The notes beneath the pieces are model-generated. The model worked only from the letters and a program-made list of their open reading frames with translations. It did not search any database and had not been told where the DNA came from. Made by a program: the position numbers and the translations under genes. A stretch of DNA of 38,730 nt from assembly GCA_964408725.1 (NCBI GenBank), contig CAYPAN010000002.1, forward strand, positions 1 through 38,730, given 5' to 3'. This document shows, in pieces, positions 1-38,730 of the stretch. This stretch comes from an uncultured Candidatus Saccharibacteria bacterium (lineage in GTDB: Bacteria; Patescibacteriota; Minisyncoccia; Phycocordibacterales; UBA9973). Each line of letters opens with the position of its first letter. The stretch's first letter is position 1.

Positions 1-1
1 A

Positions 2-1912
2 GAAGATTTGTCCGGGAAAATAAAAATCGCCTGGTTCCACCAGGCATACTTGGCGAAAATGATTCACGAGGGTGATAATATTAAACTTACCGGGAAAGTG
101 ACGGACGGTAAATATGGAAAATACTTGGCAAATCCGGAATTTGAAAAGGCTCCCAATATGCCCATAGACTCGCATGACACTTTGTTTACCAAAGAAGGGG
201 CAAACAATCAGGGATATTCATTTCCTATTTACCACGAAACAAGAGGCATAACTTCAAAATGGTTCTACCACGCCATAGAAAAAATATTGAGGGATAAAAC
301 TTTGGATAAAATAGAAGATTATATTCCGAAAGACATTTTGAAAAAATATAATTTGCCGACACTGAAAACATCCTTAGTCTGGATTCACAAGCCAAAAAAT
401 GCACGTGATGCTGAATCAGCCCGAAAACGGTTCGCCTTTGAAGAAGTTTTCTGCATCCAGTTGGAACGCCAGCATGACAAATTTGAATATAAAAAGAATA
501 AATCTTTCAAAATAAAGAGGGATTTGAAAGACACTGAAGAATTTGTAAAACGTTTCCCGTTTTTGCCGACTGATTCTCAAAAAAAATCTATCCAAACAAT
601 TTTGGACGATATGGTAAAAGATTTCCCTATGTCCCGGCTTCTTGAAGGCGATGTGGGGTCCGGGAAAACAGCGGTGGCTGCCACGGCGGCATACACGACA
701 GTTATGCAAAAACCAAACGGACAGAATTTTGGCAATCTGCAAGTCGCCTATATGGCGCCGACGGAAATTTTAGCTACTCAACATTTCGAATCTTTTATAA
801 AATATTTTAAACATCTGCCAATTAATGTCGGACTCATCACCGGTTCCGGTTGCCGTAAATTCCCCTCCAAGGTAAATCCATCAGGCTGGACGGACATTTC
901 TAGAGCGCAACTTTTGAAGTGGACTGCAAATGGAGAAATACCAATTTTGATAGGCACGCACGCTTTAATACAGAAATCCGTTAAATTTAAAAACCTAGCA
1001 CTAGCGGTGATAGACGAACAGCACCGATTCGGCACGGCGCAGAGAAGAAAGTTGGTCCGCAAAGATGGCGTGGCTCCCCATCTGCTTTCTATGACAGCCA
1101 CGCCTATACCCCGCACCTTAGCGCTAACAATTTATGGCGACTTGGACCTTTCCCTACTGAATGAAATGCCGGCGGGTAGAAAAGAAATAATCACGGAAAT
1201 AATTACACCAAACAAACGAGCTGAAACTTATGAAAAAGTCAGAGAAGAATTAGTGCGGGGCAGACAGCTTTATGTGATATGTCCCAGAATAAATGAGCCA
1301 GACCCTGAAAAAGAAATGGCAGTCCTTGCCAAGTCCGCTGTAGCTGAAGCAAAACGTTTGAAAAAAGAAATTTTTCCTGAATACGAAATAGGAGTGCTTC
1401 ATTCAAAAATGAGCAAACAGAAAAAAGAGGAAGTTATGAATAAATTTGTTAAAGGAGAATTAAATATACTTTGCGCCACTTCCGTGGTGGAAGTCGGGGT
1501 AAATGTGGAAAATGCGACCGTCATAATCATAGAAGGCGCGGAGCGTTTCGGCCTAGCTCAGCTTCATCAACTTCGCGGACGGGTAATAAGGAGCAACCAT
1601 CAGGCTTATTGTTATGTTTTTGCCGACGCCAAAAGCGACAAGACAATCCGAAGATTGAAAGCCTTAAAAACCGCCAAAAATGGTTTTGAATTGGCGGAGT
1701 TGGACCTGACATTGCGCGGTTCTGGAGAGCTTGGAGGTACAAAACAATGGGGCATTTCGGACCTCGGTATGGAGGCCATAAAAAATATCAAAATGGTTGA
1801 AGCCGCCCGCACTGAAGCCATCCGCCTGATAACTGATGACCCAGAACTTTACAACTATCCCTTGCTGAAGAATAAAGTAAAAGAGAAAACTAAAGAATTC
1901 CACTTCGAATAA
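2..1912 (+). CDS. recG: ATP-dependent DNA helicase RecG, 5' end cut by the window edge
   Basis: The frame is open from nt 2. The translation carries superfamily-2 helicase motifs in the RecG arrangement (GDVGSGKT Walker A, VIDEQHRFG motif II, SMTATPIPRT, HQLRGRVIRS), preceded by a wedge-like N-terminal region. Confidence 0.9.
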   Translation, partial: EDLSGKIKIAWFHQAYLAKMIHEGDNIKLTGKVTDGKYGKYLANPEFEKAPNMPIDSHDTLFTKEGANNQGYSFPIYHETRGITSKWFYHAIEKILRDKTLDKIEDYIPKDILKKYNLPTLKTSLVWIHKPKNARDAESARKRFAFEEVFCIQLERQHDKFEYKKNKSFKIKRDLKDTEEFVKRFPFLPTDSQKKSIQTILDDMVKDFPMSRLLEGDVGSGKTAVAATAAYTTVMQKPNGQNFGNLQVAYMAPTEILATQHFESFIKYFKHLPINVGLITGSGCRKFPSKVNPSGWTDISRAQLLKWTANGEIPILIGTHALIQKSVKFKNLALAVIDEQHRFGTAQRRKLVRKDGVAPHLLSMTATPIPRTLALTIYGDLDLSLLNEMPAGRKEIITEIITPNKRAETYEKVREELVRGRQLYVICPRINEPDPEKEMAVLAKSAVAEAKRLKKEIFPEYEIGVLHSKMSKQKKEEVMNKFVKGELNILCATSVVEVGVNVENATVIIIEGAERFGLAQLHQLRGRVIRSNHQAYCYVFADAKSDKTIRRLKALKTAKNGFELAELDLTLRGSGELGGTKQWGISDLGMEAIKNIKMVEAARTEAIRLITDDPELYNYPLLKNKVKEKTKEFHFE

Positions 1913-1925
1913 AGCCGGAGACCTA

Positions 1926-1970
1926 CCCGCAATGCTTTCAGCATAGCTGATGCAGGCGGGGTTTCATTTT
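1926..1970 (+). terminator. Possible compound GC-rich hairpin terminator after recG
   Basis: cccgc (1926-1930) pairs with gcggg (1956-1960) and encloses smaller hairpins (atgc/gcat). It is followed by gtttcatttt. The U-tract is imperfect. Confidence 0.35.
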
Positions 1971-1977
1971 GAATAAA

Positions 1978-2229
1978 TTAAATTAAACTCAAAATAAATT
2001 GAGTCAAAAAAATTAAACCAGTAATAATACCAATTACTCCAGAAACAATTCCAATCCAAAAAAATATTGGATGTTGTTTTTTAATATGCTGAATATTTGT
2101 ATAGATATTTGTTCGAATAAGTTTATTCTTTTCACCGTCCATTATCACTTGTCCATAAATTTTTGAATCAATAATGGAATTATTTTTTGCTGTTTTTTCA
2201 AATTTTACTGCCAAATGTTCTTTTTCCAT
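1978..2229 (-). CDS. Hypothetical small protein with a C-terminal transmembrane anchor (83 aa)
   Basis: ORF with a hydrophobic C-terminus (FFWIGIVSGVIGIITGLIFLTQFILSLI). No family recognised. Confidence 0.45.
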   Translation of the reverse strand: MEKEHLAVKFEKTAKNNSIIDSKIYGQVIMDGEKNKLIRTNIYTNIQHIKKQHPIFFWIGIVSGVIGIITGLIFLTQFILSLI

Positions 2230-2381
2230 AAAGTTTTGTTAAATAATCGATTATTAATTGCCTAGGTTTTCTTGTCGTCACACATAAAATTCTGCTGAAT
2301 TTTTGCGCGACCCCGACTCAGCACCTTCGTGCTTCCGTCTCGGACAAGTTAAAAACTTTATAACATAAACTTTCTAACTTG

Positions 2382-2455
2382 TCCGCCCTCTACGATTCGA
2401 ACGTAGGACCCTCGAGGTATAAGCTCGATGCTCTAACCAACTGAGCTAAGGGCGG
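2382..2455 (-). tRNA. tRNA-Ile with anticodon UAU (reads AUA); CCA not encoded
   Basis: Hand-folded cloverleaf on the minus strand: acceptor CCGCCCT/AGGGCGG, D-arm GCTC-AGTTGGTTA-GAGC, anticodon arm TCGAG-CTTATAC-CTCGA, variable GGGTC, T-arm CTACG-TTCGAAT-CGTAG, discriminator A. Confidence 0.85.
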
Positions 2456-2465
2456 ATTGTTTTTA

Positions 2466-2494
2466 ATACTACAAAATTAAGCGATTTTTCGCAA
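2466..2494 (-). promoter_or_regulatory. Candidate sigma70-type promoter for tRNA-Ile
   Basis: Minus strand reads TTGCGA (2494-2489), a 17-nt spacer, then TAGTAT (2471-2466), ending about 10 nt upstream of the tRNA 5' end. Confidence 0.5.
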
Positions 2495-2499
2495 AGAAA

Positions 2500-4422
2500 T
2501 TAACTTTTTATTTCCAACTTTGCATCATCGCGTTTCTTTGGTATTATGCCGTTAGCGATAATAATTTTGTCGTATTCTTCCTGTTCCAGAGTTTCAACTT
2601 CAATAAGTTTGTGGGCTATCGCGTCCAGCGCTTTTTTGTGTTCGCTTAAAACTTTCTCGGCTGATTTTATACCGTCATTTATTATTCTTGAAACTTCAGC
2701 GTCAACTTTCGTTGCAACTGTTTCAGAATAGGAATCTTCCCTGACCTCTCCCCAATTTAATTTTCCTCCGTCATTTCCGAAAGTCACCGGCCCAATGACA
2801 TCCGACATTCCCCATCTCGTGACCATAGCCCGGGCCAGGTTCGTAGCCACCTGTAAATCACTCGATGGTCCTGTAGTGATGTCTCCGAAAATCATTTTTT
2901 CGGCAACATACCCGCCGAGCGACATCGCAATATCGTCTATAAATTCTTTTTTGGATTGTAAACGTCTGTCTTCCAGAGGCAATTTCAAAGTGTATCCTCC
3001 GGCATTGCCCCGAGCGATGATGGAAACTTTATGCACCGGGTCGGCATTGGGTAGTACGGACGCCACGAGCGCGTGTCCCGCTTCATGATAAGCGGTTATT
3101 TCTTTTTCTTTTTTGGAAAGCAAATGGCTTTTCCTCTCGGGACCCAACATCACTTTTTCTATGGCCCGAATCAAATCAAATTGAAAAACTTTCTTGCGGT
3201 TTTCTCTGGCCGCCAAGATCGCTCCTTCATTCATCAAAGAATACAAATCAGCGCCGGAGAATCCGGGCGTTCGTTCGGCAATTAACTTCAAATTCACATC
3301 TTCGGCTAATGGTTTCAATAATGAATGGATATTTAAAATTTCCTCGCGGTCTATGCGGTCCGGCAAATCAAGCAGCACTTTTCGGTCAAACCGTCCCGGG
3401 CGGATAAGGGCGGGGTCCAGCACATCCGGTCTGTTGGTGGCGGCCATCACAATCACTTTTTCGTTGGGTTCGAAGCCATCCATTTCAACTAAAATTTGGT
3501 TTAGGGTTTGTTCCCGTTCATCATTGCCTCCTCCGAATCCTCCTCCCCTAGTGCGTCCTATGGCGTCTATCTCATCCATAAAGATAATTGCCGGCGCGGC
3601 TTTCTTGGCCATTTTAAACAAATCACGCACGCGCGATGCTCCGACGCCCACGAACATTTCCACGAATTCCGAACCTGAAAGATGAAAGAACGGTACTCCA
3701 GCCTCCCCCGCCACAGCTCTTGCGAGCAACGTCTTGCCTGTGCCCGGCGCGCCGGTCAAAATCACTCCTTTCGGAATTCTCGCTCCGATATCCAGAAATT
3801 TTTTAGGATTCTTCAAAAAATCCACGATTTCTTTCAATTCTTCTTTTGCTTCTTTGCATCCGGCCACGTCTTTAAAGGTCACTTTATTATTTTTGTCATT
3901 CGGGTCTGTAATGCGAGCTTTGGACTGACCGAAAGAAAATGCCTGCATACCCGCGCCTTTTACTTGGCGTGAAAGATACCAAAAGAAAAATATAATAAAC
4001 AGGACCGGCAAAAGAAAAGGCATTATATTCATAACCCAATACCAAAAACCGCCTTCATCTTTTACTTGTATATTTGCTCCCGCTAAAACTTCCGGCTTCA
4101 CTCCATAATTAAATAAAGTCTGGGAAAGAGAAGATTCCACTTCTTTTTTAGAAGTTTTTACCGAATCGTCTTTATATGTGATTGTCAGTTTATCTCCTTC
4201 CACCACGATACCCTTCACATTTCCCGCTATAACGCTTTTTGCTAAGTCAGAAATAGAAACTTCTGGCACATCTTTTGAAACACCGGATATCATCAAATAA
4301 AGAGCCGTGATGGTCATAAAAATCAAAATAGCTCCCATTATACTGCCTGAAAACTTGGGGTTTTCTTTCCTCTTTTTGCCTTTATTTTTAGGCTCTTTTT
4401 GATTTAAAAAATTAAAATCCAT
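2500..4422 (-). CDS. ftsH: ATP-dependent zinc metalloprotease FtsH
   Basis: N-terminal TM segments, AAA+ Walker A GAPGTGKT, Walker [13 protein letters not shown] region, and the HEAGHA zinc motif in the translation. Confidence 0.95.
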
Positions 4423-4430
4423 GACTCACT

Positions 4431-4439
4431 ATGATAGCA
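4431..4439 (-). promoter_or_regulatory. Extended -10 element (TGcTATCAT) 8 nt upstream of the ftsH ATG
   Basis: Minus strand reads gTGcTATCATagtgagtcATG. There is no Shine-Dalgarno sequence between the element and the start codon. Confidence 0.4.
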
Positions 4440-4481
4440 CAAAAAGCTTAAAAATTAAAATTATATAAAAATAAACTTAGC

Positions 4482-4881
4482 GGTGGAGATGGCGGAAATT
4501 GAATCCGCGTGCAGAAGGTTTTTGTAAAAAAGTCCACATGTGTGGCTCGTTTTTGTTTTAAATTAAAAAATTCTTAAACGGGCAAAATATTTTTTAATCG
4601 ATTCCCTTTGTTTCGGAAAAAAGTCAGGACCTCTTTTTTCCTATCCCGACAATATTATGCCCAACTCTCATATATCGGAAGTCTATGAGAAGGACACGAG
4701 CTTACGCTAAAGCGGAAACTCGAGCGAAAGCAAAGTCCGCCATACCGAAGTATGGAGAAACTAATGCTTTAGCTTTAGAAGCTAATTTTGCAATTAACAT
4801 TTGAACGAATTTTAACGAGATTGCGTCCATTCTCGACATGCATCTTTACAAGTAGACCCACTGTCTATGCCTTGCATCCCC
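4482..4881 (-). ncRNA. ssrA: tmRNA (SsrA), one-piece
   Basis: The 5' GGGGATG pairs with the 3' CATCTCC, including a G3:U wobble. T-arm GCGGATTCAATTTCCGC, then ACC. An in-frame tag ORF starts at GCA about 91 nt from the 5' end and ends ...ALA-TAA. The gene lies 11 nt downstream of smpB. Confidence 0.85.
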
Positions 4882-4892
4882 AAATTTTGTTT

Positions 4893-5339
4893 TCAACGAT
4901 CCTTTATTTCTCTTCTAATCTCGCGGTCAGTTTCGCGCTTTTTAATGCTTTCCCGCTTGTCTTGTTTTTTCTTGCCTTTTACTAAAGCGATTTCCACTTT
5001 TATTTTTCTGCCTTTATTATACACCGAAATCGGCACTATTGTCAAACTCTTATTTTTCTCACTGCCGGCCAGCGTGGCTATTTCTTTTTTGGTAAGCAAA
5101 AGTTTTTTGTTTCGGAGAGGGTCGTAATCTTTCGGCATATTATTCGGCTGATAGGGCGGAATACTCGCATTTATTAAAAAAGCTTCCCCACCCCGGACAA
5201 CAATAAAAGCGCCCTCCAAGGACATCCTGCCGCCCCTGACAGATTTGACTTCCGTGCCAAAAAGCTCAATACCCGCTTCGTATTTTTCCAAGATTTCGTA
5301 ATTGAAATATGCTTTTCTGTTTTCCGCGTAATGAGCCAT
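4893..5339 (-). CDS. smpB: SsrA-binding protein SmpB
   Basis: The translation (KAYFNYEILEKYEAGIELFGTEVKS...) is typical SmpB and has a basic C-terminal tail. It is adjacent to the tmRNA. Confidence 0.93.
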   Translation of the reverse strand: MAHYAENRKAYFNYEILEKYEAGIELFGTEVKSVRGGRMSLEGAFIVVRGGEAFLINASIPPYQPNNMPKDYDPLRNKKLLLTKKEIATLAGSEKNKSLTIVPISVYNKGRKIKVEIALVKGKKKQDKRESIKKRETDREIRREIKDR

Positions 5340-5345
5340 ATTTAT

Positions 5346-5354
5346 ATATTATCA
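5346..5354 (-). promoter_or_regulatory. Extended -10 element (TGaTAATAT) 6 nt upstream of the smpB ATG
   Basis: Minus strand reads aTGaTAATATataaatATG. Confidence 0.45.
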
Positions 5355-5387
5355 TATCTTCCATATTTATATTTTCTTATAAAGTTG

Positions 5388-5396
5388 TGATAAAAT
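5388..5396 (+). promoter_or_regulatory. Extended -10 element (TGaTAAAAT) 8 nt upstream of the phosphohexomutase ATG
   Basis: Plus strand reads gTGaTAAAATagacggatATG. It is divergent from the smpB element within a 65-nt intergenic region. Confidence 0.4.
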
Positions 5397-5404
5397 AGAC
5401 GGAT

Positions 5405-6725
5405 ATGCCGTTAAAACCAGAATTAAATGTTTCCGGATACAGAGGAATATGGGGACAAAGTTTGAGCGATGAAATAATCGGAAAGTTTGCCAGGGCTTTC
5501 GCTCTTTTTACGAAGGAAGACTCAAGCAAAAAAAATCCTACCATTTTAATCGGCCGTGATGGGCGTGAAAGCGGTGGGGATATAAAAAAAGTAATTATAA
5601 GAGAATTAGAAAATCTTGGAGTAAACGTCATTGATGGAGATATAATGCCGACACCCACAGTTTTATTTTCTGTCCGCAAGCACAAATACGACGGGGCTAT
5701 TATCATTACGGCTTCACACAACCCGATAGAATACAATGGTTTAAAATTCGTGAATAAAGAAGCTTTTTTCACGACCACCGAAGAAGTGAAAAAAATAAAT
5801 AAATATTATGACCATTCCTAATTTTACAAAAGAACACGCGGACCAGATTTTAGCTCACGTAAATGTGAAAATGATTCGTGATAGAAAATTCAGAGTGGCT
5901 GTGGATATGATAAACGCTTCCGCTTGCGTTATGGACCCGTATCTTTTCGAGCAACTCGGAGTAAAATTGATTCCGCTAAACAATATCCCAAACGGCAAAT
6001 TCACTCATAAACCTGAACCTCTTAAAGAAAACCTGACTGATATATCAAATTTGGTCAAAGAGTCGAAAGCGGACCTTGGTTTTGCCCACGACCCCGATGC
6101 CGACAGGCTCTTGGTTATAAATGAAAAAGGAGAAGTAATTTTAGAAGAATATTCTTTAGCCTTGGCAATAGAAAATGTTTTATCCAAAAATCAGGGCAGA
6201 ACAATTGTGATAAATTTATCCACTTCGCAAATGGATGCGGATATAGCCAAAAAATACGGAAGCGAATGTTTCCGCACAAAAGTCGGTGAAGGAAATGTGG
6301 TTAATGGAATTTTGTCTCACAATGCGATAATCGGAGGTGAAGGAAACGGCGGAATAATTTATCCCACCATCAATACGGTGCGGGACAGCTTCACCGGCCT
6401 GTCTTTAATCCTGGAACTTTTGGCGGAGAGAAACCAGACAGTCAGCGAATGCGTGGCGACTTTGCCGAAATATTTTATGAAAAAAGACAAATGGTCCGTA
6501 GTCGGGAAAAATTTAAATGATATATACCTAAAATTAAAATCTAATTTTAAAGACGCGGAAACAGACGAACAAGACGGCTTGCGCCTTCAATTTTCTGACG
6601 GTTCTTGGCTTCATCTAAGACCATCCAATACCGAACCCATTATCAGGCTTTTTGGAGAAGCAAAAGATGAGAAATCCATAGAGACCTTATTTAACGAAGC
6701 CAAGTTGACTTTAGGCATAAAATAA
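5405..6725 (+). pseudogene. Phosphohexomutase (PMM/PGM/GlmM superfamily) split by a +1 frame change near 5799-5821
   Basis: ORF 5405-5821 encodes domain I with the active-site TASHNP. ORF 5808-6725, in the +1 frame, encodes domains II-IV (metal-binding loop DPDADR, GGEGNGG, C-terminal RPSNTEP). The two ORFs overlap by 14 nt. Together they roughly match the length of one enzyme. Confidence 0.7.
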
Positions 6726-6754
6726 GCTAAACTCTTCTTAGTTTAAGGTATCAA

Positions 6755-7267
6755 ATTTATCAATTGCGAGAAAGAATAAACAACCAAATACGAGCGCACG
6801 AACTTCGTGTTATAGATAGTGAAGGTCAAAATCTCGGTGTTTTAAGTATAAAAGAGGCATTAGAACTAGCCCAAAATAAGGGTCTGGACTTGATTGAAAT
6901 ATCTCCAAATGCTAATCCGCCAATTGCTAAGGTAATGGATTTTGGCAAATATCAGTACGAAGTAAACAAAAAACTTAAGAAGGCAAAAGCGGGTTCCAAG
7001 CCGACGGAAACGAAGTCAATCCAGATTAAGATAGGCACCGGCGACCACGACCTGGAACTTAAAGCCAAAACCGCTTCAAAATGGTTAAAGGAAGGACACA
7101 GAATTAAAGTTGAACTTTTCCTTGCCGGACGCGCGAAGTATATGGATGAAAAATTTTTGAGGGAACGCTTGGACAGAGTACTGCACTTTATTACTGAAGA
7201 TTACAAAATCGGAGATGCTTATAAAAGAGGTCCGAAAGGATTAACAACAACAATAGAGAGAAAATAA
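6755..7267 (+). CDS. infC: Translation initiation factor IF-3, probably starting at ATT 6755 (alternative TTG 6764)
   Basis: The translation is typical IF-3 (INNQIRAHELRVIDSEGQNLGV..., C-domain KEGHRIKV). An in-frame ATT lies 6 nt downstream of aagg (6745-6748). Confidence 0.9.
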   Translation: MYQLRERINNQIRAHELRVIDSEGQNLGVLSIKEALELAQNKGLDLIEISPNANPPIAKVMDFGKYQYEVNKKLKKAKAGSKPTETKSIQIKIGTGDHDLELKAKTASKWLKEGHRIKVELFLAGRAKYMDEKFLRERLDRVLHFITEDYKIGDAYKRGPKGLTTTIERK

Positions 7268-7281
7268 AAAAGAAAAAATAT

Positions 7282-7476
7282 ATGAAGGGCATGAAAACAA
7301 ATAAATCATATTCAAAGAGATTAAAAATTACCAAAAACGGGAAGGTTATTTCTCGTAAGCCGGGTTTTGACCATTTTAACGCCAAGCAGTCACGCACAAA
7401 ACAACTGGCCGGACACAGAGGTCAAAATTTCTTGATAAAGAATAAGCCCAAAAGCCATCTATTACCATTTAGCTAA
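7282..7476 (+). CDS. rpmI: 50S ribosomal protein L35
   Basis: The translation (MKTNKSYSKRLKITKNGKV) fits L35, in the conserved infC-rpmI-rplT order. Confidence 0.9.
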   Translation: MKGMKTNKSYSKRLKITKNGKVISRKPGFDHFNAKQSRTKQLAGHRGQNFLIKNKPKSHLLPFS

Positions 7477-7485
7477 AATAATTCA

Positions 7486-7830
7486 ATGACCAGAGTAAAA
7501 AAGGGAGTACATGCGTTAAAAAGAAGGAGAAGCGTGTTAAAGCAAACAAAAGGTTTTCGCCACGGCCGAAGCACGAAAGAACGGCAGGCCAAAGAAGCGC
7601 TTTTGCACGCGGGCAATTATTCTTTCGCCCACAGAAAAGACAAGAAGTCGCACAACAGGAAACTCTGGAATATTAAAATAAACGCGCTCTCCCGCGAATT
7701 AGGCACGTCTTATTCCAGGTTTATAGATAGTCTGAAAAAGAAAGGAGTATTGCTTGACCGCAAAATCCTAGCCGACTTGGCAGAAAATCATCCGTCAGTT
7801 TTTGCCAAAGTTTTAGAAAGCGTAAAATAA
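7486..7830 (+). CDS. rplT: 50S ribosomal protein L20
   Basis: The translation (MTRVKKGVHALKRRRSVLKQTKGFRHGRS) fits L20. Confidence 0.93.
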   Translation: MTRVKKGVHALKRRRSVLKQTKGFRHGRSTKERQAKEALLHAGNYSFAHRKDKKSHNRKLWNIKINALSRELGTSYSRFIDSLKKKGVLLDRKILADLAENHPSVFAKVLESVK

Positions 7831-7832
7831 AT

Positions 7833-7858
7833 AAAAATCCCCTACAAGGGGATTTTTA
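7833..7858. terminator. Bidirectional intrinsic terminator between rplT and the LOG-like gene
   Basis: Stem atcccc (7837-7842) / ggggat (7848-7853), loop tacaa, flanked by an A-run and a T-run, so it reads as hairpin plus U-tract on both strands. Confidence 0.8.
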
Positions 7859-8452
7859 TTTATTACTCTCATCTATTTTGTATTTTTTAACGAGAGTTAT
7901 CGTATCTGACACGAGCTTCTTCACATTATCACCGCTGATAATCTTGTCATTCGGGCGGTGAGCTTTGGAAATTATATCCTCCAACTCCGCGCTAGTTTCC
8001 CAAGGTCCTTTCAAAATACCTATCGGCTTGCCGTCTTCAAAAGCGACGGTAAACTCGTGTATCGTGCCTATGCGCCCGCAACCAAGTATCACGGCATCGG
8101 AAGAACGGGTAAGAAGCAAGTCCCGTCCCGGATAGCCGAAACCGGTATAAATAATCAAATCCATATAATCAATGGGAAGTTTGTAAACTTCCACATGTTC
8201 TTTTTCGGATGCTGCCGGAGAAAAACCGATTGATATTCCGTCCTCTTCCTTGGCTCCCATAGCCGCCCAAAAAGGGAAACCAGTAGTAGCACCCGTGACC
8301 AAGACCGCTCCTTGGCGGGCTATTTCACGTCCAAGTTCTTTTGCTATTTCCAAAGTACCCGGTCCGCTGTTAGTGGTATCTGCCGCACCGGAAACACATA
8401 TTTTTATTTGGTTATGCCCGTGTTTATTGTAAGGGTTTGAAACGATATCCAT
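7856..8452 (-). CDS. SLOG/LOG-like Rossmann-fold protein (TIGR00725-like)
   Basis: The translation has the LOG-family layout: ICVSGAAD ... GAVLVTGATTG ... SDAVILGCGRIGTIHEF (the PGGxGTxxE-like motif). Confidence 0.65.
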   Translation of the reverse strand: MDIVSNPYNKHGHNQIKICVSGAADTTNSGPGTLEIAKELGREIARQGAVLVTGATTGFPFWAAMGAKEEDGISIGFSPAASEKEHVEVYKLPIDYMDLIIYTGFGYPGRDLLLTRSSDAVILGCGRIGTIHEFTVAFEDGKPIGILKGPWETSAELEDIISKAHRPNDKIISGDNVKKLVSDTITLVKKYKIDESNK

Positions 8453-8489
8453 ATTATTCTTATTATATCACAGAGAAATTTTATTTTTA

Positions 8490-9854
8490 TTAAAAAGTAA
8501 GCAAGACACTCTCTCCTTCTTTGGGAGCAGACGCATCAAGTCCCAGATTATCTTTAATCCTTTGCACTAAAAACATTTCTGATTTTGGCTCACCCATAAC
8601 CACAAAAATTTTTTTGACTGTGTCTTCCGTATCTTCCACAAAATGAAACAACCCATCTGCATCTTTATGCCCTGAATATCCTAAAATAGTCGCCACGTGG
8701 GCTTTTACATCCACGTCCTCACCGTTGATACGCACTTTTTTTGCTCCTTCTTCTATCATACGCCCCAAAGTACCCGGAGATTGATACCCGGTCAAAAGAA
8801 TAGTATTGTTTGGGTCAGGCAAATAATGCTTCTCATGATGCACTATGCGTCCTCCGGAAGACATACCCGAGCCGGCAATAACTATCTTTGGATTAGGTGC
8901 ATCGTTTATCAATTTTGATTCCTCCGACTGTAGGGTGGAATGAAGCCCAGGGAAATCAAACAAATACTTGTCTTTGGACAATACTTTTTGGGCATTCTCA
9001 TTGAAATACTCCCTGAACTGTTTAAAAATTTCAGTCAAACGTATAGCAAGAGGAGAATCAAAAAAAATGGGCATCACAGGTATGCGGCTATTCTCTACCA
9101 AATTATTAAGCTCAAACAGAAGTTCCTGTGAACGTTCTAGTGAAAAGGTGGGTATGATTAATGTCCCCTTTCTTTTATAATTATCTTCTATCACTTCTTC
9201 CAAGAGTTTCCTGCGGTCATTTCTGGATTCGTGATTCCTGTCTCCGTAGACGGATTCCATAATTAAATAATAAGCATCCGTTATTTTTTCAGTATCCGGC
9301 AGTAATGGCGACGGTGAATTACCCAAGTCACCGGTAAAAATAATTTTTTTGCCGTTGTAAATAAACTCAACTATAGCTGAGCCCAAAATATGCCCGGCAT
9401 CTCTGAAAAAAACTTCCAGGTTAGAAGTTATGTTTATTTTTTGGTGGTAATCAAAACCAGTCCAGTTTAAAAAAGATTTTTTTATATTTTCTTCAGAATA
9501 TATTTTATCCAGATTAAATTGTTTATTTTTGGATAGAATGCTGGCAGTGTCTTCAAGCATCGGACCCGTAAGGGCACGAGTGGGTCTGGTGGAGTAAATT
9601 TTTCCGTTAAAACCTTCGCTTATTAGTTTCGGAATCTTGCCGATATGGTCCACATGGGCATGGGTTATAAAAAGGATATCTATTTCTTTCGGGTTATAAA
9701 TAAAAGGCAGCCAGTTAACATCATCCGCTATTTCCTTGCCTTGAGTAAGACCGCAATCAACCAATATCTTTTTACCATCAATTTCCAGAAGAAAATTGGC
9801 GCCTGTGACCGAGCCCGCTCCGCCACAAAATGTTATTTTAGCAGTATTTGACAT
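8490..9854 (-). CDS. Metallo-beta-lactamase fold beta-CASP nuclease (CPSF73 / RNase J-like)
   Basis: MBL motifs HAHVDH, DAGHILGS and TGDLG, plus beta-CASP motifs ESVYGDRNH, IVHH and GYSGHKD. Confidence 0.85.
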   Translation of the reverse strand: MSNTAKITFCGGAGSVTGANFLLEIDGKKILVDCGLTQGKEIADDVNWLPFIYNPKEIDILFITHAHVDHIGKIPKLISEGFNGKIYSTRPTRALTGPMLEDTASILSKNKQFNLDKIYSEENIKKSFLNWTGFDYHQKINITSNLEVFFRDAGHILGSAIVEFIYNGKKIIFTGDLGNSPSPLLPDTEKITDAYYLIMESVYGDRNHESRNDRRKLLEEVIEDNYKRKGTLIIPTFSLERSQELLFELNNLVENSRIPVMPIFFDSPLAIRLTEIFKQFREYFNENAQKVLSKDKYLFDFPGLHSTLQSEESKLINDAPNPKIVIAGSGMSSGGRIVHHEKHYLPDPNNTILLTGYQSPGTLGRMIEEGAKKVRINGEDVDVKAHVATILGYSGHKDADGLFHFVEDTEDTVKKIFVVMGEPKSEMFLVQRIKDNLGLDASAPKEGESVLLTF

Positions 9855-9858
9855 TACT

Positions 9859-10257
9859 TTATTGTACTATGTTTTCTTTAATATATATAGTTCGCCTGAT
9901 AAAATATAATATAGCAAATAGTCCGCCGGCAAGGTCAAAACATATATCGGAGAGAGTATCTAAGGAATTAAAAGGGTCTTGAATCGTAAATTTATTAACC
10001 AGAATTTCAAATAATTCCCAGCCTACTCCAACAAGTAACACGATAAAAAATATTTTAAAAATTGACTTAAGAGAATAATCTTTGAGCGGAAATAAATAAA
10101 TAGCGGAAAGACCGAGCCAGACTCCACCCAAGAAATGCATCGGCATATCAAAGTACCAAATTGACGAATACCAATAAAACCTCATTGCTAAATAATTCAG
10201 TATAAATATGAAGAAAATAAGCAAAACCAAACGTGTTAAAAGTTTCTTGGAATCCAT
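9859..10257 (-). CDS. Hypothetical integral membrane protein (about 4 TM, 132 aa)
   Basis: Four hydrophobic segments with conserved-looking polar residues (DMPMHFLGG, WELFE, DTLSD..D). Family not recognised. First gene of the 3-gene operon that ends at the 7833-7858 terminator. Confidence 0.6.
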   Translation of the reverse strand: MDSKKLLTRLVLLIFFIFILNYLAMRFYWYSSIWYFDMPMHFLGGVWLGLSAIYLFPLKDYSLKSIFKIFFIVLLVGVGWELFEILVNKFTIQDPFNSLDTLSDICFDLAGGLFAILYFIRRTIYIKENIVQ

Positions 10258-10263
10258 ATAAGC

Positions 10264-10269
10264 ATTATA
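10264..10269 (-). promoter_or_regulatory. Perfect TATAAT hexamer 6 nt upstream of the ATG of the 4-TM protein gene
   Basis: Minus strand reads TATAATgcttatATG. No good -35 was seen. Confidence 0.3.
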
Positions 10270-10280
10270 CGCTTTTCAAG

Positions 10281-10305
10281 AAAAAATCTCCGCCCTAGGT
10301 GGAGA
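10281..10305 (-). terminator. Intrinsic terminator closing the candidate RNA unit
   Basis: Minus strand reads tctccacc-tag-ggcggaga (7 bp with one mismatch), followed by TTTTTT. Confidence 0.6.
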
Positions 10306-10440
10306 AACTTTCTTAGGGTTATTTCCGATGTATTACCATAGCTTAAAGCTAAGTGGGTACCAGACGTGTGAGACCAAGGTCAAACTCGATCGAGGCTCCC
10401 ATAAAATAGTGTTCTAGGTAATAATCGGAAATAACCCTAC
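10281..10440 (-). ncRNA. Candidate structured RNA of unassigned family (stand-alone sRNA, or a leader of the downstream operon)
   Basis: A perfect 16-bp helix (10314-10329 with 10424-10439) is extended by a 7-bp helix (10331-10337 / 10417-10423) and a 3-bp helix (10339-10341 / 10414-10416), giving about 26 bp. This encloses a roughly 70-nt interior with small hairpins. It is flanked by a promoter (10445-10472) and a terminator (10281-10305) on the minus strand. Confidence 0.5.
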
Positions 10441-10444
10441 TAAA

Positions 10445-10472
10445 AGTATAGCAAAGGCTATAGTGTTAGCAA
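10445..10472 (-). promoter_or_regulatory. Candidate promoter of the structured RNA
   Basis: Minus strand reads TTGCTA (10472-10467), a 16-nt spacer ending in TGc, then TATACT (10450-10445). The predicted TSS falls at the first base pairs of the long helix. Confidence 0.55.
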
Positions 10473-10502
10473 CTGGACGAAACTTTTTTTTCGTTTTTGA
10501 AT

Positions 10503-11087
10503 TTATTCATCCACTCCGAAACGTTTATATTCGAAAGTTTTTGCGTTGCCGAACCAATGTTTAATCTCATGTTCTGCTTCTTCGGGAGTTTCGGAACAGT
10601 GCACTATATTCATTACCGCTCTTTTCTCTTTATTGGCAAGCGCAGGAGAATCTATTGAAAAATCTCCGCGAATCGTGCCCATATCCGCCTTGTAAGGCAT
10701 AGTCTCACCGGCAATTTTTCGTACTACGTCCACCGAGTGTACACCCTGCACAATCATCTTCACCAACGGAGCGCTCATCATATAATTCACCAGCCATTTA
10801 CGTATATCCGGACCGATTTTATGAGCTTCCATGGTGCCAAAATCAGCCATAGCATCATATCCATATTTCTCATAAGTGCTCAATGTCTTATGCCCAAGTC
10901 TGGTAATCCACTCTTCATTTTTCGGATAATGGTTATCAATCTCTTCATAAGTCGGTTGAAACATCTCAAGTGCCACGATTTTCAAATCACGTTGCTCAAA
11001 ACGCTTTATAATCTCACCCGTGAGGCCTTTGCGGACTCCGTCCGGCTTTATCATCACGTATGTCTGTTCTTCTTTTGGATGTTTCAT
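10503..11087 (-). CDS. ndk: Nucleoside-diphosphate kinase, long variant with an internal insertion
   Basis: The translation has YVMIKPDGV, TIRGDF and NIVHCSE (catalytic His context). At 194 aa it exceeds the usual roughly 140-150 aa, owing to an insertion after the HY motif. Confidence 0.85.
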   Translation of the reverse strand: MKHPKEEQTYVMIKPDGVRKGLTGEIIKRFEQRDLKIVALEMFQPTYEEIDNHYPKNEEWITRLGHKTLSTYEKYGYDAMADFGTMEAHKIGPDIRKWLVNYMMSAPLVKMIVQGVHSVDVVRKIAGETMPYKADMGTIRGDFSIDSPALANKEKRAVMNIVHCSETPEEAEHEIKHWFGNAKTFEYKRFGVDE

Positions 11088-11092
11088 AATTT

Positions 11093-11419
11093 TTATATTA
11101 AATTAATAATCTTTTCAATTTCTTTTTTTATAAGTTCTATCTTATCCCTAAAATTTTGTTCTGCTATCTCTTTGGTTCTTTCTTCATCTTCGGTACTAAG
11201 CTTGCTATCAATTTTTTTCTTTGCCAATGACGCCAAACCATCCTTATATACCGAAAGCGCAGCGTTGAATTTTATATCTATCCTCTCTGCTATACTATCT
11301 GACAATGTCTCCTCAAGAACCCTAAGATCGTTTCTTAACGATGCTTCAAGCCAATTCTCGGGCTTTTTAGGACCAGGCTGGCGAGAAATATTATTCTCTA
11401 AATCGTTCATATACAACAT
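11093..11419 (-). CDS. Hypothetical coiled-coil protein (about 108 aa from ATG 11419; the ORF is open from GTG 11461)
   Basis: Charged, heptad-like sequence (KIDSKLSTEDEERTKEIAEQNFRDKIELIKKEIEKIINLI). No family recognised. Sits immediately downstream of the 919-aa ATPase. Confidence 0.45.
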   Translation of the reverse strand: MLYMNDLENNISRQPGPKKPENWLEASLRNDLRVLEETLSDSIAERIDIKFNAALSVYKDGLASLAKKKIDSKLSTEDEERTKEIAEQNFRDKIELIKKEIEKIINLI

Positions 11420-11467
11420 ACTAACAGAAAAAAAAACTTTTGCAAAATAACAACTATGCACTAAAAA

Positions 11468-14227
11468 CTACTCCATTGTTTTATATCTTCCCATAATTTC
11501 CGCTTCCACTTCGGCGCGGTCGCGACCATACTTCATATATGAAAGTTGTTTCAAGCTGTCCACAATTTCTTTATTACCCTCTTCCGGCGGCAATGTTTTT
11601 ATATTAAAAGGTTTTATCGGCTGGCCATTTACTAACATACTCATATAGGCATTGTAATTATCCAATTTAGTTATATCAGCCGCATTGAATATAGGTTTGA
11701 ATTTAGGCTCCAGAAAAGCGGCGTCTTCAGTGCCCACGCGGAACACCGCCATTGAACCGACGTTTCCGAAAACTGCATTTTTTATATTTTCTTCCAATTG
11801 GGTGATATATTGATGGGCAATGTTTAAAGACAGTCTGTATTTTCTGGCTTCGGAAAGAATGGAGGCAATAGAATCAGTCGTGACATTTTGGAATTCATCT
11901 ATATACAGATAAAAATCGTTTATGGGTTTACCAAACATATCCACGCGCGAGAGCGCCGCCATTTGTATCTTGCCCACCAGCACAAGACCGATTAAATTCG
12001 CGTTGATATCACCCAATCTGCCCTTTGAAAGGTTCACCAGCAGAATTTTTTTCTCGTCCATTATCTTCCTGAAATTGAAAACGGAATTTTGCTGCAGCAC
12101 TACCGGGCGCATAATATCGTTACTGATAAAATTATCGAATTTTGAAGAAATATACGGCACGAAGTTCGCCAGGGATTGGTCGCCGGTAGTTTGTTCAGCT
12201 GAAACCCAAAATTGCTTGATAATGGGGTTCTTACAGCGGGCCAATTTCATATCGCGGAATTCTTTATCCGCCAAAACTCTGGTGATTTCAAGTAAGGTTG
12301 ACCCTGATTCCGGGTCTTCCATCACGAGAAATGCGGAGTTTCTAAAGTATTGTTCAAACATTGCCCCGCCTCCGATTTTCATATCAAAAAGTTTGTTAAA
12401 GATACCCATCATCTCGTTGACCACAAAAGTTTTCTGCTCCGGATATTTCGGGTCGTATTCCAGCATATTGAGTCCCATCGGCCGCATAGTGTAAGCCGGG
12501 TCAAAATATATCACATCATCCACACGCTCTTTAGGAATGCGCGATAAAATGGTCTGAATATCCGTGCCGTGCGGGTCAATATAACAGCAGCCGTCGCCAT
12601 TCCTTATATCCTGGGTAATCATATTGAGCATAATATTAGTCTTACCCGTTCCAGTCTGACCAATGACATAAAAATGTCTCATACGGTCTTCGCGCGACAT
12701 ATGAATCATAGTATCTTTCCCTCTATAACTATTTACTCCCAAAATTATTCCCTCCTGCCCAACTTCTATCGGGACCGGGGCAATGCCTGCTTTGGCTTCT
12801 TTCAATTGCGGCTGGCTGCCGATTCCCACCGGGAAATGAAACACGGAAGAAAGCTCTTTTAAGTTCATTGGCAAAATTCTATCGTTTGAAAATATCCTGT
12901 AAGAAAAGTCGTGAAAAAGTTTTTTTAAGTCACTGCCATAAACCTTTTCAAAAACAAAAGAGTTGCTGGCAGATTCGGTAAACTGATTAAAAGAAGACTC
13001 TATTTCGCTTAAAATATCCTCCGCCCTTTCTTTTGTTAAAGCGGAAGTAATGACGCGGATGTTGGCTTTCATAATAGTGCTTTTCATCTTATTGCCTATT
13101 TTCTCCACTGCTCCTTCATCCACTGCTGTTCTGCCTTTTGTGTATTTCTCTTTGGTTTCTTCTTTCTTCTTGGCGCCAAAAATAAATTCTTTGGAGGCTT
13201 TCAAAAACGCCCTGTTGAATTTATAAAAATTATCCGCCGCATTTTTAACCGACATTCCGTTCTTAACATCGTCCAAAATCAGATGGAATTCATCGATAAA
13301 CTTCGTGCCAGCCGGAGCTACGACAAGCTGAATGGCCGCGCCCTCTCCTTTCGTTTTTAGCTTGGAAAAAACATTCAATATTATATTCATAGGGTCATGC
13401 TCAATATTGTCGTAGGTCTTAATAGGTAATACAGAACGCTCGGAAAAAGTCGCATAAGCGCCGGCCGAACCGCCCAATTCATTGAAAACATTATAGTCGT
13501 CTTCCACTTCGTGAACTTTCGCATCGTGATAAAAAGAAAGCACTTGTTTTTCAAAAAGTGAGATATGTTTGTTGGGCACCGCGGCGAAAATAATCACTTC
13601 ATCGGAATCATTTGAGAGCGCCACTTCCAGGGCAAAATAATTTTCTTTTTCATTATTTTCTCCTTCCGATATTGACTGCATACCGGCGTAAAATTGCTCC
13701 ATCGCGCCGATAAATTCTTTAAAACCTTTCTGTTTATCGGCCTCTTCCTGCGGCGGGGGAAGAGTTATTTCAAAAAGAGTCATATTGAAAGATTTGTAAA
13801 GAGGCGTTCCTTCTTTAAGGTCAAATATCTTTCCAGTTTTTAGATATTGAATCAGCACCCTGTGAAAGTCATCATCTATGTGCGGATTCCCCATTGCTTC
13901 CACCACGGACAATGCGTTACGAATTCCCTTGGTGACCACGACGCCCAAAAGTTCTTCCATTACTTTATCGTGCGCTTCGGGTTTTAATCTTAAAACAATG
14001 GCCTCGGATTCGTTTTTAGTTATAAGGTTATTCTTGTGTATAACCTCTTCCAAAGGCTTTTCTTTATATTCTTTTATAATTCCACTAGCCGCATTCTCTT
14101 GGGCATGTTCAAAATGTCCGGCGTTTATGAGTTCCGATTCCCGCTTGGCGACATGAGCGCGCAAATAATCCAGCTCCTCCTCCGGAGTCTTGAATTTTGG
14201 CATCTCATTTAAAAATGACCCTTCCAT
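11468..14227 (-). CDS. Large soluble P-loop NTPase, type IV coupling protein-like (VirD4/TraD/TraG, FtsK-HerA superfamily), with an uncharacterised N-terminal region of about 500 aa
   Basis: The C-terminal half has Walker A GQTGTGKT, Walker B LYIDEFQN, and ARKYRLSLNIAHQ. No hydrophobic TM segment is evident, and the N-terminal half has no motif I recognise. Confidence 0.6.
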   Translation of the reverse strand: MEGSFLNEMPKFKTPEEELDYLRAHVAKRESELINAGHFEHAQENAASGIIKEYKEKPLEEVIHKNNLITKNESEAIVLRLKPEAHDKVMEELLGVVVTKGIRNALSVVEAMGNPHIDDDFHRVLIQYLKTGKIFDLKEGTPLYKSFNMTLFEITLPPPQEEADKQKGFKEFIGAMEQFYAGMQSISEGENNEKENYFALEVALSNDSDEVIIFAAVPNKHISLFEKQVLSFYHDAKVHEVEDDYNVFNELGGSAGAYATFSERSVLPIKTYDNIEHDPMNIILNVFSKLKTKGEGAAIQLVVAPAGTKFIDEFHLILDDVKNGMSVKNAADNFYKFNRAFLKASKEFIFGAKKKEETKEKYTKGRTAVDEGAVEKIGNKMKSTIMKANIRVITSALTKERAEDILSEIESSFNQFTESASNSFVFEKVYGSDLKKLFHDFSYRIFSNDRILPMNLKELSSVFHFPVGIGSQPQLKEAKAGIAPVPIEVGQEGIILGVNSYRGKDTMIHMSREDRMRHFYVIGQTGTGKTNIMLNMITQDIRNGDGCCYIDPHGTDIQTILSRIPKERVDDVIYFDPAYTMRPMGLNMLEYDPKYPEQKTFVVNEMMGIFNKLFDMKIGGGAMFEQYFRNSAFLVMEDPESGSTLLEITRVLADKEFRDMKLARCKNPIIKQFWVSAEQTTGDQSLANFVPYISSKFDNFISNDIMRPVVLQQNSVFNFRKIMDEKKILLVNLSKGRLGDINANLIGLVLVGKIQMAALSRVDMFGKPINDFYLYIDEFQNVTTDSIASILSEARKYRLSLNIAHQYITQLEENIKNAVFGNVGSMAVFRVGTEDAAFLEPKFKPIFNAADITKLDNYNAYMSMLVNGQPIKPFNIKTLPPEEGNKEIVDSLKQLSYMKYGRDRAEVEAEIMGRYKTME

Positions 14228-14249
14228 TATTCTTATTATATAACAAAAA

Positions 14250-15017
14250 TTAGATTTGAGTTAGTATTTCCGGTTCACCGTCAGTAATTAAAATAGTGTG
14301 TTCAAAATGCGCGCTTCTTTTACCGTCAGCCGTACGGAATGTCCATCCATCTTTATCCAAAATCACATTTTTTGTGCCATTGTTGAGCATCGGTTCTATT
14401 GCTATGACCATCCCTGGCGTAAGCTTTGCTCCAGTATTGGCTTTCCCAAAATTCGGGACATAAGGGTCTTCATGTATATATTTCCCCACACCATGCCCAG
14501 CCAAAATTTCCACAATGCCATATCTGTGCGGACGGACAAAGCTCTCTATAGCATTTCCGATGTCTCCTATCCTATTCCCGTTTTGCGCGACATTTATACC
14601 AACCTTCAAAGCACCCTCCGTCACTTTCATAAGTTTGGTGGATGAAGCGCTCACCTGCCCCACCCCCACGGTAATAGCCATATCGGTAAAAAGATTTTTA
14701 TGTTTTATCCCCAAATCAAGAGAAACGATGTCGCCAATTTGCAGTATTTTATTTTTGTTTGGAATGCCGTGAACTACTTCATTATTAACCGAAACGCATA
14801 AAGAAGCCGGGTAAGGTGTTTCGGCTCCCTCCGGACGGTAATTTAAAAATGCCGGTTCATCACCCATATCCCTTATTAATTTTTCCGTGTATTTATCGAG
14901 TTCCCAAGTTGAAATCCCCGGTTTTACCATTTCCTTGACCTTATACAAAACAGTGGCCAGCCTCTTGCCTCCTTCCCTCAATATTTTTATTTCCTCTGGT
15001 GTTTTAATGATTATCAT
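14250..15017 (-). CDS. map: Type I methionine aminopeptidase
   Basis: The translation has a pita-bread fold pattern and metal ligands (DIVSLDLG, GHGVG, EPM, FEHT). Confidence 0.93.
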   Translation of the reverse strand: MIIIKTPEEIKILREGGKRLATVLYKVKEMVKPGISTWELDKYTEKLIRDMGDEPAFLNYRPEGAETPYPASLCVSVNNEVVHGIPNKNKILQIGDIVSLDLGIKHKNLFTDMAITVGVGQVSASSTKLMKVTEGALKVGINVAQNGNRIGDIGNAIESFVRPHRYGIVEILAGHGVGKYIHEDPYVPNFGKANTGAKLTPGMVIAIEPMLNNGTKNVILDKDGWTFRTADGKRSAHFEHTILITDGEPEILTQI

Positions 15018-15018
15018 T

Positions 15019-15699
15019 TTAAGAAATAACCGTGCCTTGGAATGTTTTGTTATTCAGATAATTTTTTAAATTTTCTATGTTTTTGCCGTTCATTATTGCG
15101 ACTTCTATGCCCAAAGATTCGGCTTTTTCTGCGGCCATGGGGTCAAAAGGCGAATTAAGACCCGAACTCCATTCCTTCGGAAGGATAGAGCGGAAATCCG
15201 CCCAAGAACTTTTTATTATTATTTTCGCATCATTGTATTTTTTCGGGTCTTTATCATAGACATATTCTATATTTGAAAGATTAATTACCTTTTTGGCGCC
15301 CAACTGTTCAGCCATCATAACTGCATCATAATCAGTACTCCAACCCGGTTTCCATCCGGCACCGATTATTACGGATTTGGAAGAAGATGGTAAAACCGAC
15401 GGATCCAGCACAATTTCACTGGATGCGTATTCTCCGAATGACATCCTAATAAGCTCCGCATTCAGACGGGTGGTGTAGATACCTATCCAATCAAGGTCAG
15501 TAGTGGTGGCGTTTATCGTTTTACTTAATGTATCCTGGTAATTCCTGCAAATCTTTCCTCCGCCGACTATTATTACAAAACGTTTACCTTTCCTTACTTC
15601 CTTCAATATAAAAGACTTGAAAACATTTATAAAATCTGGGTCTGGCAAATTGGGCACAACTATAGAACCACCGAGTGAAATAACAATTGTTTCTTGCAT
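15019..15699 (-). CDS. pyrH: UMP kinase, archaeal-type (amino-acid kinase fold)
   Basis: At 226 aa, the translation (VISLGGSIVVP..PD.DFI, VIIVGGGK) aligns by eye with archaeal PyrH rather than the bacterial roughly 240-aa type. Confidence 0.7.
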   Translation of the reverse strand: MQETIVISLGGSIVVPNLPDPDFINVFKSFILKEVRKGKRFVIIVGGGKICRNYQDTLSKTINATTTDLDWIGIYTTRLNAELIRMSFGEYASSEIVLDPSVLPSSSKSVIIGAGWKPGWSTDYDAVMMAEQLGAKKVINLSNIEYVYDKDPKKYNDAKIIIKSSWADFRSILPKEWSSGLNSPFDPMAAEKAESLGIEVAIMNGKNIENLKNYLNNKTFQGTVIS

Positions 15700-15704
15700 A
15701 TTAA

Positions 15705-16292
15705 TTAATATCCCAGAGCTTTGATAATATCTTTATTAACATCTTCCTTACTTTGTTCGCCATTTATGGTGTATATCGTATAACCTGCTTTTCCTTTAAA
15801 ATAATTCATAGCCGGAATCACATTGTTTTTATATTCTTCAATTCTCTTTGTAATTCCATCCTTCGTATCATCCTGTCTGCCACGCAACAAATTGCGTCTG
15901 GTGGCTTCCTCCTCGCTAATGTTAATATAAATTATTTTTGTATTTTCCCTCTTGTAAAATTTCAACATATCTTCTAAAACCCTAGACTGTATAACCGTCC
16001 TGGGGTATCCGTCGGTGGCCAGATGTTTTTCGGGGGTCAAAGAGGAAATTAAAATATTCGCGACAATTGCGTTGGTTAAAAAATCATCAATAAGCCTACC
16101 GTTCGCCATCAAATCTTTGATTAAGCTGGCAGTAAAACCGCCCGACTCCAGCAATTTTCTAAATCCCTCGCCTGTGCCGGCATATACACACTCTCTGCCG
16201 TCTTTGGCTTTCAAAAAATCCATCAGAAACTTCACCTGAGTCCCCTTACCAGAACCTATTATTCCAAAAAACACGAAAGTCTGCGGTTGCAT
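15705..16292 (-). CDS. adk: Adenylate kinase (short-lid form)
   Basis: P-loop GIIGSGKGTQ, DGYPRT, and RGRQDD in the lid region. It occupies the conserved position after secY. Confidence 0.88.
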   Translation of the reverse strand: MQPQTFVFFGIIGSGKGTQVKFLMDFLKAKDGRECVYAGTGEGFRKLLESGGFTASLIKDLMANGRLIDDFLTNAIVANILISSLTPEKHLATDGYPRTVIQSRVLEDMLKFYKRENTKIIYINISEEEATRRNLLRGRQDDTKDGITKRIEEYKNNVIPAMNYFKGKAGYTIYTINGEQSKEDVNKDIIKALGY

Positions 16293-16298
16293 AACTTA

Positions 16299-16327
16299 AG
16301 AATACAAAATTTAGACTTAAAAAACAA
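16299..16327 (-). promoter_or_regulatory. Candidate promoter for adk, with its -10 lying 6 nt from the ATG
   Basis: Minus strand reads TTGTTT, a 17-nt spacer, TATTCT, then taagttATG. Confidence 0.35.
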
Positions 16328-16336
16328 GCCCTTATA

Positions 16337-16345
16337 TGCTATATT
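16337..16345 (+). promoter_or_regulatory. Extended -10 element (TGcTATATT) 6 nt upstream of the GTG start of the cmk-like gene
   Basis: Plus strand reads aTGcTATATTaaatagGTG. Confidence 0.35.
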
Positions 16346-16351
16346 AAATAG

Positions 16352-16921
16352 GTGAAAAAAGAAATTATAACTATATGCGGGGGTTTGGGAAGCGGAAAAT
16401 CAAGCACGGCAAAAGGAGTGGCGCAGGCCTTGGGATTCGAGCATTTCTCTTCCGGAGATTTTTTCCGACAGGTAGGACTGGAACTGGGTTTATCCGTAAC
16501 TGAAACAAATAAAATGGCTGAAACCGACAAGAAAATAGACGAAATGACCGACCAAAAATTAAGAGATCTTAATAATAAAAACAAAATTGTCATTGATTCC
16601 CGTACAGCTTATCACTGGATACCGGAATCTTTCAAAGTCTACCTGGATCTGCCCGCCGACATAGCCAAAGAAAGAATATTACAGAGTATTAAAGAAGACA
16701 AACTGCGTGGAGAAAGCGAACAAGCCAAAACAAGCGAGGAAGTTTTAAAGAAAATGACTGAGCGCTTTGAAAGCGAGCAAAAGCGATATTGGTATTTATA
16801 TAAAATAAATAATTCCGACAAAGGTCAGTTTGATTTAGTTATAGATACAAACAAAAACAACCTCAAGCAGGTTGTTGAAATAATAGTCAGAGAATACAAA
16901 AAGTGGATAGCGGAAAATTAA
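16352..16921 (+). CDS. cmk: Cytidylate kinase-like NMP kinase, archaeal-type
   Basis: P-loop GGLGSGKSS, with length and layout (189 aa, SGDFFRQ, DLVIDT) like archaeal Cmk. It is on the opposite strand to its neighbours, and its stop overlaps the secY stop (TTAA at 16918-16921). Confidence 0.65.
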   Translation: MKKEIITICGGLGSGKSSTAKGVAQALGFEHFSSGDFFRQVGLELGLSVTETNKMAETDKKIDEMTDQKLRDLNNKNKIVIDSRTAYHWIPESFKVYLDLPADIAKERILQSIKEDKLRGESEQAKTSEEVLKKMTERFESEQKRYWYLYKINNSDKGQFDLVIDTNKNNLKQVVEIIVREYKKWIAEN

Positions 16922-18189
16922 TATTCCCTCATTGAAACTTGAGCATCTACTTTTTTTATTAGGTCAAGAACTACGGAAACAACTATGAGAAGAGCTGTAC
17001 CGCCCAAAGCGATAGCGGTGATGCCTGTAAGCGAACGAATGATAAGAGGCAAAACGGCAATGAAACCCAAGAATACCGCGCCCAAGAGTGTAATGCGACT
17101 TAGAACTTTTGAAATATATTGAGATGTGGACAACCCTGGACGAATGCCCGGAATAAATGCGCCATTTTTCTGCAAATTCACGGAAAGCGCTTCAGGGTCA
17201 AAGGTAACAGCCGTATAAAAGTAAGTGAAAAGAAATACCAAAATAAAATAAAGCACGGCATAAAGCACGCTAGTTTGTGAAAAAGACATAAGAATTTTAG
17301 AAATAGACAATAGAACTGCGTTGGAAGAACTTGCCAAAAAGTTGCCGATCATCTGCGGAAAGAGCAAAAGAGAAAGGGCAAAAATTATCGGTATAACTCC
17401 GGCTTGATTCACCCGAAGAGGCAGATAAGTGGAGCCACCGCCGTACATTTTCATTCCCCGGACACGCTTGGCATAAGTAACGGGGATAGGACGTTCCGCT
17501 TCTGTCACAACTACCACTCCGGCTATGACTAAAATACCCGCCGCTATAAACATCAGATAAAGAGGAATTTGAGAAACATCAAAAGTGAAAAGGAGCTGGC
17601 TTACTTCAGCCGGAATTCTGGAAACTATGCCGGCAAAAATTATCATAGATACTCCGTTGCCGATTCCGAATTCAGACATAAGCTCTCCTATCCACATCAG
17701 GAGCATTGAACCGGAAATAACAATAATCAAATCAGTAATGCGGTTAAAGACCGTCAAATTCCCCAAAATATTTTGACTTTGCAGAATGGCCAAAAGACTG
17801 AAGCCTTGAATGGCAGCCAAAGGAATAGTGAGCAATCTTGAATACTGGGTAAATTTCCTTCTGCCTGCTTCTCCCTCTTCATGATAAATTCTTTTCAAGG
17901 CGGGCACCATTATAGTCAAAAGCTGCATAATGATTGAGCTGGTGATATAAGGCCCGACACCCAGCATTATGATGGAAAGATTTGAAAGTCCTCCCCCGGA
18001 AAAGATGTTCAGGATACCGAAAAATTGGTTGTTGGTAAGAAAACGATTGAGTTCCAATGTATCAATGCCAGGTATAGGAATAGCAGAAAGCAGTCTAAAA
18101 ATTACCAAGGCAAAGAGCACAAACAGCACTCTCTTTCGTAGAACAGTGTCGGTCCAGATCAATTTTATTTTATTCCAAAAGTTTTCCAT
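16918..18189 (-). CDS. secY: Preprotein translocase subunit SecY
   Basis: Ten-TM translation with typical SecY N-terminus and loops, at the conserved position after rplO. Confidence 0.95.
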   Translation of the reverse strand: MENFWNKIKLIWTDTVLRKRVLFVLFALVIFRLLSAIPIPGIDTLELNRFLTNNQFFGILNIFSGGGLSNLSIIMLGVGPYITSSIIMQLLTIMVPALKRIYHEEGEAGRRKFTQYSRLLTIPLAAIQGFSLLAILQSQNILGNLTVFNRITDLIIVISGSMLLMWIGELMSEFGIGNGVSMIIFAGIVSRIPAEVSQLLFTFDVSQIPLYLMFIAAGILVIAGVVVVTEAERPIPVTYAKRVRGMKMYGGGSTYLPLRVNQAGVIPIIFALSLLLFPQMIGNFLASSSNAVLLSISKILMSFSQTSVLYAVLYFILVFLFTYFYTAVTFDPEALSVNLQKNGAFIPGIRPGLSTSQYISKVLSRITLLGAVFLGFIAVLPLIIRSLTGITAIALGGTALLIVVSVVLDLIKKVDAQVSMREY

Positions 18190-18191
18190 CT

Positions 18192-18503
18192 TTATTTAAT
18201 TTTAATCTTTCCCCCCTTGATACCCAAACGCTTTCTCATCAAAGAGAAAGATTCAACTTCGCCCTTTTCCGATAAAGCTTTTTCTTTGCTTACTATAAAG
18301 GGCTTACGAACAGATTTAAACTGATACCCGCGATTTTTTGGCAGTTTTTTAATAATATCACGGAGCTCCGGACGGCGTTTATTGCCGGCTCGGGCGGTCT
18401 GACCCTTACCTCCGCGACCGGAAGTCTTGGCGTGTTTGCCCCCGCGACCCACTATTCGGTCTTTTTTATTCCTATGTTCTCTTTTTAAATTATGTATTTG
18501 CAT
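18192..18503 (-). CDS. rplO: 50S ribosomal protein L15 (short, 103 aa)
   Basis: Gly/Arg-rich L15 N-terminal region (GRGGKHAKTSGRGGKGQTARAG) at the conserved position. Confidence 0.88.
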   Translation of the reverse strand: MQIHNLKREHRNKKDRIVGRGGKHAKTSGRGGKGQTARAGNKRRPELRDIIKKLPKNRGYQFKSVRKPFIVSKEKALSEKGEVESFSLMRKRLGIKGGKIKIK

Positions 18504-18504
18504 A

Positions 18505-19077
18505 TTATTTTTCTGTTTCTGTTTCCGGAATTACAATTTCTTTATTTTTAATAACAAAACTTTCAGGTATAAGTTTCGTATACTTTGAAGAAATTTGAGA
18601 AAAGGCGGACATTACAGCTTTGGCATTGTTTAACTTGTTTTTACTGCCGGACAAAACTTTCCCTGTGATATCTTTTATCCCGGCTAATTTGGCTATATCG
18701 CGAAGCACCGTCCCTGCCACCAATCCACGCCCTTTATTGGGCATAATTACCACATGAGAGCTTGAAAATTTAGCGGAAACTTCATGGGGTATGGACATAT
18801 TTTTTGTAAGTTTTAACCTGACCATATTTTTCTTGGCATTTCGGAGCGCTTTATTTATGGCAAGAGAAGTGTCCCCGGCTTTTCCCAATCCCAAACCTAT
18901 AGAGCCTTTTTTATCTCCCGCCACCAAGGCAACGCTAAAAGAAAATCTGCGTCCTCCGGCAACAACACGAGTCACCCGGCGAATATTCAGAATCTTTTGG
19001 TCAAATTCCGGTTTTGGCCTCCCAAAAGACTGAGACCTGCGATTATTATTCTTTTTTTTATTTTCTTCTTCTGCCAT
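18505..19077 (-). CDS. rpsE: 30S ribosomal protein S5
   Basis: The translation (RRVTRVVAGGRRFSF ... GDKKGSIGLGLGKA) fits S5. Confidence 0.95.
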   Translation of the reverse strand: MAEEENKKKNNNRRSQSFGRPKPEFDQKILNIRRVTRVVAGGRRFSFSVALVAGDKKGSIGLGLGKAGDTSLAINKALRNAKKNMVRLKLTKNMSIPHEVSAKFSSSHVVIMPNKGRGLVAGTVLRDIAKLAGIKDITGKVLSGSKNKLNNAKAVMSAFSQISSKYTKLIPESFVIKNKEIVIPETETEK

Positions 19078-19095
19078 ATATAAAATAAAAATTAT

Positions 19096-19437
19096 TTAAA
19101 ACTTAAGCCCGGCGACCCGCGCTTCATCGGCTACTAATTTTATGCGTCCGGTGTATTTAAATCCGTTTCGGTCAAAGACAACTTTTTCAATTTTTATTTT
19201 TTTGCAAGCGTCCGCTATCGCCTGACCGACTTCTTTGGCCCGCTCGGTCTTCGTGCCTTTTGTCGCTTTAATATCGCTTGCTTCCGTCAAAGTCTTCCCT
19301 TTTTGGTCATCAATAACCTGAGCATAAATAAATTTATTGGAACGAAACACGGACAATCTAGGACGAAGGGATGTGCCAAAGATTTTTGCCCTGATTTTAG
19401 CTTTTAACCTTATTCTTTTGTCGTCTTTTTTAATCAT
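19096..19437 (-). CDS. rplR: 50S ribosomal protein L18
   Basis: Translation and operon position fit L18 (LSVFRSNKFIYAQVIDD). Confidence 0.95.
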   Translation of the reverse strand: MIKKDDKRIRLKAKIRAKIFGTSLRPRLSVFRSNKFIYAQVIDDQKGKTLTEASDIKATKGTKTERAKEVGQAIADACKKIKIEKVVFDRNGFKYTGRIKLVADEARVAGLKF

Positions 19438-19442
19438 ATATT

Positions 19443-19976
19443 TTAAGCGGTTTTCTTACCTTGTTTTCGCCTTATGACTTCGTTTTCATAGCGCATTCCT
19501 TTGCCTTTATACGGCTCCGGTTTCTTTAGCGCGCGCAAACTGGCGGTAAAACTGCCGACTAGTTCTTTATCAATTCCCGTTATAGTTATGTTATTCTTTT
19601 CGGCTGTAGCAGTGATGCCTTCCGGTATTGAAACCACGACCGGATGGGAAAATCCCAAGGCAAAAACAAATTCTTTCCCTTTAACCTCGGATTTGTACCC
19701 GACTCCCTCCAAAATTAACTTTTTTTGATACGGTGTTTCCACTCCTTTTATCATATTTTTTATATGTGAAGCGTAGGTGCCCCAGAGGGATTTTGAAAAC
19801 TTGTCGTTTCTTTTTATATTTAAAGTTATTATTTTATCTCCTATGTTAAAAGTAATATCATCACGGAAAATTTTTGTCGCTGTGCCTTTCGGTCCCGTAA
19901 CTTTCAAAACATCGCCACTTTTCGTGACTTGCACTCCTTTCGGTATTTGTATTTCTTGTTTGCCTATTCTACTCAT
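19443..19976 (-). CDS. rplF: 50S ribosomal protein L6
   Basis: Translation (MSRIGKQEIQIPKGV) and position fit L6. Confidence 0.95.
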   Translation of the reverse strand: MSRIGKQEIQIPKGVQVTKSGDVLKVTGPKGTATKIFRDDITFNIGDKIITLNIKRNDKFSKSLWGTYASHIKNMIKGVETPYQKKLILEGVGYKSEVKGKEFVFALGFSHPVVVSIPEGITATAEKNNITITGIDKELVGSFTASLRALKKPEPYKGKGMRYENEVIRRKQGKKTA

Positions 19977-20008
19977 ATAATTTTATTATTTATAGTGAAT
20001 TTATTGAA

Positions 20009-20395
20009 CTACCAAACTCTAAACAACGCTTCACCTCCGACCTGCTCTTTTCTAGCTTCTTTACCGGACAAAATTCCCTTTGGTGTTGAAAGCACCAGAA
20101 GCCCTGAACCGTTCCTGATTGAATGGATATCCTTCATTTTAAAATAAACGCGTCGGGACTGTTTGGAAACTCTTTCCACTTCCGCGATTTTCGGCTTTTT
20201 ATCCGTGTAGATTAATTCAACTTCCAGTGTCGGAAAACCTTTCTTAACAATCTTCTTAACTTGTTTTATATAACCTTCCTTTTTCAAACATTCCGCAATG
20301 GTATTTTTCATCTTGGAATAAGGAAAGGAAACAGACTCCTTGCCGGCAAGACTTGCGTTCTTCATCATTATTATCATGTTTGAAATTGAATCCAT
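20009..20395 (-). CDS. rpsH: 30S ribosomal protein S8 (start at ATG 20395, not the ORF-track 20452)
   Basis: MDSISNMIIMMKNA... is the canonical S8 N-terminus. The upstream 19 codons overlap rpsN. Confidence 0.93.
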   Translation of the reverse strand: MDSISNMIIMMKNASLAGKESVSFPYSKMKNTIAECLKKEGYIKQVKKIVKKGFPTLEVELIYTDKKPKIAEVERVSKQSRRVYFKMKDIHSIRNGSGLLVLSTPKGILSGKEARKEQVGGEALFRVW

Positions 20396-20411
20396 AGTGA
20401 GATTTACCCTA

Positions 20412-20597
20412 CTACCAGCTTGATTTGCGGACGCCCGGAAGCATTCCTTCATTGGCTAATTCCCGAAAGCAAATACGACATATGCCGAAATCTCTCATAA
20501 AACCATTGCCCCGCCCACAGCGAAAACATCGATTTTTCTGTCGGGTAGAGAATTTTGGTGTTTTTCTATTTCTTGCTAAAACTGATGTTTTTGCCAT
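20412..20597 (-). CDS. rpsN: 30S ribosomal protein S14, zinc-binding type Z (61 aa)
   Basis: CxxC...CxxC pattern (CFRCGR...CRIC) and a C-terminal SSW. Confidence 0.95.
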   Translation of the reverse strand: MAKTSVLARNRKTPKFSTRQKNRCFRCGRGNGFMRDFGICRICFRELANEGMLPGVRKSSW

Positions 20598-20709
20598 AAA
20601 TAATGAATCGGGAGCGCTCCGTTAATATCTCACTTTTTTTCTTTAAGCCTTTAAAACAAAGACCTAAAGGAGAAAAATGGATTAAGCAGAAGGTCATTCC
20701 CTTATTTTG

Positions 20710-20738
20710 ATATTAGCAAAAAATGGCTTAAGAGTCAA
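20710..20738 (-). promoter_or_regulatory. Near-consensus internal promoter between rplE and rpsN
   Basis: Minus strand reads TTGACT (20738-20733), a 17-nt spacer ending in TGc, then TAATAT (20715-20710). It starts 5 nt after the rplE stop and is followed by a leader of about 110 nt. Confidence 0.6.
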
Positions 20739-20742
20739 ATAG

Positions 20743-21309
20743 CTATTTCTTCTTGCTATCTTCTTCCTTTTTGAAAGGTATGCCTATGAATTCAAAGAAA
20801 GTCTTGCCTTCTTTTTTATTCTTGGCCGTGGAAACGAGAGTGATAGCAAGCCCGAATACGTCTCTTATGTCTTCATCAGCTGTTTCTGGAAATATAGTGT
20901 GCTCCTTGATGCCGATTGTAAGATTGCCGATATTGTCCACTGCTCCGGGATTGATACCGCGGAAGTCTTTGGTGCGGGGAAGAGCGACGTTTATTAGTTT
21001 CTCCAGGAAAGCGTACATTCTTTTCCCGCGCAACGTCACAACGACTCCGATAGGGTCACCCTGGCGGATTTTGAAAGAGGCGATTGATTGTTTGGCTCCT
21101 CTCAATGCTCCTTTCTGACCGGTGATTTTTGCCAGTCTTTCTCCAATAGCGTCATTTTTTTTACTATCTTTTTTTATAGCCGTGCCTGTGCCGACATTCA
21201 ATACAACCTTAACCATTTTGGGCGCAGCCATGCTGTTTTTATAATGAAAAATGCTTTTCATTTTATCAAAACTTTCTATTTCTTTTTCTTTTACGGTTAA
21301 ATGTTTCAT
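20743..21309 (-). CDS. rplE: 50S ribosomal protein L5
   Basis: Translation and position fit L5. Confidence 0.95.
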   Translation of the reverse strand: MKHLTVKEKEIESFDKMKSIFHYKNSMAAPKMVKVVLNVGTGTAIKKDSKKNDAIGERLAKITGQKGALRGAKQSIASFKIRQGDPIGVVVTLRGKRMYAFLEKLINVALPRTKDFRGINPGAVDNIGNLTIGIKEHTIFPETADEDIRDVFGLAITLVSTAKNKKEGKTFFEFIGIPFKKEEDSKKK

Positions 21310-21315
21310 ATATGA

Positions 21316-21621
21316 TTAAATTTCCTGACCGCTTTTCTTGGTAATTCGAACCATTTTATCGCCAACTTTCTTTTTCCCCACACGACTTGCCAATCCTGTT
21401 TTCGGGTCAATGATTTGGACATTTGAAATATGCATCGGCATCGCTATATCTATCTTGGTGCCTTTTTCATCGGACTTTCTCGGACGCTGATGCTTTTTCA
21501 TCATATTTATTCCTTCTACGATAATTTTATTTTTATCAATTAAAACAGCGACAATCTTGCCTTTCTTGCCTTTGTCTTTCCCCGCTATAACTATTACATT
21601 GTCTCCTTTTTTTAATTTCAT
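21316..21621 (-). CDS. rplX: 50S ribosomal protein L24
   Basis: KOW motif (KKGDNVIVIAGKDKGKKGKI) and position. Confidence 0.95.
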   Translation of the reverse strand: MKLKKGDNVIVIAGKDKGKKGKIVAVLIDKNKIIVEGINMMKKHQRPRKSDEKGTKIDIAMPMHISNVQIIDPKTGLASRVGKKKVGDKMVRITKKSGQEI

Positions 21622-21629
21622 AAATTTAT

Positions 21630-22001
21630 TTAGATTACTTCCGGGGCTAATGATATTATTTTCTGAAATCCTTTTTCAGCCAATTCTCTCGGGATTGGAC
21701 CGAAAACACGTCCGGCTTTCGGGTCAAGTTTCCCTTTCTCTAATAAAACTACCGCATTATCATCAAAACGGATATAAGACCCGTCTTTTCTCCTGTATGC
21801 GCCTCTTGTGCGCACTACCACCGCCTGATGCACATCCTTTTTCTTCACATCCTTTCTGGGAGTAGCAACTTTCACGGAAATAACAACCAAATCGCCAAGA
21901 GTCGCGTATCTTTTCTTTGAACTGCCTAAAATCTTAAACACCTTTCCTATGGTGCCTCCGGCATTGTCCGTTATTTTTACCAATGTTTCTGTTTGAATCA
22001 T
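21630..22001 (-). CDS. rplN: 50S ribosomal protein L14
   Basis: Translation (MIQTETLVKITDNAG) and position fit L14. Confidence 0.96.
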   Translation of the reverse strand: MIQTETLVKITDNAGGTIGKVFKILGSSKKRYATLGDLVVISVKVATPRKDVKKKDVHQAVVVRTRGAYRRKDGSYIRFDDNAVVLLEKGKLDPKAGRVFGPIPRELAEKGFQKIISLAPEVI

Positions 22002-22005
22002 AAAT

Positions 22006-22278
22006 TTATTTATAAACGACTTTAAACCTTTTATCTTTTGAAATCGGCTTAGTCTCGACTATTTCCACCTTGTCTCCGGTCTTATATTTATTTTCTTCGT
22101 CGTGCGCTTTATATTTTTTATTTATTTTATAAAATTTTCCGTATTTCGGATGCTTAACGAATCGTGAAACGGACACTACGACAGTTTTATCCATCTTATC
22201 CGAAACAACAACACCATTTAAGGTATTGCCTGTTTTAATCAAATCATTTCCATTTTCTTTTTTTGCTTTTGTCGCCAT
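22006..22278 (-). CDS. rpsQ: 30S ribosomal protein S17
   Basis: Translation and position fit S17. Confidence 0.93.
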
Positions 22279-22282
22279 ATAA

Positions 22283-22480
22283 TTATTTTTTACTGTTTAT
22301 CTCCGTTAAAACTCTGGCTATTTGTTTTCTTAAAGCCGCATATTCTTTAACATTCTTTGACTTTGAACCTTGGGCCTTAAATCGCAAAACTCTTATGCTC
22401 TCTTCCAAGAGACTGAGTTTTTTATTCAGCTCATCTCCTTTCATCCCTTTTAAATTTTCTTCTTTTTTTGCTTTTGCCAT
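22283..22480 (-). CDS. rpmC: 50S ribosomal protein L29
   Basis: Translation and position fit L29. Confidence 0.9.
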
Positions 22481-22485
22481 AATAA

Positions 22486-22914
22486 TTATACATTGTGAGC
22501 TCTGGAAACAATTCTTGTTTTAACAGGAAGCTTTGTGCCGGCTTTTCTTAAAGCTTCATGCGCCAACGCTTCTTCCGCTCCGTCCACCTCAAATATAATA
22601 CGTCCGGGGTAAACGTCAAAGCAATATCCTTGAGGGTCTCCTTTTCCTTTTCCCATTCCCATTTCCGCGGCTTTGGAAGTGAAAGGTCTGTCCGGAAAAA
22701 TGCGAACCCAATATTTCCCGGACTTGGTCAAGGTTCGAGATATCACCTTTCTGGCGGATTCAATCTGATTTGATTTAACGCGCGCCTGAGTCAGGGCTTT
22801 GAGCCCGTAAGAACCGAAGGAAAGCTTCGTGCCGCGAGTCTCCGGGGTATTCCCTTTTGGATTACTGCGTCCCGTCTGCCATTTTCTAAATTTTACTTTT
22901 TTTGGTATTAACAT
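22486..22914 (-). CDS. rplP: 50S ribosomal protein L16
   Basis: Translation (MLIPKKVKFRKWQ) and position fit L16. Confidence 0.96.
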   Translation of the reverse strand: MLIPKKVKFRKWQTGRSNPKGNTPETRGTKLSFGSYGLKALTQARVKSNQIESARKVISRTLTKSGKYWVRIFPDRPFTSKAAEMGMGKGKGDPQGYCFDVYPGRIIFEVDGAEEALAHEALRKAGTKLPVKTRIVSRAHNV

Positions 22915-22925
22915 AAAAATAATGT

Positions 22926-23624
22926 CTAACTTTTAACTTCTTTGTTTACCATAGAACGGGCAGGTTTTTTATCCGCAAAAATTTTCCCTCTATAAATCCA
23001 AACCTTTATACCCACATCACCATACGGCAAATGCGCCTTTTCCCTTTTGAAATCAATATCCGCGCGGAAAGTTTGAAGCGGAATACTTCCTCGTTTCAAC
23101 TCTTCCGTGCGGGCAATTTCAGCTCCACCTAAGCGGCCCCCCAAGACTACTCTTACACCTTCCACACCGTGAGCTGTCATAACTTTTTCAACGATCTGTT
23201 TTACAACCCGACGATATGGCATCCTTTTTTCCAATCCTTCGGCAATCATATACGCGACGATAGTAGCATCGGCTTCCGGATTCCCGACTTCTATAATTTC
23301 AAGTTTGAAATCTTCCGATTTTGTCAGTTTCAACTTTTCCATTTTCTTTAAAATATCATTTTTCAATTTCGTCACTCCTTCTCCGTTTCTTCCGATAATG
23401 AGACCGGGACGGGAAGTTCTAATCACAAAACGGGTGGTTTTTTGGTTCCTGTCTATTTCAATCGAAGAAACATACATACCGCGCAATTTCTTTTCCAAAT
23501 ACTCGCGTATCAAAACATCACCCTTCAGGTAATCGCAATATTTTTTAGGGTCGGCAAACCAATGAGATTTCCAATCTCTTAAAATTATCAACCTATGGGC
23601 GTATGGATGGACTATTTTTGACAT
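22926..23624 (-). CDS. rpsC: 30S ribosomal protein S3
   Basis: KH-domain translation and position fit S3. Confidence 0.95.
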   Translation of the reverse strand: MSKIVHPYAHRLIILRDWKSHWFADPKKYCDYLKGDVLIREYLEKKLRGMYVSSIEIDRNQKTTRFVIRTSRPGLIIGRNGEGVTKLKNDILKKMEKLKLTKSEDFKLEIIEVGNPEADATIVAYMIAEGLEKRMPYRRVVKQIVEKVMTAHGVEGVRVVLGGRLGGAEIARTEELKRGSIPLQTFRADIDFKREKAHLPYGDVGIKVWIYRGKIFADKKPARSMVNKEVKS

Positions 23625-23626
23625 AA

Positions 23627-24013
23627 TTATTTTTTGGTCTCGATTTTCTTCGAGATTTTTTTACTTTTACCCTTTCCTTTCGTTTTTTCAACTCTTTCCG
23701 CTAAGAGAATGGCCACATGACTCGTGCGCTTGTTTATCCTGTGTCCGGTACCCATAGCGGCCGGCATCATTCTTTTCATTACGATGCCTTTATCCACTCT
23801 CAACTCTTTTATAAATAAATTTTCTTTTGCTATCCCTGCTTGAAGGGCGTTTGCAACAGCCGAAAGCAAAAGTTTTTTAATCGGTAGTCCCGCGCGTTTT
23901 GCCAAAAAATCCAAGGTGGCTAATGCTTCCTCCACGTTCTTTCCTTTAATAAGCCCCGCCACTAAACGAACTTTTCTAGGGGCTTGTCTATAATTTTTTA
24001 AAAATGCTTTCAT
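23627..24013 (-). CDS. rplV: 50S ribosomal protein L22 (Lys-rich C-terminal tail)
   Basis: Translation and position fit L22. Confidence 0.93.
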   Translation of the reverse strand: MKAFLKNYRQAPRKVRLVAGLIKGKNVEEALATLDFLAKRAGLPIKKLLLSAVANALQAGIAKENLFIKELRVDKGIVMKRMMPAAMGTGHRINKRTSHVAILLAERVEKTKGKGKSKKISKKIETKK

Positions 24014-24040
24014 ATAATTTATGTGGTATCAAGCCCGTAA

Positions 24041-24391
24041 TTATTTCTTAGTACTGGCTGCGGCCGCGGCTTCCGTGGCGGACTTGGCCTGGGTTATTTC
24101 AGCTTCCTTTTTCTTTTGTTCAAGTTCTTTCTGCATCTTTCCACCGTGTTTTATAAATTTCTTTGTCGGGGAAAATTCTCCCAATCTGTGTCCAACCATA
24201 TCTTCGGTCACAAGGACTTCAACGTGAACTTTTCCGTTATATACGCCAAAAGTAAAACCCACCATTTCGGGCGCAATTTGACAGGCTCTTTTCCAAGTTT
24301 TAATCATTGGGGTTTGAAGCGGGTTTTTACCGGCTATCTTTTTTAAGAGCCTTTCATCGATATTTAATCCTTTTTTGATTGACCTTGTCAT
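24041..24391 (-). CDS. rpsS: 30S ribosomal protein S19 (start at ATG 24391; C-terminal extension)
   Basis: MTRSIKKG is the canonical S19 N-terminus, and the ORF-track start at 24406 is a TTG. An extra Ala/Lys-rich tail of about 25 aa follows the conserved core. Confidence 0.93.
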   Translation of the reverse strand: MTRSIKKGLNIDERLLKKIAGKNPLQTPMIKTWKRACQIAPEMVGFTFGVYNGKVHVEVLVTEDMVGHRLGEFSPTKKFIKHGGKMQKELEQKKKEAEITQAKSATEAAAAASTKK

Positions 24392-24430
24392 AAAAATACT
24401 AAACAAAAAGCTCCTAACGAGCTTGATATC

Positions 24431-24458
24431 ATAATAGCAAAATACAGAATAAAGTCAA
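24431..24458 (-). promoter_or_regulatory. Near-consensus internal promoter between rplB and rpsS
   Basis: Minus strand reads TTGACT (24458-24453), a 16-nt spacer ending in TGc, then TATTAT (24436-24431). Confidence 0.6.
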
Positions 24459-24460
24459 AT

Positions 24461-24488
24461 AAACAAAACCCCTTGAGGGGGTTTTGTT
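24461..24488 (-). terminator. Strong hairpin immediately after the rplB stop codon (putative internal terminator)
   Basis: A perfect 12-bp stem, aaacaaaacccc (24461-24472) / ggggttttgttt (24477-24488), with loop ttga. On the minus strand it is followed by a U-rich tract (AUUUGACUUUAUU). Confidence 0.55.
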
Positions 24489-25339
24489 TATGCTTGTCCT
24501 TTTTTAGATTTGCCTGTTTTGCGACGAGAAACGATAAACAGATTGGAATATTTCTTTGGACCGCGAGTCTTGCGTCCGCCTGTAACCTTGCCCCACATAG
24601 TCTTCGGGCGTTTGGTTCCGCGTCCTTGTCTGCCTTCTCCGCCTCCGTATGGATGGTCTACCGGGTTCATAGCGGTGCCTCGAACGGTCGGCCTTATTCC
24701 CTTCCAACGAGAGCGTCCGGCTTTGCCGTAATTCTCCAAATGATGTTCTTCGTTTGAAACTGTGCCTACGGATGCCCAACAATTTTCATCTATTTTTCTG
24801 ACTTCCGATGAAGGCATTTTTAAATTCGTATAGCCGTCGGCATTGGCCACCACTTGGGCAAAAATTCCGGCGGAACGGCCGATTTTCGCCCCACCTCTTG
24901 GTTTGATTTCAATATTATAAACGAAAGTTCCAACAGGGATATTTCGCAAGGGCAATCTGTTGCCGGCTGTAAGTTCCGCTTTTTCCGAAACAACAAAGGA
25001 CATTCCCGGTTTTACGGATTTCGGAATTACCACATATCTTTTTTCTCCATCTTTATAAACGGCAAGCCCTATAAATGCGCTGCGATTTGGGTCATATTCA
25101 ATGGATTTTATTTTTGCGGGAATATCTTTTTTGTCATATAAAAAATCTACATCACGATAAAGGCGTTTGTGCCCGCTGCCTTTGTGTCTCATAGTGATAC
25201 GTCCGGCGCTGTTTCTGCCTACGGAACGCCTAAAACCGTAAGTCAGCGACTTGGTGGGCTTATCCGCAGTCAAAAACTCACGATAATTTATATTCGTCAT
25301 CTGCCTTCTTGATTTGCTTGTGGGTTTGTATGATTTCAT
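24488..25339 (-). CDS. rplB: 50S ribosomal protein L2
   Basis: Translation (GRNSAGRITMRHKGSGHKR ... HPYGGGEG) fits L2. Confidence 0.96.
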   Translation of the reverse strand: MKSYKPTSKSRRQMTNINYREFLTADKPTKSLTYGFRRSVGRNSAGRITMRHKGSGHKRLYRDVDFLYDKKDIPAKIKSIEYDPNRSAFIGLAVYKDGEKRYVVIPKSVKPGMSFVVSEKAELTAGNRLPLRNIPVGTFVYNIEIKPRGGAKIGRSAGIFAQVVANADGYTNLKMPSSEVRKIDENCWASVGTVSNEEHHLENYGKAGRSRWKGIRPTVRGTAMNPVDHPYGGGEGRQGRGTKRPKTMWGKVTGGRKTRGPKKYSNLFIVSRRKTGKSKKGQA

Positions 25340-25352
25340 CTTATTTAATATA

Positions 25353-25634
25353 TTAAATAAATTCTATCTTATCTCCTTTTTTTAAGTAAACAAGGGCTTT
25401 TTTGCCTCCTCCCCGCACCCCAGCTTTGCCTTTAGACATAATGTTTTTATATGGTATTGGAAGTATATTTATCTTTACCGAATGCACTTTGTAAAGCGAA
25501 AAAATAGCTTTTTTTATTTCTTTTTTATTGGCCTCCGCCGAAACATTAAAAGCATAAACATTTTGCGCGGATGCGTCACTTGCTTTTTCAGTCACTCTGG
25601 GATTTTTAATTGTTTTTAATATTATGTCTCTCAT
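25353..25634 (-). CDS. rplW: 50S ribosomal protein L23
   Basis: Translation and position fit L23. Confidence 0.93.
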   Translation of the reverse strand: MRDIILKTIKNPRVTEKASDASAQNVYAFNVSAEANKKEIKKAIFSLYKVHSVKINILPIPYKNIMSKGKAGVRGGGKKALVYLKKGDKIEFI

Positions 25635-25643
25635 ATATTTAAA

Positions 25644-26303
25644 TTATCCGCGGGATTCCAAAAATTTCACGCTTTCTTCCGGATTTTCTATTAAAAGATA
25701 CTGGTATCTCAAAACGTCAAGCGGATTTAAATTTTTAAGGAATACTATTTCAAGCTGCGGCAAATTCCTGAAACTCTTTTCTGTTTTTTCATTTCGTCCC
25801 GATAGCGCGACAAGAACCTTGGGCTTTTGTGAACCCGCTAAAGATTTCCAGCCGGAAGCTTTTGAAAGATTTTTCATTACTTCCAGCGCTTTTTTTGTTT
25901 TTGTTTCGGATAAAGAAAGAGAATCGACAAAAAGTATTTCCTTGTCTTTCATCTTTTTGGATAAAACAGAAAACAAAGCCTGAGCGCGCATTTTTTTTGA
26001 AATTTTTCTTTTATAGTTTTTCTCGGAAAGCGGACCGTGGGTAATTCCTCCTCCCACCCATATAGGAGAACGGGAAGAGCCGTGACGGGCGCGTCCGGTT
26101 CCTTTTTGTTTCCAGGGCTTTTTGCCTCCGCCGCTGACTTCACTACGGTCTTTAGTATCTGCGGTTCCTGCGCGTTTATTTGAACGCATTCCCTCCACTA
26201 CTTGATGCACCAAGTCTGCGCGCCATTTGGCGGCAAAAACTTTTTCAGGCAGTGTTATTGTTCCCGCTCCGGCACCTTTTTGATTGTATATTTTTGTTTC
26301 CAT
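25644..26303 (-). CDS. rplD: 50S ribosomal protein L4
   Basis: Translation (GGGKKPWKQKGTGRARHGS) fits L4. Confidence 0.95.
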   Translation of the reverse strand: METKIYNQKGAGAGTITLPEKVFAAKWRADLVHQVVEGMRSNKRAGTADTKDRSEVSGGGKKPWKQKGTGRARHGSSRSPIWVGGGITHGPLSEKNYKRKISKKMRAQALFSVLSKKMKDKEILFVDSLSLSETKTKKALEVMKNLSKASGWKSLAGSQKPKVLVALSGRNEKTEKSFRNLPQLEIVFLKNLNPLDVLRYQYLLIENPEESVKFLESRG

Positions 26304-26918
26304 TTATCTGCTGACTATTTCAACCAAACTTCCGCGTCGACCGGCTATCGCCCCTTTTATAAGCATCAAATCATTTTCTTTATCCAAAAAAACAACTTTT
26401 AAATTCTTCTGCGTGATACGGTCGCTACCTGTTCTGCCAGCCATTCTCATTCCTTTAGGCACATGCGTGCGCAACCCTCCGCCGATAGAACCGGGCTCTC
26501 TTTCAGAATGCTTTTGACCGTGCGTTCGCGGACCTCCGTGAAAACCATGGCGCTTCACAACGCCTTGGAAACCCTTACCCTTGGAAATACTTGAAACTTG
26601 AAGCTTATCACCTAAAGAAAAAGCGGAAATATCAATGACGTCTCCCTCTTTAACATCATTCGTATCTCCGGGTTTTAATCTGAATTCTTTCAGAGTTTTA
26701 TAAAAAGCTCCTTTCATAGCTCCTCTTTCTCCTTTGGTAACCCTACTTTCTTTTTGAACACCAAAACCCACCTGCACGGCGCTATAACCATCTTTAGATT
26801 TCTCAAAAACTTTAGTTACAGTCACCGGTCCTGCTTTAACGACGGTCACCGGAAAAATCTGCCCCTCGGGAGAAAAATACTCAGTCATATTCTCTTTTTT
26901 TCCAAGAATGAATTTCAT
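26304..26918 (-). CDS. rplC: 50S ribosomal protein L3 (start at ATG 26918, not 26999)
   Basis: MKFILGKKENMTEYF is an L3-like N-terminus. The upstream 27 codons run into rpsJ and look non-coding. Confidence 0.93.
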   Translation of the reverse strand: MKFILGKKENMTEYFSPEGQIFPVTVVKAGPVTVTKVFEKSKDGYSAVQVGFGVQKESRVTKGERGAMKGAFYKTLKEFRLKPGDTNDVKEGDVIDISAFSLGDKLQVSSISKGKGFQGVVKRHGFHGGPRTHGQKHSEREPGSIGGGLRTHVPKGMRMAGRTGSDRITQKNLKVVFLDKENDLMLIKGAIAGRRGSLVEIVSR

Positions 26919-26937
26919 AGTAGCTATTTTATTGCTT

Positions 26938-27387
26938 CTACAGCATCTTGACGTCAATATCAACTCCGGAAGGAAGAGATAAGTTAGTAAGAGCTTCAAC
27001 CGTTTTCGCGTTTGGATTTATAATATCAATAAGTCTTTTATGAACCCGAATCTCAAACTGTTCCCGCGTATTTTTATAAATAAAAGACGCGCGATTAACC
27101 GTATATTTTTTTATCTCTGTGGGCAACGGCACCGGACCTACAATTTCCGCATCATAGCGCATAGCCGTGTCTATAATTTGTTTTACGGAGCTATCCAAAA
27201 TCTTACTCTCATACGCTCGTACACGTATGCGAAGTATTACTTTGCTTTCTTCCCCGCTAGCATGGACAAGTTTCTTCTCTTTCTTAGAAGAAACTTTCTT
27301 TTCGCTTGAAACGGACCCGTTTTTGACGGAAACTTTCTTTTCAGACAAAGCTTTCGGCTTTTTTGTTTTTAATTCTTTAGTTGCCAT
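26938..27387 (-). CDS. rpsJ: 30S ribosomal protein S10 with a Lys/Ser-rich N-terminal extension of about 46 aa
   Basis: The conserved S10 core starts at ILRIRVRAYE. The extension MATKELKTKKPKALSEKKVSV... precedes it. Confidence 0.93.
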   Translation of the reverse strand: MATKELKTKKPKALSEKKVSVKNGSVSSEKKVSSKKEKKLVHASGEESKVILRIRVRAYESKILDSSVKQIIDTAMRYDAEIVGPVPLPTEIKKYTVNRASFIYKNTREQFEIRVHKRLIDIINPNAKTVEALTNLSLPSGVDIDVKML

Positions 27388-27402
27388 GCAATTTTATCAA
27401 AT

Positions 27403-28596
27403 CTAACCCAAAATTTTAGTGACCACTCCCGCGCCAACTGTCTTGCCTCCTTCACGAATGGCAAATCTTTGTGCCTCTTCAAGGGCAACTGGTGTAACCA
27501 ATTTAACCGTTATTTTTACTGTATCTCCGGGCATAACCATTTCCACTCCTTCAGCTAAAGTGACATCGCCTGTAACATCCGTGGTGCGAATATAAAATTG
27601 AGGCTTGTAACCTTTGAAAAATGGAGTATGACGTCCGCCTTCTTCTTTCTTCAAAACATATATTTCGCAGGTAAAGTGGTCGTGCGGAGTAACTGTGCCA
27701 GGCTTTGCCAAGACTTGTCCTCGAGTGACATCTTCTTTCTTCAAACCGCGAAGCAATACACCGGCATTGTCTCCGGCCATACCTTCTTTAAGATTCTTGT
27801 TGAACATTTCAATACCCGTGACGGTTGATTTCTGGGTAGGCTTTATTCCGACGATTTCCACTTCTTCATCAACTTTTATCACGCCTCTTTCAATCTTTCC
27901 GGTGACAACTGTGCCGCGGCCTTCAATCGAAAATATGTCTTCAACAGGCATAAGGAAAGGCTTGGAAATATCTCGCACTGGAATCGGAATATAAGTATCA
28001 AGGGCATCAGTAAGTTCAAGAATTTTCTTTGCCCACGGGTCATCGATAGACTTTGATTCAAGAGCTTTAAGGGCGGAACCACGGATAACCGGGGCGCCTG
28101 CGCCGTCAAAACCTTGTTTTGTCAAAAGTTCACGAATCTCCTCCTCAACCAAGTCAATCATTTCTTTATCATCAACCATATCGCACTTGTTTAGGAATAC
28201 GATTATCTTTGGCACACCGACTTGCTTCGCAAGCAGGACGTGTTCGCGGGTCTGAGGCATAGCCCCGTCAGTCGCGGCAACCACAAGAATAGCGCCATCC
28301 ATCTGGGCGGCACCGGTAATCATATTTTTGATGTAGTCAGCGTGTCCGGGAGCATCAATGTGCGCGTAGTGTCTTGCATCCGTTGAATACTCGTTGTGGG
28401 AAATGTTAATGGTGATTCCACGGGCTTTCTCTTCAGGAGCATTGTCGATTTGGTCAACGCCGCGAAGTCTGACTGTTTTACCAGCCATATTAAGCACATG
28501 AAGTATTGCCGCAGTTAAAGTGGTCTTACCATGGTCAACGTGACCGATAGTACCGACGTTTATGTGCGGTCTGTCTCTTTTAAATTCTTCTGCCAT
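27403..28596 (-). CDS. tuf: Elongation factor Tu
   Basis: [19 protein letters not shown] and the rest of the translation are canonical EF-Tu. Confidence 0.98.
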
Positions 28597-28666
28597 AAAA
28601 CTTGTACGATTAATAGTTAAAACTTAACATACGAGAACCAGTTGCTAAGGCTTAATTACTAACTTG

Positions 28667-28683
28667 TCCGCCTTTCTGGCGGA
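28667..28683 (-). other. Small GC hairpin in the tuf leader that resembles a tRNA acceptor minihelix
   Basis: tccgcc (28667-28672) / ggcgga (28678-28683), with a 5-nt loop. The 14-mer ctaacttgtccgcc (28659-28672) is identical to 2374-2387 at the 3' end of tRNA-Ile. Confidence 0.3.
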
Positions 28684-28713
28684 TTAAATTAAACTAATAA
28701 TAAAAATGCAATA

Positions 28714-28735
28714 TAAAAACTGCAGAAAGTGCAGT
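28714..28735 (-). terminator. Intrinsic terminator downstream of the receiver-domain gene, also the 5'-proximal hairpin of the tuf leader
   Basis: Minus strand reads ACTGCA-ctttc-TGCAGT, followed by TTTTTATATT. Confidence 0.6.
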
Positions 28736-28742
28736 TGTTAGT

Positions 28743-28770
28743 ATAGTAGCAAATTATAAAACATTGTCAA
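28743..28770 (-). promoter_or_regulatory. Near-perfect promoter for the tuf-rpsJ... transcription unit
   Basis: Minus strand reads TTGACA (28770-28765, overlapping the TGA stop of the receiver gene), a 16-nt spacer ending in TGc, then TACTAT (28748-28743). Confidence 0.65.
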
Positions 28771-29201
28771 ATTTTAAGGGATTTTTCTATCGCCTCAGAA
28801 AGTTGATTTACAGAGAAGGGTTTTGCAAGGTACACGGCGCCTGAATCATCAACGATTTTCTTGTTTCTAATTTCGTTGCTAATATCTCCCGAATACACAA
28901 TTACGTGTAATTGTTTAAGATTATTATCTGCGCGAATCTTGGCAAGCGCTTGCATACCATCCATTTTAGGCATTTCTATGTCAGTAATCACAAGACCAAA
29001 CTCCCCAGGTTTTGCAGTAGCTAATCTATCCATAAGTTCTTGTCCATTCTCTACCGTCTCTACAGTACAGCCTAAAATTTTTAGAATCGTGGCAGTCATA
29101 GACAACATTGCCTTTGTGTCATCAGCCACGAGAACATTTTTGTTCCACGTTTCTTCTGTTTCTGTCCTCTTTCCTATTTGTGGCGGTCCTGATTCTCCCA
29201 T
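28767..29201 (-). CDS. Single-domain response regulator (CheY-like receiver only)
   Basis: Acidic pocket VADD, phospho-acceptor context VITDIEMPKMDG, VYSG, and conserved Lys in LAKPF. There is no output domain and no histidine kinase in the window. Confidence 0.85.
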   Translation of the reverse strand: MGESGPPQIGKRTETEETWNKNVLVADDTKAMLSMTATILKILGCTVETVENGQELMDRLATAKPGEFGLVITDIEMPKMDGMQALAKIRADNNLKQLHVIVYSGDISNEIRNKKIVDDSGAVYLAKPFSVNQLSEAIEKSLKI

Positions 29202-29220
29202 AATCTATATTCTATCATAA

Positions 29221-30015
29221 TTATCTATATTTCTCTATTTCTTCATAAAGCTTTTTTGCTTCCTCCTTTGGACTACTGCCAAAAATTATGCCGCGAGAAG
29301 AATTCATGATGAGTCCCAAACCCTCTTTATTTAGGCCTGCTTTCATAACAGATTTAATATCCCCTCCTTGCGCGCCTATACCAGGAACCAGAAAAGTCAT
29401 ATCCCCAACGATAGAGCGAATTTTCTTCATTTCTTCCGGATAAGTCGCGCCTACGACAAGCATGCAATTTTTATTTTTATTCCAATTCTTGAAAACTTTT
29501 TCAGCCACAATTTGCCAGATTGTTTTTCCTTTTATTTTTAAATCCTGCAATTCTCCCGCCCCGATGTTTGAAGTCCGGCAAAGAATAATGCAGCTCTTAT
29601 CTTTTCTGTCTAAAAATGGCTGCAGGGCTTCTTTTCCCAAGTATGGATGCAGAGTAATTGCATCAAAATTTAGCCAATCAAAAATTGCTGATACATAACC
29701 ATTGTTCGTATTGCCAATGTCCGCTCTTTTGGCGTCAAGAATCGTAAAAATATCCGGATGATTTTTATTTAAATATTCCATTGTCATTTTCAGCTCTTTT
29801 ATGCCTTTGTCGCCGCGAGCTTCATAAAAGGCGCTATTTGGCTTATAAGCGGCTGTATATTCATTCGTTTCTTTGATAATCCATTTATTAAATTCAAACT
29901 GCGGAAATTTGAGTTTCAAAAATCGTTTTGGAATTTTGGCAAAATCGGAATCCAAACCCACGCAAAGAAGTGAATTTATTTTATTGGCTCTTTTATTGTA
30001 CTTATCTATAATCAT
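29221..30015 (-). CDS. pyrF: Orotidine 5'-phosphate decarboxylase
   Basis: LCVGLDSD and DAKRADIGNT motifs. Confidence 0.85.
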   Translation of the reverse strand: MIIDKYNKRANKINSLLCVGLDSDFAKIPKRFLKLKFPQFEFNKWIIKETNEYTAAYKPNSAFYEARGDKGIKELKMTMEYLNKNHPDIFTILDAKRADIGNTNNGYVSAIFDWLNFDAITLHPYLGKEALQPFLDRKDKSCIILCRTSNIGAGELQDLKIKGKTIWQIVAEKVFKNWNKNKNCMLVVGATYPEEMKKIRSIVGDMTFLVPGIGAQGGDIKSVMKAGLNKEGLGLIMNSSRGIIFGSSPKEEAKKLYEEIEKYR

Positions 30016-30021
30016 TTTTAT

Positions 30022-30642
30022 TTATTTTTCTCTAAAAATTTCTTTCCCGTGCCCGACTTTGGTATTTATTGGCACATTTTTTTTACAAAATGGACAATTT
30101 TGGGCTTCATAAGTAGTGACGTAAAGCTCGGAAAGAAAATCAAAAGGGATATCAAGCGTGTCGGAATTCAAATCTTTATTCTTATTCACCATCGCGCAAG
30201 CGGATATTAAAATTCCTCCCGCATTTTCCACCGCTTTCGCGCTTTTTAACATTGAGCCGCCGGTCGTGACAATATCTTCCACGATAAGCGCTCTTTTTCC
30301 TTTTACAAAATTTTCATACCCGCGGGTAAAAATTTGGCCGCCATCCTCGGATTTTTCAGTGTAAACTCCCAACACTTCCCTGCCGCAAAGATTGCTTAAG
30401 TGAAAAGCCGTCCACTGCGATAGAATGATTCCGCCCAAAGCGGGACCGACCACGACTTCAATATTTTTATCCTTATATTTTTCCGCCAACAGCCTGCACA
30501 CACGAGATGTTTCTTCCGTATGCGGATATAAAAAATCCTTGTTCACGTATGTGTCAAAATGCAATCCTGAAGTACCCACAAAGTGTCCGTTTTGCAATAT
30601 CGCGCCGACTTTTTTCAATATATCAATAACCTCATTATTCAT
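30022..30642 (-). CDS. pyrE: Orotate phosphoribosyltransferase
   Basis: PRPP-binding motif ALIVEDIVTTGGS, in pyr-cluster context. Confidence 0.85.
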   Translation of the reverse strand: MNNEVIDILKKVGAILQNGHFVGTSGLHFDTYVNKDFLYPHTEETSRVCRLLAEKYKDKNIEVVVGPALGGIILSQWTAFHLSNLCGREVLGVYTEKSEDGGQIFTRGYENFVKGKRALIVEDIVTTGGSMLKSAKAVENAGGILISACAMVNKNKDLNSDTLDIPFDFLSELYVTTYEAQNCPFCKKNVPINTKVGHGKEIFREK

Positions 30643-30646
30643 ATCG

Positions 30647-31738
30647 TTATCTTAGCTTTTCCTTTATCTCCTTGGCAAGATAAGGGTTCCACATCGCTCC
30701 GGTAGCCGACATTACAAAGTCCGCTCCGGCACTTTTGTACTCAAAAAAATCCTCTGGTGTCATAACCCCTCCGACTCCGATAATTTTAAAATCTGCCCCG
30801 ATTTTTTCCCTGATTTTATTTAATTTTTTTACCATTTCAAGACCCGCCCACTTTATGGATGCTCCGCATACACCGGAACGCAGTCTATTTTTCCCCGGCA
30901 GAGCTTGGTTGCCCTCTTTATCCACCACTTCCACAGAGATTGTATTGATAGCGGAAATCGCCTGCGCATATCTTGATGCAATATTTGCCAACTTTTCTAT
31001 ATCCGCGTCATTTTTATAATAACCAACCTTTAGAATAAGCGGAGTGTTTCCGATTTCTTTCCTGATAGCCCGACAAATTCTTTCCGTCATATCCAGGTTA
31101 TAGCAAACCAATCCTTCATTGCCGATATTCGGACAAGATAAATTTGTCTCCAATACTTTTGCTCCTGTTTTTAAGGCTTGGCCTGCCGCCAACACGTAAT
31201 CGGCTATAAATTCTTCCGCTGTTTGATTTTCTTTAACCGTGCCCATAAAACTTAAAATCAAAACTTGTCCGGATCCGGCATAAGAAACAGCTTTTTTCAC
31301 GTCTTCCTGCCAAACTTTCGGGTCTTTGGAAGGCACTCCGAAAGAATTGGTAATGGAAATCGGTTCGGAATAATTATTGTCCGCAACCAATTTACTTTGC
31401 GCCTTTTCGTAAGTTAAATCTCCTTCTACTTTTACAGAGAGAACATTCGGATACGGATGACACGGGAACGACGCAGACCGGACGGTCTTGTAAACGCAAA
31501 TATCAAAACCTTTTTGAAAAGCGCCTCGGCAAAAGTTGGAATTCAAAAGCGGTCCGGCCGGAATGCCAAAAGGAGAATTTATTTTTAAATCAAGAAAATC
31601 ATATTTAAGGGAAGGGCTTTTCTTCTCCGAAGGAGAAGGAGAGTCCTTGCCCTTTGGTATTTCGGCAAAAGCGCCGAACGGTCCATCCTTAAAATTCTCT
31701 TCATATGATTTCTCTGGGTTATAAAATGGCGTGTTCAT
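30647..31738 (-). CDS. pyrD: Dihydroorotate dehydrogenase, class 1-like (Cys catalytic base)
   Basis: TIM-barrel flavoenzyme pattern with NLSCPN and GVGGV. There is no adjacent pyrK-like gene. An N-terminal extension of about 50 aa is present. Confidence 0.8.
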   Translation of the reverse strand: MNTPFYNPEKSYEENFKDGPFGAFAEIPKGKDSPSPSEKKSPSLKYDFLDLKINSPFGIPAGPLLNSNFCRGAFQKGFDICVYKTVRSASFPCHPYPNVLSVKVEGDLTYEKAQSKLVADNNYSEPISITNSFGVPSKDPKVWQEDVKKAVSYAGSGQVLILSFMGTVKENQTAEEFIADYVLAAGQALKTGAKVLETNLSCPNIGNEGLVCYNLDMTERICRAIRKEIGNTPLILKVGYYKNDADIEKLANIASRYAQAISAINTISVEVVDKEGNQALPGKNRLRSGVCGASIKWAGLEMVKKLNKIREKIGADFKIIGVGGVMTPEDFFEYKSAGADFVMSATGAMWNPYLAKEIKEKLR

Positions 31739-31744
31739 ATTTTT

Positions 31745-32782
31745 TTAAGCAATTATTTTACCATTCTCTAAAATTTTCTTACCTTTTACAACTACCGTCT
31801 TGGGTCTGCCATAAAGGGTCATACCATCAAACGGCGACCAGCCACATTTTGTCTCATACCCATTCTCTCCCGCCACATAGGCCAAATCAGGGTCAACTTC
31901 CATATAAGTATCAGGTTGTTCCAGAACATTGAAAATATTTTTTGGGTTTGTATATAAAAATTTTAGCACGTCATCTTTTGTAATATGTCCGTCTTTCACT
32001 GCTCTATACATAAGCCCTAAGGCGGTCTCAAGCCCGGGCACGCCAAAAGCCAGCGGGGTTTTTTCTTTTTCTTCTTTAGTATGCGGAGCGTGGTCGGTTT
32101 CAACAATATCAATAGTGCCGTCTTTAAGTCCTGCCCATAATGCTTCTCTGTCGGATTCCGCGCCAAGCGGCGGCTTCATCATGGCATACCCTTTCATTTT
32201 CAAAACGGCATCTTCGGTAAAATACAAATGGTGCGGTGTGACACCGGCAGTCACTTTCTGTCCTTTTTTCTTGGCTTCTCTTACTAATTCTACCTCAGTA
32301 GCTTGTGATATATGGCATACGTGGATTCTTCTATCGTATTTCTGCGCAAGAAAAAGCGCCGTTACTAATTGTGGACCTTCGGCGTGAACTAAAATTGGTT
32401 TTGCCGAATTCCAAGCGGAAAAAACTTTATCAAGCAAGGTTTCGTATTCAATAAGCATCTCTCCGGTAGTGTGGTTGCAATAAATTTTTAGGCCATATAC
32501 ATAGGGTGATTCCCAAGCATTTTTAAACTCGCTTATATTTTTACCATCGGTGCCAAAATGAAAACCAATATCACAAAGTGCTTTTTTTGAGAGTCTTATT
32601 TTTTCATCCAATCGCTCTTTGGAGATGGTCGGCAAAGGGTTATTGGGCATATCAATAATGAAAGTGAACCCGCCGGCGATAGCCGCGCGGCTTCCGGTAT
32701 AAAAATCTTCTTTATGCGTAGCTCCCGGCTCGCGCAAATGCACATGGACATCAATAAGCCCGGGAATTCTTTGAAGCGACAT
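31745..32782 (-). CDS. pyrC: Dihydroorotase (short, 345 aa amidohydrolase)
   Basis: DVHVHLREPG (HxH), VHAE, VCHIS and ETDHAPH metal-ligand pattern. Confidence 0.8.
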   Translation of the reverse strand: MSLQRIPGLIDVHVHLREPGATHKEDFYTGSRAAIAGGFTFIIDMPNNPLPTISKERLDEKIRLSKKALCDIGFHFGTDGKNISEFKNAWESPYVYGLKIYCNHTTGEMLIEYETLLDKVFSAWNSAKPILVHAEGPQLVTALFLAQKYDRRIHVCHISQATEVELVREAKKKGQKVTAGVTPHHLYFTEDAVLKMKGYAMMKPPLGAESDREALWAGLKDGTIDIVETDHAPHTKEEKEKTPLAFGVPGLETALGLMYRAVKDGHITKDDVLKFLYTNPKNIFNVLEQPDTYMEVDPDLAYVAGENGYETKCGWSPFDGMTLYGRPKTVVVKGKKILENGKIIA

Positions 32783-32830
32783 ATAAAAAAGCTTATCACT
32801 TTTGCAAAATTAGGGCAAAAAACCTTTTAT

Positions 32831-34981
32831 TTATTTTCTCGCGGCAATAATAGTCTCGGCAACATTGTTAGGCACAATGTCGTAGCGTAAAAATTCCATA
32901 GTGAAAGACGCGCGGCCTTCGGTCATAGAGCGAAGCCCCGTCATGTACCCGAACATTTCGGAAAGAGGAACGATAGCGCGCAATACTTTATTCATTCCAC
33001 GGTCTTCCATTCCTTCTATCAGTCCACGCTTGGAAGAAAGGTTGCCTGTGACGTCTCCCATGAATTTCTCCGGAGTGACAACTTCAACTTTCATCATAGG
33101 TTCCAAAATTACCGGTTTCGCGCGTCTACAGGCATCCTGCACAGCCATAGAAGCTGCGATTTTGAAAGCCATTTCGTTTGAGTCAACTTCGTGATAACTA
33201 CCATCCCAAAGTTCGACCGAAACATTAACCATTTTAAATCCGGCCAATACTCCGCGGTCCAGCCCTTCTCTGAAACCCTTTTCACAGGGCGCGATATATT
33301 CCTGCGGAATTACGCCTCCCTTGATTGTGTTTATAAATTCAAATCCATTGGCTCTCTTTGTATTCTTAGGCAAATCTTCCAACTCTTCCTTGGACAACAC
33401 TGCCATGGGTTTAACGTTGATTTTGACATGACCATAGTTTCCGCGTCCGCCGGATTGTTTTATATATTTTCCTTCTGCTTCCGACGTACCGGTAATAGTC
33501 TCTCTGTAAGCTACTTGCGGTTTGCCGACATTGGCCTCCACGGTAAATTCTCTTTTCATACGGTCAACTATAATTTCAAGATGAAGCTCTCCCATTCCGG
33601 CGATAATCGTTTCCCCGGTTTCCTGGTCGGTGGAAACCCTGAAAGTAGGGTCTTCCTGGGCCAGGCGGTTCAAAGCCATACCCATTTTTTCCTGATCCGC
33701 TTTTGTCTTTGGCTCAATACGCAGCTGAATAACAGGTTCAGGGAAAATTATTCTATCTAATTCAATAGGGTGTTCTTCGTCGCAGATAGTATCAGACGTA
33801 ATGGTATCTTTCAGTCCGACGGCGGCCGCGATTTCTCCGGCAAAAACTTTTTTCATTTCTTCCCTGTCGTTGGCATGCATACGCAATATTCTGCCAATAC
33901 GTTCTTTGTTTCTGGTCCTGGGATTATAAATATAAGAACCGGCGGTTAGTGTGCCGGAATAAACTCTGAAGAAAATAAGTTGGCCGACAAACGGGTCGGT
34001 GGCGACTTTGAATGCGAGAGCGGAAAAAGGTTCATCGTCTGAAGCGTGCCTGACAATGGGCTCATCATTATTGTCCGGGTCCGTGCCTGTTATAGGAGGA
34101 ATATCAAGAGGTGAAGGTAGGTAATCCACCACGCCGTCAAGCACCAACTGCACTCCTTTATTTTTTAAAGCGGAACCGGCATAAACCGGGAAAATTTCAT
34201 TGGCTATGACTCCTTTTCTTAAAAGTTTTTTCAGTGTAGCCATATCAGGGATTTTTCCTTCCAAATATTCATTCAAGGTGATATCATCCTGCTCCACAAT
34301 TTTTTCAATCAATTCACTGTGATATTTCAGGGCTTCCGCTTTTAAATTTTCCGGAATTTCTTTTTCAATAACTTTATTTCCCATCTCTCCTTCAAAGTAA
34401 AATGCTTTCATGGTAAGCAAATCCACCACGCCTTCGTGTTTCTCTTCCAGTCCGACGGGAATCTGCATACGAACGGCATTCTTTGTAAGACGGTCCAAAA
34501 TTGTGGCATAAGAATGTTCAAAAGAGGCGCCAGTCCTGTCTAATTTATTGACAAAACAAATGCGTGGAACTTTAGCTTCATCGGCATAACGCCAGTTTGT
34601 CTCGGATTGTGGCTCTACTCCTGCAACTCCATCAAAAACAACAACCGCGCCGTCAAGCACGCGAAGGGAACGTTTCACTTCAACTGTAAAATCAATGTGC
34701 CCCGGAGTATCTATTATATTGAAACGGCATTTCTTGCTCTTATCTATACCTGCGTAAGTCGGCGTCCAAAAACAAGTGACTGCGGCAGAAGTTATGGTAA
34801 TGCCGCGTTCACGTTCTTGTTCCATCCAGTCAGTGGTAGTGTCGCCGTCGTGCACTTCCCCAATTTTGTGCGACACACCGGTATAAAAAAGCACACGCTC
34901 CGTGGTAGTCGTTTTGCCCGCATCTATATGCGCAATAATTCCAATATTCCTGACCTTTTCCAGTGGGTAATCTCTTTCCAT
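32831..34981 (-). CDS. fusA: Elongation factor G
   Basis: [21 protein letters not shown] and the full five-domain length (716 aa). Confidence 0.97.
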
Positions 34982-34990
34982 ATATTTCTA

Positions 34991-35461
34991 TTACCAGGCA
35001 AAATGGGCAAAAGCTTTGTTTGCTTCAGCCATCTTATGAGTATCTTCTTTCTTTTTAATAGCCGAACCTTCGTTTTTTGAAGCGGCAATTAATTCATCAG
35101 CGAGTTTTAAATGCATTGGGCGTCCTTTACTTTTGCGGGCGGCATCGCGAATCCAGCGCATAGCGAGCGCAAGTCTTCGTTCAGGTCGGACTTCTCTTGG
35201 CACCTGATAATTCGCTCCTCCGATACGCTTTGAACGCACTTCGGTGAGAGGCCCGGCGTTTTTCATCGCCAAGTCAAAAATCTCAAGCGGATTCGGGTTA
35301 CCTGTCTTTTCTTTAATAATATCAAAAGCTTTATACATTACTTTCCTGGCCGTTTCTTTTTTCCCGGACCACATAATGTAATTAATAAATTTCTCCAATT
35401 TTTGGGAATTGTAAATAAAATCGGGCTTGACTATGTTTCTGTTGTTTATTTTGCGTCGCAT
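34991..35461 (-). CDS. rpsG: 30S ribosomal protein S7
   Basis: Translation and str-operon position fit S7. Confidence 0.95.
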
Positions 35462-35467
35462 AAATTT

Positions 35468-35890
35468 TTATTTCTTGGCTTCTTTCGGTCGCTTGTTTCC
35501 ATAGAGAGACCTGCCTTGTCTCCTCTTCTCAACTCCCTGGGTATCGAGCACTCCGCGCACGATGTGATATCTGACTCCGATTAAGTCTTTCACGCGTCCG
35601 CCACGAAGCATCACTACTGAGTGTTCCTGTAAATTGTGCCCTTCTCCCGGAATATAAGCTGTAACCTCCATACCGTTGGTCAAACGCACTCTGGCGATTT
35701 TTCGGAGAGCGGAGTTTGGTTTCTTGGGTGTAGTGGTTGAAACTTTGGTGCAAACGCCGCGTTTAAACGGAGCCGGGAAAAAAACCGGTCTGTTCTTTAG
35801 GACATTGAATCCTCGCGCTAAAGCCACTGTTTTTGATTTCGGGTGAGCTTTAACTCTATTTTTCTTGATTAATTGGTTGATTGTCGGCAT
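35468..35890 (-). CDS. rpsL: 30S ribosomal protein S12
   Basis: MPTINQLI ... [12 protein letters not shown] ... canonical S12. Confidence 0.97.
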
Positions 35891-35936
35891 ATCTAAACAA
35901 AATAGCCCCCATAAGGACCATTAGAACTATTGCAAT

Positions 35937-35965
35937 AATATAATATAAACCGGTAAAAATTGCAA
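35937..35965 (-). promoter_or_regulatory. Candidate promoter of the str operon
   Basis: Minus strand reads TTGCAA (35965-35960), a 17-nt spacer, then TATATT (35942-35937). The leader to the rpsL ATG is about 46 nt. Confidence 0.45.
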
Positions 35966-35987
35966 ATATACGCTTTTTCGTAAAACG

Positions 35988-36599
35988 TCAAAGCGCAAGT
36001 CCGGTAATCAGGTGAAACAGAAAAGTCAGTATTGGGTACAGATAATCAGCGAAAAAAACTATGAAAATAACAATTAAAACAAGCTGATATTGTTCCAAGA
36101 AAGAGATGGTTCTATAAAGATAATTAGGCAGAAGCGAAAAAAGTATTTTGGAGCCGTCAAGCGGCGGTATGGGCACCAGATTGAAAATCGCCAACCCCAA
36201 ATTAACCAGAATAATTGAAGAAATTATAGAAACAAAATTGACTGAAACGGCGCTGTTTATGGAAAAACGCAAGATAAGTCCGAAGAAAACAGCAATAAAG
36301 AGATTGGCTAAAATTCCGGCTGAAGCGACAGCCACGGTTCCCCATTTTTTGTTGGTAAGATTATTCGGATTATACGGCACGGGTTTTGCCCAGCCGAATA
36401 AAAAAGGAGAATGAGTTAAAACTAAAAACGCCGGTAAAATTATAGAACCAAAAATATCCAGATGCTTAAGAGGATTAAGAGTCAGACGTCCGGCATAAAG
36501 GGCTGTTTTGTCGCCGAAACGGAGCGCGACAAAACCGTGAGACACTTCGTGAATCACCACGGACATTATAAGTATGACTATATAAAATATTGTATCCAT
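35988..36599 (-). CDS. Site-2 protease family (M50) membrane metalloprotease
   Basis: HEVSHG zinc motif in the first TM region, a multi-TM protein, and an LDG motif near the C-terminal part. Confidence 0.85.
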   Translation of the reverse strand: MDTIFYIVILIMSVVIHEVSHGFVALRFGDKTALYAGRLTLNPLKHLDIFGSIILPAFLVLTHSPFLFGWAKPVPYNPNNLTNKKWGTVAVASAGILANLFIAVFFGLILRFSINSAVSVNFVSIISSIILVNLGLAIFNLVPIPPLDGSKILFSLLPNYLYRTISFLEQYQLVLIVIFIVFFADYLYPILTFLFHLITGLAL

Positions 36600-36611
36600 A
36601 TAAATTAAAAG

Positions 36612-36640
36612 TTGCGAATGGGCCTCTTCTATGATAGCAT
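36612..36640 (+). promoter_or_regulatory. Candidate promoter for rpmB, with its -10 lying 9 nt from the ATG
   Basis: Plus strand reads TTGCGA (36612-36617), a 17-nt spacer ending in TGa, TAGCAT (36635-36640), then aaaaaaactATG. Confidence 0.5.
36631..36639 (-). promoter_or_regulatory. Extended -10 (TGcTATCAT) for the M50 protease gene, overlapping the rpmB -10 on the opposite strand
   Basis: The reverse complement of atgatagca (36631-36639) is TGCTATCAT, the same 9-mer as upstream of ftsH. Confidence 0.35.
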
Positions 36641-36649
36641 AAAAAAACT

Positions 36650-36901
36650 ATGGTAAAAGTATGCGCAATAACAAAAAAAGGTTCAATCATTGGAGGCGGA
36701 TACTCCAATAGAACCCGCGCCACCAAATTCAACCCGACCGGACAGGTGCGAAAATACCCAAATCTTCAGAAGAAGAAGATTTTTGTGCCCGAACTTAACA
36801 AATCCGTCAATATAGAAGTTTCCACCCGCGGTATGCGCACCATCAAAAAAAACGGCATCTACAAAACTCTCCTTAAGGCCGGACTAGTAAAAGCAAAATA
36901 A
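36650..36901 (+). CDS. rpmB: 50S ribosomal protein L28
   Basis: The translation (VCAITKKGSIIGGGYSNRTRATKFNPTGQVRKYPNLQKKK ... STRGMRTIKKNG) matches the L28 pattern. Confidence 0.88.
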   Translation: MVKVCAITKKGSIIGGGYSNRTRATKFNPTGQVRKYPNLQKKKIFVPELNKSVNIEVSTRGMRTIKKNGIYKTLLKAGLVKAK

Positions 36902-36910
36902 AAACTCTCA

Positions 36911-36935
36911 AAAAATCCCCTTATGGGGATTTTTT
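36911..36935. terminator. Bidirectional intrinsic terminator between rpmB and the bPH membrane protein gene
   Basis: aaaaatcccc-ttat-ggggattttt. The arms are the same as in the 7833-7858 terminator. Confidence 0.8.
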
Positions 36936-36941
36936 ATATTA

Positions 36942-38138
36942 TTATAATCCCATCATATTGCTTGAATTCTGAGGATTTATTTTATTCACAATACCATTTA
37001 ATATATTGTTCAGTTCTTCCGCTTTTTCTTTTGGCTGCCAAACGATAGATATACCAGACTCAACAACCGTACCCCTTCCACGAGAAGATTGAACCATTTG
37101 CTGTGCAGCATTTTGAATCACTACCGTCCCCAATCCAAGTATTCTGTCTAAAACAGACTGTTTATTTAAAATGTTCTGTATGGACTTATATGGCAAGTGG
37201 TTTTCTTGCCTACTGAAAACTCCAGTACGTAGTAATACATAATCAGGTAAAAATTCAAAATAGTAATTTTTTTTCCAAACAAACGTAACAACAATTTTTA
37301 TAAAAAATATCACCAAGAACAATAATAGAAGTAAGGGAAAAATCGCGTAATTTATATTAGATGAATCAACTATTATCCTTATAAAAAATATCGCTAAAAA
37401 AATCACAATAAAAATAGAAAAAAATATTGCTGAAATAAAAGAAGACCATACCCATTTTTTACTTATTGGATAAGTATCACTAGAAATTTTTTGATTAAAT
37501 TGTGCCACATTTGATTGTGGCTTCTGTGGAGTTGATGAAGAAACCTGAGGTTGATTAGAAACGTTACTTGCGCCGTGAATTTTTGCAAGAATTATATTTT
37601 TCAAATTTTCAGCAACTTCTGCGTTAACCCCGTCAATATGAGCTTCTATCCCAGATGTTACTGTTGCGCTGGCAATATGGACATCGTATAGACCCATCAT
37701 GCGATCAAGAATGTCTTGATCTACATAAACATCTTGAATTTTTTGATATTGAACATGAATCTCCGTTGGAGCAAAAACACCTTTTTTGATAGTAATAAAC
37801 TGGTCTCCACAATCGTAATAATACCTTTTAATGTAAGTTTTTACATAAAAAGGATATAAAAGTAAAAAAACAACAATTAAACCAAGTATTGCAATAGCAA
37901 TGGTTTGCAAACCTCCAATATCATTAAGATTAGAGGAGCTATTGTAATATGATATCAAGAAAAATACCGCCACTATTAAATAAACAAAAATAGCTCTGGA
38001 AAAAATCGCCCCAAATATTTTCTTCCAAAATTTCCTTGGACTTAATGGGTATTGCGCTTGAAAAATAGATGGCTGATTCATTCCTTTATATTCGTTTAAA
38101 CTAATAATGTTTTTATTATATGATTCACCTTTATACAA
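36942..38138 (-). CDS. Membrane protein with two (2-TM + bacterial PH domain) modules, YdbS/YdbT-like
   Basis: There are two repeats of a hydrophobic pair followed by a bPH-like segment (KGVFAPTEIHVQYQKIQDVYVDQDILDRMMGLYDV and TGVFSRQENHLPYKSIQNILNKQSVLDRILGLGTV). Confidence 0.7.
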   Translation of the reverse strand: MYKGESYNKNIISLNEYKGMNQPSIFQAQYPLSPRKFWKKIFGAIFSRAIFVYLIVAVFFLISYYNSSSNLNDIGGLQTIAIAILGLIVVFLLLYPFYVKTYIKRYYYDCGDQFITIKKGVFAPTEIHVQYQKIQDVYVDQDILDRMMGLYDVHIASATVTSGIEAHIDGVNAEVAENLKNIILAKIHGASNVSNQPQVSSSTPQKPQSNVAQFNQKISSDTYPISKKWVWSSFISAIFFSIFIVIFLAIFFIRIIVDSSNINYAIFPLLLLLFLVIFFIKIVVTFVWKKNYYFEFLPDYVLLRTGVFSRQENHLPYKSIQNILNKQSVLDRILGLGTVVIQNAAQQMVQSSRGRGTVVESGISIVWQPKEKAEELNNILNGIVNKINPQNSSNMMGL

Positions 38139-38150
38139 AGCAAGTTGTAT

Positions 38151-38730
38151 CTATACAAACGTCAATGCAATTCCCTTTTTGCCGGAACGGCCGGTGCGGC
38201 CGATGCGGTGCACGTAGGTATCATAGGTTTGGGGAACATCATAGTTGATGACATGGGTGACATCCGGAATATCCAATCCGCGGGCGGCGACATCCGTGGC
38301 TATCAATATATTGATATGGTCTTTCTTGAATAAATCCAAGGTGCGAATGCGTTCCCGGCTTCTCTTATCGCCATGAATACAACCCACCTTAAACCCCAAA
38401 CGGGTCAGGTCTTTAGTAAGAGCATCCACACTGTGTTTCATTTCTCTAAAAATTAAAACTTTGTTTGAACCTTCCCTCTTTAAAACTTCATAAAGTTTAT
38501 CAAGTTTTTCCTCTTTGCTTCTGGTACGGATAATGTCTTGGTCTATATTTTTTGCCGTCTCGCCGGAAATCACAGAAATAAATACAGGGTCTTTTAAAAA
38601 TTCTGTGGTTAATTTTTTAACTTCCGGAGAAAGCGTGGCCGAGAAGAAAAGAGTCTGGCGTTTTTCTTTTGGAACTTTTCCTAGAATAAAAACCATATCA
38701 TCCCGGAATCCCATATCCAGCATTCTGTCC
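38151..38730 (-). CDS. DEAD-box RNA helicase, C-terminal part only (5' end beyond the window)
   Basis: SAT motif (FFSAT), RGLDIP and HRIGRTGRSG motifs. The frame is open to the window edge. Confidence 0.9.
   Translation of the reverse strand, partial: DRMLDMGFRDDMVFILGKVPKEKRQTLFFSATLSPEVKKLTTEFLKDPVFISVISGETAKNIDQDIIRTRSKEEKLDKLYEVLKREGSNKVLIFREMKHSVDALTKDLTRLGFKVGCIHGDKRSRERIRTLDLFKKDHINILIATDVAARGLDIPDVTHVINYDVPQTYDTYVHRIGRTGRSGKKGIALTFV

Follow-up and report, generated by a model that had tools for sequence, protein, structure and literature searches.

In the 38,730-nt stretch of DNA analysed here (the window), a putative gene for a small structured RNA lies on the minus strand between ndk, whose stop codon is at 10503 upstream of the RNA gene on the same strand, and the genes for a DUF2238 membrane protein (9859-10257, minus strand, directly downstream of the RNA gene) and a TTHA0252-like beta-CASP RNase (8490-9854, minus strand; PDB 3ie2, E 1.6e-83). 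In the related loci (L011-L170), a LOG/TIGR00725-like gene usually comes after the beta-CASP gene. In the window, a perfect 18-nt inverted repeat, AATAAATAAAAATCCCCT / AGGGGATTTTTATTTATT (7826-7864), is found between the LOG-like gene, the stop codon of which it overlaps, and the convergent L20 gene, and it looks like a two-way terminator. Upstream of ndk is the gene for a 919-aa DUF8128 protein with weak similarity to TraD/VirD4-type coupling ATPases (11468-14227, minus strand), and a conserved 122-aa protein of no known family is encoded between these two genes; the order of DUF8128 upstream of ndk is retained in most of the ndk-anchored loci described below. The Rfam families detected in the window are limited to a tmRNA gene (RF00023; 4481-4881, minus strand, 125 bits), which is another housekeeping RNA of this small genome, and a tRNA gene (2382-2455, minus strand, 67.5 bits), both of which are outside the present locus.

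An earlier note, made from the window sequence, had described a promoter (TTGCTA-16-TGcTATACT) in front of this RNA and a hairpin plus U6 terminator 23 nt before the next ATG, and both are indeed present. A promoter scan placed the -35 box TTGCTA at 10467-10472 and the extended -10 box TGc-TATACT at 10445-10453 (TG at 10453-10452, TATACT at 10450-10445), on the minus strand and with a spacer of 16 nt in the window copy. The conserved 131-nt core of the RNA (10310-10440, minus strand) starts five nt past the -10 box, and the 5' end is predicted at about 10440-10438. The intrinsic terminator (10281-10305, minus strand) consists of the hairpin UCUCCACCUAGGGCGGAGA at 10305-10287 and U6 at 10286-10281, the end of which is 23 nt from the ATG at 10257 that opens the DUF2238 gene. 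These signals are shared by the relatives. A TAnnnT box, most frequently TATAAT or TATACT, is present in 113 of 116 homologues; it ends 3-5 nt ahead of RNA position 1 in 110 of them and 9 nt ahead in three others. In 87 homologues, the -10 box is preceded by TTG at a distance of 16-18 nt. BLAST homology among the relatives often opens at the -10 hexamer and stops at the foot of the closing helix, and the -35 TTGC is likewise conserved in the ndk-anchored loci. A terminator (hairpin and T5) occurs within 75 nt downstream in 85 of the 116 homologues, and its stem sequence varies from genome to genome.

The next gene has a promoter of its own (10257-10269, minus strand), in which TATAAT (10269-10264) is followed after 6 nt by the ATG at 10257. 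In most of about 60 related loci examined, a near-consensus -10 box is likewise found 6-9 nt before the downstream start codon. The mRNA of the DUF2238 gene thus looks leaderless, as judged from this spacing. The occurrence of a near-consensus TATAAT close to the start codon of the DUF2238 or beta-CASP gene in most of the loci L011-L090 suggests that leaderless mRNAs are routine in this lineage. Because the RNA gene has its own promoter and terminator and the downstream gene has its own -10 box, we regard the RNA gene as a separate transcription unit and not as the leader of the downstream genes.

The RNA is a rod with a closing stem of 24-26 bp, a central bubble and an apical stem. Folding of 10281-10445 (minus strand) gave -59.1 kcal/mol with z = -6.55, and none of 200 shuffled sequences equalled this value; the opposite strand folds well too, as expected of any long palindrome. 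The perfect 16-bp helix of 10439-10424 with 10329-10314, already reported in the earlier note, was found together with its extension as described there. The two arms of this helix (10424-10439 on the minus strand and 10314-10329 on the plus strand) are the only exact copies of the 16-mer TAGGGTTATTTCCGAT in the window, and its sole other match (17710-17725) has three mismatches, where 0.54 matches with at most three mismatches are expected by chance. The inverted repeat of the closing helix ranks among the longest in the window.

From the folds and covariation, the 5' strand of the closing ('downstream') helix was assigned to RNA positions 3-24 (10417-10438, minus strand), which UAG at 10416-10414 is able to lengthen. 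The 3' strand corresponds to positions 104-126 (10315-10337, minus strand), and the GG that opens it has an alternative partner in the CC or CU that precedes the hairpin of the 3' bubble. The consensus fold leaves the 5' strand of the central bubble, AACACUAUUUUAU (10401-10413, minus strand), unpaired. The 3' strand of the bubble (10338-10354, minus strand) is composed of ACU, the hairpin UAGCU-UUA-AGCUA (10351-10339) and a bulged U; a -10-like UAUAAG in the loop of this strand is not conserved and was dropped. The apical ('upstream') stem, GGG-A-GCC ... GGU-A-CCC (10355-10400, minus strand), was defined by covariation and contains a conserved UCGAUC/GUCU internal loop and a C(CUUG)G tetraloop at 10378-10375. 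The apical domain occurs in discrete size classes in several relatives (L021, L049, L072, L078-L085, L089; L119, L162), with the bubble and the closing helix unchanged: in one clade the 46-nt apical stem is swapped for a stem about 25 nt longer, and in a few members the whole RNA is longer still (179-182 nt). Another locus (L056, 3190-3259) has a direct duplication of about 33 nt in the RNA (TCGATCATGTTTGGCTTTGGCCTTTTATGTCTA twice), just short of the contig end, which is probably an assembly artefact.

Homologues were found in about 130 related Paceibacteria loci, with one copy in each. Among 80 loci of Nomurabacteria/Paceibacteria genomes anchored on ndk, about 70 contain the element as detected by BLAST. 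Fifty-one distinct homologues with a mean column identity of 80% were aligned (alignment A1), and the consensus fold was refined from this alignment and then tested over 44 pairs. In total, 94.3% of the cells are paired, vs 34-43% after a shift of the 3' partners by 1-3 columns, and double changes are seen in 19 pairs and 184 cells; none of 500 shuffles attained the observed values. Covariation in syntenic relatives, which the earlier note had named as a check, is thus strong (19 compensated pairs). The 21 pairs of the closing helix are 98% paired and four of them show a compensatory change, whereas such changes are found in 13 of the 18 pairs of the apical stem and in two of the five pairs of the 3' bubble hairpin, where AGAU/AUCU, AGCG/CGCU, AGUU/AACU and AAU/AUU are examples. 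The CC/GG and GGG/CCC pairs flanking the bubble are invariant or nearly so, as are, within the 5' bubble, A29 and C30 (invariant; C30 is 10411) and A31 (nearly so).

The same data bear on the smaller helices drawn in the earlier note. Covariation supports the UGGG/CCCA helix, the hairpin GAC-CUUG-GUC and, on the 3' side of the bubble, the hairpin UAGCUUUAAGCUA. It does not support the mini-hairpin CUC-GAUC-GAG, since relatives turn GAG into AUG, GUG or GGG with no compensation; UCGAUC instead pairs with GUCU across the stem, within one continuous apical stem. We also considered a small open reading frame of 17 codons (ATG at 10401-10399, TAG at 10350-10348) in this region. Its ATG is not conserved (UUAGGG, UUUGGG and AAGGG in relatives), and the substitutions track pairing and not codons.

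A covariance model (R1) gave 150.1 bits for the window copy on the gene strand, vs 49.1 bits on the other strand. It detected one copy per locus, with gene-strand scores from 150 down to 25 bits and scores about 100 bits lower on the other strand. Furthermore, read from the opposite strand, the closing helix would have A-C mismatches in place of its G-U and U-G pairs. Because of this strand asymmetry and these pairs, the RNA is assigned to the gene strand; by these sequence criteria its orientation is that of ndk and of the operon downstream.

The more diverged copies (A4) define what is universal in the family. The closing helix drifts in sequence with compensation and is topped by UAUU(A/U)-YCUAG; it is followed by an A/U-rich unpaired 5' strand of 13-17 nt and then by GGGAG. 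The apical stem is variable, and its length is very variable. On the 3' side, CACCCACC, the hairpin UAGnn...nnCUAGG and the 3' strand of the closing helix follow in this order. A1 and A4 alike show little or no variation in GGGAG and CACCCAC(C/U)U.

6S RNA is a well-known bacterial RNA that mimics an open promoter to hold RNA polymerase. The earlier note had compared the element with stand-alone housekeeping RNAs, 6S-like or SRP-like, and had left the family unassigned as it did not find the conserved 6S motifs. An Rfam search, which it proposed, gave no match for the window copy at this locus either at the gathering score or at E ≤ 10. RF00013 (6S) was, however, the best or only Rfam match in three diverged members of the family, at the exact locus and on the exact strand (E-value mode): L102 scored 24.2 bits (E 0.0022) as the sole match at E ≤ 1, L119 scored 19.6 bits (E 0.03-0.04) over the whole model (positions 1-187), and L130 scored 17.5 bits, again exactly at the locus. 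Two further members (L162 and L132) had no 6S match in Rfam even at E ≤ 10, and the RF00013 gathering score of 46.4, which is Rfam's own threshold of membership, was reached by no member tested. In the cmscan alignments of the relatives, the family-invariant GGGAG and CACCCACCU lie on upper-case positions of the RF00013 consensus ('auaGGGagccc', 'ggcaCCCACCUgga...GGu'). RF00013 is also matched in these alignments by the 5' bubble, which is A/U-rich and 16 nt long, by the single A left unpaired behind GGG and ahead of CCC, and by the GG with which the downstream helix begins its 3' strand. Since the invariant motifs fall on the most conserved positions of the consensus, the sub-threshold matches are taken to be more than noise. 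GGGAG, CACCCACCU, the 3' bubble hairpin and the GG are top-conserved positions of RF00013, so that the motifs missed in the earlier note are present after all.

We conclude from these sequence comparisons that the element is very probably a compact, divergent 6S RNA (ssrS) of a Paceibacteria (Nomurabacteria-like) bacterium, and that, of the options raised earlier, a 6S-like housekeeping RNA that stands alone between a promoter and a terminator of its own was the right one. Several features expected of a 6S RNA were found. The MFE folds, consensus folds and covariation give a rod with a large bubble and flanking G-C pairs; the core sequence has the A/U-rich 5' bubble, GGGag..., ...gcaCCCACCU and GG; and at the sequence level the gene is independent and single-copy (one match per locus) with its own promoter. 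The SRP-like option did not hold: the window copy has no match to an SRP family at E ≤ 10, and its apical loop is CUUG, whereas the loop of SRP domain IV is a GGAA-type tetraloop, which argues against a 4.5S RNA. When E. coli ssrS (L171) was searched with R1 with the filters off, only noise (at most 9 bits) was obtained; R1 is built from one clade and is too narrow, so that this miss says little. The sub-threshold or absent Rfam matches count against 6S, as do the size, with a core of 131 nt vs about 180 nt in typical 6S RNA and an apical stem of about 18-20 bp, the position of GG in the predicted product RNA (see below), and the near-absolute linkage to the beta-CASP operon, which is no known property of 6S RNA and makes another role possible.

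This linkage was studied in a second set of 80 more diverse metagenomic loci anchored on the beta-CASP gene, whose proteins share 45-70% identity with the L054 (Zambryskiibacteria) protein heading the query alignment. In about 60 of these 80 loci, R1 placed the RNA upstream of the gene and in the same orientation, and a motif search recovered further, more diverged copies. When nhmmer profiles were applied to all 160 loci, 131 contained the beta-CASP gene with 750 nt or more of sequence in front of it, and the RNA was located within 1 kb upstream of the gene in 122 of the 131 and at 1.2-1.7 kb in three more, and the motif search added another three; the RNA copies with no beta-CASP gene downstream are all at contig ends. 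The RNA adjoins DUF2238 and beta-CASP upstream, or beta-CASP alone where DUF2238 was lost (the DUF2238 gene is between the RNA and beta-CASP in 84 of the loci L011-L170 and absent in others). The distance between ndk and the RNA ranges from about 60 nt to 2.3 kb across the loci; given this variable distance and the RNA's own promoter, a 3' untranslated region of ndk was rejected. Judged by gene order, the RNA gene is linked to the beta-CASP operon and not to ndk.

The linkage may be functional or may merely be inherited gene order. In B. subtilis, RNase J1, also a beta-CASP enzyme, matures and degrades the 6S RNAs (PMC10578484). One possible explanation is that in Paceibacteria the 6S gene belongs, together with the TTHA0252-like beta-CASP gene, to a conserved functional module, in which either the RNase would be a dedicated enzyme of 6S maturation and turnover, or transcription of the 6S gene and read-through from it would set the level of the RNase. 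We consider such a module, with both of its variants taken together, a tentative and rather unlikely proposal. If it is true, these minimal genomes would link the sequestration of polymerase with RNA decay.

A further-reaching explanation is that the RNA is dedicated to the neighbouring TTHA0252-like beta-CASP RNase as its substrate, decoy, adaptor or regulator, in a manner loosely analogous to a Y RNA and its exoribonuclease partner, and that its likeness to 6S is convergent or reflects a 6S descendant in a new role. The same-strand position within 1 kb in 122 of 131 loci, in spite of proteins only 45-70% identical, speaks for such a role, as do the persistence of the linkage after the loss of DUF2238, while the gap between ndk and the RNA gained insertions of up to 2.3 kb, and the location at a contig end of every copy that is not followed by a beta-CASP gene. 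Furthermore, at its base the closing helix has an invariant 5' strand but a variable partner strand. However, the conserved core is the 6S consensus and three members match RF00013, and the RNA has no single-stranded variable segment fit for a guide. Strong local synteny at the family level is usual among 6S genes (PMC8414754), and a link with an RNase is compatible with 6S, since RNase J1 processes the 6S RNAs of B. subtilis (PMC10578484). We thus find a dedicated RNA improbable.

Still less probable is a cis-acting leader, in which regulated read-through of the terminator would control the DUF2238 / beta-CASP / LOG operon. The order of promoter, structured RNA, terminator and operon is like that of an attenuator, the RNA keeps its place next to the operon, and conserved alternative helices exist at the bubble. 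However, these helices are distant from the terminator, the terminator stems differ freely, and no conserved antiterminator pairing with the RNA was seen among the relatives. In most loci, a near-consensus -10 box belonging to the downstream gene precedes its ATG by 6-9 nt, and the core matches 6S. The closing helix of 24-26 bp also far exceeds the known closing helices of riboswitches. Neither the mutually exclusive terminator and antiterminator pairing nor the promoterless regulated gene that characterize attenuators and riboswitches were found. Thus, of the leader or attenuator of the membrane / beta-CASP / LOG operon suggested in the earlier note, the linkage to the operon is supported and the leader role is not. 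Finally, a MITE-like mobile or repeated palindrome, or a chance inverted repeat, could be thought of from the long, nearly perfect inverted repeat, and is in effect already refuted by the sequences compared: the element is single-copy in the 38.7-kb window, so that it is no dispersed repeat, and in every locus, it occupies the same syntenic site in more than 120 genomes where many non-syntenic copies would be expected of a MITE, and compensatory changes keep its pairing with a clear strand asymmetry.

Returning to the 6S reading, we infer the following steps from what is established for the 6S RNAs of E. coli and B. subtilis. The RNA would be transcribed from its own sigma-70-type promoter and end at its own intrinsic terminator. 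The rod would mimic an open promoter and fill the active-site cleft of the housekeeping RNA polymerase holoenzyme, with the closing helix standing for the downstream DNA and the apical stem for the upstream DNA. When nucleotides are plentiful, the polymerase would use the 5' bubble strand as the template for a short product RNA, about 5'-GUUCUAGGUAAUAA, starting opposite the invariant C at 10411. This product RNA would then peel apart the top of the closing helix, and the freed 3' strand (CUA-U-GG) and the 3' bubble (CC/CU-UAG) could form a hairpin of 7-8 bp. The bubble would collapse and the RNA would be released.

The start site was predicted at C30 because a nearly invariant A follows it, by analogy with 6S RNAs, in which a conserved A immediately upstream of the start site has been reported (PMC8414754); C30-A31 fits the rule of an 'A just upstream of the start site'. 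In known product RNAs, GG is at positions 4/5 or 5/6 (PMC8414754), whereas the GG of the predicted product RNA is at positions 7/8, unlike the known cases, and the exact start site is therefore uncertain.

In E. coli-type 6S RNA, the product RNA unwinds the downstream helix, whose 3' strand can then form a 9-bp hairpin with the 3' bubble, and this drives release (PMC8876501). In the present RNA, one copy of CUAG tops the 5' strand, a second is found in the 3' bubble and a third tops the 3' strand, and this third copy is able to pair with either of the others; CCUAGnn of the bubble, nnCUAGG of the closing strand and CUAG of the 5' strand thus define mutually exclusive helices. In one relative (L062), all three segments co-vary (G to A, G to A and C to U) to give CUAA, CCUAAU and AUUAGG, and in another (L170) the three segments are likewise changed in concert. 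In MFE folds of the free RNA, the closing-helix pairing is used by 68 of 116 homologues. When 17 nt of the 5' strand are masked, as by a product RNA, a 3' hairpin of at least 5 bp forms in 102 of the 116. The evidence for a release hairpin of the 6S kind is structural, and by analogy the hairpin matches the E. coli-type mechanism.

6S RNA itself is a known kind of RNA and in this sense the element is ordinary. What is new here is the clade, the compact form (131-nt core and terminator) and the near-absolute linkage to the beta-CASP operon. A full-text search of a literature collection for a link of 6S RNA (ssrS) with lineages of the candidate phyla radiation found none. If the assignment is correct, 6S RNA would be added to the few housekeeping RNAs recognisable in the reduced genomes of this lineage. 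The Rfam 6S model misses this clade, and A1, A4 and R1 provide a basis for a clade-specific model. The compact form may also show the lower size bound of natural 6S RNA; truncated variants of B. subtilis 6S-1, which this form resembles, still work in vitro (PMC8876501). The beta-CASP linkage is the one feature that could possibly lead to something new.

Among the known systems, the element is most readily compared with E. coli-type 6S RNA (SsrS, RF00013). Both are encoded by a stand-alone gene with a sigma-70-type promoter and strong local synteny, and both are rods of a closing helix, a central bubble and an apical stem, with an A/U-rich 5' bubble strand of about 16 nt. GGG-A-G opens the apical stem and C-A-CCC-ACCU closes it in both, and E. 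coli 6S RNA has CACCUUGAACCAAGGGUUCAAGG at the place equivalent to the conserved 3' motif of the present family. In both, the 3' bubble can form a hairpin with the downstream helix's 3' strand, which involves CCUUGAACC/GGUUCAAGG in E. coli and CCUAGnn/nnCUAGG here. In contrast, E. coli 6S RNA is 183 nt long vs the 131-nt core here, and the RF00013 consensus has a large internal loop in the closing helix, whereas the helix here is almost continuous. The apical stem here is short and capped by a CUUG tetraloop, an intrinsic terminator is present and may remain on the RNA, and the neighbour is the beta-CASP RNase operon instead of ygfA/fau.

B. subtilis 6S-1 is about 190 nt long, and its product RNA begins with GUUC, as does the product predicted here. 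As in the present RNA, a small hairpin already exists in the 3' bubble of the free 6S-1 RNA (PMC8876501), and a beta-CASP RNase, RNase J1, takes part in the maturation and decay of 6S-1 and 6S-2 (PMC10578484), where a beta-CASP gene is the neighbour here. However, 6S-1 has its ends processed by 5' maturation and 3' trimming (PMC10578484), and it is released via a 'central bubble collapse helix' formed by the 5' bubble with the 3' strand of P2 (PMC8876501). Unlike in 6S-1, it seems to be the E. coli-type extension of the 3' hairpin that is the conserved alternative here.

The actinobacterial Ms1 RNA is much longer and is not known to contain the 6S core, the motifs of which are retained in the present RNA. 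Like the present RNA, it is a 6S-like rod that was missed by standard 6S models and found via synteny, whereas it binds the core polymerase and not the holoenzyme (PMC9130861).
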